Assembly (NCBI GenBank): GCA_020443425.1 | Contig: JAGRIE010000014.1 | Location: 12,119 to 76,118 of the forward strand | Direction of reading: 5' to 3' | Source: Halioglobus sp. | GTDB lineage: Bacteria > Pseudomonadota > Gammaproteobacteria > Pseudomonadales > Halieaceae | DNA length: 64,000 nt | Shown here: one piece after another, positions 1 through 64,000 of the stretch | How positions within the stretch are numbered: the stretch's first letter is position 1 | How the letters are laid out: every line of letters begins with the position of its first letter | Notes under the pieces: model-generated | The model's input: only the letters and a program-made list of their open reading frames with translations | Told to the model about the DNA's origin: nothing | Database searches by the model: none | Program-made: the position numbers and the translations under genes

Positions 1-320
1 ACATGGCGGTCTCGCTGGTGGAGCACGAGCTGATCAAGACAACCTTGCCCAAAGCCAAGGAACTGCGCAGCTATGCTGAGCCGTTGATCACCCTGGCAAA
101 GAAAGACAGCGTCGCCAATCGTCGCCTGGCATTTGATCGCACCCGCGATGCAGCTGCTGTCGGCAAGCTGTTCAATGAATTGGGGCCGCGCTACCAGGAG
201 CGTCCCGGTGGTTATATCCGCATTCTCAAATGTGGCTTCCGCACCGGCGACAAAGCGCCTATGGCCTATGTCGAACTCGTTGATCGTCCGCAGCCCGAGG
301 TTGAAGACGACGAGGATTGA
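1..320 (+). CDS. rplQ: 50S ribosomal protein L17, 5'-truncated by the window edge
   Basis: [12 protein letters not shown]...[29 protein letters not shown] is the L17 core; about 23 N-terminal residues lie before position 1. Confidence 0.97.
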
Positions 321-351
321 TTGACAGCGCCGCGCCACGCGGATCGTTGAA

Positions 352-388
352 AGGCCCCCGGTATCGCCGGGGGCCTGTTTGTTTCCAG
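352..388 (+). terminator. Intrinsic terminator after rplQ (end of alpha operon)
   Basis: AGGCCCCCGG-tatcg-CCGGGGGCCT hairpin followed by GTTTGTTT. Confidence 0.8.
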
Positions 389-407
389 AGTCCCTGTTTG
401 TTCCCGC

Positions 408-3257
408 CTACGCGGCCTTTGAGCGGTTGCGTTTCTTCTTCAGCATCGGCGCCAGAAACTGGCCGGTATAGGAGCCCTTGGTTTTCGCCACTGCCTCCGG
501 TGTGCCTTTCGCTATGATCCTGCCGCCGCCACTGCCGCCCTCCGGGCCGAGATCCACAATCCAGTCTGCGGTTTTAATCACATCCAGGTTGTGCTCGATA
601 ATCACCACGGTGTTGCCGTGATCGCGCAGGCGGTGCAGCACTTCCAGCAGCTGCTTTATATCTTCAAAGTGCAGCCCCGTGGTCGGCTCATCCAGTATGT
701 ACAGGGTTTTGCCGGTGTCGCGCTTGGACAACTCGCGCGACAGCTTGACGCGCTGGGCCTCGCCACCGGACAGTGTGGTGGCGGCCTGGCCGAGGCGTAT
801 ATAGGACAGCCCGACATCTACCAGGGTCTGTAACTTGCGGGCGATTGCCGTTACCGGCTCGAAGAACACCAGTGCGTCCTCGACTGTCATGTCCAGCACC
901 TCGTGAATATTCTTGCCCTTGTAGCGCACCTCCAGCGTCTCGCGGTTGTAACGCTTGCCCTTGCAGATATCACAGGGCACATAGATATCCGGCAGGAAGT
1001 GCATCTCCACCTTGGTGACACCGTCGCCCTGGCAGGCCTCGCAGCGCCCGCCCTTGACGTTGAAGCTGAAGCGGCCGGGTTTATAGCCCCTGGAGCGCGC
1101 CTCCTGGGTGCCCGCAAACAGTTCGCGGACTGGCGTGAAGATCCCGGTGTAGGTGGCCGGATTGGAGCGCGGTGTGCGCCCGATCGGGCTCTGGTCGATA
1201 TCGATACATTTGTCGATCAGGTCCATACCGGTAATGGAGGTGAACGGTGCCGGGGTCAGCGTGGTGGCGCCGTTCAGATCCGTGGCCGCGATGGGGTAGA
1301 GGGTGCCGTTGATGAGGGAGGACTTGCCTGAGCCCGAGACCCCTGTGATGCAGGTCAGCAGCCCCAGCGGGATTTCCAGGTCCACTGACTGCAGGTTGTT
1401 GCCGCTGGCCCCTTTCAGCACCAGTTGCTGCTTCGGGTCGGGCGCTGTGCGCCGCGACGGAATGGCGATAGAGCGTTTGCCGGACAGGTAGTCCCCGGTT
1501 AGTGAGTCCTTGCTATCGAGGATATCCTGCAGCGACCCGGACGCGACCACCCGCCCGCCGTGGACGCCGGCGCCCGGCCCGATATCGATGATATGGTCAG
1601 CGCTGCGGATAGCGTCCTCGTCGTGCTCCACCACCAGGACCGTGTTGCCCAGGTCCCGGAGATGGGTCAGCGTCGCCAGCAGGCGTTCGTTGTCGCGCTG
1701 GTGCAGGCCAATCGAGGGTTCGTCGAGAATATACATCACGCCGACCAGCCCGGCGCCGATCTGCGATGCCAGCCGGATACGCTGTGCTTCGCCGCCCGAG
1801 AGCGTCTCGGCACTGCGGTTCAGCGACAGGTAATTCAGCCCCACATCCACCAGAAAGCGATAGCGTGCGCGCAGCTCCTTGAGTATCTTGCTGGCGATCT
1901 CGCCCTGCCGGCCCTTGAGTTTCAGGTTGTTGAAGTAGACTTCCGCGTCACCCACCGGCATCGCAGTAATGCTGGGGAGGTCGTAATCGTCTATGAAGAC
2001 GTGGCGGGCATCGCGTCGCAGGCGGGTGCCATCGCAGTCCGGGCAGGGCTGGGTGGCGAGGAATCGCGACAGGTCTTCGCGCACCGATTGCGACTCCGTA
2101 TCGCGATAGCGGCGTTCCATATTGGGTAGTATGCCCTCGAACGGATGTGTGCGCTTGAAGACATCGCCGCGGTCATTGATGTAGGAGAAGGCGATTTCCT
2201 GCTTGCCACTGCCGTGCAGGATGATGTCGCGGTGCTTTTTGCTCAACTCGTTGAACGGTGTGTCGATGTCGAAGCCGTAGTGTTCGGCCAGTGAGTTCAG
2301 CATGTGGAAGTAATAGACATTGCGTCGATCCCAGCCCCTGATGGCGCCCTCCGCCAGGCTCGATTCAGGGAACAGCACCAGCCGGTCCTCGTCAAAATAC
2401 TGTTTGACGCCCAGCCCGTCGCAGCCGCTGCAGGCACCCGCCGGGTTGTTGAAGGAGAACATCCTCGGCTCCAGTTCGTCGATACTGTGACCGCACTCCG
2501 GGCAAGCGAAACGCGCTGAGAAACTCATGTCGGGGGCGTCTTCGTCCATATAGCTGATGGCGGCCAGGCCATCGGTCAGCGACAGTGCGGTCTCAAAGGA
2601 TTCGGCCAGTCTGATGCCCAGGTCATCACGCACCTTTAAGCGGTCCACCACGACCTCGATTCGGTGTTTCCTTTTCTTGTCCAGCAGCGGCGCGTCGTCG
2701 AGGTCAGTGACGATGCCATCGATACGCGCGCGGACGAAGCCGCTGGCCCTGAGTTCTTCCAGTACGTGCAGGTGCTCGCCTTTGCGGTCGCGTATCACAG
2801 GTGCGAGCAGCATCAGTTTGGTGTCCTCCGGCAGGGCCAGCACCGCATCCACCATCTGGCTGACGGTCTGGGCCTGCAGATTCAGGCCGTGCTCCGGACA
2901 GCGGGGTTCGCCGACCCGCGCATACAGGAGCCGCAGGTAATCGTAGATCTCCGTGATCGTACCGACGGTGGACCGCGGGTTGTGTGAGGTCGATTTCTGC
3001 TCGATGGAGATGGCAGGCGATAGCCCCTCGATATGGTCCATATCGGGCTTTTCCATCAGCGACAGGAACTGCCTCGCATAGGTGGACAGGGATTCCACAT
3101 AGCGGCGTTGGCCCTCGGCGTACAGTGTGTCAAACGCGAGCGAGGACTTGCCGGAACCGGACAGGCCGGTGATGACCACCAGCTTGTCGCGCGGGATGTC
3201 GAGGTCGATATTCTTGAGGTTGTGGGTGCGTGCCCCGCGTACTTGGATGGTGTCCAT
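408..3257 (-). CDS. uvrA: Excinuclease ABC subunit A
   Basis: Starts [17 protein letters not shown] (ATG at 3257; the ORF-track extension to 3452 is spurious). Two Walker A motifs ([18 protein letters not shown]), LSGGEAQR signatures and Zn-finger Cys pairs. Confidence 0.98.
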
Positions 3258-3293
3258 AATGCCTCTGATGCGGCGTTGAAACCGAAACCAAAC

Positions 3294-3323
3294 AGTATAT
3301 GCCTTTAGCTGCTCAGGTGGCAA
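3294..3323 (-). promoter_or_regulatory. Putative sigma70 promoter of uvrA
   Basis: Minus strand TTGCCA-18 nt-TATACT, about 36 nt upstream of the ATG. Confidence 0.5.
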
Positions 3324-3450
3324 AGCCGCTGCTTTTATTTCATCCATTGGCCCTGTGCAGTGTCCCCGCCGTCGTGGAACTGGTACCATTCCCAGCTGTT
3401 TTTCCTGCCAATTTTCGGTGAAATAACCCTTCGTGATAACTGAAAACCCC

Positions 3451-4659
3451 ATGTCAGCACAGGAGCGTCGGTCGGTCGGTTCGCTGGCGCTGCTTTACTG
3501 TTTCAGGATGCTGGGCCTGTTCATGGTACTGCCACTGCTGGCGCTGTATGCAGCAGACCTGCCCGGTTCGACCCCGGCCCTGATCGGCCTCGCACTCGGC
3601 ATGTACGGCCTTACACAGGCGCTGTTGCAGATCCCGCTGGGCTGGCTGTCTGACCAGATCGGGCGCAAGCCGGTGATCATCGCCGGCCTGCTGATGTTTG
3701 CCCTCGGCAGTGTGATCGCGGCCCTGTCCGACTCGATAGGCGGGATCATACTGGGTCGCACGCTGCAGGGAGCTGGCGCCATCGCGAGTACCGTGATGGC
3801 GCTGGTGGCAGACCTGACGCGCGAGGAGCAGCGCACCAAGGCGATGGCGGCAGTGGGCATGAGTATTGGCCTGTCGTTCGCAGTGGCGCTGGTGCTGGGC
3901 CCTGTGGTGGCATCCTTCGGCGGGCTGCCGCTGGTGTTCTGGTTTACCGCCGTACTGGCGTTTGTCGGGATCGCCATCGTCGTGCTGCTGGTGCCTTCGC
4001 CGCCGCGAGGTGCCGCCATCGAGCATGCCGAAACCGGGCCCAGGCTGGGGCTGGTAGGCCGTGTGCTGGGTAATTCGGTGCTGCTGCGGCTCGATTTTGG
4101 TGTGTTCGTCCTGCATTTTATTCTCACCGCCAGTTTCCTGGTAGTTCCCGGGTTGCTGGAGCAGAGCTACGGCGTCGGTCGGGAGCAGCACTGGATGGTG
4201 TATCTCCCGGTGCTGCTGTTGTCGCTGCTGGGTATGGTGCCACTGATGATAGTGGCGGAGCGTGGCGGGCGCCTGCAGCAGATGTTCCTGCTGGGGATTG
4301 CGTTTGTGTTCGCTGCGATCGCCACTGTCGACTTCACGTCCAGCGCCATGCTGTTCTACGGGGGGCTGTGGCTGTTCTTTGTCGGATTCAACTATCTGGA
4401 GGCGACGCTGCCTTCGCTGCTCAGCAAGGCGGTGTCGGCCGACGGCAAGGGCACCGCGATGGGCGTCTACTCCACCTGCCAGTTCATGGGCGCATTTGCC
4501 GGCGGTGCCGGCGGCGGCTGGTTGTTACAGCATCTGGGTGAGACCACGCTGATTGTCGTGTGCCTGGCACTCGCTGCCGCCTGGTGGCTGGTGGTGTGGC
4601 GTGCGCCCCTGCCGAAACAGGCGAAGCCGGCCAGTTCCAGCCCGCTGGCGGGTGTATAG
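3451..4659 (+). CDS. MFS transporter (YajR-like, conserved between uvrA and ssb)
   Basis: About 12 hydrophobic segments; MFS motif [14 protein letters not shown]; typical uvrA-MFS-ssb synteny. Confidence 0.9.
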
Positions 4660-4799
4660 GCAGCATCGGCCCCGCGGTGAAAGCGCTGCCGGGCCAATTG
4701 ATGGACAATGGCCTGCGATGCTGTCGCATTTGCAGGAGTGGGTTGCTATAGTCAAATCCCAACCCGATATCGAAATTCTGGAATCAATGAGGAAAGTTT

Positions 4800-5306
4800 A
4801 TGGCCGCACGGGGTATTAACAAAGTCATCCTGGTAGGCAACCTGGGCAACGATCCGGAAATCCGGTATTCCCAGGGTGGTGCCGCTATAACGAATATTTC
4901 GATAGCGACCTCCGAGACCTGGAAAGACAAGCAGACCGGGCAGCCGCAGGAGCGGACCGAGTGGCACCGGGTGGTGTTTTTCAACCGCCTGGCGGAGATC
5001 GCGGGCGAATATCTGCGCAAGGGCTCCAAGGTCTATGTGGAGGGCAGCCTGCGCACGCGCAAGTGGCAGGATAAGGAAGGCGTGGACCGTTATTCCACCG
5101 AGATTGTGGCCAATGAGATGCAGATGCTGGATTCCCGCGGCGCTGGACAGGGCGCTGGCCCCCAGTCCCACGACGACTACGCGCAGAGCGCACCGCCGCG
5201 AGCCGCCGGGCCGTCCGGTGGTCCCTCTGGTGGCGCCCCGCAATCCGTTGGCAGCGGTGCCCCCGCGGGCGACTACGGTAATTTCGATGACGACATTCCG
5301 TTCTAA
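4800..5306 (+). CDS. ssb: Single-stranded DNA-binding protein
   Basis: [20 protein letters not shown]...TEWHRVV; Gly/Pro-rich linker; acidic tail DDDIPF. Confidence 0.98.
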
Positions 5307-5359
5307 AGGGGCATGCTACAAGTGATGGCACTGTAGGGTTCGGTGGTTGGAACGGCAGC

Positions 5360-6235
5360 GTGCGCGTACTCTTACTGGGATCTGATACACCTCTGGGCAT
5401 GGCGCTGCTGCAGCGTCAGGCGCTGCAGGGCCGTCATGACATAGTGCCGATGAGTCGGTCTGCCTGCCGCTGGAAGAGTGAGCGCCAGGCCAAGAAAGGT
5501 GTGTCCCGGGCCAAAAGCGATATCGTTGTGGACTTGCGCATTGAGGCCGCCGGCGATGGCGGTTTGCAGATTCAGGAACTCGATCTGCAGCGCTGTCGAT
5601 GGGTGGCCAAGAGCTGCCAGAGAACCGATACAGCCTATCTGTATATCTCAAGTTCCAGGGTGTTCTCCGGCCAGTTGGACCGCCCCTACGTGGAAACCGA
5701 TGCGCCCGACAACGAGGAGTCCGTGGGCCAGTTGTTGGCGCGCGCCGAGGAGACCGTGGCGGAGGCCTGTGCCAGGCACCTGATCCTGCGCTTCGGTCCC
5801 GTATTCTCGTACGAGGGAACAACGCTTATCACCCAGATGCTGGGTCCGATGCGGGACGGCGACAGCCTCATCCTGGACAATAACCTGCGCGGTTCACCGG
5901 TGGCCGCCGATGACGGTGCCCGGGTCATACTGGCCCTGCTGGATCAACTCGGCACCGGCCTTGAACCCTGGGGTACCTATCACTACGGCAGTGCCGATAC
6001 CGCCACTTACTATGAATTCGCGGAGGCACTGCTCGCCGCGGCGTCACAGTTCTCCGATTTCGGCTCTTCGGCGGTGCAACTGGAGCGCGAGTCCGAAGGG
6101 CTGCCGCCCTTGAGCCGGACACTGAACTGCACCAAGATCCGCAATACCTTTGCGATTCGGCAGGTGCCCTGGCGCAGCGCGATCGGCGATCTGGTGAAAC
6201 ACTATTATGAACAGGAGCAGGCCAGGCATGACTAG
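5360..6235 (+). CDS. RmlD-like (dTDP-4-dehydrorhamnose reductase family) NAD(P)-binding protein with a degenerate dinucleotide motif
   Basis: RVLLLGSDTPLG, ISSSRVFSG..DRPYVETD, GTYHYG; commonly follows ssb in Pseudomonadales and Cellvibrionales. Confidence 0.75.
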   Translation: MRVLLLGSDTPLGMALLQRQALQGRHDIVPMSRSACRWKSERQAKKGVSRAKSDIVVDLRIEAAGDGGLQIQELDLQRCRWVAKSCQRTDTAYLYISSSRVFSGQLDRPYVETDAPDNEESVGQLLARAEETVAEACARHLILRFGPVFSYEGTTLITQMLGPMRDGDSLILDNNLRGSPVAADDGARVILALLDQLGTGLEPWGTYHYGSADTATYYEFAEALLAAASQFSDFGSSAVQLERESEGLPPLSRTLNCTKIRNTFAIRQVPWRSAIGDLVKHYYEQEQARHD

Positions 6236-6758
6236 TATGGATGACGGTGGCGGTCGGCGGTTGTCGATAGCCGTCCTGACGGTGTCAGATACCCGAACCC
6301 GCGACAATGATACATCCGGCGATTATCTGGAGGAGGCGCTGCAGGCCCAGGGGCACTGCACCGCCGCGCGCGAGATCGTGCGGGATGATATCTACCAGAT
6401 TCGCGCGACACTGTCCCGCTGGATAGCTGATCGCAGCGTTGATGCTGTGCTGGTCACCGGTGGCACCGGGTTCTCCGGGCGCGATTCTACACCCGAAGCA
6501 GTGCGGCCGCTGTTCGACAAGGAGATTGACGGCTTTGGCGAGGTGTTTCGCGCGCTGTCTTTCACGGAGATCGGCTCGTCCACCATCCAGTCCCGGGCGA
6601 TAGCGGGGTTTGCCAACAATACCGTGGTGTTTTGCATGCCCGGCTCGACGGGCGCCTGTAAAACCGCCTGGAACGGCATTATCTGTGAACAGCTGAATGG
6701 CGACCACCGCCCCTGTAACTTCGTCGGTGTACTCGGGGTGCGGGAAGCGAGCGAGTGA
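6228..6758 (+). CDS. moaB: Molybdenum cofactor biosynthesis protein B
   Basis: IAVLTVSDTRT...DTSG, VTGGTGFSGRDSTPEA, IQSRA, FCMPGSTGAC. Start is 6228 or 6237. Confidence 0.93.
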   Translation: MTSMDDGGGRRLSIAVLTVSDTRTRDNDTSGDYLEEALQAQGHCTAAREIVRDDIYQIRATLSRWIADRSVDAVLVTGGTGFSGRDSTPEAVRPLFDKEIDGFGEVFRALSFTEIGSSTIQSRAIAGFANNTVVFCMPGSTGACKTAWNGIICEQLNGDHRPCNFVGVLGVREASE

Positions 6759-7957
6759 GCCTGCTGCCGGTTGCTGAAGCGCTGTCGCGTGTGCTCGCGG
6801 GCGCCCGCCCTGTTACGGAAACCCTCGATGTACCGCTGCTGGACGCGCTTGGCCTGGTATTGGCGCGCGATGTCATCTCCACCATCGACGTCCCCCCGAT
6901 GGACAACAGTGCCATGGACGGTTACGCGCTGCGTGCCGCTGAGGCCGGCCAGCCGCTGCCGGTGAGCCAGCGTATTCCCGCCGGCGCGGTGGGTGCGCCG
7001 TTGGCGCCGGTATCAGCGGCGCGCATTTTTACCGGCGCACCGGTTCCTGAAGGCGCCGATGCGGTCGTGATGCAGGAAAACTGTACCGAGGAGTCCGGTA
7101 CGGTGTCCGTGACCGGGGATGTCCATGCGGGACAGAATATTCGCCCGCGCGGTCAGGATATCGCGGCCGGGGAGACCGTGTTGCCCGCCGGCCGGGTGCT
7201 GCGCCCCCAGGACATGGGGTTGCTCGCCTCGGTGGGTTGCGACACCGTCACCGTCGTCCGGCCGCTGCGGGTCGCTGTGCTCTCTACCGGTGATGAGTTG
7301 GCCGAGCCGGGCACTGATGCGCTGCGTGAAGGCGGTATTTACAATTCCAACCGCTACACGCTGGCCGGGCTGTTGCGTGCGTTGAATATGGAGTTTGTCG
7401 ACTGCGGCATCGTCGCCGATACTGCGGAGGCGACCGCGCAGGCACTGCTCGATGCCGCCGCTCGCGCCGACTGTGTGATCACCACGGGTGGTGTGTCGGT
7501 CGGCGAGGAGGATCATGTCAAGGCGCAGGTCGAGCGGCTCGGTCGGCTCGATCTCTGGAAGCTCGCAATCAAGCCGGGCAAACCGCTGGCGTTCGGCAGT
7601 ATCGGCAACACCGCATTTATTGGCCTGCCCGGCAACCCCACGTCCGTGTTTGTTACTTTCTGCCTGGTAGCGCGCCCTTTTCTGCGCGCAATGCAGGGTG
7701 TGGTCGAGCCCGCGCCGGCGCCCCTTCACGCCCGCGCGGCCTTTGCGGTAGCGCGGGCCGGCAGCCGTCAGGAGTATTTGCGAGTGACGCTGGAGAACAC
7801 CGCGCAGGGGCTGGCTGCCTGCCGCTACGACAACCAGAGCTCCGGCGTTCTCAGTTCGGTGAGTCACAGCAATGCCCTGGCTATTATTCCCGCTGGAACA
7901 ACGGTCGATCCGGGTGATGCTGTGGAGGTGCTGTTGCTGGACGCCCTGACGCGGTAA
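6755..7957 (+). CDS. moeA: Molybdopterin molybdenumtransferase
   Basis: DNSAMDGYA, RIFTGAPVPEGADAVVMQE, STGDEL, TTGGVSVGEEDHVK, GLPGNPTS. Confidence 0.96.
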   Translation: MSLLPVAEALSRVLAGARPVTETLDVPLLDALGLVLARDVISTIDVPPMDNSAMDGYALRAAEAGQPLPVSQRIPAGAVGAPLAPVSAARIFTGAPVPEGADAVVMQENCTEESGTVSVTGDVHAGQNIRPRGQDIAAGETVLPAGRVLRPQDMGLLASVGCDTVTVVRPLRVAVLSTGDELAEPGTDALREGGIYNSNRYTLAGLLRALNMEFVDCGIVADTAEATAQALLDAAARADCVITTGGVSVGEEDHVKAQVERLGRLDLWKLAIKPGKPLAFGSIGNTAFIGLPGNPTSVFVTFCLVARPFLRAMQGVVEPAPAPLHARAAFAVARAGSRQEYLRVTLENTAQGLAACRYDNQSSGVLSSVSHSNALAIIPAGTTVDPGDAVEVLLLDALTR

Positions 7958-7982
7958 CCCGCGTCAGGCCGTGGCAGCGGCG

Positions 7983-9209
7983 TTATTCAGCGTATTTCTG
8001 GAATACCAGTGAAGCATTGGTGCCGCCGAAGCCGAAACTGTTGGACATGACCCGTTGCAAATCGACGTTTTCCTGGCGCTCCAGTGCGATCGGGAGTCCG
8101 GCAGCTTCAGGATCCAGCTCTTCAATATTGGCAGAGGCCGCGATAAAGCCACGCTGCTGCATCAGTAGCGAATAGATGGCCTCCTGCACGCCGGCAGCGC
8201 CCAGCGAGTGTCCGGACAGCGACTTGGTCGACCCCACCACCGGGATTGCCGCCTGATCCTCATAGACAGCGCGCACGGCTTTCAGCTCCTGAATGTCGCC
8301 GGCGGGAGTACTGGTACCGTGCGCATTGATATAGTCGACCGCGCCGGTGACCGTGCTCAACGCCTGCTGCATGCAGCGGATAGCGCCTTCACCGGAGGGT
8401 GCGACCATATCGTAGCCATCGGAGGTGGCGCCATAGCCGACCAGTTCTGCATAGATTTTTGCGCCTCTGGCCCTGGCGTGTTCCAGTTCCTCAACCACCA
8501 GCATGCCGCCGCCCCCGGCGATAACAAAGCCATCGCGGTTGGCATCATAGGCGCGCGACGCGCGCTCCGGCGTGTCGTTGTATTTGGTCGAGAGCGCACC
8601 CATGGCATCGAACAGGCAGCTGAGCGTCCAGTGCAGTTCCTCGCCGCCACCGGCGAATACCACATCCTGCTTGCCCAACTGTATCTGTTCCATCGCGTTG
8701 CCGATACAGTGGGCGCTGGTGGAGCAGGCCGATGAGATGGAGTAGTTCACCCCTTTGATTTTGAACGGCGTGGCGAGACAGGCGGATACGGTGCTGCCCA
8801 TGGTCTGGGTGACGCGGTACGGGCCCACGCGGCGCAGGCCGCGCTCGCGCAGGATATCGCAGGCCTCGACCTGGTTCGAGGAGGAGGCTCCACCCGAGCC
8901 GGCGATGATTCCCGTGCGGACATTGGAGACCTCAGAGGGCGACAGTCCGGCATCATCGATCGCCTGCTGCATGGCGATGTAGGCATAGGCCGCCGCGTCT
9001 CCCATGAAGCGCAGCTGCTTGCGATCAATATGCGCTGCGATATCGATCTCCGGTGCGCCGGAGACATGCGAGCGCATGCCGGCATCGATCTGTTCCTGGC
9101 TGCGACGGATACCCGAGCGACCGTGAAAGAGAGATTCTGCAACCGTCTCGGCGTCGTTACCGAGGCAAGAGACGATGCCCAGTCCTGTGATGACTACTCT
9201 TTTTCCCAT
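7983..9209 (-). CDS. fabB: 3-oxoacyl-ACP synthase I
   Basis: [10 protein letters not shown] (catalytic Cys), [27 protein letters not shown]; directly downstream of fabA. Confidence 0.96.
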
Positions 9210-9213
9210 GGGG

Positions 9214-9729
9214 TTAGAATGACTCCGTTGTTTTGAATAGACCGACTCTCAGGTCCTTGGCGACGTAAATTTCCGTGCCGTCGACAGACAGGCTGCCATC
9301 GGCTATGCCCATAATCAATTTGCGCTCGATCACGCGTTTCACATTGATGTTATAGACGACTTTGGTCGCGCTGGGCAGTATCTGGCCGCTGAATTTTACT
9401 TCGCCGCAGCCCAGTGCGCGACCGCGACCAGGGTTGCCGCGCCAGCCCAGGAAAAACCCGACGAGTTGCCACATGGCATCGAGGCCCAGACACCCCGGCA
9501 TGACCGGGTCGCCCGGGAAGTGACATTCAAAAAACCACAGTTCAGGATTGATATCCAGTTCCGCTACGATCTCGCCTTTGCCATAGCCACCGCCCTCTGA
9601 ACTGATATGCGCTATGCGATCTATCATCAGCATTTTGTCGGTGGGCAGTTGTGCGTTGCCGGGGCCGAACAGTTCGCCATTGCCACATGCGATCAGTTCT
9701 TCCTTGCTGTATGTGCTTTTGCCGATCAT
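9214..9729 (-). CDS. fabA: 3-hydroxydecanoyl-ACP dehydratase/isomerase
   Basis: [38 protein letters not shown]. Confidence 0.97.
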
Positions 9730-10178
9730 AGGAGTTCCAGTGTGGTTGGATTGGGGCGCTCATGCGCCGGACAGCGTGTCGCAATGTTATGTCAGTCACG
9801 ACCGAGACGGTGGGGAGCGTTGGCGCTCCCATTTTAATTGCTGGTGTAAACAAGTCCAGTAGTTTGAACTAATTTACAGTGCGTGTGCCCTGCTGCTGAT
9901 AAACGTGATGCGGCGATGACCTGCTTGTCATTGCAGTGTCATCCTCGACGGCTATAAATCGGGAGGGCCGGACCAGGGTTTCCGTGCTGCGGACGGCACG
10001 CCTCGGCATCCGGGCTGTCACTGTGAACGGTGCGCTGCGTCACGTTTGCAGCCCATTCAGAATGGCTTTTGCTGGCCAAGAATGCAGCCATCAGATACCA
10101 TGTGAGAAGCTATACTCCCGCCTTGGGGCGTTGCAGAACCCTAACAATTCAAACTATTTTGGCGATCTACAGGGGATA

Positions 10179-11591
10179 ATGATGTTAACACCAGTTCTTC
10201 TTTCAGGAGGCGTCGGCAGCCGGCTGTGGCCCGTTTCCCGGGAGACTCATCCCAAGCAGTTCCTGCCGCTGGTGGGTGAGATTACCATGCTGCAGGAAAC
10301 CTTGCGTCGCACCACCGGGCTGGAAGCGGCCGCGCCGCTGGTGGTGTGTAACGAGGAGCATCGGTTTATGGTGGCAGAGCAGTTGCGCCAGTTGGATGTG
10401 CACTCCGGCGCGCTGATTCTGGAACCCCAGGGCCGCAATACGGCACCGGCGGTTGCGCTGGCGGCGCTGCACGCTGTCACTTCTGATCCCGAGGCGGTGC
10501 TGCTGGTGCTGCCGGCTGATCACCTTATCAAGGATGTGGATGCTTTTGTTGCCGCTGTCGGCAAGGCGATGCCGCTGGCCAGCCAGGGACGCCTGATGAC
10601 ATTTGGTGTGGTGCCAACCGCCCCGGAAACGGGGTACGGCTACATAAAATGCGGCGCCGCACTGGCGGATGACCTTTTCGAACTGGAGCGCTTTGTCGAA
10701 AAGCCGGATGCGCAGACTGCGCAGGAATACCTCGACAGTGGCGGCTATCTCTGGAACAGCGGAATGTTCCTGCTGCGTGCGAAAACGTTTCTTGAGGAAC
10801 TGGCTACACTGGCCCCTGATATGCTGACGTGTTGCCAGCAGGCCATGCAGTCCGCCACCATCGATTCCTCGTTCGTGCGTCCCGACCCCGAGACGTTCCT
10901 GCGCTGTCCGAGTGATAGCATCGATTACGCGGTGATGGAGAAGACCCGTGCCGGCGGTGTGATTTCCCTCGACTGCGGCTGGAGTGATGTCGGTGCATGG
11001 TCCGCCCTGTGGGAGGTAGGAGAGCGCGATGCGGACGGCAATGTCACGCGCGGCGATGTTATCGCTGATAACTGCCGCGGGAGTTACTTCCGCAGTGATT
11101 CGCGGCTGATAGCCGCCACCGGTGTGGACAACCTGGTGGTGGTGGAGACGACCGATGCGATTCTCGTCGCCGACCGTGAGAAAGTGCAGGATGTGAAGCG
11201 TATCGTGACGCTGCTCAAATCGCAGCAGCGAACGGAGGCCTCACTGCACCGGCGTGTCGATCGCCCGTGGGGGTCATACGAGTCGCTGGTGTCCTCCGAG
11301 CGATTCCAGGTCAAGCGCATTGTGGTCGGGCCCGGGCAGAGGTTGTCGCTGCAGATGCATCACCATCGGGCGGAGCACTGGATTGTGGTCAAAGGCACCG
11401 CTGAGGTGACCTGTGAGGACAAAGTGTTTATGCTCGCAGAAGATGAATCCACTTACATACCCCTGGGCCATAAACACCGATTGGCAAACCCGGGTCATAT
11501 TCCGCTGGAAATCATCGAAGTCCAGTCCGGTGCCTACCTGGGCGAGGACGACATCGTGCGGTTTGAAGATGTGTACGGCCGCAGTCAGTAA
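10179..11591 (+). CDS. manC: Mannose-1-phosphate guanylyltransferase / mannose-6-phosphate isomerase
   Basis: PVLLSGGVGSRLWPVSRETHPKQF, RNTAPA, FVEKP, C-terminal cupin RPWGSY...LSLQMHHHRAEHW. Start is 10179 or 10182. Confidence 0.95.
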   Translation: MMLTPVLLSGGVGSRLWPVSRETHPKQFLPLVGEITMLQETLRRTTGLEAAAPLVVCNEEHRFMVAEQLRQLDVHSGALILEPQGRNTAPAVALAALHAVTSDPEAVLLVLPADHLIKDVDAFVAAVGKAMPLASQGRLMTFGVVPTAPETGYGYIKCGAALADDLFELERFVEKPDAQTAQEYLDSGGYLWNSGMFLLRAKTFLEELATLAPDMLTCCQQAMQSATIDSSFVRPDPETFLRCPSDSIDYAVMEKTRAGGVISLDCGWSDVGAWSALWEVGERDADGNVTRGDVIADNCRGSYFRSDSRLIAATGVDNLVVVETTDAILVADREKVQDVKRIVTLLKSQQRTEASLHRRVDRPWGSYESLVSSERFQVKRIVVGPGQRLSLQMHHHRAEHWIVVKGTAEVTCEDKVFMLAEDESTYIPLGHKHRLANPGHIPLEIIEVQSGAYLGEDDIVRFEDVYGRSQ

Positions 11592-11615
11592 TCGGAGCCT
11601 GATACCCGTTGGAGA

Positions 11616-12452
11616 GTGAATACCTTGATTAAAAAATGCCTGTTCCCCGTCGCCGGATACGGCACCCGGTTCCTGCCCGCGACCAAGAGTATGCCCAAGG
11701 AAATGCTGCCGGTGGTGAACAAGCCACTGGTGCAGTACGGGGTGGAAGAGGCCATCGCCGCAGGTATGACGACCTGCGCCATGGTCACCGGTCGCGGCAA
11801 ACGCGCCATCGCAGATCATTTTGATATCAGCTATGAACTGGAGCACCAGATATCGGGTACCGGCAAGGAGATGGCGCTTGCCAGTATCCGCAATGTGCTG
11901 GACAAGGGTGTGTTCACCACGGTACGCCAGCGCGAGATGAAAGGTCTGGGTCACGCCATCCTGACCGGCGAGGCGCTGATCGGCAATGAACCCTTTGGTG
12001 TCCTGCTGTCGGATGACCTGTGTGTCAATGAAGGGCCCGGTGTGCTGGCGCAGATGGCGGAGTTGTACAACCAGTTCCGCTGTTCGATTGTCGCCATCCA
12101 GGAGGTGCCGTCAGACCAGACCCACAAGTACGGGGTGATAGGCGGCAAGAGCCTGAAAGAGGGGATTTACAGTGTCGAGGAGATGGTTGAGAAGCCGCAG
12201 CCTCAAGATGCGCCCTCCAACCTGGCGATCATCGGGCGCTACATCCTGACCCCTGATATTTTCGACATCATCCGCGAGACGGGCCCCGGAGCCAACGGGG
12301 AGATCCAACTCACCGACGCGCTGCAGACCCAGGCGAGAAAAGGCTGTGTGATTGCCTACAAATTCAAGGGCAGGCGCTTCGATTGCGGCAGTGTGCCCGG
12401 GTTTGTCGAGGCGACAAATTTTGTTTACGAAAATTACTACCAGAAGAATTGA
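11616..12452 (+). CDS. galU: UTP-glucose-1-phosphate uridylyltransferase
   Basis: FPVAGYGTRFLPATKSMPKEMLPVVNKP, KGLGHA, VEKP, RFDCG. Confidence 0.96.
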   Translation: MNTLIKKCLFPVAGYGTRFLPATKSMPKEMLPVVNKPLVQYGVEEAIAAGMTTCAMVTGRGKRAIADHFDISYELEHQISGTGKEMALASIRNVLDKGVFTTVRQREMKGLGHAILTGEALIGNEPFGVLLSDDLCVNEGPGVLAQMAELYNQFRCSIVAIQEVPSDQTHKYGVIGGKSLKEGIYSVEEMVEKPQPQDAPSNLAIIGRYILTPDIFDIIRETGPGANGEIQLTDALQTQARKGCVIAYKFKGRRFDCGSVPGFVEATNFVYENYYQKN

Positions 12453-12461
12453 GAGAGCCGA

Positions 12462-13811
12462 GTGCAAGAAATAACCTGTTTTAAAGCCTACGATGTCCGC
12501 GGGCGTGTCCCCGACCAACTGAACGAAGAGATCGCACGGCGTATCGGGCGGGCGTTTGCCGAAGTCGTCAAGCCGCGACAAGTGGTTGTGGGTCACGACA
12601 TTCGTTTGAGCAGCGAATCCATCAAGGCGGCCGTCACCCAGGGCCTGTTGGAGCAGGGTGTTGACGTCTACGATATCGGGCTGTGCGGCACCGAGGAAAT
12701 TTATTTTGCCACTTCCCACGCCGGGATGGACGGCGGAATCGCGATCACGGCCAGCCACAACCCGAAGGATTACAACGGCATGAAGTTTGTGCGCGAGGAG
12801 TCGCGGCCGATCTCAGGGGATACCGGGCTGTTTGATATCAAGGCGCTGACGGAGCGTGACGAATTCACCCCGGCAGCGAAACCCGGGCAGTTGCACACGC
12901 TGGATACGTCCGAGGCCTATGTGCAGCACCTGCTGTCCTATGTCGATGTCGCCAGCCTGAAACCGCTGAAGATTGTGGTGGATGCGGGTAACGGCGGCGC
13001 CGGTCGGGTTGTGGACCTGCTGGAACCGCACCTGCCGTTCGAGTTTATCAAACTTCATCACGAGGCCGATGGGCATTTCCCCAACGGGGTGCCCAATCCA
13101 CTGCTGCCGGAAAACCGCACCGCGGCCATCGCGGCTGTCAAACAGCATGGCGCGGATATGGGCCTGGGTTGGGATGGCGATTTCGACCGCTGTTTTTTCT
13201 TTGACGAGCGCGGTGATTTCATCGAGGGCTACTACGTGGTCGGGCTGCTGGCGGAAGCGTTCCTGAAGAAACAGGGGCCGGCGCGTATTGTTCACGACCC
13301 GCGCCTGACCTGGAACACTATCGATATCGTGACTTCGAATGGTGGCGAGGCGATAGAGAGCAAGACCGGTCACGCCTTCATCAAGGAGCGTATGCGACTG
13401 GAGAATGCCGTGTACGGCGGGGAGATGAGTGCGCACCACTATTTCAGGGATTTCGCCTACTGTGACAGTGGCATGATTCCCTGGCTGTTGGTGGCCGGGC
13501 TGGTCTGTGACAGTGGCCAGCCTTTGTCAGAGCTGGTCGCCCAGCGGGTGGCGGCGTTCCCGTGCAGCGGTGAAATCAACCGCACTATCGAGGACCCTGC
13601 CGGTGTGCTCGCGAAAGTGGAAGCGGCTTATGCCGGACAGGCGGAGTCGGTCGAGCGGGTTGATGGCCTGAGTATGTCGATGGGCGACTGGCGCTTCAAT
13701 TTGCGCATGTCCAATACCGAGCCTGTTGTGCGCCTCAATGTGGAGAGTCGCGGCGATCACGCCCTGATGGAAAGCAAGACTGCGGAGTTGCTGGCGCTGA
13801 TCGACGCCTGA
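12462..13811 (+). CDS. manB: Phosphomannomutase/phosphoglucomutase (CpsG/ManB type)
   Basis: [14 protein letters not shown] (phosphoserine), DGDFDR (metal loop), GEMSAHHYF. Confidence 0.93.
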
Positions 13812-13834
13812 GTGCGCCCGCCGATTTTCCCGTC

Positions 13835-15475
13835 TTAGCGCGTGGCGTCCCGCCAGCGCTCGATCAGGTGTTCCGTCGCTGCATCCATGGTGTCGTCGGC
13901 GCCGATGCCGTCAGTCAGCCGTCCCAGTATATCGGTGCTGATTTCCTTGCCCAGTTCCACCCCCCACTGATCGAAGGAATTGATTCCCCACAGCAGGCCG
14001 CTGCAATAGGTGCGGTGCTCGTACAGCGCCAGCAGTGCCCCCAGCGTGCCCGGGTTCAGCGACGCCATGGTAATAACACTGCTGGGGCGGTTGCCCGGCA
14101 TGACCAGATGCGAAGCCAGTGTCGCAGCGGCCTCATCGTCCAGCCCTCGACGCAGCAGCGCCTGCCTGGCCTGCTCAAGTGAGCGGCCGACCATCAGCGT
14201 GCGGCTCTGTGCCAGGCAGTTTGCGACCAGGATGCGGTGTTGCTGCTGCTCGCTGGTGTGTGTCGTCAGCGGCAGGATAAAATCGACCGGACACAGTAAA
14301 GTACCCTGGTGCAGCAACTGGTGGAAGGAGTGCTGGCCCATGGTGCCGGCCGAGCCCCAGAGCACCGGAGCGGTAGTGTAGTGCAATAACTCGCCGCTAT
14401 TGCTAACGCGTTTGCCATTACTCTCCATCGTCAGTTGTTGCAGGAAATCGGGGAGTCGTTGCAGGCTGTGATCATACGGCAGCACAACGTGATTACCGGC
14501 CCCGAAGAAATTGCAGTACCAGATCTCCAGCAGGCTCATCAGCAGCGGCAGGTTCTCGCCGGGCTCGCTGTGGCGGAAATGTTGGTCCATAGCCTCTGCG
14601 CCGGCGAGAAACTCCGAGAAACGCTCCCAGCCGACAGCGATGGCGCAGCTCAACCCAACGGCGGACCAGACGGAGTAGCGCCCACCGACCCAGTCCCACA
14701 TCGGCAGGCAGTTGGCCTCGGGAATGCCGAAATCGCGGGCCGCCTGCAAGTTGGTGGTGACTGCGAGGAAGTGCCTGTCCAGCTCAGTTGTTGTCGCCCC
14801 TGCATGCAGCATCCAGTCGCGTGCGGCCAGGCCGTTGGCCAGTGTCTCCTCCGTGCGAAATGATTTCGAGCAGATGATGAAAGCGGTGGCAGCGGGGTTT
14901 AGCGTGGCCAGCGTATCCTGCAGGTCGGCGGGGTCCACATTGGAGACGTAGTGGCAGCGCACCCGGCCGTGAAAGGGTTTCAAGGCCTGTGTCACCAGTC
15001 GCGGCCCGAGATCCGAGCCGCCGATGCCGATGTTGACCACATCGGTAATGGTGGTGCCTGAATACCCGGTATGCTCGCCCCGGTGCAGTCGTTCAGCCAT
15101 CGTCTGCATGCGACTCCGGGCTGTGACCACTTCCCGGAACCTGTCCTCCTGTCCGCCGGCACTGGACGCTCGCAACAGGGTATGCAGTGCCGGCCGGCCC
15201 TCGGTGTTGTTGACACGCACGCCGTCGAAAAGGTCTGCAATGCCCTGCTGCACCCCGGCCTGCTCGGCCAGTTGCAGGAGGGCGGCGCGTGCGCCCCGGG
15301 TCAGCAGTTGCTTGGAGTAATCCAGGTGCAGCCCCGCTGCCGATGCCGTGAAGGTCTCCGCCCGCTGCGGGTCGGCTTCAAACAGGCCCTGCAGTGATGC
15401 CGATGCCAGCTGCTTGGCGAGTTCCTCCAGTGCATTGTAGGCGGGCAGGTCGGGGAGGAGTGCGCGTGCAATCAT
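13835..15475 (-). CDS. pgi: Glucose-6-phosphate isomerase
   Basis: NIGIGGSDLGP, SKSF.TEET, DWVGGRYSVWS, QQLTMESNGK, GQHSFHQLLHQG, SFDQWGVELGK. Confidence 0.96.
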   Translation of the reverse strand: MIARALLPDLPAYNALEELAKQLASASLQGLFEADPQRAETFTASAAGLHLDYSKQLLTRGARAALLQLAEQAGVQQGIADLFDGVRVNNTEGRPALHTLLRASSAGGQEDRFREVVTARSRMQTMAERLHRGEHTGYSGTTITDVVNIGIGGSDLGPRLVTQALKPFHGRVRCHYVSNVDPADLQDTLATLNPAATAFIICSKSFRTEETLANGLAARDWMLHAGATTTELDRHFLAVTTNLQAARDFGIPEANCLPMWDWVGGRYSVWSAVGLSCAIAVGWERFSEFLAGAEAMDQHFRHSEPGENLPLLMSLLEIWYCNFFGAGNHVVLPYDHSLQRLPDFLQQLTMESNGKRVSNSGELLHYTTAPVLWGSAGTMGQHSFHQLLHQGTLLCPVDFILPLTTHTSEQQQHRILVANCLAQSRTLMVGRSLEQARQALLRRGLDDEAAATLASHLVMPGNRPSSVITMASLNPGTLGALLALYEHRTYCSGLLWGINSFDQWGVELGKEISTDILGRLTDGIGADDTMDAATEHLIERWRDATR

Positions 15476-15498
15476 GGTGGGGTTCCGCTGGGACAGGT

Positions 15499-15551
15499 CA
15501 GTCAGTGCAATTCAGTCACTGCAGTATAGAAAGAGCAATATCCCGGCGCAA
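15499..15551 (-). promoter_or_regulatory. Putative pgi sigma70 promoter with an 11-nt direct repeat just downstream of -10
   Basis: Minus strand TTGCGC-17-TATACT (15551-15523); plus strand CAGTCAGTGCA-att-CAGTCACTGCA at 15499-15523. Confidence 0.45.
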
Positions 15552-15592
15552 ACGAAAGACGGCGCAGCTGGGAGGAAACCCCGGCTGCGCGC

Positions 15593-16555
15593 TCAGTTTT
15601 CGCGATTGATTGCCAGCTCTGTCAATCGCACCAGCGCAGTGCGGGCGTCGCCGGCGGGTACCGTTGCCAGGCTCTGAAGCGCGAGGTCACAGTAGTGCCG
15701 CGCGCGCAAGCGGGTGTGGTCGAGGGCGCCGCAGCGCTTTACCGCCGTCGTGATCTGTACGATCTGGTCGGCACTCTTGCGGGTGATGGCGTCGCGAATA
15801 ACGGCCTGTTCCTCGGGGTTTCCCCTGCGCAGGGTATGGATCAGCGGCAGGGTGACTTTCCCCTCCATTAAATCATCCCCGACATTTTTTCCCATTGTGG
15901 CAGGGTCGCCGTCGTAATCCAGCACGTCATCAATCATCTGGAATGCGATGCCCAGGTTGAGGCCGTAGTCGCGCAGCGCGTCGCGGGTCTGCTGATCCTG
16001 GCTCGACAGGGTGGCGGCGCCATAGCAGGCAGCGGCGAACAGGATCGCGGTTTTGCGGGTGATCACATCCAGGTATTGCGCCTCGCTGGTGTCGGCGTCA
16101 CCGGCGCGTGTCAACTGCAAGACCTCGCCCTCGGCAATGGTATTGGTGGTCTCCGCCATGTGGGCGAGGATATCCATGTCGCCGAGGCGCACCATCAGCT
16201 GGAACGCCCGGGTATACAGGAAATCGCCGACCAGCACCGAGGGGGCGTTGCCGAATTCGGCGTTGGCGGTGGGGCGCCCGCGGCGCAGGGTGGAGATGTC
16301 GACTACGTCATCGTGCAGCAGTGTGGCGGTGTGGATAAACTCGATAACCGCGGCAAATGTGATATGCGCATCGCTGCAGCGGCCCAGGGCGGCCGCGCTC
16401 AGCAGTACCAGCAGAGGGCGCAGCCGTTTTCCGCCGGCGTCGACGATGTAGTGCCCGACATTCTCCACCATATCCACATCGGAGTGAAGCTGGTTGACGA
16501 TCAACTGGTTAACCAGCTGGAATTCGTGGGCGACGGTGGCGCGTATCTGTTGCAT
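15593..16555 (-). CDS. ispB: Octaprenyl diphosphate synthase
   Basis: GGKRLRP, first Asp-rich motif LLHDDVVD...RRG, second FQMIDDVLDY, GKNVGDDL.EGK. Confidence 0.95.
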   Translation of the reverse strand: MQQIRATVAHEFQLVNQLIVNQLHSDVDMVENVGHYIVDAGGKRLRPLLVLLSAAALGRCSDAHITFAAVIEFIHTATLLHDDVVDISTLRRGRPTANAEFGNAPSVLVGDFLYTRAFQLMVRLGDMDILAHMAETTNTIAEGEVLQLTRAGDADTSEAQYLDVITRKTAILFAAACYGAATLSSQDQQTRDALRDYGLNLGIAFQMIDDVLDYDGDPATMGKNVGDDLMEGKVTLPLIHTLRRGNPEEQAVIRDAITRKSADQIVQITTAVKRCGALDHTRLRARHYCDLALQSLATVPAGDARTALVRLTELAINREN

Positions 16556-16671
16556 AGGGAGCGGAGGAATGAAAAGTGCCCGCGCATGCTAGGATGCGAC
16601 CACGGGTGTGTCAAGCAGCAGGGCCCGGCGGATCGCGTTTGCAACTCATTGTTTTAATGAAAAATTAAACC

Positions 16672-16700
16672 TTGCTCCACTATGCCGATTTGCGTAAAAT
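16672..16700 (+). promoter_or_regulatory. Putative sigma70 promoter of rplU-rpmA
   Basis: TTGCTC-17-TAAAAT preceded by an AT-rich UP-like tract (gttttaatgaaaaattaaac). Confidence 0.6.
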
Positions 16701-16833
16701 CGCCGGCCTCCGGACCGTGCTGCGTGCAATCGTGGTGGTCGCGGGTAAACCCAACTGTTTGTGCCTGACTCTGCCCCCTTGATTTACAAGGGTTTATTAC
16801 GACTGCGAGCAGGCTAATTGAACGGAGCACACT

Positions 16834-17142
16834 ATGTACGCAGTCATTGAAAGCGGTGGTAAGCAACACCGTGTCGTAGAGGGTGAAACCCTCAAACTGG
16901 AAAAAATTGAAGTCGCACCGGGCGAGACCATCGAGTTCGACAAGGTCCTCATGGTGGGTGGCGATACGATTAAAATCGGCACGCCCCTGGTCGAGGGCGG
17001 CGTGGTGACGGCGGAAGTCGTTGCGCAGGGCCGTCACAAGAAGGTCAAGATCGTCAAATTCAACCGTCGTAAGCACTATCGTAGAGAGACTGGCCATCGC
17101 CAGTGGTTTACCGAAGTGAAGATAACCGGTATCAAGGCTTAA
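16834..17142 (+). CDS. rplU: 50S ribosomal protein L21
   Basis: [17 protein letters not shown]...[14 protein letters not shown]. Confidence 0.98.
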
Positions 17143-17157
17143 GGGAGGGCTTGGACA

Positions 17158-18712
<1,555 letters not shown>

Positions 18713-18720
18713 GAATCCGG

Positions 18721-19842
18721 ATGACAGACAGAACTGAAATTGCCAAATCCCGGCGCTGGGTGGTAAAAGTCGGGAGCGCGCTGCTGACCAATGACGGTCG
18801 CGGCCTCGACGAGGGGGTGATCGCCGCACTGGTGGACCAGCTGGCGCAACTGCGCGCCGCCGGTTGCGAAGTGGTGCTGGTCTCCAGTGGTGCTGTGGCC
18901 GCGGGGATTGTGCGCCTGGGCTGGACCGCACGCCCGCACCTGTTGCACGAGTTGCAGGCCGCCGCCGCAGTGGGGCAATCGATTCTGGTGCAGTGCTATG
19001 AGGCCGGTTTCAAGCGCCACAACCTCGCCACTGCCCAGGTACTGCTGGTGCATGACGACGTACTGGCGCGCGATCGCTATCTCAACGCCCGCGGCACGCT
19101 GAAGACGCTGCTGAAACTGGGTGTGGTGCCGATCGTCAACGAGAATGACACCGTGGTGACCGATGAGATCCGCTTCGGTGATAACGACACGCTGGCCGCG
19201 CTGGTGGCCAACCTGATCGACGCTGAGGTGCTGGTGCTGCTGACCGACCAGCAGGGGCTGTACCGGGAGGACCCGCGACAGAATCCGGCTGCCGAGCTGG
19301 TGGAAACCTGCGATGTGAAGGACCCGGCACTGGATGACATGGCGGGAGAGGGCGGCGCTCTCGGCCGCGGCGGGATGGTGACGAAACTGCGCGCAGCGCG
19401 GTTGGCGGCGCGCTCCGGAACCGAGACGGTCATCGCCTCCGGTCGCACCCCGAATATCCTCGCCAGTATCGTCGCCGGTGCCAATGTCGGCACCTGGTTG
19501 CGCACCGGCAAGCAGCCCGAGAACGCCCGCAAGCAGTGGCTGGCAGGCATGGTGCAGACGGCCGGTAGCGTGGAACTGGACGACGGTGCCGTGCGCGTGC
19601 TGCGCGAATCCGGTCGCAGCCTGTTGCCGGTCGGTGTCTGCGAGGTGCGCGGCAATTTTTCTCGCGGTGACATGGTCTCCTGTCGCGACGGTCAGGGCCG
19701 CGAGGTGGCGCGCGGACTGGTTAATTACAGTGCCGTGGAAACGCGGCGCATCATGGGTTCGCCGTCGCGGGAAATCGAGAACATTCTCGGCTACCAGCTG
19801 GACGAGGAGCTCATTCACCGGGATAACCTGGTGCTGTTGTAA
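18721..19842 (+). CDS. proB: Glutamate 5-kinase with PUA domain
   Basis: [28 protein letters not shown]...[16 protein letters not shown]; C-terminal PUA domain. Confidence 0.97.
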
Positions 19843-20016
19843 GTACCTGATAGCGGTCGATTTACCGGCACCCGGCTGAGTGAGAAGACCGCTTCAGAGG
19901 CAGCCTGCCTGGGCCAGGGCCAGAATTGAAATGTAAATGAAATCGGAGGCTTTGGTCCTATCCGATACCTCGTCGTGTCCAGACAATAATGGCTGATTAA
20001 TAAAAAGGACGACGGA

Positions 20017-20778
20017 ATGAGAACTTACGCACTGACGGGCGGCGCTACGGGTATTGGCGCTGCGATCAAGCAGCGCCTGCGTGAAGAAGGCAGCCAGGTG
20101 ATCGTTGTCGATATCAAGGACGCCGACATCATCGCTGATTTATCCAGTAAAGAGGGCCGGCAGGCCGCTATAGCCGGAATCCACAGGGCCGCATCGCAGG
20201 GGCTGGATGGACTTGTCACCTGTGCAGGCCTCGGCTCGAACGCTACTGACCATGCACTGGTCACACAGGTCAATTACTTCGGTACGGTCGAACTCGTCGA
20301 GGGCACCAAAGACCTGCTGGCTGCGAAACGCGGTGCGGTCGTATTGATTTCGTCCAACTCCGCGCCGATGAACCAGAGTCCGGAGTTTGTAGAATCGCTA
20401 TGCTCCAGTGATGAAGAGAAAGCGCTCAGTTTGGCGACCACGCTCTCGGGGCAGGAAGTCTACAGTGGCACCAAAAAGGCGGTCGCCCGCTGGATGCGCA
20501 GCAATGCGGCGAACTACGCTGCCGCCGGTATACGGATGAATGCGGTAGCCCCCGGTTATACACAGACGCCGATGACAGAGCAGGTAGCGAACGACCCGAC
20601 CTACGGTCCGGCGATCAGGGATTTTCTGGCCAGTATTCCCGTTGGGTTTCCGGGCATGCCCGAGGACCAGGCGGCGGCAACCAGTTTTTTACTGAGTGAG
20701 CAGGCCAGGTTTATCTGCGGTTCGGTACTGTTTGTCGATGGCGGTCACGATGCCATGTTCAGGCCGGCGCAAATATGA
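20017..20778 (+). CDS. hsdA: SDR oxidoreductase, 3-alpha-hydroxysteroid dehydrogenase/carbonyl reductase-like
   Basis: TGGATGIGAA, IADLSSKEGRQAAIA, GLDGLVTCAGLG, VNYFG, YSGTK (YxxxK), FVDGGHDAMFRP. These blocks closely follow Comamonas testosteroni 3-alpha-HSD/CR as recalled. Confidence 0.75.
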   Translation: MRTYALTGGATGIGAAIKQRLREEGSQVIVVDIKDADIIADLSSKEGRQAAIAGIHRAASQGLDGLVTCAGLGSNATDHALVTQVNYFGTVELVEGTKDLLAAKRGAVVLISSNSAPMNQSPEFVESLCSSDEEKALSLATTLSGQEVYSGTKKAVARWMRSNAANYAAAGIRMNAVAPGYTQTPMTEQVANDPTYGPAIRDFLASIPVGFPGMPEDQAAATSFLLSEQARFICGSVLFVDGGHDAMFRPAQI

Positions 20779-20941
20779 AGGCGTCGCTATCCCGTCGTGA
20801 CATCCTGGAATACGGCGCAACGCTGGCCTGGTGATATTCGGTAAAACCGCCAGCCCGGAGTTCGGCGGTACCCCCACGACTGATTTGGCATGAAGCCCAG
20901 TCGTGGTCGTGTGCCCAGCGGGCCCAAATCTGCGCTGGCGA

Positions 20942-22483
20942 TCAGCTCAGCCAGCGGCCCAGTGGTGTCTTCACCCACATGAAGTTCATCAACTTCTTCA
21001 TGCCCTCGGCGCTTTTGGCGCTGTAGGGATAGCCATTCTGCATTTTGCCGCCGAAGCGGTCGATCACGACAGGCATTTCATGGCAGTACCCGCGCATGCC
21101 TTTCTTGCCGTTGACCTGGCCGACACCGGAATTCTTGCGTCCGCCGAAGGGGGCTGCCGGGATGCCGTAGCTCACCGCCATATCGTTGACACTGCATGAG
21201 CCTGTGTCAATTGCGGACGCGAGGCGGTAGCCCTTCTCCTTGTCCCTGGTCCAGACGTTGCCGTTGAGCCCGAACTCAGAGTCGTTGGCGAGCGCCAGTG
21301 CCTCGGCCTCGCTGTCGACTTTCTGGATACACAGAATAGGGCCAAAGGTTTCCAGGATCATGATATCCATGGTGTTGTCGACGTCAGTGATCACCGTGGG
21401 TTCGTAGTACAGGCCCGGCAGTTCCGGATTGCGGCGACCGCCCAGCAGGATACTGGCACCCTTGGCGCGCGCATCCTCTACATGGGCTTCGATGATGGCC
21501 ATCTGCCGGTCCCAGAACACGGCCCCTACATCTTCATCCCAGCCGTACTGCGGACCCTGCCGCAGGGCCTTGCCTTTCTCCAGCACCAGGCGCAGGAACT
21601 CGTCATAGACTTCTTTCACCACATAGATACGCTCGGTACCGCAACAGTAGTGCCCGGTGTTCATACACGAGCCCACCCAGGCGCCATCGGCGGCGCGGTC
21701 CAGGTCGGCATCGGCGCACACGATCATCGCGTCGTTGCCACCCAGTTCCAGTGTGCAGGGAATCAACTGGCTGGCGCAGGCCTCGGCGACATTGCGCCCG
21801 GTTGCCACCGAACCGGTGAAGGACACCTTGTCAACGCCACCGCGGACGATGGCCGCGCCGGTTTCGCCATCGCCGAGCAGCACCTGCAGCACGCCTTCGG
21901 GAAGCCCGGCCTCACGGAAAATATCTTCCGCCAGTTTGGCGGAGTAGGGTGTCACCTCGGAGCCCTTGGCCACCACGGTGTTGCCGGCCAGCAGGGCCTG
22001 GGTGGCCTGGTTCATCAGCAGTACGAAAGGGCCGTTCCACGGCGTGATGAGGCCGATGACGCCCAGCGGCTTGTAGAGGATGCGCAGCTGTTTCATCAGG
22101 CCGAGAATGCCGTGCACCCTGCGCTTGCGTGGCTTTAGAAATTTCTCCGCGTTCTTGGCGTAGTAACAGAGCTGGTCGGCAACCGAGAACACCTCCATGC
22201 TCATGGCGTCGGTGTGCGCCTTTCCGGTCTCCTTTACCACGGTGTCGATAATCTCATCCTGACGCGCCAGCACAATTTTCAGCGCCCGCTCCACGATAGC
22301 GGCGCGCGCCTTCATCGGGGTGGCGGCCCACGCGGCTTGCGCGGCCCGCGCGGTGGCGATGGCCGCCGCCACATCCTCTTTGTTGGCGCAGATCAACTCG
22401 CCGATGGGCTCCAGCGTGACAGGGCTGCGCAGCTGCAGGTGGCGGTGGGAATCAGTGGATTCAATCGGTTCGTAGATAGACAT
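20942..22483 (-). CDS. NAD(P)-dependent aldehyde dehydrogenase
   Basis: TPWNGP, FTGSVATG, catalytic Glu in LELGGND, catalytic Cys in GHYCCGTER, ETFGP. ATG at 22483 follows RBS GAGGAGG. Confidence 0.93.
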   Translation of the reverse strand: MSIYEPIESTDSHRHLQLRSPVTLEPIGELICANKEDVAAAIATARAAQAAWAATPMKARAAIVERALKIVLARQDEIIDTVVKETGKAHTDAMSMEVFSVADQLCYYAKNAEKFLKPRKRRVHGILGLMKQLRILYKPLGVIGLITPWNGPFVLLMNQATQALLAGNTVVAKGSEVTPYSAKLAEDIFREAGLPEGVLQVLLGDGETGAAIVRGGVDKVSFTGSVATGRNVAEACASQLIPCTLELGGNDAMIVCADADLDRAADGAWVGSCMNTGHYCCGTERIYVVKEVYDEFLRLVLEKGKALRQGPQYGWDEDVGAVFWDRQMAIIEAHVEDARAKGASILLGGRRNPELPGLYYEPTVITDVDNTMDIMILETFGPILCIQKVDSEAEALALANDSEFGLNGNVWTRDKEKGYRLASAIDTGSCSVNDMAVSYGIPAAPFGGRKNSGVGQVNGKKGMRGYCHEMPVVIDRFGGKMQNGYPYSAKSAEGMKKLMNFMWVKTPLGRWLS

Positions 22484-22508
22484 GGCGTCCTCCTCGCATA
22501 ATGGGGCT

Positions 22509-22537
22509 AAACTAATGGTCATTAGTTAGGGTGTCAA
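22509..22537 (-). promoter_or_regulatory. Sigma70 promoter of the ALDH gene with an 18-bp palindromic operator in the spacer
   Basis: Minus strand TTGACA-17-TAGTTT; AACTAATG-gt-CATTAGTT at 22510-22527. Confidence 0.7.
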
Positions 22538-22691
22538 TGTCTTTTGTGACGCGCGCGAGTGACCAAAAAAATCACGGCTGGCGGCATACACGCCGCGGCG
22601 CAGGGGCGCGACTCGGGGCACTGCACTTACAATTGCGGTCGAATGTGGAATAATGCGCCGCGTCGCAACCTAACCATCTGAGCGTTTACCG

Positions 22692-23567
22692 GTGTCGCCA
22701 ACGTTACTTCTGAGTGTTTACTGTCTGGCTATCGCTGGTTTCTCACTGGTGGGAGGGCTGCTGCCCAGCCTTATCCGCATGACTCACACGCGCACCCAGG
22801 TGGTGATGAGCCTGGTCTCGGGGCTGATGCTGGGGGTGGCGTTCTATCACCTGTTGCCGCACAGCGCGGCATTGGCCACTGAATCCGGGGGTGTGGATAC
22901 CACCGTCTGGTGGTTGATGATCGGGTTGATTGTGATGTTACTGCTGCTGCGTGTATTTCATTTTCACCAGCACGATTTCAGTGGCGAGGAGGGCGAGCAG
23001 CACGACCATCACGGCGATCACGATCATGCGCCGGAACTCACCCATGATCACGGTCACAGTCACGGCAAGTCGGTCCACGGCCTGAGTTGGGTGGGGTTGG
23101 CGCTGGGCCTGGCGGTGCACACCCTGATTGACGGCGTAGCACTGGGAGCGGTCATGCATGCGGGCAGCCATGCCAGCGGGGTTCTCGGCATCGGTGTGTT
23201 CCTTGCAATACTGCTGCACAAGCCGCTCGATGCCATGTCCATCGTCACTGTCATGCAGGCAGGAGGCTGGAGCAAGGGCGCGCGAGCGACCACCAATGTC
23301 GTGTTTGCGCTGATGTGTCCGCTGGGTGCGCTGCTGTTCTTTTTTGGCGTCGATGTGGTGGCCGCCGGTCGCGATCATCTCGTCGCCGTGGCGCTGGCGT
23401 TTTCGGCGGGAGCGTTCATTTGCATCGCGCTGAGCGACCTGTTGCCGGAAGTCCACTTCCACAGCCATGACCGCGGCAAGTTGACCCTCGCTTTCCTGCT
23501 GGGGATTGCGCTAGCCTACGCCATCGGCAGTGTGGAACCGGCCGGTGTCCATGCTGTGGTTCACTGA
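22692..23567 (+). CDS. ZIP family metal (Zn/Fe/Mn) transporter
   Basis: His-rich loop HHGDHDHAPELTHDHGHSHG; TM4 VHTLIDG; TM5 LHKPLD; LSDLLPE. Confidence 0.9.
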   Translation: MSPTLLLSVYCLAIAGFSLVGGLLPSLIRMTHTRTQVVMSLVSGLMLGVAFYHLLPHSAALATESGGVDTTVWWLMIGLIVMLLLLRVFHFHQHDFSGEEGEQHDHHGDHDHAPELTHDHGHSHGKSVHGLSWVGLALGLAVHTLIDGVALGAVMHAGSHASGVLGIGVFLAILLHKPLDAMSIVTVMQAGGWSKGARATTNVVFALMCPLGALLFFFGVDVVAAGRDHLVAVALAFSAGAFICIALSDLLPEVHFHSHDRGKLTLAFLLGIALAYAIGSVEPAGVHAVVH

Positions 23568-23580
23568 GAGAGGTGTCGAT

Positions 23581-24030
23581 ATGGTCAAACGCATAATTTA
23601 CCCGCCGATCTGGCTGTTGTTTGGCCTGATTGCGATCTTTGCCTGTAATGAATACTACCCCGGGTTGCGTTTTACCAGTTTGGCCTGGCAGGTGGTGGGT
23701 GCAGTGCTCATCGTTGCCGGGCTGCTGCTGCTGGTCACCGCCAACGGTTTGTTCACGCGCGCGGGAACAGGCCTGATTCCATTCCGCAATGTATCGGCGC
23801 TGGTAACCGAGGGCATCTACCAGTACACGCGCAATCCCATGTACCTGGGGATGCTGGCTGTGCTGGCCGGCTGTGCGCTCACAGTGGGCGCCGCCACCGC
23901 ACTGCTGGTTCCGCCGCTCTTCGCGGTGATCATCGAAGTGAGATTTATACGCCCGGAAGAGGAGATGTTGCGCGGGATTTTCCCGCAAGACTACCCGGCC
24001 TATTGCGAGCGCGTAAGGCGTTGGCTATAG
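23581..24030 (+). CDS. Isoprenylcysteine carboxyl methyltransferase / PEMT family membrane protein
   Basis: LVTEGIYQYTRNPMYLG, IRPEEEML...YPAYCERVRRWL. Confidence 0.88.
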   Translation: MVKRIIYPPIWLLFGLIAIFACNEYYPGLRFTSLAWQVVGAVLIVAGLLLLVTANGLFTRAGTGLIPFRNVSALVTEGIYQYTRNPMYLGMLAVLAGCALTVGAATALLVPPLFAVIIEVRFIRPEEEMLRGIFPQDYPAYCERVRRWL

Positions 24031-24123
24031 TCAATGGAGCGCCGACGCTAGAACCGTGTTCCACCCCGGTGATGACGGCAGCGGAGTGCGTACGAATGTT
24101 GGTTCAATCACCTGGGAGTTACT

Positions 24124-24375
24124 ATGAATAAGAAATTGATAGCGGGACTGTGTTGCTGGAGCCTGTCCGGGTTTGCCCTGCCGGTTCTCGCGGCGGATAC
24201 GGATCCCCAGCAGTGTCTGGAGTGCCATGAGCCTATTGAAGACTGGGCGGGTATGACAGTTGATGAGATCATCGTGGAAGCCAAAAACCCGGAGAACAAA
24301 CGGCATGAAGGCAATGAGGCGCTGACCGATGAGCAATTGCGTTTGATGATAGGCGTATTGATGCCGCCCAAGTAG
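24124..24375 (+). CDS. Small exported c-type cytochrome-like protein (single CxxCH)
   Basis: Sec-type signal (MNKK...VLA|AD) followed by CLECH; 83 aa; GGGAG-like RBS upstream. Confidence 0.65.
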   Translation: MNKKLIAGLCCWSLSGFALPVLAADTDPQQCLECHEPIEDWAGMTVDEIIVEAKNPENKRHEGNEALTDEQLRLMIGVLMPPK

Positions 24376-24425
24376 TACCCACGGCGCTTTCTGATCCGGG
24401 CCTGGCTGGCCCGGTCTTCCCCCGC

Positions 24426-25463
24426 TCAGGCCCGGTCCGGGTCCAGCCATCCTGACAAGTGGTCGTGCGCGATCGCTGCCAGTGCTTCTATATGATCCGG
24501 TGCGCTGTTCAGGCACGGTATATACTGGTACTGCTCACCACCCGCCGCCAGGAAGTAGTCCCGATTTTCCACCGCCAGTTCCTCGAGTGTTTCCAGGCAG
24601 TCTGCAGCAAAGCCCGGTGAGATCACCTGGACAGATTTCACGCCCTGCCCCGGCAGTTCCTTCAGCACGGCATCGGTGTAGGGCTTCAGCCATTCCTCGC
24701 GACCGAAGCGGGACTGGAAGGTCGTCTTGTACCCGGTCTCGTCCAACCCCAGTTCCTCCGCCACCAAGCGCGATGTTTTCAGGCATTCGCAGTGGTACGG
24801 GTCACCCTCGTCGAGGTAGCGTTGCGGCACGCCGTGATAGGACAGCAGCAACAGGTCGGCACCGCCATTGGCCGCGCGGTGCGCCCGCACGCTGTCCGCG
24901 ATGGCGCGAATATAGGCGGGATGATCGTGGTAGTGGTTGATCATGCGCAGCTCCGGCAGCCACCGGCGCCGGGTGAAATCGGCGGCCAGGGCATCGAAGG
25001 TTGAGCCGGTGGTGGCGCCGCTGTACTGCGGGTATAACGGCAGCACCAGTAGTTTGCGTACACCGCGCTGCAGCATGTCTTGCAAGACATCGGGAATTGA
25101 CGGTTTGCCGTAGCGCATCGCAAATTCCACAATGACCTTGTCCCCGTGCTCGCGGTGCATCCGGGCGCGCAGCGCATCGGCCTGGTCCTGCGTGTGGAAC
25201 AACAGCGGCGAGCCGCGTTCGGTCCAGACGCTGCGATAGGCGGCGGCGGAGCGACCGGGACGGATATTCAGGATCACGCCATTGAGGATGAACCACCACA
25301 GCAGGCGCGGTACCTCCACCACTCTGGGATCCTGCAGGAACTCTTTCAGATAGGCGCGCAGTGCCTTGCGCTGAGGCGCATCGGGTGTCCCCAGATTGGT
25401 CAGCAGGATGCCGACGCGGGGCGGCTGTTGGTGGTCGTAATTCTCGGTGCCGATATATTTCAT
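24426..25463 (-). CDS. hemH: Ferrochelatase
   Basis: GILLTNLGTPD, YLKEFLQDPRVVE, AMRYGKP, LPLYPQYS, SYHGVP, FQSRFGREEWLKPYT, DCLETLEE. Confidence 0.97.
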   Translation of the reverse strand: MKYIGTENYDHQQPPRVGILLTNLGTPDAPQRKALRAYLKEFLQDPRVVEVPRLLWWFILNGVILNIRPGRSAAAYRSVWTERGSPLLFHTQDQADALRARMHREHGDKVIVEFAMRYGKPSIPDVLQDMLQRGVRKLLVLPLYPQYSGATTGSTFDALAADFTRRRWLPELRMINHYHDHPAYIRAIADSVRAHRAANGGADLLLLSYHGVPQRYLDEGDPYHCECLKTSRLVAEELGLDETGYKTTFQSRFGREEWLKPYTDAVLKELPGQGVKSVQVISPGFAADCLETLEELAVENRDYFLAAGGEQYQYIPCLNSAPDHIEALAAIAHDHLSGWLDPDRA

Positions 25464-25557
25464 GGGGGGACGATATACGTTTGCCCGAGCTGTGCCAAGT
25501 GGTGGGTATGCGGTGCTGCCCGCGCGCTTGATCTATCGGGCGGCGAACAGCGACGGC

Positions 25558-26394
25558 TTACGGCTCGCCGGCGTCGTTTCCGGCGTCATCCTCCAGTGTA
25601 TAGCCGGCGGGAAGCTCCAGCACGGATAAGCTGGTCTCCTGCTCTGTTACGGAAACCAACTCCACGGAGGTCGCCACAGCCGCTTCGCCGGACTCGGCCG
25701 GTCGGTACTCCTCCATTTTGATCGGCACCAGACCGAGCTTGGCCACAGGCGCCATGGGGTTTTCCGGAATGGGCAGCGCGATGCTGCCGAGGTCCGCCTG
25801 CTCCATGGCTTCATACATGGCCGAGAGGCTCTTCAGCATGCTGTGCAGTGTGGGTCCGCCCGGGAGTTTTTCGGGTGCTGTGGCACAGATACGGCCGCGT
25901 CGCTCGCCATCGACAAGGCTGTCAAACCACTCGCAGCTGATGCCGGCAAAAGTGCCTGCAGTCCCCTCAGGCACAAATGTGGATTCGCCCGCCACAGGTT
26001 CCCGCTGCGGAAACAGGGCCAGCAGTTGCTCGCGCGCGGTATTTTGCTGCGCCGCCGGCAGTTCGGCTATACGTGACTCCAGCGCCGCCATGCCCGCCGC
26101 GATCTGTTCGGCGAGCCTGTGCACTGACGCCACATCGGATACCCGGTAGGACAGATGGTCGTGATCCAGTGTGTACAGCTTGCCGCTGCCGGCGTCAAAA
26201 ATGCTCAGCACATCGTTGTTGGCATCAACAGTGGCCACCCGGTCATTACCTATCACAAGCAGGCTGTGTCGCTGTTCAGCGGCATGCTGGTCGAAGACCA
26301 GTTGCACGGTGGAGAGTGATTCGGCGCTGTAGGCGCTGGCGGTCAGCAGGAACTGCAGGGCGAGTGCGGGCAGGAAGAATTTTGCAAAGTCCAT
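25558..26394 (-). CDS. Exported hypothetical protein, DUF4412-like
   Basis: Signal peptide MDFAKFFLPALALQFLLTASAYS; beta-rich N-terminus; GTFAGISCEW motif resembling the 'TIAGxxC' of DUF4412 proteins. The ORF-track extension to 26754 is spurious. Confidence 0.6.
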   Translation of the reverse strand: MDFAKFFLPALALQFLLTASAYSAESLSTVQLVFDQHAAEQRHSLLVIGNDRVATVDANNDVLSIFDAGSGKLYTLDHDHLSYRVSDVASVHRLAEQIAAGMAALESRIAELPAAQQNTAREQLLALFPQREPVAGESTFVPEGTAGTFAGISCEWFDSLVDGERRGRICATAPEKLPGGPTLHSMLKSLSAMYEAMEQADLGSIALPIPENPMAPVAKLGLVPIKMEEYRPAESGEAAVATSVELVSVTEQETSLSVLELPAGYTLEDDAGNDAGEP

Positions 26395-26512
26395 TGAATC
26401 CCCTGATCGATTGGCGGTGGAGTGCGCGCAGTGGCGGGGCGCAGCCGATCTGACCGGCCCGTGCGGCAAAAGTTCCCGGTACCGCGCAGGCGGTACCGGG
26501 AACCCATCGGGC

Positions 26513-27541
26513 TTAGCGCTGTTTTGTAGCGCGGGCCCTGGCGCCACCGATGGCCGCGAGGCCACACAGTAGCAACAACAGGGTAGAGGGCAGAGGGACC
26601 GGGCTGCCATTGCGCAGCGTGTTGTAGGCGTATTCACCCAGCAGTTTGTGCGCTGCGGTGGTGGGGTGTACATAGTCCCAGAACAGGGTGGAATCGGCGT
26701 TGGCGCAAGCCGTCTCCTGCGTAAACGACGCGCTGCGGCACTCGCTGGTGACATCGGTGAAACCGTAGCTCGCCGGGCTGCTCAGCATTTGCTCAAACAG
26801 GTCAAATACGTCGAAGTAGAAGATATCAGCCGCCAGGAAATCGTCATGCAGGCTGATCAGCCGGTTTTCCAGGCCCTCGTTCCACGCCACCGTAATCTCA
26901 AACGCTGACTGGCTGTCGGCTGCGTTGCCGGCGAATTCCGGAATTGAGCCGATGTTGGGCAGGTTGGGTACAAACAGGGTGCTGGCTCCCGCCGACAGTA
27001 AATCCCCCAGCATACCCTGCAGTGCGTCCAGCGCGGTGTTGACCTCGTCCCAGGGATCGCTGTTGCCCACCAGACCGCGCACATCGTTGCCACCGATCCA
27101 GCTGATGTACAGTGCTCCCGGGTCGGCAGCAGGGCTGCCGCTGAGGTAGTTGGACACCTGTGCCGTTGCGCTCTGGGCGACAGCGCCGGTGAGGCCGGAG
27201 CCACCGTCCACCAGTGCCCCGCCGTAGGCGTAATTGGTGCCGCCGCTGCGCGATATGCCGAGGTTGTCCTGGGCGACAATGTCATCATTCAGGATCAGGT
27301 ATTCGTGCCAGACGGGGCCATTGGAAAAGCGCCCATTGCTGCCGTAGCCGATTGAGTTGCCAAGTACAGAGCCCAGAAAGCCCAGTGAGTTTTTGATGTT
27401 CCCGGTGTCAGAAAGGCTGTCGCCGAAGACGTAGGCATTGGTGTAGGCGGGTACGGCCTGTGCGGCAGTGCTCAGCACCAGTGTGCAGGTGGCGGCTATC
27501 GTCGCAAGGTGTGTTTTCTGTAGTAGGCGTTGAAACATCAT
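26513..27541 (-). CDS. SGNH/GDSL esterase with C-terminal PEP-CTERM (VPLP-type) sorting signal
   Basis: Signal peptide; blocks FGDSLSDTGN, NYAYGGA, WIGGND, FWDYVHPT; tail PVPLPSTLLLLLCGLAAIGGARARATKQR. Confidence 0.9.
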   Translation of the reverse strand: MMFQRLLQKTHLATIAATCTLVLSTAAQAVPAYTNAYVFGDSLSDTGNIKNSLGFLGSVLGNSIGYGSNGRFSNGPVWHEYLILNDDIVAQDNLGISRSGGTNYAYGGALVDGGSGLTGAVAQSATAQVSNYLSGSPAADPGALYISWIGGNDVRGLVGNSDPWDEVNTALDALQGMLGDLLSAGASTLFVPNLPNIGSIPEFAGNAADSQSAFEITVAWNEGLENRLISLHDDFLAADIFYFDVFDLFEQMLSSPASYGFTDVTSECRSASFTQETACANADSTLFWDYVHPTTAAHKLLGEYAYNTLRNGSPVPLPSTLLLLLCGLAAIGGARARATKQR

Positions 27542-27623
27542 TATTGGCTCCACGGGTTCGACTCATTCGGTGGTAGTGTTGTCTGCCGCTCCGCTGGTCA
27601 GGCAGGGGGCAGGCGCAGAAGTA

Positions 27624-27639
27624 TGCAAAAAATATGCCA
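27624..27639 (-). promoter_or_regulatory. Sigma54 (-24/-12) promoter of the PEP-CTERM gene
   Basis: Minus strand TGGCATATTTTTTGCA matches TGGCAC-N5-TTGCW with exact GG/GC spacing. Confidence 0.8.
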
Positions 27640-27724
27640 CGCATGTCTACATGCCACTATACAAAGCCTTGTGTTCTTTCGCCTCGCCGCAGGAATGGAT
27701 CAGGGTGCTGGATCCTGCCGTTGA

Positions 27725-27741
27725 TGTAAAAAAAACTGACA
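27725..27741. promoter_or_regulatory. Putative enhancer-binding protein site (UAS), possibly for PrsR
   Basis: TGTAAAAAAAACTGACA is TGT-N11-ACA, 85 nt upstream of the sigma54 site. Confidence 0.55.
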
Positions 27742-27907
27742 CCGCTGAAAGCCGCGCAGCCCTTGTGGTTACTGCGTTCGCGTGGGGCAATGCGGTACCG
27801 ACACCGGCGGTGCAGCGCGCGCATGTTGCGCTTGTCGCGCGCCGAAGCGTGGCGCAATGAGGTAGACTGCTCGCTCCATGATTGTGGTTGAAACCACGGA
27901 GGCAGTC

Positions 27908-28207
27908 TTGTCGTACAAACGGATCTCAATTGATGAAGCGAAGGCCCTGATCGATAGCGGGGGCGCCACCGTTGGCGATGTGCGCGCTGCCGATGCCTAC
28001 CTTGAGGGCTGTATCGAAAACGCCATCCATATCCAGCAGGAGACGCTGGATGAATTCCTGGCCAGTGCCGACAGGGACAAGCCCCTTGTGATCTACTGCT
28101 ACCACGGCAATTCCAGCCAGGGCGCCGCAAACTACTTCTGGGAGCAGGGGTTTGAGGAGGTGTACAGCGTCGATGGCGGCTACGAGGCGTGGCGGCTGAA
28201 ATACTGA
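27908..28207 (+). CDS. glpE: Thiosulfate sulfurtransferase (single-domain rhodanese)
   Basis: Active-site loop IYCYHGNSSQ; VYSVDGGYEAW. TTG start at 27908 follows GGAGG. Confidence 0.88.
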   Translation: MSYKRISIDEAKALIDSGGATVGDVRAADAYLEGCIENAIHIQQETLDEFLASADRDKPLVIYCYHGNSSQGAANYFWEQGFEEVYSVDGGYEAWRLKY

Positions 28208-28260
28208 CAGCGGTCCTGCGCCGCGGCCTGAAGCCGGCAATAGCCGGGGGAGGCGCTCTG

Positions 28261-29448
28261 TTACCCCGGTTTGTTGTCCACCCGCGGCTGCGTCAGCACC
28301 GGCACATAGCGCACCAGGAATAGCGAGAACGCGACAATCCAGAGCACTGCGGAAACGCGCCACGCCCACAGGGTGAGTGCAACATCCAGCACGGGTACCG
28401 CAGCGCGCACGATGGCGGCGACAAATAGCAGTGCGAAGGCAACCGACAGGTAGCGGGGCACTTCCAGTGGTCGGCCGGTATGCCCCAGCGAGACCCGTGA
28501 CATCATCGCCAGGATCATGCCGCCGATGGCGCCGATCGCCAGCAGGTGGACCATGTTCTTGCTCGCGGCCGGGTCGCCGCCGGCGGCCGCCAGGCCGAAC
28601 ATCGCCAGCGGGATGCAGAGATAGCTCAGGTGCATGGACCACAGCAGCGGTACACCGGCGGTTTTCCAGCCCTGCCAGCGGGCGAGGCGGACACTGTGGA
28701 TGACGCCGCCGGCGATATAGAGCAGCACCACCGCGGGATGCGAGGCTGTCAGCGGCGAGCCGGCCATTACCAGTGCGATCAGCACGGTGCTGCCGATGGC
28801 GAGCGCCTCAAACCACGGTGGCAGCGGCGGGATTTTCAGGCCCAGCCGGTTGCCTGTGAACAGGGGCGTCACGCGGCCGCCGATGATCACCACCAGTACG
28901 GTGATCATCCATACCGCACCGTAGTGCAGGCGGACGCTGAGGCCCGGGTCGTCGGCACTCCAGTAGCTGGCGCAGTTCAGCGCCGCCAACCCCAGCAGCA
29001 CCGGTGTGAACAACATATTGCGCCGCTGTTTCACCGCCCACACCCGCCGGCTCAGCTCCCAGGTAAGCAGCCCGATAAACAGCATCTCCGCGAGCCACGC
29101 GACGGCCAGGTACTGCGGTTGCAGCCACAGTGCGGCACGGGCGACCAGCCACAGGCCAAACAGCAGTTTCAGGCGCCAGCCGGTGGTGCCGGGGATGCCG
29201 GTCCAGGTGGCGACCGCCGACAACAGAAAGCCGGCGACCACCGGCATCGCAAATCCGAATACCATTTCATGGGCGTGCCACCAGCCGGGAAACACCGTGA
29301 AATCCCAGCCCTGCGGCTGCCACATCCAGTGCAGCCAGCGCGCCATCGCCAGCACCGCAAAGGCGCCGGCCAGCAGGAAACCCGGCCGGAACGCCAGGCG
29401 CCACAGGGGGGCGGACTGGCTGCCGTCTCCCGATGCAGTGTGTTTCAT
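28261..29448 (-). CDS. nnrS: NnrS family heme-copper membrane protein (NO stress)
   Basis: LAFRPGFLLAG, WHAHEMVFGF, GFLLSAVATWTG, IIGGRVTPLFT, MMSRVSLGHTGRPL. Confidence 0.93.
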   Translation of the reverse strand: MKHTASGDGSQSAPLWRLAFRPGFLLAGAFAVLAMARWLHWMWQPQGWDFTVFPGWWHAHEMVFGFAMPVVAGFLLSAVATWTGIPGTTGWRLKLLFGLWLVARAALWLQPQYLAVAWLAEMLFIGLLTWELSRRVWAVKQRRNMLFTPVLLGLAALNCASYWSADDPGLSVRLHYGAVWMITVLVVIIGGRVTPLFTGNRLGLKIPPLPPWFEALAIGSTVLIALVMAGSPLTASHPAVVLLYIAGGVIHSVRLARWQGWKTAGVPLLWSMHLSYLCIPLAMFGLAAAGGDPAASKNMVHLLAIGAIGGMILAMMSRVSLGHTGRPLEVPRYLSVAFALLFVAAIVRAAVPVLDVALTLWAWRVSAVLWIVAFSLFLVRYVPVLTQPRVDNKPG

Positions 29449-29649
29449 GGCGGGGCTTCCGGTTTGGCAAATCGAGTGCTGAGGGTATCCTATGCCGCAG
29501 CGCCGCGAAAGCCGCTGTTCGCGGGTGAAGTTTTGCCGGCGTGGGCTGTCACCATTGCCCAACCCAATGGCGCGGCAGCACATGCGTCGGCGCCCGGCGT
29601 CCATTAGTATGGGTGCCCCTGAATCCGATATCGCTGCGAGAGCAAGACT

Positions 29650-30822
29650 ATGGCACTGGACTTTGATAGCGCGCGCCTCCCCAATCCCAACCTGCGCGAA
29701 GAGCACCACGAATGGCGCACACAGTTGCGCAAGTTTATCGACGCCGAGATCATGCCCCACGCCGACGCCTGGGATGAGGACTGTCACATCCCGCTGGAGC
29801 TCTGGCCCAAGGCGGCGGCGGTGGGCCTACTCGGCCTCGGTTACCCGGAGGAGTTCGGGGGGACTAGCGAGGGTATCGATTGCTGGCACATGTGGGTGGC
29901 CAATGAGGAGCTGGCGCGTATCGGCGCCGGCGGTATTCCCGCCAGCCTGATGGTACACGGCATCGGCCTGCCTCCGGTGATCAACTGGGGGTCGCAGGCA
30001 CTGAAGGAGATGGTGGCGCCCCCGGTATTGGCCGGCATCCGGCATATCGCGCTGGGGATTACCGAGTCGGGGGGTGGCTCCGATGTCGCGCAGTTGTCGA
30101 CCACTGCCGTGCGCGATGGCGACCACTATATTGTCAACGGCTCCAAGACTTTCATCACCGGCGGCATGCGGGCCAACTGGGTGTCGACAGCGGTGCGCAC
30201 CGGCGGCGAGGGCGCCGGGGGTGTCTCGATGCTGTTGATCCCCACCGATGCAGAGGGCTTCAGCCGCACGCAGCTGGACAGGAAACAGGGCTGGTGGGCC
30301 TCGGACACCGCCACCCTGTACTTCGACAACGTGCGGGTGCCGGCGACCAACCTGATCGGTGAGGAGAACAAGGGCTTCCTTGTGATCATGACTAACTTCA
30401 ACAGCGAGCGCATGGCGATGGCCGTGGGCATGGAGGCGCTGGGCAGGGTGTGTCTCGAAGAGGCGGTCAGCTGGGCCCGGGAGCGCAGGACCTTCGGCAA
30501 GCGCCTGGCGGATCACCAGGTGATCCGGCACAAGATCGCGCAGATGAAACAGAAACTGAATGCGACACAGGCGTATATCCGTATATGCTTTGAAGCCATT
30601 GAGGCGGGCACTGCCAACCCGGGTGATATCGCCATGCTGAAGGTGCAGGCCAGTGAGACCATGGAGTTCTGCGCGCGCGAGGCGATGCAGATCCTCGGTG
30701 GCATCGGCTATATGCGCGGCAGCCGCGTGGAGCGGATCTACCCCGAGGTGAGGGTCAACGCGATCGGCGGCGGCTCAGAGGAAATCATGCGTGACCTGGC
30801 TGCGCGCCAGTACGGGGTATAG
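29650..30822 (+). CDS. Acyl-CoA dehydrogenase
   Basis: ALGITESGGGSDV, NGSKTFIT, NFNSERM, RRTFGK, QILGGIGY, IGGGSEEIM. Confidence 0.93.
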   Translation: MALDFDSARLPNPNLREEHHEWRTQLRKFIDAEIMPHADAWDEDCHIPLELWPKAAAVGLLGLGYPEEFGGTSEGIDCWHMWVANEELARIGAGGIPASLMVHGIGLPPVINWGSQALKEMVAPPVLAGIRHIALGITESGGGSDVAQLSTTAVRDGDHYIVNGSKTFITGGMRANWVSTAVRTGGEGAGGVSMLLIPTDAEGFSRTQLDRKQGWWASDTATLYFDNVRVPATNLIGEENKGFLVIMTNFNSERMAMAVGMEALGRVCLEEAVSWARERRTFGKRLADHQVIRHKIAQMKQKLNATQAYIRICFEAIEAGTANPGDIAMLKVQASETMEFCAREAMQILGGIGYMRGSRVERIYPEVRVNAIGGGSEEIMRDLAARQYGV

Positions 30823-30824
30823 AG

Positions 30825-31466
30825 ATGAAGCTATGGCATTGTAACAGCGCGCGCTCACTGCGGCCGCTGTGGACACTGGAAGAGCTGGGCATGGACTACG
30901 AGGTGGAGATCCTGCCGTTCCCACCCCGACTGTTCCAGCGCGAGTACCTGGACGTCAACAGTCTCGGGACTGTGCCTTATTTTGTCGATGGTGACACGCA
31001 CATGACGGAATCTGTCGCTATTTGCCAGTACCTGGTGGATCGCTACCGGCGCTACGATTTCGGGCTGGAGTCGACGCACCCTGAATACGGGGCCTACCTG
31101 AATTGGCTGCATCACGCGGATGCCACCCTGACATTCCCGCAGACGATTTCCATGCGCTACTACTTCCTCGAACCGACACCGGAAAAGCAGGCGGTGGCCG
31201 ACGACTACGCGAAATGGTATATCTCCAGGCTGCGTCGTCTCGATGCGCATCTGGAGTCGCATGAGTATCTGGTCGACAAGCGCTTTACCATCGCGGATAT
31301 CGCCGTGAGCTACGCCCTGTACCTGGGGCGGGCGATCGGGCTGGACCAGCGATACAAGCCGCAGACAGTCGCCTATCTGCAGCGCATGATGGACAGGCCC
31401 GCGTTCAAGCGGGCGGATGAACAGGGAGAGCCCATGCAACTGCCCCGGAGGGAGTCTGATAAATGA
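30825..31466 (+). CDS. Glutathione S-transferase family protein
   Basis: SARSLRPLW, VNSLGTVPYF, MTESVAICQYL, FTIADIAV. Confidence 0.92.
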   Translation: MKLWHCNSARSLRPLWTLEELGMDYEVEILPFPPRLFQREYLDVNSLGTVPYFVDGDTHMTESVAICQYLVDRYRRYDFGLESTHPEYGAYLNWLHHADATLTFPQTISMRYYFLEPTPEKQAVADDYAKWYISRLRRLDAHLESHEYLVDKRFTIADIAVSYALYLGRAIGLDQRYKPQTVAYLQRMMDRPAFKRADEQGEPMQLPRRESDK

Positions 31467-32665
31467 GTGCCAGCGAGAAAGAACTACAGGAATTCCGGGC
31501 CGAGGTCTCCGCCTGGATGAAAGAGAACAACCCGCCGGACCCCGGCTTCCTGCTGCCGCAGACGTTCATGGAGGTCGGCGATGAGCGACAGCTGGAGTTC
31601 CTCAGGGAGTGGCAGCATAAAATCTGGGCCGCTGGCTACCTCGGCATGGCATGGCCGAAGGAGTACGGTGGCCGTGGACTGGACCCGGTCTACCAGAGTA
31701 TCGCCGACCAGGAGATGCGCCGCCACGCAGTGCCGATCTGTTTCAATGTGATAGGCCTGGGTTGGGCCGGCCCGCTGATCAATGACATCGGCACAGAGCA
31801 GGAGAAAGCCCGGTATCTGAAAGGCATCCTGACGGCAGACGATGTCTGGTGCCAGGGTTTCTCCGAGCCGGATCACGGTTCCGACCTTGGCAGTGCGCAG
31901 TTGCGCGCGGTGCGCGATGGCGACGAGTACGTGCTCAATGGCCAGAAAATCTGGACCACCATGGGCAACTTCGCCAAGTACATGATCCTGCTGGCGCGCA
32001 CCAACCCGGATGCGCCGCGCAAATACGACGGCCTGTCCTTTTTCCTGTCGCCGATGCAGGTACCCGGTATCGAGGCCCGTCCGATCCGCAAAATCACCGG
32101 GGAGTTCGGTTTTACAGAAACATTTTTCACCGATGCACGCATCCCGGCCGATTGCCTGATGGGCGAGGAGGGGCAGGGTTGGAAGATCGCGATGCAGACA
32201 CTGCAATACGAGCGCGGCGCCGAGGCGGGCGCAGCCGGTGGCCTGTCGATGGTGCGCGTCACGGTGGACGATATGATTGACCAGCTCGACGGCGTGATGC
32301 GCGACGGCGAGCCGGTGCTGAGGGATGCAGTGGTGCGCGACCAGCTGGTGCAGGCGATCATGGAGGAGAAGGCGATGGTGCTCTGCGACCGCCGCTCCCG
32401 TATCGGCGCGTTGACCAACGATTATCCCGGCTCCCTGCCGCTGTCGAGCAAGCTGCGCCTCACCGAGATGACACGGCGGATGCGCCAGCTGGCCATCAAC
32501 CTGCAAGGCGCCGAGGGTGCGCTTTATGTGGGGGATGATGAGGCGCGCCAGGGCGGATTCTGGCAGCGGGCCTATTTCAACAGTTTCTCCGCGACCATTG
32601 GCGGCGGCACCAGCCAGGTGCAGGCCAATATAGTCGCCGAGCATATTCTCGGTTTGCCGAAGTAG
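31463..32665 (+). CDS. Acyl-CoA dehydrogenase, alpha (catalytic) subunit of the heterotetrameric type
   Basis: WCQGFSEPDHGSDL, NGQKIWTT, TLQYERG, TIGGGTSQVQANIVAEHILGLPK. Confidence 0.9.
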   Translation: MSASEKELQEFRAEVSAWMKENNPPDPGFLLPQTFMEVGDERQLEFLREWQHKIWAAGYLGMAWPKEYGGRGLDPVYQSIADQEMRRHAVPICFNVIGLGWAGPLINDIGTEQEKARYLKGILTADDVWCQGFSEPDHGSDLGSAQLRAVRDGDEYVLNGQKIWTTMGNFAKYMILLARTNPDAPRKYDGLSFFLSPMQVPGIEARPIRKITGEFGFTETFFTDARIPADCLMGEEGQGWKIAMQTLQYERGAEAGAAGGLSMVRVTVDDMIDQLDGVMRDGEPVLRDAVVRDQLVQAIMEEKAMVLCDRRSRIGALTNDYPGSLPLSSKLRLTEMTRRMRQLAINLQGAEGALYVGDDEARQGGFWQRAYFNSFSATIGGGTSQVQANIVAEHILGLPK

Positions 32666-32674
32666 GGGGTGTTT

Positions 32675-33802
32675 ATGTCTGTAGTGGGGAATACGGCCCT
32701 CAGTTTCACTGAAGAGCAGGCCATGTTACTGGATGTCGCCAGGCAGTTCTGCCGCGACAAGTCGCCGATCACTCGTGTGCGCGAGCAGCTCGAAACTGCA
32801 ACCGGGTTTGACGGCGCGCTGTGGGATGAAATGGTGGCGCTGGGCTGGACCGGTATCGCGCTGCCCGAGTCCTGTGGCGGTTCGGGTCTGGGGGTGGCGA
32901 CGCTGGTGCCGGTCGTCGAGGCCATGGGCCGCGCGATGCTGGGCACACCCTTGATCAGCAGCGCACTTGCGGGGCAGCTGTTGTTGCGCGCCGGAAACAG
33001 CGAGCAGTGTGAGCGCCTGTTACCGGCTATTGCGGCCGGGACTGTGGCCACAGTGGCGCTGCTGGACAATGCCGACTGGGGTAACGAGTCGGTGGCGCTG
33101 TCCCTGGATGGGCAGGGCGTATTGCAGGGCGGGAAGAAGTATGTCCCCGACGCTGCGGTCGCGAGCCTGTTCGTGGTCAGTGTGCGCTACCAGGGCGAGA
33201 TCGCGCTGGCCGTGGTACGCTCCGAGCAGCTGGGTGCGGGTGCGCTGCGTCCCAATACCCTGATCGACCAGACCAAGCGCTCGGCCAATGTGGATTTCAC
33301 CGGTGTGACCGTCGACCGGGACAATATCATTGCCGGCTCGAATGTCGTTGCCGCGCTGCGGGATATTCGCCTGTTAGGGGCGCTGCTGGTGGCGGCGGAA
33401 GCCACCGGCAGCGCAGCGGCCTGCCTGGATACGATTGTGGATTACCTGAAAACCCGCAAACAGTTCGGCAAGTTGATCGGTTCCTACCAGGCGCTGAAAC
33501 ACCCGACCGTGGATATACTGACAGCCACTGACTCTGCGCGGTCGTTTGTATATCATGCGGCGACCCTGGTCAGTGACGCGGTGTTGGACAGGGATGCCGA
33601 GGTCGCCTGTCGCATGGCGAAGGCGCAGGCCTGCCAGACACTGATCTACGCGGGTGATCGCGCCGTACAGTTTCACGGCGGCATGGGCTTTACCTACGAG
33701 TGTGATGCGCAGCTTTACATTCGCAGGGCGCAGTGGAGCCAGCAGCAGTTCGGTGATGCCCAGCACCATCGAAAACGACTGGCGGCACTGCTGCTCGACT
33801 AA
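32675..33802 (+). CDS. Acyl-CoA dehydrogenase, beta (partner) subunit
   Basis: Degenerate N-terminal FAD motif; RKQFGKLIGSYQALKH, QFHGGMGFTYE. ATG at 32675 follows GGGGG. Confidence 0.88.
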   Translation: MSVVGNTALSFTEEQAMLLDVARQFCRDKSPITRVREQLETATGFDGALWDEMVALGWTGIALPESCGGSGLGVATLVPVVEAMGRAMLGTPLISSALAGQLLLRAGNSEQCERLLPAIAAGTVATVALLDNADWGNESVALSLDGQGVLQGGKKYVPDAAVASLFVVSVRYQGEIALAVVRSEQLGAGALRPNTLIDQTKRSANVDFTGVTVDRDNIIAGSNVVAALRDIRLLGALLVAAEATGSAAACLDTIVDYLKTRKQFGKLIGSYQALKHPTVDILTATDSARSFVYHAATLVSDAVLDRDAEVACRMAKAQACQTLIYAGDRAVQFHGGMGFTYECDAQLYIRRAQWSQQQFGDAQHHRKRLAALLLD

Positions 33803-33818
33803 CAGGAATGTATCTTAC

Positions 33819-35234
33819 ATGGCGAAAAAGCATCGCGGTTTAAAGGGCAGCGCACTTCCCCGGACGCTCTCTGTATCCCTGGCCGGGCTCCGTGCCGGCG
33901 GTGCCCTGGCCATGGATGGCGTGGTGCAGCGAGTGATGGGGCGAGGCCCCGACGATGACGATTCCGAGTTCGCCCGGCGCGAGGCGCGGCGTTTTGTCCA
34001 GGAACTGGGCAAGCTCAAGGGCACCTACATCAAGATTGGGCAGATGCTGGCGCTGTTCGGGGAACAGTTCCTACCGCGTGTGCTGGTAACGGCACTGCGC
34101 GATCTGTCTGACAGCACCGAACCACTGCACTGGGATGCCCTGGAATCCTCCGTCCGGGACAGTCTGGGAGAGCGCTATGGGGAGTTGGATATCGATCCCC
34201 AGGCAATCGCTGCAGCGTCGCTGGCCCAGGTCCACCTGGCGAAGATTCGCGCAAGCGGTGAATGGATCTGCCTGAAGTTCCAGTATCCGGGGCTGGCACA
34301 GGTGATCGACTCGGATTTTGATGCGGTGGTGCGTATGCTGCTGCTGGCGCGCTGGGTGAAAGCGGGGCGGGAGTTGGATGACTGGCTGAAATCCATGCGT
34401 GCCCACCTGCACAATGAAATCGATTACCGCCGTGAAGCGACGTATACGCAGCGAATGAGTGCATTGATCGCCGGTGTCAACAACGACAGCTCGGTGCGCT
34501 ACCACGTGCCGCAGTTATACCCGCAGTACTGCACCGACACGGTGTTGGCCATGGAGTACATTGAGGGGTTTTCGGTGGCAGACCCGGATGTGGCAAAGCT
34601 GTCGCTGGAGCGGCGCAACGCGCTGGCTAAAGCGATGCTGGAACTGTTTTTTTACGAACTCTATGAATGGGGCCTGCTGCAAACCGATCCCAATTTCGGC
34701 AATTACCTGTTGCGTGTCGACGACCGGCGCAAGCGAATCGCCGAGGATGAGCTGGTGCTGCTGGATTTCGGCTCTGTGCTGGAATGTCCCGAGGATTTCC
34801 TGCTGCATCTGCGACGGACGATCGATGCGGGTATGCGACAGAACAGGCCGCAGCTGGTGGAGGGCCTGATCGGGCTCGGCTGCCTGCAGCCGGATGCGAG
34901 CGACGAGGGGCGCGCGCTTTTTGCGCAGTTCTGCCAGCACCTGCTGGAGCCGCTGCGACCGCCGGAGCGGCTGCCTGAGCAATACCTCAACGAGAACGGT
35001 GAGTACTGCTGGGGTCGCTCGCAACTGATGCGCCGTGCCGGCGCGCTGGCCGCGCAATCGACTGTCAGTCGGCATTTCACGACACCCTCGCGCGATTTTG
35101 CGTTGATCGCGAGAAAGTTAACGGGCGTGTTCAACTTCATTGTGGCACTGGATGCCCAGTTCAACGCCTATGAGCTGGTCGAGGCCCACATCCGTCGATG
35201 GCGGCAGAGGGAGCGGCGTGGCGCGCAAAAATAA
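33819..35234 (+). CDS. ABC1/UbiB (COQ8-like) atypical kinase/ATPase, copy 1
   Basis: KIGQ (KxGQ), AAASLAQVH, QTDPNFGNY, LLDFG. Confidence 0.9.
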   Translation: MAKKHRGLKGSALPRTLSVSLAGLRAGGALAMDGVVQRVMGRGPDDDDSEFARREARRFVQELGKLKGTYIKIGQMLALFGEQFLPRVLVTALRDLSDSTEPLHWDALESSVRDSLGERYGELDIDPQAIAAASLAQVHLAKIRASGEWICLKFQYPGLAQVIDSDFDAVVRMLLLARWVKAGRELDDWLKSMRAHLHNEIDYRREATYTQRMSALIAGVNNDSSVRYHVPQLYPQYCTDTVLAMEYIEGFSVADPDVAKLSLERRNALAKAMLELFFYELYEWGLLQTDPNFGNYLLRVDDRRKRIAEDELVLLDFGSVLECPEDFLLHLRRTIDAGMRQNRPQLVEGLIGLGCLQPDASDEGRALFAQFCQHLLEPLRPPERLPEQYLNENGEYCWGRSQLMRRAGALAAQSTVSRHFTTPSRDFALIARKLTGVFNFIVALDAQFNAYELVEAHIRRWRQRERRGAQK

Positions 35235-36549
35235 AGACAAGGACGACGGCTCGAAATCGATTCCCACCTCCCGTGCCGCACGGTTCGCGCGCATGGCGCG
35301 CATGGCCGGCGGTGTCGCTGGCGGCATGCTGGCTGAGGGTTCGCGCCAACTGCGCGCCGGCAAGCGCCCGTCGACCAGGGATATGTTATTGACGCCGGCC
35401 AACGCGCGCCGGGTGGCAGAGCAACTGGCCACCATGCGCGGCGCGGCGATGAAGGTCGGGCAGATCCTCTCGATGGACACCGGGGAGTTCCTGCCGCGCG
35501 AACTGGCTGACATTCTCGCGCGCTTGCGCGACGACGCCCGTTACATGCCGGTGCAGCAGTTGCACGCCGTCATGCGTGAGGCCTATGGCGCAGACTGGGA
35601 AAGCCTGTTCTACGGGTTTGAAACCCGGCCGCTGGCGGCTGCCTCCATCGGCCAGGTGCACAGGACGATTTCTCCCGACGGCCGTGAGATCGTGCTGAAA
35701 GTGCAGTACCCGGGCGTTGCCGACAGCATTGACAGCGACGTCGACAATATCGCCAGCCTGCTGCGGATCTCGGGGCTGCTGCCCGAGGGCCTCGATATAC
35801 AACCGCTGCTCGACGACGCCAAATGCCAGCTCCGGGACGAGGCGGACTATTTCAAGGAAGCGGAATTCCTGCAGGCGTTTGGCGAACTGCTCGGCGATGA
35901 CGATCGCTTCCTGCTGCCGCAGGTGCTGCCTGAGCTGACCCGCCGCAATGTGTTGGCGATGACCTATGCCAGCGGAAGCCCGATCGATTCCATTACCGAC
36001 CTGCCACAGGCGGAGCGCGACCGTGTGATGAGTGCACTGATCGAACTCATGTTGCTGGAATTGTTCGAACTCAGGATGGTGCAGACCGATCCGAACTTTG
36101 CCAACTACCAGTATCGCCGTAAAACGGGTGAAATCGTACTGCTCGATTTCGGCGCAACGCGTCGCTTCAAGGCGAGTTTCGTCAACAACTACAAGAAACT
36201 CGCCCGCGCGGCGATCGCCGGGGACAGGGCCAAGGTCGCTGCGGCTGCAGAGCGGCTGGGGTTTTCCATGGGTGAAAAGGACACCGAGTACCGGGAGCTG
36301 GTGCTGGAGGTCCTGATGCTGGTGCTGGAGCCGTTGCGCGATGATGTCGATTACGATTTTGCCCGCTCCACCATGGCCCGCGACCTGTCAACGCTGGCGG
36401 AGGATGTGCGCGGTTACCGCAATTTCTGGCGCGCGCCACCGATAGATGCGGTGTATTTCCATCGGAAGGTGGCAGGCATGTACCTGCTGGCGACACGCCT
36501 GAAAGCGCGTGTGAATGTGCACCGGCTGGTCATGCGCTGGCTCGATTGA
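35218..36549 (+). CDS. ABC1/UbiB (COQ8-like) atypical kinase/ATPase, copy 2
   Basis: MRGAAMKVGQILS, AAASIGQVH, KVQYPGVA, ELFE..QTDPNFANY, LLDFGATR. GTG start overlaps the end of copy 1. Confidence 0.92.
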   Translation: MARKNKDKDDGSKSIPTSRAARFARMARMAGGVAGGMLAEGSRQLRAGKRPSTRDMLLTPANARRVAEQLATMRGAAMKVGQILSMDTGEFLPRELADILARLRDDARYMPVQQLHAVMREAYGADWESLFYGFETRPLAAASIGQVHRTISPDGREIVLKVQYPGVADSIDSDVDNIASLLRISGLLPEGLDIQPLLDDAKCQLRDEADYFKEAEFLQAFGELLGDDDRFLLPQVLPELTRRNVLAMTYASGSPIDSITDLPQAERDRVMSALIELMLLELFELRMVQTDPNFANYQYRRKTGEIVLLDFGATRRFKASFVNNYKKLARAAIAGDRAKVAAAAERLGFSMGEKDTEYRELVLEVLMLVLEPLRDDVDYDFARSTMARDLSTLAEDVRGYRNFWRAPPIDAVYFHRKVAGMYLLATRLKARVNVHRLVMRWLD

Positions 36550-36558
36550 GCCCGGGCG

Positions 36559-38010
36559 CTAGCGGCGTCGCGATGTTCTGCCTGCCTTCTTCTGCGGCAG
36601 TGCCGCCGCCCGCAACTCCTCAAACGACTGTTGCAGGCAGTCCGCATAAAAGGCCGGGTCCGGCAGCATATCGCGGCAGGCGGTGAACGACAGGTTGACG
36701 CTGCCCTTCTTGTTCTCGACCGAGCTGTAGACGACGTGAAACAGGCCGACATTCGGCAGCAGTGGGCCGAGGCTGATCGAGTCGATCAATGCGGCACCGC
36801 ACATGTAGAGCTGGAACGGCGGCCCCGGAACATTGGTGACAACCGTGTTGAACACGACACTGGCCTCCGCCAGCCCGGTGGCGCTCGCCGTGCGTATGGC
36901 CAGCGATAGTACATTGCCCGGCATCACGTCGGTGAGGTCGACAGCGAAGCGCGGCCCCAGTGCCTCGGCATAGGCTTTGGCAGACTGCGACTCCTCGTGC
37001 ACGGCGGCCAGTCGCTCGCAGGGGTCGACGATGTCGGTGCGCAGGCCCACATTCATAAACCCGACCATGTTGCCGCCGGCGGCGCGCTCCTGGGCCGAGC
37101 GCACATCGATCGGGCAGCCGGTGACCAGTGAGTGGTCGGGCAGTTCGCCCTTGCTCTGCAGGTATCTGCGCATGCCGCCGCCGACGATAGTCAGCATGAC
37201 ATCGTTCACCGTGGTGCCCGGTTGGGTATTCTTGATAGCCCGGATTTCCTCAAAGTCGAATTTGCGGGCCTCGACCACCCGGTGCCGTGATATCCGGCCC
37301 TGGAAACGCGTTTTCTGTTTGTCCTCCAGGTTGTGGAAGCTCTTTTCCTGCCGGCCCTTGCGCAGTCGCATGAAGGTGGGGCCGGCGTCTTTCAGCATAT
37401 CGAAGACCTGCCCCGGTTTGCGCCACGCATCCAGGTACGCTTTACCGAGCATTTTCGGCATGGAGAGGCGCTCCACGATCCACGGTGGCGGCTCGCCGAC
37501 GTCGCGAGTCTCCGGCGTGAGATCGTGCACGATATTCATGAACTGCGTGCCGGTGGCGCCGTCCATCGCGCAGTGATGGACCTTCATCAGCAGTGCGAAG
37601 CACCCCGGCGGGTAGCCCTCGATATTGTTGAGGCCTTCGATGACATAGATTTCCCACATCGGTTTGTCGCGGCGCAGTGGCTGGGAGTGGATGCGCGCGG
37701 TCAGGATGCACAGCTGTCGCCAGTCGCCCGGTTTTGGCAGGGCGATATGGCGGACATGGTATTCCATGTCGAAGTCAGGATCTTCAACCCAGTAGGGTCG
37801 CCCCAGGTTGTAGGGCACGAATGCCAGCTTGCGCCGGAAAATCGGTGACAGGTGCACGCGGCTGTGCAGCATGTCCAGGATTTGCTTGAAGCGGACCTTG
37901 CCGTCGGGGACAGTGGACTGGTCGTAAATGCTGACACCGCCGATATGCTGTGGCAGGCCGTCCAGTTCGGCGTGCAGGAACATGGCGTCCTGGCCGGATA
38001 ACTGCTGCAT
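36559..38010 (-). CDS. Wax ester synthase/diacylglycerol acyltransferase (WS/DGAT)
   Basis: MQQLSGQDAMFL, catalytic HHCAMDG (HHxxxDG), GTTVNDV, TNVPGP. Confidence 0.93.
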   Translation of the reverse strand: MQQLSGQDAMFLHAELDGLPQHIGGVSIYDQSTVPDGKVRFKQILDMLHSRVHLSPIFRRKLAFVPYNLGRPYWVEDPDFDMEYHVRHIALPKPGDWRQLCILTARIHSQPLRRDKPMWEIYVIEGLNNIEGYPPGCFALLMKVHHCAMDGATGTQFMNIVHDLTPETRDVGEPPPWIVERLSMPKMLGKAYLDAWRKPGQVFDMLKDAGPTFMRLRKGRQEKSFHNLEDKQKTRFQGRISRHRVVEARKFDFEEIRAIKNTQPGTTVNDVMLTIVGGGMRRYLQSKGELPDHSLVTGCPIDVRSAQERAAGGNMVGFMNVGLRTDIVDPCERLAAVHEESQSAKAYAEALGPRFAVDLTDVMPGNVLSLAIRTASATGLAEASVVFNTVVTNVPGPPFQLYMCGAALIDSISLGPLLPNVGLFHVVYSSVENKKGSVNLSFTACRDMLPDPAFYADCLQQSFEELRAAALPQKKAGRTSRRR

Positions 38011-38105
38011 GCTGGTACCTCAGTAATATGATTATTGTTGCACCCAGCATACTGCTGCCACTGCTGGCGTCAAGAGCTATCTGGTGGTGACTGCGGCCGG
38101 TGTCG

Positions 38106-40136
38106 TCACTGCGCACTGACCGGCGTCGCCCGGCCCCGCTGCAGCCGTCCGAGGTGGCGGGTGTAGGTGGCGGGAGAAAACGGCCTGCCCAGGAACGCCT
38201 CCACCATATCTGCTGCAGGCTTGCTGCCGGCAGCGGCGAGTATCTGTTCCCGGTAATCGCGGGCGGTACCCTTGTCGCGCAGTCCATGGCGCTGGAAACG
38301 GCTGAACAAGTCCATCGAGATAGCCTGCGACCACTGGTAGATATAGTAGTTCGACGAATAGCCATTCAGGTGGCGGAAGTTGTTGTAGAAGTGTGTGCCC
38401 TGCACATACGGATAGGGTGAATGCTGGGCCTGTAATTCTCTCATCAGCGGCAGCAGTTCGAAGCTGCCGGGGTCGCGGTTGTGGTAGTGGAGCGCGAGAT
38501 TGGCATAGAAAACCTGTGTACGGGTGTTGGCCGCTTCGCCAAAGTGCTGGGCAGCGTTCATTGTCTCCACCAGGGCCGGAGAGATGCGCTGGCCCTGATC
38601 ATTGATGGCTAACTCGCGCAATGTCTCGTAGTGCCACGCCCACTGTTCCAGCAGTTGCGACGGTGCCTCGACAAAGTCGCGCTCCATGGTCATGCCGGCG
38701 ATATCCAGCCATCGCTGGGTGCCGGAAAACATATTGTGCAGCAGATGGCCGAACTCATGCAGGAAGGACTCCACCTGCTTATGCTCCATCAGGCCACGCG
38801 GGAAATTGGTCGCCATGCCGGACAGGGGTATCTGCCTGTCCTTCAGGCCCGCGCGCAGGGTCCAGTGCGCGGCGTGGCCGTACTTGTTGTCCCGTGGATG
38901 CATGTCGAGGTAGAAACGCCCGATGGCCCTGCCCTGTTCACGGATCTCCCACGCCGTGACATCGGGGTGCCAGGTCGGGGTCTGCCACGGCACGATCCGG
39001 ACACCAAACAGGTCTTCGGTGAGAGCAAAGATTCCGCTCTGTACCCGGTCGAAATGAAAGTAGTTGCGGATCTCTCGCGCATCCAGTGCGTATTCCTCCT
39101 GCTGTACCAGGTTTGTCAGCCAGTCGACCTGCCATGCCTGCACTTGCTGTGCCTGCGGGTCGACCCGCTGCAGGCGCGAGAGCAGGGTATCAACGTCGCT
39201 GTTCGCGGGGGATTGCAGCGCTGAGTCCAGCGCTGCCAGGAACTGCTGGACAGTCTGTGGGCGGGCGGTCATCAGCCCGTCCATTGCCAGGGCGGCGTGG
39301 CTGTCATATCCCAGCAATACGGCCAGTTCATGGCGGCGCGATAACAGCCTCTCCAGGGTCTCGGTGTTGGAGGGGGTGGCGATACTTTTGGCGGCCTTGA
39401 ACAGGCGGTGGCGCAGTTCATCGCTGGATGCGTATTTCATTACCGGGAGGTAGTCGGGGTAGTCCGTCGAAATCGTCACGAGACCCTGTTCGTCCACCGG
39501 GTGTGCGTCCACAAAATCCCGGGGTAATCCCGCCAGTTGGGCCGGGGTAACCTGAACGTAGCGCTTGTCGAGGCGGATGGCTTTCTCAAAGCGGCTGCCG
39601 AGATCCGTAATGTCGGTGACCAGCGCGCGCACCTGCTTGCGGGTGGCCGCATCGCGGTCGACACCTGACTGTCGAAACAGCCTGAGTTTCCTGTCGACCA
39701 TGTAGCGCTCCTGGTCGCTGGCCTCGCTCAGGTCGATTGCCGCAACCCTCTGGTAAAAAGCCGGGGACAGATTCATGGCGACGATGAAATCCGTGTACTG
39801 AGAGATGCAGCGCTCGGCGGCTGTCTGCACGCCGGGCGACGGGTGTACGGCTTTCATGTACCAGATATGCTGGATTGGCTGCAGGTCTGTCAGTATTGCG
39901 TCGTAGGCGCCGTAAACCCGCTGCAGAGTGGCCGCTTGCGTATCCTGTTCGAGCCTGCCGAAAGCCTCGCGGGCAGTGGCCAGGGTGCTGTCGCACAGCG
40001 CTGTGAGCCCGGCGCCGGTGAGTGTGTAGTCCCAGCCATCGCGGGCGCTGGAGTGAGAGCTGTCCGCCGCGACGGCGGTGCCGAGGGTGAACCACATCCA
40101 GATCGCGACAGGCACGGCGAGTCGGATTGCTGTCAC
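38106..40136 (-). CDS. M3A (thimet oligopeptidase-like) zinc metallopeptidase with predicted signal peptide
   Basis: HEFGHLLH, DFVEAPSQLLE, FYLDMHPRDNKYGHAA, YYIYQWS. GTG start follows GGAGGT. Confidence 0.92.
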   Translation of the reverse strand: MTAIRLAVPVAIWMWFTLGTAVAADSSHSSARDGWDYTLTGAGLTALCDSTLATAREAFGRLEQDTQAATLQRVYGAYDAILTDLQPIQHIWYMKAVHPSPGVQTAAERCISQYTDFIVAMNLSPAFYQRVAAIDLSEASDQERYMVDRKLRLFRQSGVDRDAATRKQVRALVTDITDLGSRFEKAIRLDKRYVQVTPAQLAGLPRDFVDAHPVDEQGLVTISTDYPDYLPVMKYASSDELRHRLFKAAKSIATPSNTETLERLLSRRHELAVLLGYDSHAALAMDGLMTARPQTVQQFLAALDSALQSPANSDVDTLLSRLQRVDPQAQQVQAWQVDWLTNLVQQEEYALDAREIRNYFHFDRVQSGIFALTEDLFGVRIVPWQTPTWHPDVTAWEIREQGRAIGRFYLDMHPRDNKYGHAAHWTLRAGLKDRQIPLSGMATNFPRGLMEHKQVESFLHEFGHLLHNMFSGTQRWLDIAGMTMERDFVEAPSQLLEQWAWHYETLRELAINDQGQRISPALVETMNAAQHFGEAANTRTQVFYANLALHYHNRDPGSFELLPLMRELQAQHSPYPYVQGTHFYNNFRHLNGYSSNYYIYQWSQAISMDLFSRFQRHGLRDKGTARDYREQILAAAGSKPAADMVEAFLGRPFSPATYTRHLGRLQRGRATPVSAQ

Positions 40137-40227
40137 TTCGACCTCCGGTTTGCCGTGCGTGAGGGGTGAGGTGGTCTGGTCATCGGTTACAGGATTGTCC
40201 AGTTGTTGCCAACGGGTATTCTACATT

Positions 40228-40272
40228 AAAAAAAAGCACCGCCCGCCACCACGGTCGGGAGCGGGCAGTGCT
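40228..40272 (-). terminator. Intrinsic terminator after the MFS gene
   Basis: Minus strand AGCACTGCCCGC...GCGGGCGGTGCT followed by T8. Confidence 0.8.
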
Positions 40273-40286
40273 GGAGCGTCGCCGCG

Positions 40287-41513
40287 TCAGTTGGCGGCGA
40301 CGACCTGGCGGTTCTCACTGGCCTCCTCTTTGCGTATGCGCGCTACCAGCGGTACCAGCACCACGGCCAACAGTGGTGCAAAGATCGCCAGCAGTATCAG
40401 CAGTGTCGAGGTGACGCCATATCGGTCCAGCGCATAGCCCAGCAGTGGGCCGGTGCCGATAAAGATCGCGCGCACCGCCAGGCTGACCAGCGAGTTGACG
40501 GTGGCGCGAAAGTTTCCCGGTACCCGCCGATTCAGGGCTTCGTAGAAGAGGCTCATGCTCAGTCCCCTGGATATCTGCAGGGCGAAGCCGAACATGACCC
40601 CGATCCATCCTGCACCCAGGGCCATACCGAGCAATCCCAGCAGCGGCAGCGTGCCTATCAGCAACAGGACGCGGTGCGTACCCAGACGCTGCTCCAGCGC
40701 GCTGGCGTAATTGGCGGATACGCTCACGGTGAGCGCAAACGCCGCCCAGATATAGCCATTCCACTCTATCGGGACGCCCTGGAACTCCCAGTATTTCTGG
40801 TAGATCCAGAATACATACACCGCCAGCAGGCCAAATGCCGCAATAGCGAAGGCTGTCCACAGCACCACGGGCTTACCGAACAGCAGTAACTCCAGAATGG
40901 AGCGCGCGTTATTGCGGTGGTTGACCTCGATAACCGGTCGCGGCACCTCGACCAGTGCCAGCGCCAGCAGCAGTGGCATAAGCCCGATCACGGCCTGTGC
41001 GATGACGACGGCATCAAGCGACCACAACAGCAGCAGGCTGGCGATGATACCGGCGATGCCGGACGCGGCGGCCTCGATGGAAATCAGGCGGCTAAGCGAC
41101 TTACTGGTTGTGGTGCTGCCTTCGCCGCCCTGCTCCTGCAGGTACACCTCGGTATCAAACAACAGCGCCAGATCAGCGCCTGAGACCAGGCTGAAACCAA
41201 GGCCGAGGATCACCTCGTAGATCAGGAAATCGACGAAGCTGTCGGCCAGCAACAGGAATAAAAAGCCAATCGCGAAGAACACCGCTCCCAGCAGTATCGC
41301 GCGACGCCTGCCCCAGATGTCAGCAATGTAACCGGAGGGGACTTCGAACAGCGCGATGGTCAATGCGAACAGGGCCTGGGTCTGCAGGACCTCGTTCATG
41401 GACAGGTCGTGGCCCTGCAGCAACGGCACGAACACGGGGTTGATCACCATAAAGCTGTTGAAAAATCCCAACAGGTAGATGTTACGGATATTGTTGTGTA
41501 AAGACTTGTTCAC
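40287..41513 (-). CDS. MFS transporter of unknown substrate (YxaM-like)
   Basis: About 12 TM segments; FEVPSGYIADIWGRR motif A; RVPGNFRATVNS. GTG start follows AAGGA. Confidence 0.9.
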   Translation of the reverse strand: MNKSLHNNIRNIYLLGFFNSFMVINPVFVPLLQGHDLSMNEVLQTQALFALTIALFEVPSGYIADIWGRRRAILLGAVFFAIGFLFLLLADSFVDFLIYEVILGLGFSLVSGADLALLFDTEVYLQEQGGEGSTTTSKSLSRLISIEAAASGIAGIIASLLLLWSLDAVVIAQAVIGLMPLLLALALVEVPRPVIEVNHRNNARSILELLLFGKPVVLWTAFAIAAFGLLAVYVFWIYQKYWEFQGVPIEWNGYIWAAFALTVSVSANYASALEQRLGTHRVLLLIGTLPLLGLLGMALGAGWIGVMFGFALQISRGLSMSLFYEALNRRVPGNFRATVNSLVSLAVRAIFIGTGPLLGYALDRYGVTSTLLILLAIFAPLLAVVLVPLVARIRKEEASENRQVVAAN

Positions 41514-41570
41514 TTTCCTTGTCCCATTGTTGCCCGGGACCCTGAAAGCGGAGGCGTTTCTTGCGAGAAT

Positions 41571-41610
41571 AAAAAAAGGCCTCCGGAATCAGGGTTCTCG
41601 GAGGCCTTTT
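41571..41610 (-). terminator. Intrinsic terminator in the MFS 5' leader (attenuator terminator)
   Basis: Minus strand AAAAGGCCTCCG-agaaccctgattc-CGGAGGCCTTTTTTT, 57 nt upstream of the MFS start. Confidence 0.85.
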
Positions 41611-41626
41611 CTAAAGAGTGTCTACT

Positions 41627-41734
41627 TTAAGCGCTTCCAAAAACCTCGCTGTCCGCCCACAGGCAGACGGCGCGCATCACGGCGATTGAGCCGTGGCGCA
41701 CGGGGGTGCTTGTCTGTTTGAATGCGGTGTTCAT
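41627..41734 (-). CDS. Putative leader peptide (35-aa uORF) MNTAFKQTSTPVRHGSIAVMRAVCLWADSEVFGSA
   Basis: Lies between a sigma70 promoter and the terminator; its stop is 16 nt before the terminator; its Glu-Val-Phe codons can pair with the terminator 5' arm. Confidence 0.6.
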   Translation of the reverse strand: MNTAFKQTSTPVRHGSIAVMRAVCLWADSEVFGSA

Positions 41735-41783
41735 GGTGTTCACTTCAGTGTCAATCATTCGGTGTGCCGGTTGGCAGCGGCGA

Positions 41784-41812
41784 ATAATGCGCCCGCATTT
41801 TTTGCGCGTCAA
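41784..41812 (-). promoter_or_regulatory. Putative sigma70 promoter for the leader and MFS gene
   Basis: Minus strand TTGACG-17-CATTAT. Confidence 0.65.
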
Positions 41813-41945
41813 TCGAAGAATGCAAAACGTGGAATAGTTCACAGCCCTGTGTGCACCCGGCCGTGCGGGGATCGAGTTTGGAATGGGGGCTCCACAGCCG
41901 GCATTTTTCGCGCTATCCTCCCGGGTTCGCCAAAGGAGAGAGCCG

Positions 41946-42323
41946 ATGATAAAACAATCTGTAAGCGCCGTGGTGTTCAGCCTGCTGGCCGCGATGCCCG
42001 CTGTCCACGCCGATGAACTGGCCGATGCGGCACAGGCCTTGTGTGAGAAAGTGAAATCCTGCGCGATGGCGCAGATGGAGGGGCAGGAGCTCACCCCCGA
42101 GACCCGCCAGATGATGCAGCCCATGCTGGACAGCATGTGTACGCAAGTCCGCAGCAGGGTCAGTGCAGTGCCTTCCAGTCACGCCTTGTACCAGCCGGCA
42201 GTCGCCTGTATGCAAAGCATGAACACACTGACCTGTGAGAACATGCAGGATGCAGGTGAGATTGTGACCCCGGAATGTGAGGAATACGAGCAGCTGGTGA
42301 GTGAGTCCGGCGCCGCGAACTGA
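41946..42323 (+). CDS. Exported Cys/Met-rich hypothetical protein (125 aa)
   Basis: RBS AGGAGAG; signal peptide ending VHA|DE; 6 Cys and 9 Met in the mature part. Confidence 0.8.
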   Translation: MIKQSVSAVVFSLLAAMPAVHADELADAAQALCEKVKSCAMAQMEGQELTPETRQMMQPMLDSMCTQVRSRVSAVPSSHALYQPAVACMQSMNTLTCENMQDAGEIVTPECEEYEQLVSESGAAN

Positions 42324-42352
42324 AAATCACTGAATCAAACGGCATAACTATT

Positions 42353-44674
42353 ATGAAAAAAATCATTGCCGCGCTGGTCTGGGTGAACCTGTCAGCGTTT
42401 ATTGTATCGGGCTGCAGCAACAGCAGCGACAGCGACAATCCGGCAGCCGCGGCTCCCGTTGTTGTCCCGGCAGATGAAAATTCAGTGTTTGCGGTGGCGA
42501 ATGGCTGCTATGCCATTTCGGGGGATGGCGGTGGGAGCTTCCTGTCCACACTGGACTATCCGATACGAGACCCCGATACCGGCAATGTGACGGAGGTCAG
42601 CGCTGCTGTGGCGCTCGATTCCAACGCCAGCCGCTTTTTGTTCAGGCCCTCCGACCTCGGCAAATACCTGCTCTACGACGACAGGAATAGCTACCTGAGC
42701 TCGGATGGCGAGCGTCTGCTGGTGCAATTGCATCTCGCGTCGGATATCGGCGAGGTCGAGGGAGAGGTGGTGGTCGAGGACCACAAGCAGTCCGAGGGCG
42801 AATGGCAGTTGCGAGCAGCGCCGGATGGCAAGTTTACGCTGCAACACATCCTGTCGGGAGCTTACCTCGGAAATGGCGGGGCAATGGTGGCTGAGGCGGA
42901 AGCGGCCATGTTGTCGCTGCACGAGCAGTCCGACTGCGCGGTCTTTCCGGAGCTGACCGTGGATGCCAGCGGCGAAGTGAGCGTCACCGAGTTTGAAGAT
43001 GGCTCCCTGTACGGGTTTGTGGAGACGCACTCCCACCTGTTCACCAACCTGGGCTTCGGCGGCGGCGGGGTTTTTCACGGCGCGCCTTTTCACCCGCTGG
43101 GCGTGGAGCACGCGCTGCCCAGCTGTGAGTTGAATCACGGTGTCGACGGCCGCAAGGATTTCATGGGCGCCACCTTCAACGAGGGCGTGGGTGATTTCAA
43201 TGACCTGCTGCCGGCGGTCGCTGTTGGCCAGCTGCCACAGAAGGATCACGACACGGACGGCTACCCGACCTTCACCTCCTGGCCAGCGGCGCCGCACAGC
43301 GCCACCCACCAGGTGCAGTACTACAAGTGGCTGGAGCGCGCCTACCTGTCCGGGCTGCGGCTGTTGGTGCAGCATGCGACCACCAATCAGGTGCTGTGCC
43401 AGCTGGTGACGGGTATCGGCGCCAACCCGAAACGCTACGATTGCAACGACATGATCGCGGTGGACAGAATTATTGAGGCGACCTATGCGCTGGAGCGCTA
43501 TGTCGATGCGCTGGCCGGCGGCCCCGGGAAGGGCTGGTTTCGTATCGTGTTCAGCCCTGCGGAGGCGCGCGAGCAGATCAAGGCCGGCAACCTGGCGGTG
43601 GTGCTGGGAATTGAGACCTCTGATTTGTTCGACTGCTTCCTGGTGCCGTTCGGTGAGTTCAGCAAGTGCACAGAGGCCGATGTCGTCGCCAAGCTGGATG
43701 ACTACCATGCCAGGGGCGTGCGCGTAATTTTCCCGGTGCATAAATTTGACAACGCCTTTTCCGCCGGTGATGGCGACAGACGGGTCAGCGACGTGGGTAA
43801 TTTCGGTCACACCGGGCATTACTCCAACTTCGTAGAGTGTCCTCCGGAATTGCTGACATTTCCGGGTGGTTTCGACAAGGGCGGGCTGAACTTCGCTAAT
43901 CTCAACCACCCGCGTGAAGTCTACGATTCGCCACCGCCATTTGATGTCAGCGGTTTCGACAAAAACCCGATTGGGGTGCTGCTGCCGAATCTCAGCTTAC
44001 TGGGTGGCGGGCGACTGGAAGGCGAGTACTGCCAGAACCACGGCCTCACCGATTTGGGTGAATTCCTGATGACGCAGCTGATGCAGCGCGGCATGATTAT
44101 CGAAGTCGATCACCTGCCCCGAAAGAGCTACCAGCGCGCGTATGAGATGCTCGAGGAGAATGACTATCCCGCCGTGGGCAGCCACGGGCGTCACAACAAC
44201 GGGCGCCTGTACCAGCTCGGCGGCATGTCGAAGTTCAATTTCGGCCGCTGTCGATCTGCCGATACCGCCGCCACCATGGATGACGGCCTGCAGGAGCGCG
44301 TGCAGCTGATGCGTGACGCCGGTGCCTTCGAGGCAGAGGGTTTCGGCTTCGATCTCAATGGTTTCGCCGGTGCGCCGGGGTCTCGGTTCGGCGACAGGAG
44401 CAACTGCTCTGATCCCCAGTCTGACCCCATTACCTACCCGTTCAAGTCCTATGCGGGTGACGTGACACTGGAGCAGCCGGTGGTAGGCAACCGCGCCCTG
44501 GACTTCAATACCGAGGGTCTGGTGCACCTGGGTCTGGTCGCCGAGCTGATTGAAGACGTGCGACGCGACGGTGTCACTGACGAGGAACTGGAGCCGCTGT
44601 TCAAATCCGCCGAGGGCTATATCCGTCTGTGGGAGAAATCTGAGCGCCGGGGTGAACAACTGCGCCAGCCCTGA
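42353..44674 (+). CDS. Lipoprotein amidohydrolase, peptidase M19 / sphingolipid ceramide N-deacylase-like, copy 1
   Basis: Lipobox VSGC; metal ligands THSH, GIE, PVH, VDH, SHG, GFD. Confidence 0.8.
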   Translation: MKKIIAALVWVNLSAFIVSGCSNSSDSDNPAAAAPVVVPADENSVFAVANGCYAISGDGGGSFLSTLDYPIRDPDTGNVTEVSAAVALDSNASRFLFRPSDLGKYLLYDDRNSYLSSDGERLLVQLHLASDIGEVEGEVVVEDHKQSEGEWQLRAAPDGKFTLQHILSGAYLGNGGAMVAEAEAAMLSLHEQSDCAVFPELTVDASGEVSVTEFEDGSLYGFVETHSHLFTNLGFGGGGVFHGAPFHPLGVEHALPSCELNHGVDGRKDFMGATFNEGVGDFNDLLPAVAVGQLPQKDHDTDGYPTFTSWPAAPHSATHQVQYYKWLERAYLSGLRLLVQHATTNQVLCQLVTGIGANPKRYDCNDMIAVDRIIEATYALERYVDALAGGPGKGWFRIVFSPAEAREQIKAGNLAVVLGIETSDLFDCFLVPFGEFSKCTEADVVAKLDDYHARGVRVIFPVHKFDNAFSAGDGDRRVSDVGNFGHTGHYSNFVECPPELLTFPGGFDKGGLNFANLNHPREVYDSPPPFDVSGFDKNPIGVLLPNLSLLGGGRLEGEYCQNHGLTDLGEFLMTQLMQRGMIIEVDHLPRKSYQRAYEMLEENDYPAVGSHGRHNNGRLYQLGGMSKFNFGRCRSADTAATMDDGLQERVQLMRDAGAFEAEGFGFDLNGFAGAPGSRFGDRSNCSDPQSDPITYPFKSYAGDVTLEQPVVGNRALDFNTEGLVHLGLVAELIEDVRRDGVTDEELEPLFKSAEGYIRLWEKSERRGEQLRQP

Positions 44675-44761
44675 CAGCAAAATTGGTAAGGCCACATTGA
44701 TCTCAGGTATGATTCCACCTGAGGTCTCCCCGCTCCCTGCTGAAATAACGATGGTCTGACT

Positions 44762-47095
44762 ATGCGACTCCCCTTCATTCGATTTGTTTATCTCACCCTG
44801 TTGGTACTGCCGGTGATCGCCTGCAGCAACGGCAGCAACAATAACGACAGCAAGCAGCCCGTCACATCGGCCCCAGAGCCTGTGGCGCCTGACGAGCAAT
44901 CAGTGTACGCGGTGGCGAACGGGTGTTTTGCGATATCACCGGATGGTGGTGCCCGCTTTCTCTCTGTGACCGAGGCGGTCGCCGCAGATGAGGGCTCCGC
45001 TGACGCGGTCGTCGGTTCTTTTGGGCTGGGCGCAGATTCTGCCGCAGAGGGCGCCCGCTTCCTGTTGCGTCCGTCCGACCTCGGCAAATACCTGCTGTAT
45101 GACCAGAACCACGGTTATCTGGTATCCGACGGCAACAGCCTGCAGCGACAGGTCGCACTGGCTTTCGATGTGCGAGCAGTCGATGACAAGGTGGTGGTGG
45201 ATGCGGATATGCAATCCGAAGGGGAGTGGCAGTTGTGGGCGGCGCCGGATGCACAGTTCCTGCTGCAGCACGTTCAATCGGGTAACTACATCGGCGCGGA
45301 GGGCGCGCTGGTAGCGGCAGCGGATGCGGCCGAGCTGCAGTTTGTCGCGCAGGATGCGTGTGCGACATTCCCGGAGTTGACACTGAATGCCACCGGCGAA
45401 GTCACGGTCACCGAATTTGACGACGGCTCGGTTTTCGGCTTTGTCGAGACCCACGCCCACCTGTTCACCAATCTCGCCTTCGGCGGCGGCGGGGTGTTTC
45501 ACGGTGCGCCCTTCCACCCGCTGGGTGTGGAGCATGCACTGCACGACTGCGACCTCTCACACGGTTTTGAGGGGCGCAGGGACCTGATGGGCGCGGGTTT
45601 TTCCGGCGGCGATATCAACGCGCTCCTGCCGGCACTGATCTCGGGTGAACTGGCGGAGAAGAACCACAATACCGATGGTTACCCGACGTTCACCGACTGG
45701 CCCAATGCGCCTTCCAGTTCTACCCACCAGGTGCAGTATTACAAGTGGCTGGAGCGCGCCTATTTATCTGGAATGCGTCTGCTGGTGCAGCACGCGACCA
45801 CCAATGAGTTCCTCTGCAAGCTGGCGGTAGGGGTGGGCGCCCAGCCAAAACGCCATGACTGCAACGACATGGTCAATGTCGATGCCATCCTGGACGCCAC
45901 CTTCGCGATGGAGCGCTATATCGATGCGCTGTCCGGTGGCCCCGGCCAGGGCTGGTTCCGCATTGTCTACAGCCCGGAGGAGGCGCGCGAGGAGATTGTT
46001 GCCGGGAATCTTGCCGTGGTACTCGGTATCGAGACCTCTGTGCTGTTTGACTGCTACCTGGTGCCGCCCGAAGGCTTCAGCAAATGCACTGAGGCCGATG
46101 TGGTCGCCAAGCTGGACGAGTACCATGCCAAAGGTGTTCGAGTGCTGTTCCCCGTGCACAAGTACGACAATGGTTTTTCAGCCGGCGACGGGCATCGCGG
46201 CATTATCGACATCGGCAACTTCGGGCACACCGGGCACTTCAACAATTACATCGAGTGCCCCAGCGAGTTGCTGACCTTTCCCGGCGGGTTTGACACCGGA
46301 GGCCTGGCTTTTTCCGCCCTCAACCAGCCGCGCGATGTGTATGACGCCGCGCCGCCAGTGGATGTCAGCGAGTTCGAGCAAAAAGTCGTCGGCACGCTGT
46401 TCCCGTATGTGGCGCTGATTTCCAGCGGTCCGCTGGCAGGGGAGTACTGCCAGAAGCACGGGCTTACTGACCTCGGTGAATTCCTGATGACTGAGATGAT
46501 GAAGCGCGGCATGATTATCGAGGTCGACCACATGCCGAGAAAGAGTTACCAGCGCGCCTACGAAATCCTGGAGGAGTACGACTACCCCGCGATGGGTACG
46601 CACGGCCGCAATAATAACGGCCGCCTGTACAAGCTCGGTGGCATGTCCAAGTTCAATTTTGGTCGCTGTCGCTCGGCCACCGCCTCCGCCACCATGGATG
46701 ATGGTTTCCAGGAGCGTATCCAGTTGATGCGGGATATGGGCACCTTCCCGGCCGAGGGCTTCGGCTTTGATTTTAACGGGTTTGCCGGTGCCCCCGGTCC
46801 GCGCTTCGGCGACAATGCCCGCTGCTCCTCTTTGCAGACGGATGAGGGTGTTACCTACCCGTTCAAGTCCTATGCCGGTGATGTCACACTGGAACAGCCG
46901 GTAGTGGGGAATCGTACGCTGGATTTCAATACCGAGGGGATGGTGCACCTGGGCCTTGTTGCGGAGTTGATTGAAGACGTGCGCCGTGACGGTGTCAGCG
47001 ATCAGGAACTCGAACCGCTGTTCAAGTCCGCTGAGGGTTATATCCGCGTGTGGGAGAAATCCGAGCGCCGCGCGCTTGATATCACCAAGCGCTAG
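44762..47095 (+). CDS. Lipoprotein amidohydrolase, peptidase M19 / sphingolipid ceramide N-deacylase-like, copy 2
   Basis: Lipobox VIAC; THAH, GIE, PVH, VDH, THG, GFD; long peptides identical to copy 1. Confidence 0.8.
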   Translation: MRLPFIRFVYLTLLVLPVIACSNGSNNNDSKQPVTSAPEPVAPDEQSVYAVANGCFAISPDGGARFLSVTEAVAADEGSADAVVGSFGLGADSAAEGARFLLRPSDLGKYLLYDQNHGYLVSDGNSLQRQVALAFDVRAVDDKVVVDADMQSEGEWQLWAAPDAQFLLQHVQSGNYIGAEGALVAAADAAELQFVAQDACATFPELTLNATGEVTVTEFDDGSVFGFVETHAHLFTNLAFGGGGVFHGAPFHPLGVEHALHDCDLSHGFEGRRDLMGAGFSGGDINALLPALISGELAEKNHNTDGYPTFTDWPNAPSSSTHQVQYYKWLERAYLSGMRLLVQHATTNEFLCKLAVGVGAQPKRHDCNDMVNVDAILDATFAMERYIDALSGGPGQGWFRIVYSPEEAREEIVAGNLAVVLGIETSVLFDCYLVPPEGFSKCTEADVVAKLDEYHAKGVRVLFPVHKYDNGFSAGDGHRGIIDIGNFGHTGHFNNYIECPSELLTFPGGFDTGGLAFSALNQPRDVYDAAPPVDVSEFEQKVVGTLFPYVALISSGPLAGEYCQKHGLTDLGEFLMTEMMKRGMIIEVDHMPRKSYQRAYEILEEYDYPAMGTHGRNNNGRLYKLGGMSKFNFGRCRSATASATMDDGFQERIQLMRDMGTFPAEGFGFDFNGFAGAPGPRFGDNARCSSLQTDEGVTYPFKSYAGDVTLEQPVVGNRTLDFNTEGMVHLGLVAELIEDVRRDGVSDQELEPLFKSAEGYIRVWEKSERRALDITKR

Positions 47096-47159
47096 CACCG
47101 TGCGATTGTGTGATGCTGTCTGTTGTTGATGGGTTGATTTGCTGAGTAAGGAGACGTGT

Positions 47160-48101
47160 ATGAGTGCGAAGGATGACAGCCAGAATCATGCCGAACGAAT
47201 AGGCCGCTTGCCCCAGGGGGCCGGTATTGAGTGGGACACGCGGCGTAAGTTCCGGCTGGCCGGCTATCGGTTTCATATGCCGCTGTCGCTGGATCGACTT
47301 TCCCGCAGCGGCAAAAATGAAAAGAACTACGCCGACAACGTCTTTTTCCTGCTCAAGAGCCCGGACATCATCGCCCGATATCTGGGGTTGTTGCGAGAGG
47401 CCAAATTAAAAAATGTAGTGCAGCTAGGCGTGTTTCGCGGCGGCAGTGTCGCTTTCCTGCAGCTGCTGGCGAGGCCTGAGCGTTTGCTCGCAATGGAATT
47501 GCACCCGGAAAGGCAGGTTTTCCTCGACCGGTTTATCGACCATGAGGGTTTAGGGGAGTCTGTACGCGTTGAGTATGGTATTGATCAGGCAGACACTGAA
47601 AACGTGGCTCGACTGGTCCGGGAAACCATGGGGCGGGGGCGCCAGATTGATTATGTGTTTGATGATGCATCGCATATGCTGACGCCCACGCGCAGTTCCT
47701 TCGAAACGCTGTTTCCCCTCATCCGCCCCGGCGGTGCCTACATTGTGGAAGATTACGCAGCAGCCCAACTGGTTGTAGGGGGTTTCCAGCAGGCGGCCAG
47801 CGGTAGCGATTCAGACAGGGAAGTTTTCAACCACCTGTTGGCGCATTCGCTGCAGGCGGATCACCAGCCCGTTCATCTGCTCGCAGTCGAGGCGATGCTG
47901 GCATCCATCAACGACCCCGGTATTGTGCGCAGGGTGGTGGTGGATAGGCAGTGGCTGAAGATTGTGCGCGGCGTCAGGGAGATCGACCCGGCAGAGGGAT
48001 TTGATCTGCGCAGGCTCGCGAATGATCGCTTCGGGCTGCTGGACAGCTCACCGGATGCCGAGTTTAAAACGTACCTGGATGCAAATTCACGTTCCGGCTG
48101 A
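47160..48101 (+). CDS. Class I SAM-dependent methyltransferase (Methyltransf_24/CmcI-like)
   Basis: VVQLGVFRGGS motif I; YVFDDASH; LIRPGGAYIVED. Confidence 0.75.
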   Translation: MSAKDDSQNHAERIGRLPQGAGIEWDTRRKFRLAGYRFHMPLSLDRLSRSGKNEKNYADNVFFLLKSPDIIARYLGLLREAKLKNVVQLGVFRGGSVAFLQLLARPERLLAMELHPERQVFLDRFIDHEGLGESVRVEYGIDQADTENVARLVRETMGRGRQIDYVFDDASHMLTPTRSSFETLFPLIRPGGAYIVEDYAAAQLVVGGFQQAASGSDSDREVFNHLLAHSLQADHQPVHLLAVEAMLASINDPGIVRRVVVDRQWLKIVRGVREIDPAEGFDLRRLANDRFGLLDSSPDAEFKTYLDANSRSG

Positions 48102-49400
48102 CTTCGCCGTCCTTCTCTGTTGCAGGAACCGTGGCGTATCGCTGGTCATATCGACCACCGGGTAACATTCGCTCGAGATTGCGTTCATCAGCGACATCAG
48201 TGGTTTGATGTGCGGCCCCAGAACCAGTTTCCCGGTGTTCATCAGGCTGACTGCGATATCCCGCTGTGGGTCCGCCCAGCCAAAGATATTGGCATAACCG
48301 AGATGTCCATACGCGTACTGCGTATCCAGCCCATAAATGCCGACCGGAGACCCCCCCAGCATAAATCCGGCGCTGTAGCGCATCGGCAGCATCAGTGAGC
48401 GGTCAAACTGGAACCCTCCCAGAGGCCGGACCGCCTGGTGCACCGTCAGCGGGTCGAGAATATTTTTCCCCTGCCACTGTCCCTGGTTCAGCAGCATCTG
48501 GTAGAAACGACTGACTTCCTCAGCGGTTGCAAACAGGTTGGCAGAGGGGATGACAGCCTTGTAGAAGCGGGGGTCATTGGTCATCGCAACTACCGTATCA
48601 GGGTGAGCACCCAGTACCGACGCGAGTGCGCGGTTGATCAGCGAACTGTCCAGGCCGGTAGCGGTGTTGACGGCAACATGTGGCTGGTCGCGTTTGTTCA
48701 GGCCGAAACGGAAGTAGCGCATGCCCATCGGTTTGCTGATATAGCGGTACAGGAACTGCTGTGCGTCCAGGCCGGTGGTGATCTTGATCAGCTCGTTGAA
48801 AATAAACCCCGAGGTAACCGCGTGATAGCCCTGTACACGGGCATTCGCGTCGGTGGGCGCGGCATCGCAGATCAGCGCCAGCGCACCGTCGTGGTCGTAG
48901 AGCAGGTCGAGGTCTGTCCCGGGCGGGATTTTCGCGATGCCGCTGCGGTGGGTCAGCAGTTGCAATATCGTGATACAGCCCTTGCCTTTGGCTGCGAACG
49001 CGGGGATGTAGTGGCTCACCGGGTGCAACAGGTTGACCTCGCCCTGCTGTGCCAGCAAATGGATGAGCACGGCGCTCACTGCCTTGGATGCGGAGAACAG
49101 GCACACGGGTGTGTTGAGTGTGGCGACCCTGTCCTCGGCCGCGTGCCCGAAAGTCCGGTTGATAACGATCTGTCCGCGCCGTCGCAGACACAGCGACAGC
49201 ATCGGATAGGCGCCGGAGCGGTACAGGTCTTCGCAGGCCCCAAGCACACGCGCCACCGCCTCCTCGCTGAGATCAGCGGCCGCCGGGTTTACCTCAGCTG
49301 CGGTGTCGATGTCTGCCAGGCCTCGCAGGTCTTGCGGTACCGGGACAGTCCTGAAGACTCTTCGACGGAGGTTTTCACGGTATTGGTATGTGTTTATCAC
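48087..49400 (-). CDS. Serine hydrolase, beta-lactamase/family VIII esterase
   Basis: FSASK (SxxK), LLTHRSG, QGYHAVTSG, YGHLG. Confidence 0.9.
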   Translation of the reverse strand: MINTYQYRENLRRRVFRTVPVPQDLRGLADIDTAAEVNPAAADLSEEAVARVLGACEDLYRSGAYPMLSLCLRRRGQIVINRTFGHAAEDRVATLNTPVCLFSASKAVSAVLIHLLAQQGEVNLLHPVSHYIPAFAAKGKGCITILQLLTHRSGIAKIPPGTDLDLLYDHDGALALICDAAPTDANARVQGYHAVTSGFIFNELIKITTGLDAQQFLYRYISKPMGMRYFRFGLNKRDQPHVAVNTATGLDSSLINRALASVLGAHPDTVVAMTNDPRFYKAVIPSANLFATAEEVSRFYQMLLNQGQWQGKNILDPLTVHQAVRPLGGFQFDRSLMLPMRYSAGFMLGGSPVGIYGLDTQYAYGHLGYANIFGWADPQRDIAVSLMNTGKLVLGPHIKPLMSLMNAISSECYPVVDMTSDTPRFLQQRRTAKSAGT

Positions 49401-49503
49401 ACGGCACCTCTTATGTAGTTATTTCAGTGGAACCATCAATCATATCGCATGCGATCGACTCACCCTTGATCTGTCGCAAGGACTTGGGTGGCGAGCTCAT
49501 CAC

Positions 49504-50466
49504 TCAGTCACCGAAGAGACCCGAATCCACGTGAAAAATGGCGAACGGGAGCTCCAGTGGTTTCTTCAGGACGTAGTTCACCACATCGCTCTTGATGACG
49601 TAGAGCCGGGATTCGGCAACTGTCGCCGTCGACAGGCCACTTTCCTGCGCTACATTGACCACCTCGCCGGTCCTGAAGTCGGGGCCGGGACGGACGCGGC
49701 TGACACTGTCGCCGGAGACGGCGTAGAGATCCCCATCCAGTACGGCCAGGCCATCGGGGGAGGGGAGTGCATCGCCGCTCAGCGCGATGGGTTCAATGCT
49801 GTCCCCGTCGGGCAGGCCGACACGGAGCAGGCCGGCCGGGAAAAACACGGCGACGATCAGTGCACTGCCGTCGGGACTGAGTGCAATGCCGTTGAGGCCG
49901 AGCCCCGCACCGGTAACGTCCCTGAACAGTGGGTCGGTGGCGAGGATGTCGCCCACGCCGGTGTCCGGGTCGAGCCGGTAGAGGAAGGGGTTGGCCGGGT
50001 CGGTGACGTAGGCGACTCCCTCGCTGTTGAGCACCAGGTCATTGCAGGATGCGTTGGTATTGATGGCGCCCAGGAAGAACTCCATGACCCGTTCCGCGCT
50101 GTCCAGATCGAAGACCCAGACGCGGCTGTCGCCACCATCAACACCCTGGGCACAGGCCCAGAGCCGCCTGCGCTCGGCATCGACCTTGGTGCCGCCCACC
50201 TGGGCGCGATTGTCCGCGGCGCGAAACACGGTCTCGCGGCCCCCGGCATCGATACGCACGATGCCGCCGCCCTGCAGGCTGGTGGTGTAGAACGCACGCT
50301 GTTGCGGGTCGAATGCGACGCCTTCAGGGACGCTGTCAGGGCTGCTCAGTTCATACCGCGCGGACAGCGGCACCTGTGCCGCTGCAGAGTGGCTGGAGTC
50401 GCTGGAGTCGCTGCAGGCTGTCGCGATGATGACGGTGCAGGCGAGGAGTGCCAGATGGTTGCGCAT
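49504..50466 (-). CDS. SMP-30/gluconolactonase-like six-bladed beta-propeller lipoprotein
   Basis: Lipobox ATAC with Ser-rich linker; PEGVAFD, CNDLVL..G.AYVTD, LNGIALSPDG, PDGLAV. Confidence 0.82.
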   Translation of the reverse strand: MRNHLALLACTVIIATACSDSSDSSHSAAAQVPLSARYELSSPDSVPEGVAFDPQQRAFYTTSLQGGGIVRIDAGGRETVFRAADNRAQVGGTKVDAERRRLWACAQGVDGGDSRVWVFDLDSAERVMEFFLGAINTNASCNDLVLNSEGVAYVTDPANPFLYRLDPDTGVGDILATDPLFRDVTGAGLGLNGIALSPDGSALIVAVFFPAGLLRVGLPDGDSIEPIALSGDALPSPDGLAVLDGDLYAVSGDSVSRVRPGPDFRTGEVVNVAQESGLSTATVAESRLYVIKSDVVNYVLKKPLELPFAIFHVDSGLFGD

Positions 50467-50579
50467 ATCGTGGTTGCCCCTGAGTCGTCTTTATCTTGTG
50501 CGCTACTGAATACCGTATGGTCAGAAGCTGTCAAGCTTTTCATGAAACCCGGGTACAGGCCGCGTGGTCCTGGAGGCGG

Positions 50580-51326
50580 CTATGGGTCCGTCCAGGCGTC
50601 TGGAGGCGGCGTCGGAATCAGCTCGTAGTCCCAGGCGGCGATGGTCTCCACATGCTGCTGGAATACGCTGTTGAGGCCGGCAATCTGGTCGGCGGTCAGG
50701 GCCGCTATCTTTCTGCTGTTCAGGTCGGTGATGGGGCGGTTGCGGGTGCCGTCGATGGAGTGTATTTCAAAGTTGGCCGATGGATCCATATCGGACAGCG
50801 CCGGCATAAAGTCCGCCAGTTGACCACAGGCTGTCGCGGGGTCCTGTACCAGCGATTCGTAGGTTATTACCAGCGTGTCTTGCAGCGCGTTGGCGTTGTC
50901 CAGTTGAGTGCGCAGGCACATCATCGAAAAATTGGCCGCCCGGGACGGTGTCCAGTTGTTGCGCCGCATCAAACCCTCGGCCTGCGCGTAGGGGTTCCTG
51001 ACCATCACGATAAAACGCACCGGGTCGAAGTGTGCCAGGATCTCGTGCGGGCGAATCAGGTTCGGTGGACTTTTTTCCAGCAACACCGGTTTGCCGCTGT
51101 CCCAGTAGCGCTCCCAGACCCGCTTGATGTCAATCCAGGGCAAGGGATGATCACGCCGCCAGGGCTTTTCGCGCATGATGTGCTCCAGCTCGGGAAGAAA
51201 CTGGCCCTCCGTCGGCAGCGCCGATACATTCGCCGAGGTCGACAACAGCTTCCACAGCAACGTGGAGCCACTGTAGGGTGGGCAGAGCACAAACAGGTAG
51301 GTCGACATCGAATCCAGCCGGGCCAT
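50580..51326 (-). CDS. Sulfotransferase family protein
   Basis: PAPS loop CPPYSGSTLL, LEKSP, VRNPY, TYESLVQDP. Start may be 51308. Confidence 0.85.
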   Translation of the reverse strand: MARLDSMSTYLFVLCPPYSGSTLLWKLLSTSANVSALPTEGQFLPELEHIMREKPWRRDHPLPWIDIKRVWERYWDSGKPVLLEKSPPNLIRPHEILAHFDPVRFIVMVRNPYAQAEGLMRRNNWTPSRAANFSMMCLRTQLDNANALQDTLVITYESLVQDPATACGQLADFMPALSDMDPSANFEIHSIDGTRNRPITDLNSRKIAALTADQIAGLNSVFQQHVETIAAWDYELIPTPPPDAWTDP

Positions 51327-51428
51327 CGGTGAGGTGAGCGAGGACTTGCTTTAGGCAGCACACTAGCAGAGCATGACCGCATGTTCCAGCGCCTGTGGGG
51401 CTGGGAGTTTCATTCAGAGGAGAACGTT

Positions 51429-52361
51429 ATGGTAGGTGGATTCGGGATCGGCGCGATTGCGTTCGTGCTACTGGCAGTCATCACCGTATTGGCGGGCGCC
51501 AAAGTGGTGCCACAGGGCTCGGCCTGGACAGTGGAGCGCTTCGGGCGCTACACCAAAACCCTGAAACCCGGATTGAATATCATCGTGCCCTACATCGACC
51601 GGATAGGGCACAAGGTCAGCATGATGGAAACGGTGCTGGATATCATTCCCCAGGATGTCATCTCCAGTGACAACGCGATGGTCACCACCGATGCCGTGTG
51701 CTTCTACCAGGTGCAGTACGCCGAGAAGGCGGCCTATGAGGTAAACGATCGTGATCGCGCCATGCAGAACCTGGTGATGACCAATATCCGCGCGGTGATA
51801 GGCTCGATGGAACTCGATGCCATGCTGTCCAACCGCGACCGTATCAATGCCGAGCTGCTGTCGAAAGTGGATGAGGCGACCACGCCCTGGGGGATCAAGG
51901 TGACGAGGATTGAAATCAAGGATATCGCGCCCTCGCCCGATCTGGTGGAATCGATGGCGCGACAGATGAAGGCGGAGCGTGAAAAGCGAGCCACCATTCT
52001 GGAGGCAGAAGGCCAGCGTGAGGCGGCCATCCAGGTGGCGCAGGGCCGCAAGCAGGCACAGATCCTGGCCGCGGAGGGTGAACTGGAGGCGGCCATGCGC
52101 GAGGCGGAAGCGAGGGAGCGGCTGGCGGAGGCAGAGGCGAAAGCCACGCAGATGGTCAGCGTGGCCATCGACGAGGGTAACGGGCAGGCCATCAATTATT
52201 TTATCGCCACCAAATACACCGAGGCCCTCGGGCAGCTCGCGGCCTCATCGAACAACAAGGTGATGATGATCCCGCTGGAGGCCTCCAGCCTGATCGGGTC
52301 GCTGGCCGGGATTACCGAGCTGGTGAAGCAGACCAGCGCGTCCGACGATACCGTCGCCTGA
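51429..52361 (+). CDS. qmcA: SPFH/band-7 protein (QmcA-like)
   Basis: VERFGRY...[45 protein letters not shown] coiled coil. Confidence 0.92.
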
Positions 52362-52374
52362 ACAGGGAGGGCCT

Positions 52375-52857
52375 ATGGAGCTTTTTAATACCTTGCAAGC
52401 ATGGCACTGGTTTGTCCTCGCTGTGTTGCTGATAGTGCTCGAAGTGACCACCACCACCGGCTTTGTGCTCGGGATCGCGTTCGCGGCGCTGGCACTGGCG
52501 GGGCTTCTCTGGCTGGTCCCGGCGCTGTCCTGGGACTGGCAGCTACTGGTGTTCGGGGTGCTTTCCGTCGTGATGACGATCGCCTATCGCAGCTATTTCA
52601 AACCGGGTAAGGATGCCCCGGACACCCCGGTGCTGAATGACCGCGCAGCGCAGATGCTCGGCAAGCTGTTTGTACTCGGGGTCGACCTGGATCGGGCCGG
52701 CGCCGATATGATTGGCGATACCCGGTGGACGCTGCGCAGTGCCGAGCGCATCGGGAAAGGTACCCGGGTGCGGGTGGTGGGCGTCGAGGGTATGGTGCTG
52801 GTTGTGGAGGCGGAGTCCTGGACGGGTGTACCCGGCGACAGGGGGGCTAGGTCTTGA
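52375..52857 (+). CDS. ybbJ: NfeD family protein (YbbJ-like)
   Basis: Hydrophobic N-terminus W..LAVLLIVLE; LNDRAAQMLG; C-terminal OB fold GTRVRVVGVEG; follows the SPFH gene. Confidence 0.88.
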   Translation: MELFNTLQAWHWFVLAVLLIVLEVTTTTGFVLGIAFAALALAGLLWLVPALSWDWQLLVFGVLSVVMTIAYRSYFKPGKDAPDTPVLNDRAAQMLGKLFVLGVDLDRAGADMIGDTRWTLRSAERIGKGTRVRVVGVEGMVLVVEAESWTGVPGDRGARS

Positions 52858-53497
52858 CCAGGCTGATCAGTCCCAGCTCCATTGCTTTTACCGTGGCCTC
52901 AGCGCGCGAGTTGACCTGCAGTTTCTGGTACACCGATTTCAGGTAGCCGGCGCCCGTGTGATACGAGATAGACAGCGCGGAGGAGGCCTCGCGGCTGCTG
53001 TAGCCCTTGGAAATGAGCACCAGCATCTGCTCCTCTCTGGGGCTGAGCGAGACGGATTCTTCACTCCGCTCGGGCCGGAATACATGCAGCATCTGTGTCG
53101 CTATCGAGGCGGACAGCGGCGGGCGGCCGGACAGGATGCCTGCGAGATTCTCTGCGAACACCCGCTCTTCCTCGTCCTTCAGGAGATACCCATCAGCGCC
53201 TGCCCGCAGTGCGGGAAACAGGTGGTCGGCGTCATCGAAAATCGTGGTGACCACGCAGGGCGCGGCCGGGTGTCTCAGTTTGACCAGCGGGATCAGGTCG
53301 GTGCCATCGCCATCGGGCAGCCCGAGGTCCACCAGCACCAGGTCCCAGCTGGCGCTCTCGATCTGCGCCCGCGCTGCAGCAAAGGATGTGGCGATGCTGA
53401 TTTCTGTCTGCCCGAAAACGTCGGCAACCCGGGCGCCCAACCAGCCGGCAACGTCGCTGACGTCCTCGATGACCAGTGTGCGCGGTTGTGTTTCCAT
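52847..53497 (-). CDS. NarL/LuxR family response regulator
   Basis: LVIED, LVDLGLPDG (phospho-Asp), GADGYLLK, LSPREEQML HTH, YQKLQVNSRAEA. Confidence 0.94.
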   Translation of the reverse strand: METQPRTLVIEDVSDVAGWLGARVADVFGQTEISIATSFAAARAQIESASWDLVLVDLGLPDGDGTDLIPLVKLRHPAAPCVVTTIFDDADHLFPALRAGADGYLLKDEEERVFAENLAGILSGRPPLSASIATQMLHVFRPERSEESVSLSPREEQMLVLISKGYSSREASSALSISYHTGAGYLKSVYQKLQVNSRAEATVKAMELGLISLVKT

Positions 53498-53617
53498 GTA
53501 TGTCTCACCTTGAAAAATTGGTAGCATTTGCGGTCGGGTGGCTGCATGCTGCCCGCTGGTCCACCCAATGCCCTGCGGTAGCTTAGGGTATTGAGTCGCG
53601 TAGTGGCCAGCAAAACA

Positions 53618-53636
53618 ACCCCCTGAATATGGGGTG
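53618..53636. promoter_or_regulatory. Palindromic site A, putative response-regulator binding site in the RR/HK intergenic region
   Basis: ACCCCCTGAATATGGGGTG; 15/19 identical to the reverse complement of site B. Confidence 0.55.
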
Positions 53637-53653
53637 ACGTGTGAGGGGCTCAA

Positions 53654-55756
53654 TTGTCATCTATCCGCTTGCGATTAACGGTTGCACTGCTGGTGCCTGT
53701 GCTGTTGTTTTTTGGCGGCGTGTTCACTGCGCTGTCGCTGCCCCAGGCCGATGCGCTGTTCCGCGCAGGGCCTGATCAGCTGCTGATCATCTCCGGGCCG
53801 GCCGATCAGGGCCGGGTGCTCTCCGGTTTCACCGTCGACTCGCAGTTCACCATAGGCGCCACGCCCGACCTGGTGATTGAAGAGCCTGATGTGGTGCCGA
53901 CCTACACCGATATGAACGACCTGTTCAGCCGGATCGGCCAGTTGACCGATGCGCTGCTCGCCGGGCACTTGGTGGCGCAGACCGCCACCGGTGAGCTGCT
54001 ACCCGTGCAGTCCGTTACGCGCAGCCCGGGGGATCTTCCCGCGGTCTTCTGGCTGCAGATACTGTGTGCCACAGCAGCTCTCGTCGTCTGTGCCCTTATC
54101 TGGTCGACGGTGAAACCGGCACTGGGAAGCCTCGGCTTCATCCTGTCCGGGATCGGCTTCGCGCTGGCAGCGGCATCGGCCAGCATCTACAGCACCCGCA
54201 GCCTGTTCATCGATGCCGGCCTGTTCAGCTTCCTGTCATCGATCAACTCGATCGGCTGTGTCCTGTTCGGTTCCGGCCTGATCCTGTTCCTGTGGAACTA
54301 CCCGTTGTCGCTGTGGCCGCGGCTGAGTAAATCCATAACGCTGCTCACTTTTGTGGCGTTTGTCGCACTCAGCCTGAGCGAGGTTGTCGACGACATCAGT
54401 ACCTCCCGTTACCTGCCCATGCTTATCATGCTGGTGTTGGCGCTGGCGGGGCTTGTCTGCCAGTGGTTCAACACCAGTAACAGTGCCGCAGAGCGCCTGA
54501 TTGTGCGCTGGATTACCATTTCAGTGCTGCTGGGCACCTCGATTTTCATGTTGCTGGTGGCGCTTCCGATTATCCTAGGGTTTGCCGAACCGGCCCCACA
54601 GAGCCTGACAATCGCGACGTTCCTGCTGATGTACCTCAGCATGATGCTGGCAGTGGTGCGCTATCGCCTGTTCGACCTGGAGCGCTGGTATTTCGCGATC
54701 TGGACATGGATGCTTGGCGGCCTCGCGGTGCTGGTCGCCGATCTGGTGCTGGCATCCCTGTTAACGCTGTCCAGCGCGGCGACGCTGACACTGTCGCTGG
54801 CGCTGGTGGGCTGGATCTATTTCCCGCTGAGGCAGTGGCTGTGGCGACGCGTTTTCCAGCGCGAGGGCGATGGCCTTGCGGCATGGCTGGAGGCCTCGCT
54901 GCCTGTGATGCTGCAGGCTATACAGGGGGGGCAGTCGCCGGAAACGGTGCTGAGACAGGCGGCAGAAGCGGTTTTTTCGCCGCTGGAAATACGGCAGATT
55001 GCGCAGGAGTATCCACAGATAGAGGCGAGCAGGAATGGCGACTGCCTGTATATCCCCCTGCCGGTCGGCGGTGCCCTGCAAGTATTCCACCCCGCGCAGG
55101 GGCGCCGGCTGTTTAGCCAGCGCGATGAGCTGCATGCGCAGCTGATCCTGTCCCTGTACGGATTGATGATGTCCTCCGTTACCGCCCGCAGGGAGGGCGC
55201 GCAGCAGGAGCGCCAGCGCCTGAAGCGCGACCTGCACGATGATCTCGGGGCAAAACTGCTGCGGCTGCTGCACCGTTCCGACCGGGACAACCAGCCGCTG
55301 GTGCGGGAGGCTATCGCCGACCTCAGGAAGCTGCTCGACAGCAAGTCCGCGGAGGAAAACGACACCCTCAAAGCGGTGAATGGCTGGCGCGAGGAGGCGC
55401 AGATACGCTGTGCCGATCATAATGTCGCGCTCAACTGGCAGCAGAGCATTGCGCCGGCACCGATGGATGCAAAATTGTTCGGCAATGTAACCAGCGTGTT
55501 GCGCGAGTCGCTGAGTAACGCGATACGCCACGCCAGTGACAAGGCTGTGGATATCCGGATCGACGGGAGCGAGGACAAACTGGAAATTCTGGTCACCAAT
55601 CGCTTTGCGGGTGGAGGGCCGGGCGCGGGCAACGGGCTGGATAACATCAGGCAGCGCCTGCTCGACTGCGGGGGAGTGTGCGCGATTTCACAGAATAACA
55701 ATCTTTGGCAGGTGGAATTCGCAGTGGGACTGCGGGATACCGTAAAAACCCCCTAA
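53654..55756 (+). CDS. Multi-TM sensor histidine kinase (HisKA_3 type)
   Basis: Periplasmic domain plus many TM helices; H-box RDLHDDLG; N-box ESLSNAIRHA; G2 GNGLDNIRQR; G1 box degenerate. Confidence 0.88.
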   Translation: MSSIRLRLTVALLVPVLLFFGGVFTALSLPQADALFRAGPDQLLIISGPADQGRVLSGFTVDSQFTIGATPDLVIEEPDVVPTYTDMNDLFSRIGQLTDALLAGHLVAQTATGELLPVQSVTRSPGDLPAVFWLQILCATAALVVCALIWSTVKPALGSLGFILSGIGFALAAASASIYSTRSLFIDAGLFSFLSSINSIGCVLFGSGLILFLWNYPLSLWPRLSKSITLLTFVAFVALSLSEVVDDISTSRYLPMLIMLVLALAGLVCQWFNTSNSAAERLIVRWITISVLLGTSIFMLLVALPIILGFAEPAPQSLTIATFLLMYLSMMLAVVRYRLFDLERWYFAIWTWMLGGLAVLVADLVLASLLTLSSAATLTLSLALVGWIYFPLRQWLWRRVFQREGDGLAAWLEASLPVMLQAIQGGQSPETVLRQAAEAVFSPLEIRQIAQEYPQIEASRNGDCLYIPLPVGGALQVFHPAQGRRLFSQRDELHAQLILSLYGLMMSSVTARREGAQQERQRLKRDLHDDLGAKLLRLLHRSDRDNQPLVREAIADLRKLLDSKSAEENDTLKAVNGWREEAQIRCADHNVALNWQQSIAPAPMDAKLFGNVTSVLRESLSNAIRHASDKAVDIRIDGSEDKLEILVTNRFAGGGPGAGNGLDNIRQRLLDCGGVCAISQNNNLWQVEFAVGLRDTVKTP

Positions 55757-55766
55757 TTCAGGGGGT
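55748..55766. promoter_or_regulatory. Palindromic site B upstream of the giant lipoprotein gene
   Basis: ACCCCC-TAATTCA-GGGGGT, overlapping the HK stop codon, 65 nt before the ATG at 55832. Confidence 0.55.
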
Positions 55767-55831
55767 ACTGCCGCTCAGCGCCCCCATCTTAGTATCGCCC
55801 CAAACTATTTATAAAGTTACCGGGGCGATTC

Positions 55832-58800
55832 ATGAAGACTTTCCGAAACGGCGGACACAACGCCATTGTGCGACCACTGGGGCTCACCTTGACGCTGGGC
55901 CTCAGTTTTTTACTGGGAGCTTGCAGCGGTGGCAGCTCCTCCTCCAACGGCAGCGGTGTGGTCAATGAGGTGGTCACGCCGACACCCACTCCCACCACGC
56001 AGACACTCGAAGGCACCGCGGCGGTTGGCGCCGCTATTGTCGACGGCATCGTCACGGCACGCTGTGCCAATGGCAACAGTTTCACCGAGGAGGTGAAGAC
56101 GGATGCCGATGGCAGTTGGTCGGGAACCATCGACAGCGCGGCGCTGCCCTGTGCGCTGCAGGTGTCCGGAGGGACGCCCGCGGTGACACTGCACAGCTAT
56201 GCCGCTGCACCGGGAACGGTGAACATCACGCCGCTGACCGATCTTGTGCTCGCGCTGGCAACGCTGCAAACGCCGCAGGACTGGTTTAATGGCTTCAGCG
56301 GTGACAGCGTCGATATCGGTACCGCCTCCGGCACCCTGTTGGACAAGTTCGCTGGCAACGGCTTTGATATCCCGTCGACAGGAAACCCGTTTACCACGCC
56401 GTTCACCACCAACGGTACCGGCTGGGACGGCCTGCTCGACCAGATCGGGCAGTCTATCGCGGATGACCCGGGCCTGGCCGATCACGCCGCTCTGGTCACT
56501 ATCGTAAAAGACGGCAATCTGGATAACCTGCCCGCCGCCCCCGCGCCTGTGACCTACACCATCAGCGGTACCGTCACCGGTGCCAGTGCCAATGTCGTCT
56601 GGGAGACCATCGTCGGCGGCCAGCTGTTGCACGATGGTGGCAGTGGCAACGGCGATGTCACCTTCAGCCCCAGTGAGGGTATTGCTCAGGGCAGCAGCTG
56701 GCGGGTTGCAATCAATACCGCGCCGGCGGGCCAGTCCTGCGTCGTCAATAACGGCAGCGGTACGCTGTCGGCGAATGTGACGAATGTTGAAATCGTCTGC
56801 ACCGAAGCTGCGAGTTTCAGCCTGTCCGGCACTATCAGCGGCGCCTCCGGCGCAGTCGGTTGGACGGCGCGCAGGAGTGGCGCCAACTACAATACCGGCA
56901 GTGACAGCAACGGGGCAGTCACGTTCACCCTGCCTGCCGGTATGGTTGAGAACAGCAACTGGCGCGTTCTCGTGACCAGCGCGCCCGCCGGCCAGACCTG
57001 CAGCGTCAGCAATGGCAGCGGCACGCTGAAAGCCGATGTTACCAACATCGCGATCCAGTGCAGCGATGAGGTGATAGTGCCGAATACGTACACGATTTCC
57101 GGTTCCATCACCGGTGCCTCCGGCCTTGTGCAGTGGCAGACCTTCAACGGCATGAATTTCCATCACGACGGCAGCAATAACAACGGCAGTGTCGCCTTTA
57201 CCACGGCTGCCGGTATGGAGGAGGGCAGCAGCTGGCGTGTCCAGGTGTCGGCAGCGCCGACCGGACAGAGCTGTGCGGTCAGCAACGGCAGCGGCACGCT
57301 GGCGGCGAACGTCAGCAATGTACTGATCAGCTGCAGCGACACCAATGTTGTCCCGGGCGATGCGATCTATGATTTCTCGTCGCTGAACCTGAAGCCGACC
57401 GTTCCCGGCATGACCCCAATCGCGCCCAGCGTCAACCCGGTCGATCCCTCACTGGATATCGCGGCGCTCTACGCCGCACTGGGAGAGCGTGAGAAGGCGC
57501 GGGTTTTTGCCCCGGCCCCCGACAACCTGCAGGTGGAGATCGACAGCTACCAGCGGGAGTACTACCTCACCCAATCTGTGTCGGCCTTGGAGTGGACGCG
57601 GCGCCTGTCGATTGACGCCGGTGCCGATGGCGAGACCAACACCGCTGACGATATCATCACCGCCTACACCGTCTATCCGGATGGCGTGCAGGGCGTGGCC
57701 TACTCCTTTACCCACCCTGGCCCGGATGCTGTCTGGTTCACCGAGGATGACGTTCCTGGCGTCCATCTCAGCGGTCGCAAAGTCTACTTCCCGGACGGTG
57801 TGGTGCTTGAGTACGAGGATGCCAGCGAGGGCGTTATCCTGGTGGTGCCCTTCCTGGATACCGGAGCCGACGGCAAGCTGTTCACGGCAGATGATGTGGT
57901 GAATTTCAGTGTCGGCTACCAGATTGCCATTCTCGATGGCGAGGGCAACCGCGGCCAGATCGTGACCTACGACGCCTACGGAGCGGACAAGCAGTGGTTC
58001 ACCGCGGATGATGTGGTCGACAACTATGTGATGGCGACAAGTGCGCTGTCGGGGCGGCAGCTGATCAGCGTGGTGTACAACAGTCCCGGTTCCGATGGCA
58101 GCTGGTTCACGGCGGACGACGTGGTAAAACAGCACACCCAGATTCAGCTGGGCAGTGACTACCTGCCGCGTTACAGCGCCGTGTACGATTCACCCAGCGG
58201 TGACAGCACCTGGTTCACCGCTGACGATCGCGTGCTCGCGTGGACTTACTACGGCTACGATGGCAAGGGTAATGCCGTACTGGTGGCCACGCATACCAAC
58301 AAGGGCAGTGACGGCGTCTGGTTTACGGCGGACGATACCGCAAGCGGACTTGTCAGCCTCAAGGATGCCAACGGGCGGTCCATCGTCGAGGCGATTATCA
58401 GCGGCTCCGGTGCGATGGGTCCCGACGGCATCTGGTTGTCCGGCGATGAAACCCTGTACGGCTACGCGTATACCGAGTTCGACGCTAACGGCAACAAGAC
58501 ACTCAACGCGCAGATCCAGAGCAAGGGCGCCGACGGCAAGTGGTTTACATCCGATGACCTGCCGACAGCGAGTTACAACTACTGGACGCGCAACTTCGAC
58601 AGCCAGGGTCGTATGACACAGCAGGTGTATTACAACCCCGCGCTGGCGCCGGCCAGCCCGGCGTTCAGCGAGGCGCAAATCGAGCGGTACACTGTGTACA
58701 ACCCCGACCTCGACATCTCTGTGTCGGTATACCGGGATCTCTATGGTTCGAGTTTTGGCAATGACGGCAAGCCCTTCACGGCCGATGATTTCATAGGCTG

Positions 58801-60682
58801 GCCCTATGTCATCACCACCGACTCGGGCAGCCTGCAGTACAACCAACCCGGCCCTGACGCCATCTGGTTCACCGATGACGATGTCAGGAGTGGCTCGATC
58901 GTGCAGCAGTTTGAGGGTAACCGCAAAACGCTGGAGCAGTATCTCGACGCCAACGGCGATGTGGTTTCCTATTCGGAGGTCTCGGAGCTGACACCCACCA
59001 GCTACCGCACGGACAGCTACCAGGTCGATGAGACGGGTTCGCCAGTGCTCACCGGCTACAATATCGTCGAGGAAGACGGCAATGGTTACCCGCGCTGGAC
59101 AACCTGGTACACGGTGGAGGATGTGATCACCAACGTGGGCTACACCGAGTACGATAGCCGCGGCAATATCACTCGCCAGAGTTCTGCCTACTCGCCGGGC
59201 AATGACGGTATCTGGGCAACAGCTGATGACTTCGGCTACTACGCGCTGCAGTTTTTCAACAGCGATAACGAACTGGTGTCGGATGCCACGGAATATCCCG
59301 GTGCGGACCGTGTCTGGGGTACGCTTGACGATTACGTCGGCCCCAGCCGGATTCTGCAGCTCGAATACGATTTCGACCAGCTGCAGGATAACGCCGGTTA
59401 TGTCGCGCGCAGCTGTGACGACCTGATGATTGTATCGAGCGGGTCGATCAATGTGCTGGTGCGCGACCAGGACGGTGAGCCACTGGCGGGCGTCATCGCG
59501 CAGCTGAACAGCCAGGGCAGTACGGTCACCACGGATGCCAGCGGCACGGCGAGCTTCAGCGGCCTCAGTGGCGCACAGGATGTTCACCTGTTCAAGGATG
59601 GCTACAACTGGGAGAGCTTCTACTGTGTGGCGCCGGGCAGCGATGTCACCGTGCAGGGCCGCCTGGCCAGCCGCAACCAGCCGGCGTTGGATTCCAAGGT
59701 GAACTTCCAGGCAACACCCGGCAACTATTACTACACGCTGCGCCTGCTGGATGACGAGGGTTACCCTGTTTCCAGCCGCTCACAATCCTCCAGCAGCGGT
59801 GCCGAGTACGGCCAGACCTACGGTTCCATCTACTTCGGCCTGCCCGCCGACTCGGAAGTCACCGGCGAGCTGTGGGCGTTACAGGTTGACCGCTACGGCG
59901 TGCTGCTCAGTGCCCAGTCGCTCGGCCAGCAGACACACACCACCATAGCCAGTAACCTGTATTCGGATTACCAGCCGATAGAGCTTGCGTTCACGGAGTC
60001 CCAGCCCATCGCGGTGGCTGCACGCGGAACGCTGGCGGCCCCGGGTGGTCAGTTCGCGACTATGGCTGTCTCACTGGGAGGCCTGTATGACCTGCCGTTC
60101 CGCTATGACGCCTCACTGGGCGGTACGTACGCGGCAGTGCCTGATGTGACGGATGTCGAACTGCCGCTAAGGGCACAACCGACAGCGTTGAAAGCCACCG
60201 GCGATAACTGGGAGGCCTGGTACCCGGGCGACTATCCAGAACTGGGAGAGGGTGTATTTGTCGCCTCTGTCATCACCGGCTTCCAGTACGAGCCGCTGGT
60301 GCAGACACAGTCTGCCCCGGGTGACCAGCCGACGATACAGTGGACGCCGGTTCGCCAGATGAAAGAGGATGCCTTCGCCACAGTGACCTCTCTGGAGTTG
60401 CGCAGCGCGGTAGGTGGCCAGGGCTATCAATCGCACTGGACGCTGCACCTGCCCGCCGGTGACAGCAGTGTACAACTGCCCCGTCTGCCGGCAGGCATCA
60501 GTGATGCCCTGCTCCCGGAGAAGGAGTACAGAATGGTGATACGGTCTCGCGCCATACCGTCACTGGACTACAGCACGGCGGTCGCGACCGAGGATCTGCA
60601 TAAGCTGAGCGCCGGTCTCGCCACCGAGCGACTCTCCACCGGGAACGACTACGACGGCGGCAACCTACTGCAGCGCCAGTAA
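55832..60682 (+). CDS. Giant (1616 aa) surface lipoprotein with Ig-like repeats and GxDGxWFTxDD repeats
   Basis: Lipobox LLGAC31, Ser/Thr/Pro linker, three ~82-aa Cys-paired repeats, 13 acidic motif repeats, C-terminal beta-sandwich domains. Confidence 0.9.
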   Translation: MKTFRNGGHNAIVRPLGLTLTLGLSFLLGACSGGSSSSNGSGVVNEVVTPTPTPTTQTLEGTAAVGAAIVDGIVTARCANGNSFTEEVKTDADGSWSGTIDSAALPCALQVSGGTPAVTLHSYAAAPGTVNITPLTDLVLALATLQTPQDWFNGFSGDSVDIGTASGTLLDKFAGNGFDIPSTGNPFTTPFTTNGTGWDGLLDQIGQSIADDPGLADHAALVTIVKDGNLDNLPAAPAPVTYTISGTVTGASANVVWETIVGGQLLHDGGSGNGDVTFSPSEGIAQGSSWRVAINTAPAGQSCVVNNGSGTLSANVTNVEIVCTEAASFSLSGTISGASGAVGWTARRSGANYNTGSDSNGAVTFTLPAGMVENSNWRVLVTSAPAGQTCSVSNGSGTLKADVTNIAIQCSDEVIVPNTYTISGSITGASGLVQWQTFNGMNFHHDGSNNNGSVAFTTAAGMEEGSSWRVQVSAAPTGQSCAVSNGSGTLAANVSNVLISCSDTNVVPGDAIYDFSSLNLKPTVPGMTPIAPSVNPVDPSLDIAALYAALGEREKARVFAPAPDNLQVEIDSYQREYYLTQSVSALEWTRRLSIDAGADGETNTADDIITAYTVYPDGVQGVAYSFTHPGPDAVWFTEDDVPGVHLSGRKVYFPDGVVLEYEDASEGVILVVPFLDTGADGKLFTADDVVNFSVGYQIAILDGEGNRGQIVTYDAYGADKQWFTADDVVDNYVMATSALSGRQLISVVYNSPGSDGSWFTADDVVKQHTQIQLGSDYLPRYSAVYDSPSGDSTWFTADDRVLAWTYYGYDGKGNAVLVATHTNKGSDGVWFTADDTASGLVSLKDANGRSIVEAIISGSGAMGPDGIWLSGDETLYGYAYTEFDANGNKTLNAQIQSKGADGKWFTSDDLPTASYNYWTRNFDSQGRMTQQVYYNPALAPASPAFSEAQIERYTVYNPDLDISVSVYRDLYGSSFGNDGKPFTADDFIGWPYVITTDSGSLQYNQPGPDAIWFTDDDVRSGSIVQQFEGNRKTLEQYLDANGDVVSYSEVSELTPTSYRTDSYQVDETGSPVLTGYNIVEEDGNGYPRWTTWYTVEDVITNVGYTEYDSRGNITRQSSAYSPGNDGIWATADDFGYYALQFFNSDNELVSDATEYPGADRVWGTLDDYVGPSRILQLEYDFDQLQDNAGYVARSCDDLMIVSSGSINVLVRDQDGEPLAGVIAQLNSQGSTVTTDASGTASFSGLSGAQDVHLFKDGYNWESFYCVAPGSDVTVQGRLASRNQPALDSKVNFQATPGNYYYTLRLLDDEGYPVSSRSQSSSSGAEYGQTYGSIYFGLPADSEVTGELWALQVDRYGVLLSAQSLGQQTHTTIASNLYSDYQPIELAFTESQPIAVAARGTLAAPGGQFATMAVSLGGLYDLPFRYDASLGGTYAAVPDVTDVELPLRAQPTALKATGDNWEAWYPGDYPELGEGVFVASVITGFQYEPLVQTQSAPGDQPTIQWTPVRQMKEDAFATVTSLELRSAVGGQGYQSHWTLHLPAGDSSVQLPRLPAGISDALLPEKEYRMVIRSRAIPSLDYSTAVATEDLHKLSAGLATERLSTGNDYDGGNLLQRQ
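56555..57334 (+). repeat. Three tandem ~82-aa Ig-like repeats
   Basis: (Y/F)(T/S)(I/L)SG...W...NG.V.F...G.....WRV....AP.GQ.C.V.NGSGTL.A.V.N..I.C at aa 242-323, 329-410 and 420-501. Confidence 0.9.
57620..59332 (+). repeat. Thirteen dispersed GxDGxWFTxDD peptide repeats
   Basis: GADGETNTADD, GPDAVWFTEDD, GADGKLFTADD, GADKQWFTADD, GSDGSWFTADD, SGDSTWFTADD, GSDGVWFTADD, GPDGIWLSGDE, GADGKWFTSDD, GNDGKPFTADD, GPDAIWFTDDD, GNDGIWATADD, GADRVWGTLDD. Confidence 0.9.
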
Positions 60683-60696
60683 CAAGTGACCTTTCC

Positions 60697-60724
60697 AAGC
60701 CCGGTTCATGCCGGGCTTTTTTTT
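60697..60724 (+). terminator. Intrinsic terminator after the giant lipoprotein gene
   Basis: AAGCCCGG-ttcatg-CCGGGCTT followed by a T run. Confidence 0.88.
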
Positions 60725-60835
60725 GCCTGCAGTTCCGGTCGCAGCCTTGCACCCGGCCCGGCGCCACTACACAGGATGCGGTCGCGGTGGCGTCACCGGC
60801 ACTGCATGGAAGCAGCAGAGAAGCAGGCGCAAGAC

Positions 60836-60862
60836 TGAACCGGTCGGCTGTGGTGTGCGTAT
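60836..60862 (+). promoter_or_regulatory. Putative ECF sigma (RpoE/ChrR, ECF11) promoter
   Basis: TGAACC-N15-GCGTAT versus the recalled consensus TGATCC-N15-GCGTA. Confidence 0.6.
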
Positions 60863-60890
60863 AGCCTTTAAACCTTCAAGGGAGAGCGCC

Positions 60891-61208
60891 ATGAAAAAAA
60901 TCATCGTAGAAAGCTGGGATGCGGTAATGGACAATCGCCGCAACCCCCTCAGGCACCTGGATTTGGCGTCGCAACACTACTTCATGCAGGTACTCGGATG
61001 GATGTGGAGCATGGTGTTCAGTTTGTCATTCCTGTCGATTTTCCAGTTCGGCTATATGTGGTTGGCGCACCTGCTGGTGATAGCCGGTATCTGTATGACG
61101 GTCGCGGTATTCAGGGAGGCTGAGAAGCAGGCCCTGAATGCAGTGCCGTCACCGGCCGCGTTTGGCAATTCGTCCCGCTGTGTCTGGCAGCTCGACAGGG
61201 AAGCCTGA
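60891..61208 (+). CDS. Small conserved membrane protein of marine bacteria, function unknown
   Basis: RBS AAGGGAG; W..VMD...NPLRHLD...HY.MQVLGWMWSMVFS; two hydrophobic segments. Confidence 0.8.
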   Translation: MKKIIVESWDAVMDNRRNPLRHLDLASQHYFMQVLGWMWSMVFSLSFLSIFQFGYMWLAHLLVIAGICMTVAVFREAEKQALNAVPSPAAFGNSSRCVWQLDREA

Positions 61209-61218
61209 CGGGCGCTGA

Positions 61219-61857
61219 ATGACAATGCAACTGGACAGTGATGCCCTCGCCGGGATGGCGCCGCGTACAAGAGCGGCGCTGGTAAATTCGATCAGTGGTT
61301 TCAAGTCAGCCAACCTGATTGGCACGGCTAGTGCGTCCGGCGAGACCAATCTCGCGATTATGAGCTCCGTGGTGCACCTGGGCTCCCACCCACCGCTGTT
61401 GGCGCTGGTGGTGCGCCCCGGCGGTGAGGAGAGGCACACCCTGTCGAATATACTGGCGACCCAGAGCTATACCATCAACCATGTGAACACGGCCATTATC
61501 GAAGCGGCGCACCAGACCGCCGCCAGATACCCGCAACAGGTCTCTGAATTCGACGCCACCGGCCTCACCCCTGAATGGGTGGCAGGGCTGGGCGCGCCGC
61601 TGGTGGCAGAAGCGAACGTGAAGCTGGGCATGCGGCTGCGTGAACACCAGCCACTGGCGATCAACGGTACTCACCTCGTCATCGGGGAAGTTGTTGTTGC
61701 AATCTTTCCCGAGGAGAGCTTGTTGAGCGATGGCGCTCTCGACCTCAGCGCCTGCTCAACCACAGCGCTTTCAGGGCTGGATGCCTACCACCAGGCAGTA
61801 CCCCTGAAACGGATGGCCTACGCCAAGCCTGAGCTGCCGCCGCGATTGCTGGGTTAG
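61219..61857 (+). CDS. Flavin reductase family protein (DIM6/NTAB, FMN-binding split barrel)
   Basis: RAALVNSISGFKSANLIGT...NLAIMSSVVHLGS.PPL; YTINHV; AHQTAARYP; SEFDATGLT. Confidence 0.9.
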   Translation: MTMQLDSDALAGMAPRTRAALVNSISGFKSANLIGTASASGETNLAIMSSVVHLGSHPPLLALVVRPGGEERHTLSNILATQSYTINHVNTAIIEAAHQTAARYPQQVSEFDATGLTPEWVAGLGAPLVAEANVKLGMRLREHQPLAINGTHLVIGEVVVAIFPEESLLSDGALDLSACSTTALSGLDAYHQAVPLKRMAYAKPELPPRLLG

Positions 61858-61893
61858 CGGAGCTTGTGGTGGAAGGGCGAGCGGTGCACGGGC

Positions 61894-63978
61894 TCAGTAG
61901 AAGCGCACCAGCGTCACGGCCAGCCAGGTGGACATGAGTACCGGCCAGAACAACAGTTTCAAAGTCAGGTTGTCCCCGAACTCAAACAGCCGCCATTTGA
62001 CACCGCGCAACAGCATGGCGAGGACAATCGCCTCCAGGGTGATGAATACATACATCGAAAAATAGAACATCTCGATGTAGGCAATCTCCGGCGTCATAAT
62101 GCGGTTGCGCTCATTGACGTGTGCCAGCAACAGAATGAACAGAAAGCCCGCGGAGCTCTGTATCACATTCATGGTGGTCATGCCCGAGCGGCCTTCCTCC
62201 CTGCCCGACGATATGAACAACACGATAAACATGATCAGCGCGACTATCAGGATAGGGATGATATTGGCGATGAACGGGCTCAGCCAGATGCGCTTCATCA
62301 CCATGTCGAAGCCGAGGGCGACGTGGTTCCTGATCCGCATGTCGGCACCGAAATTGGTCTTGTAATCGATGTTCCTGAATGTGAAGAACGTTGAAATGGT
62401 ATCCGAGGAGGGGACGGAGACATTTTTGTTCAGGCCCGGTCGTACCGATGGATTGAGGATGTCATAGCTCTCAAGATCCGGCACTAGCAGGATGTGCTGG
62501 TTGAAGTCGGGGTAGAGCACCGTGATGCGGATATCGTTCTGCTCAAACGGGAACTGCTGGTAACTGAAACTCTGCTCCAGTGTTGCGCGGAACGCCCATG
62601 TGACCAGTATGTAGTCGTCATGCGGTATCTCGGAGATCAGTTCACTGCTGACGCCGCGTGTCTCCAGCGCCGAGACATCGGGAAAGTAAAAAGCCGGTGG
62701 TGCGGTGTCGTACAGCGCTTTCGGGTACTTCATCCACAGCCGGCCGATGACACTGGCCTCGAACGAACTGAGCTCATAGGATTCTATGAAAATACCCGTA
62801 GGCACCCGGTTGTAGGCGCTGCCATTGAGTTTGCGCAGCTCCCGATCGTACTGGTCGGCGTATTTGTTCATGATCGTCTGGTTGACGATGCGTTCATTGT
62901 CATTGTCGAGCAGTGAAAAGTCGGTCGCCAGGTTGAGGTACCAGACCACGACAATGTTGCCTGCTGCAATAATCGATACCGCAAATACCAGCCACCACAG
63001 CCGGCGCGCGTTAAAACGATCGACGCGCAGCGCCAGCAGCAGTACTGCCACCAGGGCCAGGCTGGCTCCGAGTGTGATGTGGATCAGCTTGCGGCGGCCC
63101 TCGTCGGAAGCACCGAGCAGATCGTCCTCGGCAAAAACCAGTACACTTTTCCAGCCAGTCGATTCCAGCTCGCGGAAGAAAAACCAGGAGTACTTGTAGG
63201 TGTAGGTGCTGTCGTAGGCGACTATTCCCTGGGGCAGCGTCCGCAGCTGCTCCACGATGGCCTCGTCCTTGCCGTCCTTGAGCTGGTAAATATTCTCCAG
63301 CAGATACTCTGAATCGGGGTGTGTCAGAATGGCGCCATCGGCGTCATAGGTAAAGCCATAGCCGGCGTCGCCGACGCTGAGTGCTTCCACGGTGCGGGTA
63401 AAATCGCTGAGTGCGATCGAGTAGTCCACCACGCCAATCACATCGCCCCTGGTATTTCTCAGCGGTGTGCTGTAATCGACCATCATCGCCCTGGCAGCTT
63501 CGCCGTAATAGGGCGCTGACCAGCCGGGGCTGCCTGTCGCCACTGTGCGGGTGTACCACGCTGCTGTTTCCCGGCTGGGTTCGGTGTAGTCGTAGCTGTC
63601 CTCGACGAACTGGAACCTGTTCAGGCTTTTGTTGAAGAAAGGGGCGTATAGCGGTTTGCCCAGAAACGCGTCCGGCTCGTAGGCCACGGTGACACCCAGC
63701 ACCAGTGGAAAGCGCTTGCTCTCCTGCCGGATGCTGCGGAGCAGGTCTTTTTCGGTGTCGATGCCGGCGATATCGGCGGCGTATTCACCCGCCCGGTCGG
63801 CAATCGCGGCGAGTTGGGCGTCCAGTGCCTCGGCGACGCGGTGGCCGGCCTCCTCACCCAGGCGGATACTCTGCTCCCTGCGTTCCTGGGTGTAGTGCAG
63901 GTAGTCCACGACAAGGTAGGTGGTGAGTGCGAGGCTGGCCAGTAGCAGCGCGGTGTACAGTAGCTTCAATTTGCGCAC
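61894..63978 (-). CDS. Cache-domain-fused pentameric ligand-gated ion channel (Pro-loop receptor) subunit
   Basis: TM, dCache_1-like domain, 2 TM, LBD with FPFE Pro-loop, then 4 TM. GTG at 63978; no in-frame stop upstream within the window, so the start is not certain. Confidence 0.85.
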   Translation of the reverse strand: MRKLKLLYTALLLASLALTTYLVVDYLHYTQERREQSIRLGEEAGHRVAEALDAQLAAIADRAGEYAADIAGIDTEKDLLRSIRQESKRFPLVLGVTVAYEPDAFLGKPLYAPFFNKSLNRFQFVEDSYDYTEPSRETAAWYTRTVATGSPGWSAPYYGEAARAMMVDYSTPLRNTRGDVIGVVDYSIALSDFTRTVEALSVGDAGYGFTYDADGAILTHPDSEYLLENIYQLKDGKDEAIVEQLRTLPQGIVAYDSTYTYKYSWFFFRELESTGWKSVLVFAEDDLLGASDEGRRKLIHITLGASLALVAVLLLALRVDRFNARRLWWLVFAVSIIAAGNIVVVWYLNLATDFSLLDNDNERIVNQTIMNKYADQYDRELRKLNGSAYNRVPTGIFIESYELSSFEASVIGRLWMKYPKALYDTAPPAFYFPDVSALETRGVSSELISEIPHDDYILVTWAFRATLEQSFSYQQFPFEQNDIRITVLYPDFNQHILLVPDLESYDILNPSVRPGLNKNVSVPSSDTISTFFTFRNIDYKTNFGADMRIRNHVALGFDMVMKRIWLSPFIANIIPILIVALIMFIVLFISSGREEGRSGMTTMNVIQSSAGFLFILLLAHVNERNRIMTPEIAYIEMFYFSMYVFITLEAIVLAMLLRGVKWRLFEFGDNLTLKLLFWPVLMSTWLAVTLVRFY

Positions 63979-64000
63979 GTTACAGCCCCGAACATCATTC

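What the first reader, a model, noticed from the sequence alone, without database searches (positions are those of the whole stretch)
41513..41812. Candidate new ribosome-dependent attenuator controlling an orphan MFS transporter
Seen, minus strand in order: sigma70 promoter (41812-41784); 35-aa uORF (41734-41627); a his/thr-style terminator 16 nt later (AAAAGGCCUCCG...CGGAGGCCUUUUUUU); then the MFS GTG at 41513. The uORF segment GAGGUUUUU (Glu-Val-Phe codons, 41647-41639) can form 9 consecutive pairs (2 G-U) with the terminator 5' arm AAAAGGCCUC, which makes an antiterminator. Two hairpins lie earlier in the uORF (CACGGC/GCCGUG and GUCUGCC/GGCGGAC). A ribosome reaching the stop would mask the antiterminator, while stalling at or before the Cys-Leu-Trp codons would free it. 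Unlike classical amino-acid leaders there is no run of one codon (single Trp, single Cys). Inference: the signal could be a single-codon Trp/Cys sensor, or a TnaC/SpeFL-like arrest peptide sensing a metabolite or ribosome-targeting antibiotic that the MFS transports.
Basis: partly seen in the sequence, partly recalled or inferred. Interest (0 to 1): 0.75.

Follow-up and report, generated by a model that had tools for sequence, protein, structure and literature searches.

The report
Translated leader attenuator of MFS gene
The roughly 300-base stretch in front of this marine bacterium's transporter gene is a real, deeply conserved control element: a short translated reading frame folded into competing RNA hairpins, a strong transcription stop signal, and a second RNA lock on the transporter's ribosome-binding site.

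Summary

The organism is a Halioglobus (Halieaceae). The same leader precedes the orthologous MFS gene in 91 of the 92 evaluable upstream regions. These span Halieaceae and two further GTDB families. The leader was found upstream of nothing else and matches no Rfam family.

- **The uORF is translated.** Its ATG is invariant in 71/71 sequences. Every length change between the ATG and a 3' anchor is a multiple of 3, across 8 length classes.
- **The peptide is weakly conserved.** Conserved residues, including Cys-Leu-Trp, lie in RNA helices that covary.
- **New findings.**
  - The uORF start region pairs with its stop region.
  - UGCCUGU has two alternative partners, and both covary.
  - The terminator loop and 3' arm pair with a post-terminator segment (35 loop variants, p=5.5e-12). 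That segment can otherwise mask the MFS ribosome-binding site.

Best reading: a ribosome-dependent transcription attenuator joined to a translational lock. A ribosome that reaches the uORF end allows termination. A delayed ribosome gives readthrough and an open ribosome-binding site. The signal is unknown. The Trp/Cys-sensor and TnaC-like arrest-peptide ideas are not supported.

The parts
41828..41843 (-). CRP-type palindrome TGTGAACTATTCCACG (TGTGA-N6-TCACA, 2 mismatches), centred about 58-61 nt upstream of the inferred transcription start
   Evidence: a match with at most 2 mismatches (22 perfect) lies with its centre 23-24 nt upstream of the -35 hexamer in 42 of 91 loci (44 have such a match within 150 nt). 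Binding by a CRP/Vfr-type regulator is inferred, not tested.
41784..41812 (-). Sigma-70 promoter TTGACG-17 nt-CATTAT; transcription start inferred near 41777
   Evidence: 9 of 12 matches, the only minus-strand site in 1.5 kb. A TTGAC-type promoter is found at the same place in 75 of 91 loci (visible).
41765..41776 (-). 5'-terminal stem-loop UGCC-AACC-GGCA at the start of the transcript
   Evidence: Predicted. The stem is kept with different sequences in relatives (GUGCC..GGCAC, GCGCC..GCGC, GUGCU..AGCAC, read by eye). A role in mRNA stability is inferred.
41627..41734 (-). 35-codon upstream ORF (ATG 41734, TAA 41629-41627), with a purine-rich weak SD AAGUGA at 41745-41740
   Evidence: ATG invariant in 71/71 sequences. 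The ATG-to-anchor distance takes 8 values (74-107 nt), all equal to 2 mod 3. Frame 0 is open for at least 26 codons in 71/71. A uORF is present in 95 leaders from three GTDB families.
41671..41700 (-). Hairpin A (GCGCCACGGC / GCCGUG..AUGCGC) inside the uORF
   Evidence: 7 of 8 pairs show changes on both sides (for example GC:50, AU:10, UA:3) and 87% of cells are paired. G-U pairs fix the strand as minus.
41651..41668 (-). Hairpin B (GUCUGCC-UGUG-GGCGGAC); its 5' arm and loop carry the Cys-Leu-Trp codons
   Evidence: 6 of 6 counted pairs show changes on both sides.
41711..41717 (-). Segment c (ACAGACA), the alternative partner of UGCCUGU (41665-41659). It extends hairpin A into a long rod and excludes hairpin B
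   Evidence: 5 of 7 pairs show changes on both sides (column 80/142 GC:39, AU:17). The same column 142 also covaries with its hairpin-B partner. Predicted with mean pair probability 0.60 across 71 sequences. In the window itself one pair is an A-C mismatch.
41629..41647 (-). 3' box of the uORF, GAGGUUUUUGGAAGCGCUU (family consensus GUGGUUUGAGGAAGCACUU, with the stop codon UGA inside it). It pairs either with the uORF start region or with the terminator 5' arm (candidate antiterminator strand)
   Evidence: It is the most conserved stretch of the uORF. Start-region to stop-region pairing is -11.45 (native) against -9.18 kcal/mol (foreign), p=1e-9. GGUUU:AGGCC is paired in 92% of cells with no double change. 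The motif is read in another frame in the Congregibacter clade.
41571..41610 (-). Intrinsic terminator: A-tract 41610-41607, 5' arm GGCCUCCG 41606-41599, loop AGAACCCUGAUUC 41598-41586, 3' arm CGGAGGCC 41585-41578, U7 41577-41571
   Evidence: 98% of cells paired and the stem is almost invariant in 89 sequences. It is a single copy in its own genome. In 401 genomes of the order, 14 of the 17 pattern matches lie just upstream of this MFS family and 3 do not.
41539..41555 (-). Post-terminator segment X' (GCCUCCG-CUU-UCAGGGU), complementary to the terminator 3' arm and loop
   Evidence: 35 distinct loop variants with compensating changes in X (for example ACCAGA/UCUGGU, ACACUGAA/UUCAGUGU, GGAUCCAGGAU/AUCCGGGAUCC). 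Native energy is -13.5 against -10.8 kcal/mol for foreign loops, p=5.5e-12. GGAGG:CCUCC is paired in 94% of sequences.
41511..41540 (-). Hairpin that sequesters the ribosome-binding site: GUCCC (41540-41536) pairs with the SD-like GGGAC (41525-41521), just before the MFS start GUG 41513-41511. Its 5' arm overlaps X'
   Evidence: Predicted. In relatives the arms change together (GGUUCUC/GAGAACC, GGUACUC/GAGUACC), and UUCC/GGGA has 24 doubly changed cells. The swap test gives p=0.0016. Holding the terminator 5' arm unpaired raises the unpaired probability of -14..+3 from 0.35 to 0.48, in 75 of 91 sequences, p=3.5e-12 (0.24 to 0.52 in the window).
40287..41513 (-). MFS transporter gene (408 aa), substrate unknown
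   Evidence: Pfam MFS_1, E=1.6e-21. Only weak sub-threshold NCBIfam matches to drug-efflux and other MFS families. No PDB relative by sequence. Sources name it only 'MFS transporter'.
40228..40255 (-). Terminator-like hairpin with a T-run about 30 nt after the MFS stop codon, making the unit monocistronic
   Evidence: Neighbouring genes are not conserved among loci.

Best explanation
This is a ribosome-dependent transcription attenuator joined to a translational lock. It controls one monocistronic MFS transporter gene.

**Layout.** Transcription starts at a sigma-70 promoter, probably helped by a CRP-type activator site. The leader RNA carries a translated uORF of about 30-35 codons. The two halves of the uORF pair with each other, so its own SD/AUG region pairs with its stop-codon region.

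**Transcription step.** The 3' box of the uORF (GAGGUUUUUGG here, GUGGUUUGAGG in most relatives) can instead pair with the 5' arm of a strong intrinsic terminator.
- If a ribosome translates the uORF to its end, it covers that box. The terminator then forms and transcription stops.
- If the ribosome is delayed in the first two thirds of the uORF, the box is free and pairs with the terminator 5' arm. RNA polymerase then reads through.

**Translation step.** In a readthrough transcript whose terminator did not form, the free loop and 3' arm capture the post-terminator segment X'. That segment would otherwise mask the MFS Shine-Dalgarno and GUG region, so the decision taken during transcription is passed on to translation. 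Transcripts that leak past a formed terminator keep the ribosome-binding site masked.

**Shown here:** the elements, the reading frame, the covarying helices, the loop-X' co-evolution and the exclusive link to this MFS family.

**Inferred:** the direction of regulation, the identity of the antiterminator and the signal. The signal is most likely slowed or stalled translation in general, for example from translation inhibitors or starvation, rather than one amino acid.
For: **The frame is translated.** The ATG is invariant. All indels are multiples of 3 across 8 length classes. Frame 0 is open in 71/71 sequences. A uORF is present in 95 leaders, down to 50% MFS identity.

**The terminator is conserved and specific.** It is nearly invariant, a single copy in the genome, and apart from three unrelated hairpins found only in front of this MFS family in 401 genomes of the order.

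**The structures compete.**
- Hairpins A and B and the alternative helix c:c' all covary, and one column covaries with two different partners.
- Start-to-stop-region pairing co-evolves. It is predicted across 71 sequences.

**A ribosome would control the antiterminator (in silico).** Pairing of the terminator 5' arm with the stop-proximal box was computed under a ribosome mask.

| Ribosome position | Family mean | Window |
|---|---|---|
| none | 0.26 | 0.69 |
| first codons | 0.46 | 0.77 |
| last codons | 0.04 | 0.1 or less |

**Second tier.** The terminator loop co-evolves with X (p=5.5e-12). Blocking the 5' arm refolds the loop and 3' arm onto X' and opens the ribosome-binding site (p=3.5e-12).

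**One transcript.** No promoter lies between terminator and gene.

**Experimental analogues exist.** bmrB-bmrCD (PMC4191407) and msrDL-msrD (PMC10314930) are ribosome-mediated attenuators upstream of transporter or resistance genes.
Against: - There are no expression data.
- The antiterminator has no compensatory change. Its complementarity to the 5' arm is only modestly above shuffles (-8.5 against -7.0 kcal/mol). It is the best window of the uORF in only 23 of 95 leaders.
- Equilibrium folding always prefers the terminator once its 3' arm is present, so the model depends on kinetics.
- In the window, the antiterminator is predicted even without a ribosome (0.69). The state without translation is therefore ambiguous.
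- The SD of the uORF is weak.
- There is no codon run and no strongly conserved peptide, so the signal is unidentified.
- The CRP-like site hints at a nutrient transporter, which fits less well with an antibiotic-stress signal.
Confidence: 0.62

Rival explanations
1. The leader is a structured cis-regulatory RNA, riboswitch-like or bound by a protein or sRNA. Its helices sense a ligand or factor that decides between terminator and antiterminator. The uORF is translated but is secondary, for example helping to reset or unfold the RNA.
For: - RNA pairing constrains the sequence much more than the peptide does.
- The conserved 3' motif GGUU(U/C)GAGGAAGC is read in different frames in different clades. 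Its GGAAGC part has no identified partner.
- The terminator stem and loop start (GGCCUCCGAGAAC) are far more invariant than an ordinary terminator.
Against: - The strict conservation of an ATG-initiated frame with indels only in multiples of 3 is unexplained if translation is irrelevant.
- There is no Rfam match.
- The element accompanies one gene family only. Most riboswitch classes control several gene types.
- No conserved multi-helix junction or unpaired conserved pocket stands out. Conserved residues lie mostly in helices.
Confidence: 0.15
2. The promoter, uORF and terminator form a separate small gene, either an sRNA or a 35-aa protein. The MFS gene is expressed only by leaky readthrough. 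The terminated RNA may then act in trans through its loop on the MFS 5' UTR.
For: - The unit has its own promoter and a very strong terminator.
- A terminator loop that pairs with a site next to a ribosome-binding site resembles antisense or kissing control. Pairing in trans would give the same covariation.
- Terminated attenuator RNAs acting in trans are known, for example rnTrpL (PMC7968998).
Against: - The peptide is poorly conserved, not hydrophobic, and unrelated between clades.
- The element is always placed 51-78 nt upstream of the same gene, with no promoter in between. X is therefore present only on readthrough transcripts.
- The competing helices inside the uORF are what an attenuator needs. 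A stable sRNA does not need them.
Confidence: 0.12
3. The nascent peptide is an arrest peptide (TnaC/SpeFL-like) that senses a metabolite or drug, or the single Trp or Cys codon senses charged tRNA.
For: - PVCLW is the best-conserved peptide stretch in the main clade, and the stop codon is mostly UGA.
- Thr at codon 3 occurs in 63 of 95 leaders and uses all four Thr codons.
- A CRP-type site combined with a leader peptide recalls the tna operon (the tna comparison is from general knowledge).
Against: - Trp and Cys are replaced in several lineages, and the peptide is unrelated in the Congregibacter clade and in distant families.
- The CLW codons lie in two covarying helices, which explains their conservation.
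- Compensatory changes in hairpin A alter the amino acids (G to D, A to V).
- Entropy is nearly flat across codon positions.
- AC of codon 3 is part of the start-stop helix.
- Termination is intrinsic, not Rho-dependent.
Confidence: 0.08

Closest known systems
Classical leader-peptide attenuators of amino-acid operons (trpL, hisL, thrL, pheL)
   Same: A short translated ORF sits in a leader with mutually exclusive hairpins. An intrinsic terminator precedes the structural gene. A ribosome at the end of the ORF masks the antiterminator strand. The logic maps onto four segments: 1 = 5' half of the uORF, 2 = 3' box, 3 and 4 = the terminator arms.
   Different: There is no run of regulatory codons. 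The regulated gene is a transporter, not a biosynthetic operon. Segment 1:2 is a long-range helix that also hides the uORF's own start site. A fifth segment after the terminator couples the outcome to the downstream ribosome-binding site.
bmrB-bmrCD of Bacillus subtilis (ribosome-mediated attenuation of a multidrug ABC transporter; PMC4191407)
   Same: A leader ORF holding alternative stem-loops and an intrinsic terminator controls a transporter. It has no amino-acid codon run. An additional transcription factor acts at the promoter (AbrB there, a CRP-type site here).
   Different: The host is Gram-positive and the transporter is ABC rather than MFS. The terminator there lies inside the bmrB coding region. 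No post-terminator element that unmasks a ribosome-binding site is described there. Induction by translation inhibitors is shown there and untested here.
msrDL-msrD (macrolide-sensing leader peptide; PMC10314930)
   Same: A ribosome stalled on a leader ORF obstructs a Rho-independent terminator.
   Different: MsrDL is a short, sequence-specific arrest peptide that senses a bound drug. Here the peptide is weakly conserved, and the ribosome is proposed to act through an RNA antiterminator rather than by direct obstruction.
tnaC-tnaAB of E. coli (general knowledge)
   Same: A CRP-dependent promoter is combined with a leader peptide upstream of genes that include a permease.
   Different: TnaC has strictly conserved W12, D16 and P24, senses free Trp and blocks Rho-dependent termination. 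None of these features holds here.
Riboswitches with dual transcriptional and translational expression platforms (general knowledge)
   Same: One upstream decision controls both an intrinsic terminator and sequestration of the ribosome-binding site.
   Different: The sensor here appears to be a translating ribosome, not a ligand-binding aptamer. There is no Rfam match.

Membership tests
Ribosome-dependent (leader-peptide) transcription attenuator | A short ORF in the leader that is translated | tested here: met
   Comparative evidence only. The ATG is invariant, all indels are multiples of 3 across 8 length classes, and the frame is open in 71/71 sequences. The ORF is kept in 95 leaders. No ribosome profiling was available.
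Ribosome-dependent (leader-peptide) transcription attenuator | An intrinsic terminator between the leader ORF and the structural gene, on the same transcript | tested here: met
   Searches show the terminator. No promoter lies downstream of it. Loop-X co-evolution links both sides of it.
Ribosome-dependent (leader-peptide) transcription attenuator | An antiterminator that shares a strand with the terminator and is masked by a ribosome at the end of the ORF | tested here: inconclusive
   The pairing is conserved (92% of cells) but has no compensatory change. It is modestly better than shuffles. Ribosome-mask folding behaves as expected.
Ribosome-dependent (leader-peptide) transcription attenuator | Readthrough changes when uORF translation is perturbed | not testable with these tools
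   This needs reporter fusions or Term-seq.
Amino-acid-sensing leaders (trpL/hisL/thrL type) | A cluster of codons for the cognate amino acid in the stalling zone | tested here: not met
   The window has one Trp and one Cys, and both vary among relatives. Only Thr is somewhat enriched near the N-terminus, and this is confounded by RNA pairing.
Arrest peptides (TnaC, SpeFL, SecM, MsrDL, ErmCL) | Conserved peptide residues required for arrest | tested here: not met
   The peptide diverges to about 30% identity within the genus and is unrelated in other clades. Entropy is nearly equal at the three codon positions.
Arrest peptides of the TnaC/SpeFL type | Rho-dependent termination downstream of the leader ORF | tested here: not met
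   A canonical intrinsic terminator with a U7 tract is present and conserved.
Any curated RNA family (Rfam 15) | A match at or near the gathering score | tested here: not met
   The best hit in the window has E=0.39, far below threshold. No hits were found in six diverse leaders.
Antibiotic-responsive attenuators of efflux or resistance genes | The downstream gene is a resistance determinant and is induced by translation inhibitors | not testable with these tools
   The MFS has only weak sub-threshold similarity to HP1165, TetA(P), Bcr/CflA and CraA efflux families. Induction was not tested.

The most novel reading that the evidence does not exclude
The terminator hairpin acts as a memory element. 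Its 12-nt loop is a toehold for the post-terminator segment X'. When the terminator 5' arm has been captured by the uORF's 3' box, because a ribosome was delayed, X' zips onto the loop and 3' arm and releases the MFS ribosome-binding site. When the terminator has formed but polymerase leaks through, X' stays on the ribosome-binding site. One co-transcriptional ribosome-sensing event would then gate both transcription and translation. It would be a general sensor of translation speed that needs no specific codon or arrest peptide, conserved across at least three families of marine gammaproteobacteria.
Probability: 0.35. Interest if true: 0.75.

Novelty: new variant of a known kind. Interest (0 to 1): 0.6.

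Why it matters
Leader-peptide attenuators are well known for amino-acid operons and for a few resistance genes, mostly in Firmicutes and enterics. This one is uncatalogued. It is conserved in abundant marine OM60/NOR5-clade bacteria and beyond. It lacks both a codon run and a conserved arrest peptide.

It also carries a co-evolving link between the terminator loop and the downstream ribosome-binding site. That link would transmit the transcriptional decision to translation.

If confirmed, it would give:
- a compact natural design for two-level, ribosome-sensed control;
- a lead to the unknown function of a widespread orphan MFS transporter;
- a well-sampled family of about 95 sequences with rich covariation for studying alternative RNA folds within coding sequence.

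Tried and rejected
- **Rfam.** Scans of the window at E up to 10 and of six diverse leaders at gathering thresholds found nothing.
- **RNAalifold.** On the MAFFT alignment it recovered only the terminator, because the variable hairpins are not aligned by structure. I replaced it with column scans, per-sequence ensemble folding and swap tests.
- **Unconstrained partner search.** Looking for the best partner of the terminator 5' arm gave inconsistent sites. The recurrent CCGG..GCCU site in the Pro-Val-Cys-Leu codons looked like a second antiterminator. It has essentially zero probability in ensemble folding and was dropped.
- **First ribosome-mask model.** It counted any upstream partner, including an artefactual pairing with the 5' end, so I redid it with defined partner regions.
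- **Ribosome-binding-site hairpin.** Column-based covariation failed because the pairing register differs between clades. The swap test is only moderately significant.
- **Neighbouring genes.** The M3 peptidase, the LA_2478-like secreted protein and the 773-aa lipoprotein are not conserved next to the MFS, so they give no clue to function.
- **MFS substrate.** NCBIfam, PDB sequence search and source names gave no assignment.
- **Earlier scan notes and literature.** Neither mentions this element.
Full report
**1. Observation**

- A TTGACG-17-CATTAT promoter lies at 41812-41784. It is the only minus-strand sigma-70-like site in 1.5 kb.
- A 35-codon ORF runs from ATG 41734 to TAA 41627 and encodes MNTAFKQTSTPVRHGSIAVMRAVCLWADSEVFGSA.
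- Hairpin CACGGC/GCCGUG lies within 41700-41671. Hairpin GUCUGCC/GGCGGAC lies at 41668-41651.
- GAGGUUUUU is at 41647-41639.
- The terminator AAAAGGCCUCCG-(loop)-CGGAGGCC-U7 spans 41610-41571 and starts 16 nt after the stop codon.
- The MFS GTG is at 41513.

The 281-nt leader folds better than all 200 shuffles (z = -3.8). The downstream protein is an MFS_1 transporter. It has only weak sub-threshold resemblance to several efflux and uptake MFS families and no relative in the PDB by sequence. It has its own terminator-like hairpin at 40255-40238, so the unit is monocistronic.

**2. Distribution**

Record titles place the window in a Halioglobus (Halieaceae, OM60/NOR5 clade).
- The MFS ortholog is present in 37 of 48 species genomes of the genus. 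It also occurs across Halieaceae: Haliea, Pseudohalioglobus, Seongchinamella, Mangrovimicrobium, Parahalioglobus, Congregibacter and NOR5-3.
- Of 92 evaluable, non-identical upstream regions, 91 carry the terminator at 51-78 nt from the MFS start.
- A degenerate pattern for the terminator gave 17 matches in 13 of 401 genomes of the order. Fourteen matches lie immediately upstream of an ortholog of this MFS (about 50% identity in two further GTDB families). The other three do not.
- The motif is a single copy in its own genome.
- Flanking genes are not conserved.
- No Rfam family matches. Literature searches found no description.

**3. The uORF is a real reading frame**

In the 71-sequence main-clade alignment (A3):
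- the ATG is invariant;
- the distance from the ATG to the conserved GGUUU anchor takes eight values (74, 83, 86, 89, 92, 98, 101 and 107 nt), all equal to 2 mod 3;
- frame 0 is open for at least 26 codons in 71/71 sequences, against 3/71 and 44/71 for the other frames.

A uORF of 26-57 codons is present in 95 leaders, including the distant families. The one clearly broken copy (L018) comes from a genome whose MFS is also frameshifted.

**4. The peptide is not what is conserved**

- Peptide identity falls to about 30% within the genus while the MFS stays above 70%.
- Trp26 is M, H, S, F or L, and Cys24 is R or S, in some relatives.
- In most of the family the stop codon UGA lies inside the conserved RNA motif GUGGUUUGAGGAAGC. 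The window's subclade has lost that stop and runs four codons further. The Congregibacter clade reads the same motif in another frame, as GSRK.
- Compensatory changes in hairpin A change the amino acids (G to D, A to V).
- Mean column entropy is 1.02, 1.07 and 1.17 bits at codon positions 1, 2 and 3, and it is lower in helices (0.84-0.96) than outside them (1.34-1.58).

The frame must therefore be translated, but its sequence is shaped mainly by RNA pairing. This argues against a TnaC/SpeFL-like arrest peptide and against a single Trp or Cys sensor.

**5. RNA structure inside the uORF**

Counting pairs on A3 gave:

| Helix | Pairs with changes on both sides | Note |
|---|---|---|
| Hairpin A | 7 of 8 | |
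| Hairpin B | 6 of 6 | |
| Alternative helix ACAGGCA/UGCCUGU | 5 of 7 | extends hairpin A and excludes hairpin B |

Alignment column 142 (third base of the Cys codon) covaries with its partner in hairpin B (CG:41, UG:15, UA:10). It also covaries with its partner in the alternative helix (GC:39, AU:17). This is the signature of two mutually exclusive folds.

All whole-structure measures exceed the shuffles and the slid controls. G-U pairs fix the strand as minus.

Ensemble folding of all 71 sequences predicts a long rod in which the uORF start region (SD, AUGACCAC) pairs with the stop region (GUGGUU..CACUU). A swap test shows that this pairing co-evolves: native -11.45 against foreign -9.18 kcal/mol, p=1e-9.

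**6. Antiterminator**

Both strands are nearly invariant, so there is no compensatory change. Complementarity of the stop-proximal window to the 5' arm is only modestly above shuffles.

I folded the nascent RNA, truncated after the 5' arm, with a 28-nt ribosome mask moved along the uORF. The probability that the 5' arm pairs with the stop-proximal box was:

| Ribosome position | Family mean | Window |
|---|---|---|
| none | 0.26 | 0.69 |
| first codons | 0.46 | 0.77 (codons 1-27) |
| last three codons | 0.04-0.08 | 0.1 or less (codons 29-35) |

This fits the classical logic. A ribosome that reaches the end allows termination, and a delayed ribosome allows readthrough. It remains a model result.

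**7. A second tier after the terminator**

The segment 23-30 nt downstream of the U-tract (GCCUCCG-CUU-UCAGGGU in the window, UCAGGGUUCUC in most relatives) is complementary to the terminator's 3' arm and loop.
- Across 35 distinct loop sequences, the downstream segment changes in step. Examples are ACCAGA/UCUGGU, CCCAGA/UCUGGG, ACACUGAA/UUCAGUGU and GGAUCCAGGAU/AUCCGGGAUCC.
- Native loops bind their own downstream region better than foreign loops do: -13.5 against -10.8 kcal/mol, p=5.5e-12.
- The 3' part of the same segment pairs with the SD-like GGGA/GAGAACC just before the MFS GUG. This pairing covaries by eye (GGUUCUC/GAGAACC against GGUACUC/GAGUACC). The swap test gives p=0.0016.
- When the terminator 5' arm is held unpaired, the loop and 3' arm fold onto X'. 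The unpaired probability of MFS positions -14..+3 then rises from 0.35 to 0.48, in 75 of 91 sequences, p=3.5e-12. In the window it rises from 0.24 to 0.52.

I infer that the terminator decision is passed on to translation initiation. The loop may act as a toehold for strand exchange.

**8. Promoter context**

A CRP-type palindrome (TGTGA-N6-TCACA) matches with at most 2 mismatches in 44 of 91 loci, 22 of them perfect. In 42 of those its centre lies 23-24 nt upstream of the -35 hexamer. In the window it is at 41843-41828 with two mismatches. This suggests control of initiation by a CRP/Vfr-like regulator, layered on the attenuator.

**9. Comparison and verdict**

The element works like a leader-peptide attenuator and meets that family's structural criteria. 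The antiterminator and the functional response remain untested. Three things set it apart from the amino-acid leaders:
- it has no codon run;
- it controls a transporter gene rather than a biosynthetic operon;
- it has the post-terminator switch on the ribosome-binding site.

It differs from arrest-peptide systems because the peptide is not conserved and termination is intrinsic. The nearest experimentally studied analogues are bmrB-bmrCD (PMC4191407) and msrDL-msrD (PMC10314930).

I rate it a new variant of a known kind. The signal is unknown: general slowing of translation is my best guess, and a specific metabolite is not excluded.

Noticed in passing
window 41828-41843 (minus strand): A CRP-type palindrome TGTGA-N6-TCACA upstream of the leader promoter. 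It matches with at most 2 mismatches in 44 of 91 loci (22 perfect), and in 42 of those its centre lies 23-24 nt upstream of the -35 hexamer. This suggests class-I-like activation by a CRP/Vfr-family regulator.
   Followed up: partly
window 41633-41638 (GGAAGC) and alignment A3 columns 177-182: The GGA(A/U)GC box just after the family's usual uORF stop codon is among the most conserved positions of the leader. I found no convincing pairing partner for it. It may be a protein- or ribosome-contact site.
   Followed up: partly
uORF codons 2-4 in 95 leaders (window 41731-41723): The N-terminus is M-(T/N/K/I)-T-L-like even in families with only 50% MFS identity. Thr at codon 3 occurs in 63 of 95 leaders and uses all four Thr codons. 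This could reflect selection on the peptide or tRNA, or only the AC needed for the start-stop helix.
   Followed up: partly
L018 (genome G020): Both the uORF (two 1-nt deletions) and the MFS gene (frameshift near residue 265) are disrupted in this genome. Either the whole unit is decaying there or the assembly has indel errors.
   Followed up: no
window 41946-42323 (plus strand): The divergent gene encodes a 125-aa Cys-rich protein with a signal peptide. It has a sub-threshold match to the LA_2478/LA_2722/LA_4182 family (NCBIfam, 29 bits against a cutoff of 38) and no Pfam domain. It is conserved next to the MFS only in close relatives.
   Followed up: partly
window 40228-40255 (minus strand): A terminator-like hairpin with a T8 run about 30 nt after the MFS stop codon. 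It separates the MFS from the downstream M3 (oligopeptidase A/Dcp-like) peptidase gene at 38106-40136.
   Followed up: partly
window 41570-41612 (plus strand): Read on the plus strand, the terminator palindrome is followed by only UUUUCU. The A-tract/U-tract arrangement could give weak bidirectional termination of antisense transcription coming out of the MFS gene. The G-U pairs elsewhere in the leader show that the functional RNA is the minus strand.
   Followed up: no
L108 (Congregibacter sp. SGMAG-65): This is the one evaluable locus without a canonical terminator. A related hairpin (GCCUCCGAGAGCUGAAGACUCGGAGGC) lacks the U-tract and lies about 200 nt from the MFS start. It may be a lineage in which the attenuator has been remodelled.
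   Followed up: no

Follow-up and report, generated by a model that had tools for sequence, protein, structure and literature searches.

A conserved C-run/G-run palindrome as the probable operator of a NarL/LuxR-type two-component system at putative surface lipoprotein genes of Halioglobus

Introduction

In a 64-kb stretch of Halioglobus DNA (the whole of which we call the window) a response regulator gene and a sensor histidine kinase gene are divergently arranged, and the kinase gene is followed by the gene of a 1616-aa lipoprotein. Two similar palindromes lie at this locus, one between the regulator and kinase genes (site A) and one ahead of the lipoprotein gene (site B), which raises the question of whether they are functional DNA sites and, if so, which protein would act on them and with what effect on the neighbouring genes. 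The features concerned are the following.

52847-53497, minus strand: response regulator gene, 216 aa, ATG at 53497, receiver plus GerE/LuxR-type helix-turn-helix
53618-53636, no strand assigned: site A, putative operator palindrome, core CCCCT-GAATA-TGGGG at 53620-53634
53654-55756, plus strand: sensor histidine kinase gene, 700 aa, with a TTG start that is conserved in the Halioglobus alignment
55748-55766, no strand assigned: site B, putative operator palindrome, core CCCCCT-AATTC-AGGGGG at 55749-55765
55832-60682, plus strand: giant lipoprotein gene, 1616 aa, the proposed target gene, with lipobox LLGAC and Thr/Pro-rich linker TPTPTPTT

Results

The regulator is of the NarL/FixJ type, having both a receiver domain with its acceptor aspartate (Response_reg PF00072, 2.1e-13) and a C-terminal GerE domain (PF00196, 1e-11, over its cut-off). 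The acceptor is D57 in LVLVDLGLPDG, which lines up with its counterpart in VraR, and E11, D12 and K107 are also present. The closest solved structures are VraR (3.9e-18), DevR (2.3e-16) and NarL, and the recognition helix is unusual (ISYHTGAGYLKSVYQKL), being specific to this family and kept across it. Helix-turn-helix proteins of the GerE type bind as dimers to palindromes of about 16-20 bp. The kinase, according to hydropathy and sequence, consists of a first transmembrane span, a periplasmic stretch of ~100 aa, ~9 further membrane spans, an H-box and an ATPase domain. In its sequence RDLHDDLG, with H528, is recognisable as the H-box, and an N-box and a G-box can also be made out. Its own matches to HisKA_3 (E 0.29) and HATPase_c (E 0.011) are both under the cut-off, and its homologues carry PF07730 and PF02518. 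In Halioglobus, Halopseudomonas, Alloalcanivorax and Marinospirillum these homologues bear no annotation beyond 'sensor histidine kinase', and the kinase was found in 39 of the 401 sampled genomes of the order.

Site A (ACCCCCTGAATATGGGGTG) is identical to the reverse complement of site B (ACCCCCTAATTCAGGGGGT) at 15 of 19 positions, with a common 11-mer, ACCCCCTGAAT (counted by hand and re-checked), and the coordinates, the 15/19 agreement and the identical 11-mer that a sequence-only reading of this DNA had reported were all confirmed. The end of site A is 18 nt from the TTG start codon of the kinase gene and the orientation with the better score faces the regulator gene. The stop codon of the kinase gene (55754-55756) falls within site B. 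Within the window the likeness is non-significant, the 11-mer with at most one mismatch being found twice against 0.9 expected and equalled in 20 of 100 shuffles. Seven copies of the 11-mer are present in the genome, and the five besides sites A and B have no palindrome.

The comparison of genomes is more informative than these window statistics. The arms of site A are kept in five Halioglobus genomes and its 5-nt spacer varies. Wherever the lipoprotein gene is present, site B forms a conserved island amid diverged flanks. In one genome (G032, a metagenome bin whose two contigs could stem from two strains), the site before the lipoprotein gene is intact, though the neighbouring kinase remnant has decayed, and another site-B copy, which follows an intact kinase gene now lacking the lipoprotein gene, has itself decayed. 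The N-terminal module of the lipoprotein is present in exactly the five of 41 genus genomes that carry the two-component system. In other families of the order, the motif CCCCC(T)-N5-(A)GGGGG recurs beside homologous kinase/regulator pairs (35-41% identity), the background frequency of such palindromes being 0.058 per kb. Of 20 homologous loci from these families, with kinases 32-41% identical, about 16 have it between the regulator and kinase genes, upstream of the latter, as do the five Halioglobus genomes, and it also occurs 48-65 nt upstream of lipoprotein genes. As had been proposed from the window, the palindrome is a mark of the two-component locus and of the lipoprotein gene, and it is so in five Halioglobus genomes and at homologous loci in other families; the set of kinase, regulator and lipoprotein with varying cargo, the recurrence of which had been suggested as a check, does recur in other genomes. 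Because of these comparative data, both palindromes are judged to be real, conserved and functional DNA sites.

When the 4.33-Mb genome was ranked with a matrix trained solely on 17 sites from other families, site B came first (26.2 bits; other score 24.3) and site A second (23.3), with the next locus at 18.0, and there were three high-scoring loci in the genome. Weaker matrix matches (on C189, C133, C180, C175, C122 and C110) were not counted, as they were intracoding or without a downstream lipoprotein gene. At L049, L050 and L052, loci where a site lies behind the kinase gene, no convincing gene follows it. For distant paralogues, in which the regulators are 39-40% identical, four loci were checked, and the motif was absent in two (L028, L031) and represented by similar palindromes about 200 nt upstream in the other two (L029, L030).

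Site C is on another contig (G000:C167:186899-186913), upstream of the gene of a 340-aa lipoprotein whose orthologues adjoin the two-component system in other genomes. The promoter-proximal half of site C and a -10 box are conserved in four genomes, and the small lipoprotein is present in four of five system-bearing genus genomes and in none of the six tested genus genomes without an orthologous system. It has no Pfam or PDB match and its structure model is poor (pLDDT 57). The idea that the module is dedicated to one very large protein must be given up, since site C precedes this unlinked gene.

In the giant lipoprotein itself an N-terminal module, spanning roughly residues 55-280, is conserved and is followed by variable cargo, which here comprises a calcium-loop YD-repeat sheet and Ig-like domains. 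The same module is common to lipoproteins of 514-856 aa that have the same putative operator in other families (three in the alignment). The best structural match of the module model (pLDDT 75) is the non-haem domain of PgcA, with moderate similarity (Foldseek against 9i0d: E 7.8e-8, 27% identity, 165 columns, TM-scores 0.36 and 0.50).

In 17 of 18 independent promoters a TAnnnT -10 box starts 21-25 nt past the G-run, compared to 3.5% in the background of other C4-N-G4 palindromes (P about 4e-24), and column counts of the aligned promoters contain no -35 consensus. At the giant lipoprotein gene this promoter would be composed as follows.

55766-55789, plus strand: spacer from the G-run to the -10, occupying the -35 position, length kept and sequence diverged
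55790-55795, plus strand: TAGTAT, putative regulator-dependent -10 of the lipoprotein promoter, 24 nt past the G-run
55795-55828, plus strand: inverted repeat TCGCCCC...GGGGCGA, which encloses TATAAA and the 3' arm of which spans the GGGG ribosome-binding site

The Halioglobus promoters (four, then five) align gap-free through the spacer, yet their sequence is unrelated there, and TAGTAT is invariant among the Halioglobus lipoprotein promoters. Transcription of the lipoprotein gene would start near 55802, 6-8 nt past TAGTAT. Judged from the aligned promoters, this is the class II geometry of an activator: the centre of the site would be near -44, next to a -35 region without consensus, and the -10 box follows at a fixed distance. 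The sequence-only reading had put site B in an activator position ~45 nt before TATAAA (55810-55815); the activator position stands, as class II geometry, and the reference point does not, for TATAAA was rejected as the -10 box in favour of TAGTAT by the cross-family distance from G-run to box. In the leader, a hairpin is predicted from a 106-nt stretch that folds at -33.4 kcal/mol (z = -3.25), the core of the repeat (GCCCC/GGGGC) is invariant in five Halioglobus genomes, and an analogous pair, CCCGGGA...TCCCGGG, occurs at another locus (L037).

A consensus promoter scan found no sigma-70 promoter. In its output both sites appeared solely as terminator-like hairpins of the minus strand, a reading that was rejected, as the T-run past site B is unconserved and no minus-strand gene lies upstream of either site. 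On the regulator side of site A we place a candidate.

53585-53613, minus strand: candidate regulator-gene promoter, -35 TTGCTG (53613-53608), 17-nt spacer, -10 TACCCT (53590-53585)

This candidate falls in a conserved block of the Halioglobus alignment, and its assignment is uncertain, with an alternative -35, TTGTTT (53618-53613), abutting the G-run. In 12 of 16 loci, TTG directly follows GGGGG on the regulator side. The best -10 on the Halioglobus regulator side (TACCCT) is 28 nt past the G-run, compared to 22-24 nt, and the geometry differs in this respect from that of the target promoters. A kinase promoter was not identifiable, and site A was rejected as a kinase promoter element, being only 18 nt from the start codon.

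Discussion

Our analysis points to CCCCC(T)-N5-(A)GGGGG as the likely operator for the response regulator of the NarL/LuxR type encoded next to it, through which lipoprotein genes would be activated, a reading to which we give a probability of roughly 80%. The regulator is assigned to the sites via co-localisation, and its binding and activation there are what we infer from that assignment and from the promoter layout. According to the proposed mechanism, the multi-span kinase would sense an envelope or periplasmic signal and phosphorylate D57 of the regulator, a dimer of which would then bind the palindrome. As the G-run ends at the consensus-less -35, with TAnnnT 21-25 nt on, the dimer would be positioned at about -36 to -52, where it would recruit RNA polymerase in the fashion of a class II activator. 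Site B would activate the 1616-aa lipoprotein gene from TAGTAT (55790-55795) and site C the 340-aa lipoprotein gene. Site A lies either within the kinase leader or immediately ahead of it, and its orientation towards the regulator gene suggests positive autoregulation of that gene.

The same regulator could also bind and repress, for example if the unphosphorylated protein occludes the promoter until a signal relieves it, and site A, 18 nt before the kinase start codon, does have a roadblock-like position. At 17 of the 18 target sites, however, the palindrome ends just upstream of a consensus-less -35 and leaves the -10 uncovered, which is an activator-dependent layout known from class II promoters of the LuxR/TraR and NarL types, and repression therefore appears unlikely. 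Since the sites are defined by sequence only, they might instead serve some other DNA-binding protein, the gene of which lies elsewhere, as operators, with the two-component genes as mere members of its regulon; we consider this decidedly improbable, because the motif accompanies the kinase and regulator genes across many families and in many gene orders, the recognition helix of the regulator is conserved along with the motif, and a non-systematic look at the loci examined saw no other regulator gene recurring.

That the palindromes serve as RNA or DNA hairpins, as a terminator or stabiliser after the kinase gene and as a leader hairpin before it, would agree with the folding of both sites (7-bp stem and -12.7 kcal/mol for site B), with the T-rich runs that follow both on the minus strand and with a loop (spacer) sequence that is free to vary. 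The T-run that follows site B is unconserved, however, and the plus strand has none; moreover, the arms always come in the order C-run, G-run, neither swapped nor compensatory pairs occur even where the proteins are 35% identical, and in two genomes site C keeps the promoter-proximal half only, so no hairpin is possible there. The sites precede the -10 box and hence are not part of the transcript of the gene that follows, and the site-B copy that was left after an intact kinase gene has decayed since the lipoprotein gene was lost. Neither a conserved U-run nor the many dispersed copies of terminator- or REP-like elements are seen, and Rfam gave no match on 53400-55900, all of which makes a hairpin role very unlikely. 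A chance likeness of two GC-rich palindromes, with which the non-significant window-only 11-mer statistic would be consistent, is already refuted by the conservation, the fixed -10 distance, the top two genome ranks by an independent matrix and the gene co-occurrence, and deserves practically no weight.

An operator of this regulator would have parallels in well-known systems. In LuxR/TraR class II promoters a palindrome of ~17-20 bp (lux box, tra box) likewise lies beside or over a weak -35 with a normal -10. These boxes have their centre in the low -40s and are occupied by a dimer whose helix-turn-helix is of the GerE/LuxR type. Here, in contrast, a phosphorylation-dependent response regulator would take the place of the autoinducer receptor, the C-run/N5-7/G-run motif is unrelated, and the transcription starts are predicted ones. 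NarL/NarP of E. coli belong to the same regulator family, with a kinase probably of the HisKA_3 type in common, and NarL is the best NCBIfam match of the regulator (4.7e-23), at 81.5 bits against a cut-off of 250. As this score is far under the equivalog cut-off, the regulator and NarL are judged not to be orthologues. Sites of NarL/NarP have a 7-2-7 arrangement of the heptamer TACYYMT, and the half-site ACCCCCT found here resembles TACCCCT. The arms here are nevertheless 5-7 bp apart rather than 2, nothing in the context relates to nitrate, and the recognition helix reads HTGAGYLK instead of being of the TVK.H type, with Ala at the position of NarL Lys188, a base-contacting residue. VraSR/LiaRS and DevRS (DosR), likewise systems of the NarL type, recognise palindromes in the promoter of their own genes and in a small regulon related to the envelope. 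The present system differs from them in its ~10-span kinase with a periplasmic stretch, its motif, its putative surface-lipoprotein targets and its divergent genes instead of an operon.

The architecture and cell-surface export of PgcA from Geobacter sulfurreducens have been described (PMC11520253). The giant lipoprotein appears to share with it a lipobox, a Pro/Thr-rich linker and an N-terminal cofactor-free domain followed by cargo, but its cargo is without haem domains. A non-exhaustive literature search aimed at the present system found nothing relevant, and this is most likely an undescribed regulon of marine bacteria that operates on a textbook mechanism.

A wider reading, which joins a portable promoter cassette, a regulator subfamily that reads C/G tracts and silencing by the leader hairpin, is speculative, and we think it rather unlikely in its entirety. 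The palindrome and the -10 box may constitute a portable cassette that travels with genes of lipoproteins with the PgcA-like module and interchangeable cargo, and a regulator subfamily lacking the NarL-type Lys may read C/G tracts and control a 'surface display' set. The leader hairpin (55795-55828) might also keep messages that read through from the kinase gene silent: the predicted start near 55802 is at the end of the 5' arm of the hairpin, so that the ribosome-binding site would be free only on regulated transcripts.

The mechanism that we propose is itself conventional. What it would provide is a testable regulon for an uncharacterised two-component family, tying that family to large, putatively surface-exposed lipoproteins, and the combination of operator and fixed geometry would allow targets to be predicted in any genome bearing the system and would offer a simple reporter for the kinase signal.

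Probable operator sites and their genes

The window comes from a Halioglobus genome (Halieaceae). The features of the locus, in window coordinates, are as follows.

Genes and palindromes of the kinase/regulator system
52847-53497, minus strand: response regulator, NarL/LuxR-type (Pfam Response_reg and GerE)
53618-53636: site A, ACCCCCTGAATATGGGGTG, palindrome
53654-55756: kinase of 700 aa, with a conserved TTG start codon
55748-55766: site B, ACCCCCTAATTCAGGGGGT, palindrome overlapping the kinase stop codon
55832-60682: lipoprotein of 1616 aa, the giant lipoprotein

Sites A and B lie exactly where the sequence-only reading had placed them, and site A matches the reverse complement of site B as it had described, at 15 of 19 positions with one 11-mer common to both. 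Within the window alone this similarity is not significant (two matches vs 0.9 expected, equalled by 20 of 100 shuffles), and the 11-mer has seven copies in the genome, the five outside sites A and B being unrelated. In the kinase, a single membrane span and ~100 aa of periplasmic sequence are followed by approximately nine other spans, the H-box (H528) and an ATPase domain.

A kinase homologue (E <= 1e-30) is present in 39 of 401 sampled genomes of the order, and 20 full-length homologous loci (32-41% identity) were fetched, most of which have the regulator (49-58% identical) and kinase genes divergent. In ~16 of the 20 loci, and likewise in G038, the kinase start is preceded at 10-100 nt by a palindrome of the form CCCC(C)-N5-7-(G)GGGG, the genome-wide background of such palindromes being 0.058 per kb. 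Nearly all remaining copies in these loci precede a lipoprotein gene by 48-65 nt, with the exception of a few palindromes within coding sequence and of three that follow kinase genes and have no clear downstream gene. Giant-lipoprotein orthologues immediately follow the kinase gene in loci L037 and L042, and also in L038 and L039, where the site is degenerate; in L045 and L046 the gene is divergent from the regulator gene, with two back-to-back sites in the shared intergenic region. Shorter targets are lipoproteins of 514-856 aa, which have only the N-terminal module in common with the giant lipoprotein, and a ~335-aa family (L032, L037, L038, L039, L045 and L046). The kinase/regulator/lipoprotein set thus recurs in loci of other families with varying cargo, a recurrence that the earlier reading had proposed to check. 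The operator before the 328-aa lipoprotein gene of G038 (L032:11240-11295) is inside a near-perfect inverted repeat of ~55 nt, GTTAGTTATAGAAATCTAAG-CCCCCGATTCAGGGGG-TGTTAGATTTCTATAACTAA, far longer than operators elsewhere.

Orthologous kinases were found in four further Halioglobus genomes (70-83% identity). All five genomes have site A in the register C-CCCCY-N5-RGGGG, within a 90-bp block that is conserved apart from the 5-nt spacer, its quickest-changing part. Site B (CCCCCT-AAWWC-AGGGGGT) stands out as conserved between diverged flanks; 3' of it comes a stretch of constant length, unrelated in sequence between genomes, and then an invariant block, TTAGTATCGCCCCAAAC...TATAAAGT...GGGGC..ATG. 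In the Halioglobus bin G032, the intact kinase gene has no lipoprotein gene behind it, and at that junction (L025:9088-9170) the promoter has decayed and the palindrome is reduced to CTCTCCCTAAAACAGCGCGTT. The lipoprotein orthologue is on a separate contig. Upstream of it (G032:C132, L061, reverse strand, ~1319-1500) are, in order, 90 nt of decayed sequence from the kinase 3' end, the palindrome and the promoter block, the latter two intact. The kinase/lipoprotein junction of G032 thus has two descendants, products of a rearrangement, though G032 is a metagenome bin whose two contigs could derive from two strains. Since the palindrome is intact with the lipoprotein and decayed behind the kinase, selection keeps it with the lipoprotein gene and not with the kinase end. 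The junction copy on C132 sits downstream of a hydrolase-like gene.

Promoter layout

With the target-side sites aligned on the palindrome, 17 of 18 independent promoters had a TAnnnT hexamer starting 21-25 nt past the G-run, most often 22-23 nt; among the other C4-N-G4 palindromes of this genome the proportion was just 3.5% (binomial P ~4e-24). No -35 consensus beyond a T was detected in the six bases after the G-run. This layout is that of a class II activator site, at approximately -36 to -52 relative to predicted start sites. The predicted window -10 box is TAGTAT (55790-55795); the TATAAA (55810-55815) of the earlier reading would fall in the leader. An inverted repeat, TCGCCCC...GGGGCGA (55795-55828), surrounds this TATAAA, and the lipoprotein gene has its GGGG ribosome-binding site within the 3' arm; five Halioglobus genomes share an invariant core and L037 has an analogue, CCCGGGA...TCCCGGG. 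As the predicted regulated start (~55802) falls where the 5' arm ends, the hairpin would form only on read-through transcripts from the kinase.

Sites A and B might instead function as hairpins rather than protein sites, since both are foldable and terminator-like on the minus strand. However, site B is not followed by a conserved T-run, Rfam gave no match, and the arm order is always C-run then G-run, with no compensatory swaps even at 35% protein identity. In addition, the -10 box of the downstream gene comes after the site, and at site C, a third palindrome on another contig of the genome, pairing is impossible in two genomes, all of which argues against a hairpin role.

Specificity and a third site

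A weight matrix trained solely on 17 sites from other families was used to scan the whole 4.33-Mb genome, and the two top loci were site B (26.2 and 24.3 bits) and site A, the next locus scoring 18.0. Read in the direction of the regulator gene, site A scored 23.3, and in that of the kinase gene 18.9. A scan combining palindrome and -10 distance yielded site C (G000:C167:186899-186913), CCCCTGTATTGGGGG then TACCAT, upstream of the gene for a 340-aa lipoprotein. This protein is orthologous (30-34% identity, E 1e-35 to 1e-46) to the ~335-aa lipoproteins that neighbour the system in other families. Comparison of four Halioglobus genomes shows conserved islands at the promoter-proximal half of site C (TTGGGGGTGCTG) and at the -10 box; two of the four have a degenerate distal half. 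The independent matrix gives site C no more than 17.5, so that the case for it depends on the combined evidence.

Another palindrome, CCCCCTATCTTGGGGG (G000:C180:743-770), precedes a csrA-like gene (MLILTRRVGESLMIGD...) by ~70 nt; it reaches 17 bits with the operator matrix, but lacks a suitably spaced -10 box and is probably unrelated. The 17-mer CCCCACACACGTGGGGG has at least four genome copies, three within 320 bp of one short contig (G000:C201:274-595; also C211:142594-142610), and belongs to an unrelated repeat family.

The predicted target lipoproteins

The N-terminal module (window 55832-56700, residues ~55-280) is common to the lipoproteins of 514-1616 aa, with differing C-terminal cargo. 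It occurs in exactly the 5 of 41 genus genomes that have the orthologous system; the small (340-aa) lipoprotein is in four of these five and in none of six tested genus genomes lacking the orthologous system. The best match to the module model (pLDDT 75) was the non-haem domain of PgcA, a Geobacter surface cytochrome (E 7.8e-8, 27% identity). PgcA is lipid-anchored, has a Pro/Thr linker and is exported to the cell surface (PMC11520253), and the match is a lead toward possible surface display of the lipoprotein.

The regulator and its probable regulon

The nearest solved structures to the regulator are VraR, DevR and NarL. Its recognition helix is ISYHTGAGYLKSVYQKL, and the signature T-[AGV]-[AS]-[GD]-Y is conserved across its family. 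The NarL recognition helix has a base-contacting Lys, whereas the regulator has Ala at this position. Although the half-site ACCCCCT is similar to TACCCCT, the NarL heptamer, the arms are separated by 5-7 bp rather than 2 bp, which makes the regulator a family member and not a NarL orthologue. It falls far under every NCBIfam equivalog cut-off, and kinase homologues carry generic names only.

At site A equivalents, GGGGG is directly followed by TTG in 12 of 16 loci, which together with the orientation of site A suggests that the regulator gene may be positively autoregulated. On the regulator side in Halioglobus, the best -10 box is TACCCT (53590-53585), 28 nt past the G-run rather than 22-24. 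Site A ends just 18 nt before the kinase start codon and so cannot be an activator site for the kinase gene, whose promoter was not found.

Which protein binds, whether it activates or represses, and what signal is sensed are all inferences. Comparative evidence supports the sensor-regulator-lipoprotein module proposed from the window, with its -10 box corrected. A targeted, not exhaustive, literature search found no description of this regulon, which is real, apparently undescribed and conventional in kind.

Follow-up and report, generated by a model that had tools for sequence, protein, structure and literature searches.

[quoted passage not shown] DeCLIC, from Desulfofustis, carries a large added periplasmic domain on each subunit, made of two jelly-roll lobes fused directly atop the extracellular domain with no extra transmembrane (TM) helices, and is still described as the sole characterised pLGIC with an N-terminal domain (PMC12664993). 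This agrees with the earlier note on the DNA examined here, which had stated that the characterised bacterial channels lack a Cache architecture. The idea of a Cache-pLGIC fusion is already known, as the note had stated: Tasneem, Iyer, Jakobsson & Aravind predicted in 2004 that ART-LGICs of Methanosarcina, Cytophaga and Microbulbifer are fused to MCP-N and Cache domains, in an architecture of signal peptide, extra domains, ligand-binding domain and 4 TM, with no mention of a TM hairpin (PMC549065). The later inventory of Jaiteh 2016 does not mention Cache, and we found no characterised Cache-pLGIC in the literature searched.

The window analysed is a 64,000-nucleotide stretch of a Halioglobus sp. 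contig (JAGRIE010000014.1), and the gene of interest lies near its end on the minus strand (Table 1). The open reading frame exists as first described, with the GTG at 63978 as the earliest start codon of the open frame, and the closest named relatives of its 694-aa product come from Haliea and Pseudomonadales MAGs. Every motif quoted in the earlier note was found in the translation (VPTGIFIESY..GRLWMKY, FSYQQFPFEQNDIRI, MKR, NIIPIL, LLLAH and TPEIAYIE), and the position given for FPFE was exact. Hydropathy identifies seven hydrophobic segments (aa 6-27, 298-316, 327-345, 573-591, 600-621, 639-657 and 673-693), giving the domain order TM1, dCache_1, a TM2-TM3 hairpin, a periplasmic domain of ~215 aa and four further TMs with a short M3-M4 loop. 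The positively charged loops MRKLK, RVDRFNARR and RGVKWR fall on the predicted cytoplasmic side, so the Cache domain and the beta-rich domain are both predicted to be periplasmic, and the 3+4 topology proposed earlier is upheld. No tandem repeats were found in the gene region.

Table 1. Features of the 694-aa protein and their positions in the window (AF2, predicted structure).
Feature	Position	Strand	Basis or remark
Whole open reading frame	61894..63978	(-)	694 aa + stop, GTG start; length and start site shared by homologues
TM1, aa 6-27, N-in signal anchor	63898..63963	(-)	Hydropathy; AF2 helix 2-70
Periplasmic double Cache, dCache_1, aa ~35-290	63109..63876	(-)	Pfam; PDB sequence matches; Foldseek; conservation
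TM2, aa 298-316, outgoing helix of the Cache cassette	63031..63087	(-)	AF2 and hydropathy
TM3, aa 327-350, brings the chain back to the periplasm	62929..63000	(-)	AF2; hydropathy; short-form alignment
Linker (low confidence) and alpha-helix aa 367-385 toward strand beta1	62812..62928	(-)	AF2
pLGIC-type extracellular beta-sandwich, aa 390-565	62284..62811	(-)	AF2; Foldseek; hhalign; family HMM; conservation
Pro-loop FPFE, aa 476-479	62542..62553	(-)	Aligns with the FPFD found in GLIC and canonical pLGICs
M1, aa 566-589, conserved Pro575	62212..62283	(-)	AF2; family HMM; conservation
M2, aa 602-626, presumed pore helix	62101..62175	(-)	AF2; family HMM; hydropathy; conservation
M3, aa 633-657	62008..62082	(-)	AF2; family HMM; conservation
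M4, aa 671-693, conserved W678-P679	61900..61968	(-)	AF2; conservation

The Cache half was readily assigned, and the HMMER check for dCache_1 suggested in the earlier note was positive, with PF02743 scoring 46.2 bits against a gathering score of 45 and the Pfam model MCP-like_PDC_1 scoring 56.5 bits. Sequence matches in the PDB included 9hvj (E 1e-15) and, using a profile, 3lib (E 7e-25), and Foldseek of the AF2 model matched this half to 3li9/3lib (E 1e-12, TM-score 0.71-0.78). TM1 is continuous with the first, long helix of the Cache, and TM1 and TM2 flank the domain, which thus has the Pfam score, the predicted double-PDC fold and the flanking TM helices of a dCache_1 member. The dCache_1 sensors PctA, McpX, the uracil sensor A4 (9hvj) and mmHK1S-Z2/Z3 have the same TM-dCache-TM cassette and fold and share F114, W141 and Y157 as aromatic positions of the pocket, but the output here is a channel core rather than the MCP, kinase or GGDEF domain of chemoreceptors and histidine kinases. 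We compared the pocket with the contact sets reported for PctA (Y121/R126/W128/Y129/Y144/D173) and A4 (R116/T145/N178/N180/D205) (10.1101/2025.02.11.637667). In the HMMER alignments the amino-acid motif dCache_1AA is absent (PctA R126 is replaced by A139 and D173 by S188), as is the uracil motif dCache_1UR (A4 R116, N178, N180 and D205 correspond to A99, G159, A161 and S188), and only the aromatic positions of these contact motifs are retained. Since both are missing, known motifs give no prediction of the ligand class; amino acid, uracil and amine core were each considered and none fits. Pocket residues D130, Y131, W141 and W153 are kept in 86-94% of 154 full-length family representatives.

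For the C-terminal half, the HMMER check for Neur_chan_LBD proposed in the earlier note came back negative: PF02931, PF02932 and the NCBIfam models had no match at E<=10 in the 694-aa protein or in 52 relatives (45 aligned, 7 distant). PF02931 picks out two canonical pLGICs encoded by other genes of this genome and misses this protein, BLASTP of its C-terminal 350 aa against those two gave nothing significant, and single-sequence phmmer against the PDB returned Cache structures only. Because the Pfam model is negative, the pLGIC assignment rests on profile-profile and fold evidence. A full-length profile reached GLIC in the PDB below threshold (E 0.05-0.5), and a broader core-only profile built from 24 family cores reached it at E 1e-7 to 6e-6, with the best 60 of 134 distinct sequences (E<=10) all being GLIC or GLIC-derived constructs and the match collinear from loop A through M3. 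Against six canonical gammaproteobacterial pLGICs, hhalign gave 96.4% probability (E 1e-9, 196 columns), or 91.3% over 225 columns reaching M4 with the full-length alignment; in the reverse search, family members scored as high as 34.8 bits with a canonical-pLGIC HMM. WxPE, FPFD, the pre-M1 Arg, the M1 Pro and the M2-M3 Pro align position for position with pLGICs, while identity to GLIC, ELIC and sTeLIC is only ~14%.

The structural predictions agree. AF2 places an extracellular beta-sandwich directly before a four-helix TM bundle M1-M4, and in the full-length model (pLDDT 81.8) Foldseek matches the N-terminal half to dCache ligand-binding domains and the C-terminal half to GLIC and GABA-A chains. 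With a core-only model, the best 50 matches were all pLGICs (GLIC, DeCLIC, sTeLIC, ELIC and GABA-A; E 2e-11 to 2e-10, probability 1.0, TM-score 0.51-0.65, for a predicted structure); AF2 confidence for the TM bundle was only moderate (52-69 core-only, 60-88 full-length). The C-terminal part therefore models as the pLGIC beta-sandwich and four-helix bundle that had been claimed for it, and the claim that a pLGIC-type core is joined to a periplasmic dCache is supported. It could be argued that the likeness is spurious, with an unrelated periplasmic beta domain and a 4-TM anchor being over-read by AF2 and Foldseek, as the missing Pfam match, the empty pairwise BLAST and TM-scores of only 0.5-0.65 might suggest. 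However, profiles using sequence alone reach pLGICs with no structure prediction involved, the matches are collinear with their motifs in register, and nothing but pLGICs appears among the best 50 structural matches, making this explanation very improbable.

The protein matches GLIC, ELIC and sTeLIC best in both sequence and fold, and shares with them the predicted beta-sandwich followed by M1-M4, the short M3-M4 loop, a loop-A aromatic-x-P-D/E, a Pro-loop (F/Y)PF(D/E), the pre-M1 Arg, the M1 Pro and the M2-M3 Pro. FPFE (aa 476-479) provides the (F/Y)-P-F-D Pro-loop between beta6 and beta7, Y431-F-P433-D434 of the loop-A-like FYFPD (aa 430-434) aligns with GLIC W-I-P-E, T629-P630 aligns with GLIC T249-P250, and Arg563 and Pro575 align with their equivalents in GLIC and canonical pLGICs. 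Among 200 cluster representatives, W415 and P477 of the beta-sandwich are invariant (100%), as are P500 and Y505 of its LVPDLxSY motif; D/E479 (93%; D 85%, E 8%), R563 (93%), P575 (93%), F614 (95%) and R624 (98%) are conserved in most, and F543-G544 in the loop-C region, together with Y634 and E636 at the start of M3, are also conserved. The clade of this protein keeps the M2-M3 Pro, but just 17% of the wider family has it. Unlike GLIC, ELIC and sTeLIC, the protein has three further TMs on its N-terminal side along with a Cache domain of 260 aa, its M1-M2 loop is ~6-10 residues longer, no -2'/-1' Glu ring is seen where the alignment would place it, and M2 has a small-residue run (607-611) and a near-invariant Phe.

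The M2 helix is the least hydrophobic of the TMs by hydropathy, H620 is near-invariant along with F614 and R624, and the conserved residues Q/G/A607, G/A611 and F614 share one helical face. The register is ambiguous, as F614 corresponds to GLIC 13' by HMMER and to 9' by helix boundaries, and in this ambiguous-register alignment the canonical 9' Leu, the -1' Glu and the PAR motif are not evident, in line with the earlier remark that neither selectivity motif could be seen. The M1-M2 loop is acidic (family consensus K-D/E-E-E), which hints at cation selectivity, and the near-invariant Phe614 is likely the hydrophobic gate. An M2 so unlike canonical pores, with the small-residue run, Phe for the 9' Leu and no recognisable selectivity motif, together with the lack of Pfam channel model matches, led us to consider that the protein could be a pLGIC-derived scaffold that has ceased to conduct, a membrane receptor or structural protein whose four-helix bundle would only anchor it or pass conformational change on to partners. 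Against this, M2 still keeps its low hydrophobicity and its conserved face, and the Pro-loop, pre-M1 Arg, M2-M3 loop, R624 and E636 are strongly conserved, which argues that gating is under selection since conservation of coupling residues is expected only then. There are also no conserved partner genes, with no neighbour cluster found in more than 4 of 43 related loci. We regard a non-conducting scaffold as improbable.

Comparison with the wider family suggests how the long form arose. The hairpin is a family trait, with three N-terminal TMs in 128 of the 154 full-length representatives and a TM2-TM3 spacing whose median is 29 aa, and the Cache cassette is found in ~80% of the best representatives. 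Cache-less short forms also exist, with examples in Fluviicola and Bryobacterales. The short forms L044 and L046, of 396 and 378 aa, align from residue ~318-321 on, TM3 included, and their N-terminal anchor corresponds to TM3. Because these short forms keep the TM3-equivalent anchor, the alignments suggest that the long form arose by joining two complete membrane proteins, a TM-dCache-TM cassette ahead of a signal-anchored pLGIC. Such a fusion would create a cytoplasmic TM2-TM3 hairpin and leave both the sensor and the beta-sandwich in the periplasm. This differs from DeCLIC, whose core is a comparable Foldseek match and which is likewise a prokaryotic pLGIC with a large periplasmic addition on each subunit; in place of directly fused jelly-roll lobes without extra TMs, the protein here has a dCache that brings two TMs of its own and is joined via a cytoplasmic hairpin. 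Given these TMs and the hairpin, the Cache domains should be membrane-anchored and probably stand beside the channel extracellular domain, not stacked on top of it as in DeCLIC.

Taken with the homology and predicted fold, this architecture makes it probable that the gene encodes a subunit of a divergent 7-TM prokaryotic pLGIC of the inner membrane in which a Cache ligand gates or tunes the channel. Five subunits would assemble around an M2-lined pore, and a small periplasmic ligand would bind in the aromatic/acidic pocket formed by D130, Y131, W141 and W153 of the membrane-distal Cache module. The signal could run along the TM2-TM3 hairpin and the linker, or cross by lateral contact between the Cache and the extracellular domain. 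As in GLIC and ELIC, the Pro-loop, pre-M1 Arg563 and M2-M3 Thr-Pro would couple the pore to movements of the extracellular domain. The resulting ion flux would change membrane potential or ion content. The earlier note had supposed that the channel would be gated through an extra sensor ring and would provide fast electrical chemosensing, in what may be a marine bacterium. Sensors of the dCache type commonly signal as dimers, so they fit poorly with five-fold symmetry. A protein that turns a chemical signal directly into an electrical one would be relevant to membrane-potential signalling in bacteria, and the family would give a model channel that can be deorphanised and screened for ligands.

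How central the Cache domain is to gating can be argued both ways. The protein could be a true pLGIC with its agonist site at the classical subunit interface of the extracellular domain and only a modulatory or accessory role for the Cache. The motifs in the loop-A, -B and -C regions (FYFPD, LVPDLxSY and F543-G544) are highly conserved, the short forms of the same core presumably function alone, and the N-terminal domain of DeCLIC modulates gating without driving it (PMC12664993). With such a role the Cache would tune kinetics, localisation or a second input, like the DeCLIC N-terminal domain. However, the cassette is common among the best representatives and its pocket residues are kept in most of those that have it, and for these two reasons we argue that Cache ligand sensing is central to the long form and that an agonist at the inter-subunit site with a merely accessory Cache is unlikely. 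At the other extreme, the family could be a distinct class of 7-TM pentameric channel whose main gating input is the membrane-anchored Cache in place of the classical inter-subunit site, with the signal travelling via the TM hairpin or via peripheral TM helices packed on M1/M3/M4. We consider this possible, if doubtful; it would represent a built-in auxiliary-subunit gating mode unlike any characterised pLGIC, and ion channels would join the known outputs of Cache sensors.

The family consists of very divergent pLGIC relatives, is large and widespread, and has been overlooked by public annotation. It comprises 1,198 clusters (50% identity, E<=1e-30) distributed sporadically over at least seven phyla, including Gammaproteobacteria, Myxococcota, Bacteroidota, Cyanobacteria, Nitrospirota, Acidobacteriota and Gemmatimonadota. 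Culturable carriers include Reichenbachiella sp. 5M10 and Dapis/Okeania strains. Annotation calls the proteins 'cache/PDC sensor domain-containing' or 'hypothetical' rather than channels, and censuses of Cache outputs contain no channels of this type, which amounts to an annotation blind spot. In these proteins a well-understood ligand sensor is hard-wired to a predicted channel core via a membrane hairpin, the Cache-less short forms offer matched natural controls, and the question of how an extra domain communicates with a pore gains many natural examples. A conserved ZIP/metal link was also considered and rejected, as the ZIP transporter upstream of the gene is missing near every homologue. 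Since the domain pair is the same (MCP-N and Cache together are today's dCache_1) and the taxa overlap in Bacteroidota and in gammaproteobacteria near Microbulbifer/Haliea, this may be the Cache-LGIC family of Tasneem et al., compared here by description and taxa. When we searched for named Cytophaga or Microbulbifer members of the family, the names carried were those of Reichenbachiella and MAGs only.

The open reading frame proposed to encode a Cache-fused channel lies intact in the window, and its translation contained every motif quoted in the earlier note, with FPFE falling exactly at 62542-62553. The true start was thought to need the sequence beyond position 64000; the GTG at 63978 is the earliest start codon of the frame, which continues just nine codons upstream, and dozens of homologues share this start position and a length of about 694 aa. 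A hydropathy scan found seven hydrophobic segments, and the basic short loops MRKLK, RVDRFNARR and RGVKWR are all predicted to face the cytoplasm. This makes the topology (N-terminus in, Cache out, TM2-TM3 hairpin, beta-domain out, M1-M4) self-consistent, in agreement with the initial placement of both Cache and ligand-binding domains in the periplasm.

Features of the Cache-pLGIC protein and of related or neighbouring genes
Feature	Position	Strand	Details
Cache-pLGIC ORF	61894..63978	(-)	694 aa
TM1	aa 6-27		hydropathy scan
TM2	aa 298-316		hydropathy scan
TM3	aa 327-345		hydropathy scan
M1	aa 573-591		hydropathy scan
M2	aa 600-621		hydropathy scan
M3	aa 639-657		hydropathy scan
M4	aa 673-693		hydropathy scan
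Conserved residues	W415, P477, P500, Y505		100% each, 200 cluster representatives
Conserved residues	G395, G515, Y643, P679		99% each, same set
Conserved residue	R624		98%, same set
Conserved residues	F614, Y634		95% each, same set
Conserved residues	R563, P575		93% each, same set
Conserved residue	E636		89%, same set
ZIP-family metal transporter	locus L002 4202-5134, ~window 64083-65015, past window end	(-)	PF02535, E 5e-28
Two-TM protein, then flavin-reductase-like protein	60891-61857	(+)	105 aa, no Pfam match; PF01613, E 6e-19
Predicted lipoprotein	55832-60682	(+)	1,616 aa
Canonical pLGICs, source genome	contig C110:60628-61224 (L003); contig C145:175988-176575 (L004)		pass Pfam Neur_chan_LBD
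Canonical pLGIC gene	locus L009 1351-2454
Tandem short forms, YP3.bin125	L047 5806-8129; L049 59-2117
Family frames, genome G332	contig C88 26390-27442; 60872-61912

The HMMER check for Neur_chan_LBD proposed in the earlier note fails: neither this protein nor 52 relatives matched the Pfam Neur_chan_LBD/memb or NCBIfam models at E<=10. BLASTP against the source genome's two canonical pLGICs, which PF02931 does match, found nothing. With the full-length family profile, GLIC was the sole non-Cache match in the PDB, collinear and sub-threshold (E 0.05-0.5). A broader profile of 24 cores (beta-sandwich plus M1-M4), including distant Nitrospirota, Cyanobacteria, Bacteroidota, Bryobacterales and Thermomicrobiales members, matched GLIC at E 1e-7 to 6e-6. 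Using hhalign against six canonical gammaproteobacterial pLGICs, this profile reached a probability of 96.4% (E 1e-9) and the full-length family alignment 91.3% across 225 columns, reaching through M4; in the reverse search, a canonical-pLGIC HMM scored up to 34.8 bits on family members. Both AF2 models, full-length (pLDDT 81.8, pTM 0.66) and core-only (pLDDT 72.5), have a helix, a beta-sandwich, four TM helices and a short M3-M4 loop. The best 50 Foldseek matches of the core model were all pLGICs (GLIC, GLIC chimeras, DeCLIC, sTeLIC, ELIC and GABA-A; E 2e-11 to 2e-10, probability 1.0, TM-scores 0.51-0.65), and the C-terminal half of the full-length model gave the same matches. Profile, alignment and predicted structure thus bear out the pLGIC reading of this half. 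Counting the two canonical pLGICs (358 and 389 aa), this organism therefore carries three genes of pLGIC type, belonging to two very different clades. At locus L009, a canonical pLGIC gene has a TM domain that reads as an Arg/Pro-rich frame, probably through a frameshift or assembly error, and was left out of the reference alignment.

Elements that couple the extracellular domain (ECD) to the transmembrane domain are conserved. HMMER and hhalign alignments place Y431-F-P433-D434 on the GLIC loop A W-I-P-E, F476-P-F-E479 on the Pro-loop FPFD, R563 on the pre-M1 Arg, P575 on the M1 Pro and T629-P630 on the M2-M3 Thr-Pro; residue conservation was scored on 200 sequences, each representing a cluster at 50% identity. 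M2, the least hydrophobic TM in the scan, has a stretch of small residues (607-611) and then the near-invariant Phe614. Its register against GLIC is ambiguous, with F614 at 13' by HMMER, in an alignment whose top PDB match is the GLIC A13'F mutant, and at 9' (R624 at 19') when helix ends are matched (602-626 versus GLIC 221-245). F614 is on the conserved face in either register and is the obvious candidate for a hydrophobic gate; in ELIC, a ring of Phe occupies 16'. Compared with canonical channels, the M1-M2 loop is extended and rich in acidic residues (consensus K-D/E-E-E), which hints weakly at cation selectivity. We agree that neither the -1' Glu nor the PAR selectivity motif is evident.

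The expected dCache_1 match was found in the N-terminal half (46.2 bits, cut-off 45), along with MCP-like_PDC_1 (56.5 bits). Ligand-binding domains of the dCache type came up in sequence searches of the PDB, 9hvj with E 1e-15 and, when the family profile was used, 3lib with E 7e-25; the AF2 model fits dCache PDB domains with TM-scores of 0.71-0.78. The pocket retains aromatic positions F114, W141 and Y157, but lacks the ligand-specific residues of the PctA and A4 sensors, namely the Arg and Asp of amino-acid sensors (PctA R126 to A139, D173 to S188) and, by alignment, the uracil-specific residues of A4. As D130, Y131, W141 and W153 are conserved in 86-94% of 154 cluster representatives, the Cache-bearing long forms probably share one ligand class, not identified by known motifs. 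Speculatively, a cationic amine would fit the aromatic/acidic pocket.

The protein is inferred to form a homopentamer; M2 would line the pore with F614 as its gate, and a ligand bound to the Cache domain would control the channel. In established pLGIC structures the ECD begins at the membrane-distal apex, so the 39-residue TM3-beta1 stretch, made up of a linker of low confidence and helix 367-385, has to climb the ECD exterior. Held by TM1 and TM2, the Cache domain in this model must then stand beside the ECD and cannot top it, whereas the N-terminal domain of DeCLIC sits atop the ECD. Coupling could take a route via hairpin and linker, via side contacts between Cache and ECD, or via peripheral TM1-3 packed on M1/M3/M4, akin to a built-in auxiliary subunit. 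Sensors of the dCache type are normally dimeric, and five-fold symmetry forbids such dimeric action, a tension with the pentamer proposal that remains.

When 1.84 billion cluster representatives were searched exhaustively with the HMM, 2,541 proteins passed E<=1e-3 and 1,198 of them E<=1e-30. In public annotation the family goes by 'cache domain-containing', 'PDC sensor domain-containing' or 'hypothetical'. The best 150 matches are mostly ~650-760 aa, about a fifth being 290-560 aa. Carriers among named genomes include Haliea, Pseudomonadales and other Gammaproteobacteria, Myxococcota, Sulfomarinibacteraceae, Nitrospirota, Gemmatimonadota, Latescibacterota, Roseivirga, Cyclobacteriaceae, Reichenbachiella, Okeania and Dapis. 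Members occur in 13 of 251 genomes (12/126 genera) of the window's order and in none of six other genomes of its taxonomic family; the distribution is therefore sporadic, like that of other prokaryotic pLGICs. Three N-terminal TMs, predicted in 128 of 154 full-length representatives, are a family trait (median spacings TM1-TM2 302 aa, TM2-TM3 29 aa, TM3-beta1 60 aa). Unusually long members still have the Cache domain, one with added TPR repeats. Short, Cache-less forms from Bryobacterales (L044, 396 aa) and Fluviicola (L046, 378 aa) have a single N-terminal anchor followed by the core, and their alignment to the long form starts at about residue 318-321, therefore including TM3. The simplest history would be fusion of a whole TM-Cache-TM cassette onto a whole signal-anchored channel gene, which would explain the TM2-TM3 hairpin. 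The 'bacterium YP3.bin125' MAG has Cache-less paralogues in tandem (TM, short loop, TM-TM, core; about 456-461 aa), which could indicate heteromeric assemblies. Genome G332, also from the window's order, has both types on one contig: a long form in a 750-aa frame and, 33 kb away, a short form in a 389-aa frame.

The concept of a Cache-pLGIC fusion is already known. Fusions of LGICs to MCP-N and Cache were predicted for bacteria and archaea by Tasneem et al. (2004; PMC549065), who gave examples from Methanosarcina, Cytophaga and Microbulbifer and proposed a role in chemotaxis; our literature search found the link solely there. The layout they described is signal peptide, domains, ligand-binding domain and 4 TM with no extra TMs, whereas the present family has three; the two may still be one family. 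The 2022-2025 literature continues to present DeCLIC as the only characterised pLGIC having an N-terminal domain, and the main Cache census limits 'ion channel' outputs to the alpha2-delta type. What appears undescribed is this divergent, Pfam-invisible clade, its size, its conserved 7-TM hairpin architecture and its Cache-less siblings; the clade is certainly uncharacterised.

Looking past position 64000 for operon partners, as had been suggested, produced a ZIP metal transporter gene on the same strand, 105 nt upstream of the ORF. The gap holds no terminator-like site, and the two genes may be co-transcribed in this genome. No partner was conserved, as 43 related loci had no common neighbour and no ZIP gene nearby, and a conserved ZIP link was rejected. 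The Cache-pLGIC gene is best treated as standing on its own, and its context gives no functional clue. Convergent with it are the genes for the flavin-reductase-like and two-TM proteins. The predicted lipoprotein is essentially unannotated and has one Pfam match, a weak CarboxypepD_reg hit below cut-off (E 2e-4); it carries a lipobox-like LLGACSGG, many degenerate 'G(S/A)DG.WFT.DD.V' repeats and three ~80-aa repeats with 'NV..(I/L).C(S/T)' ends.
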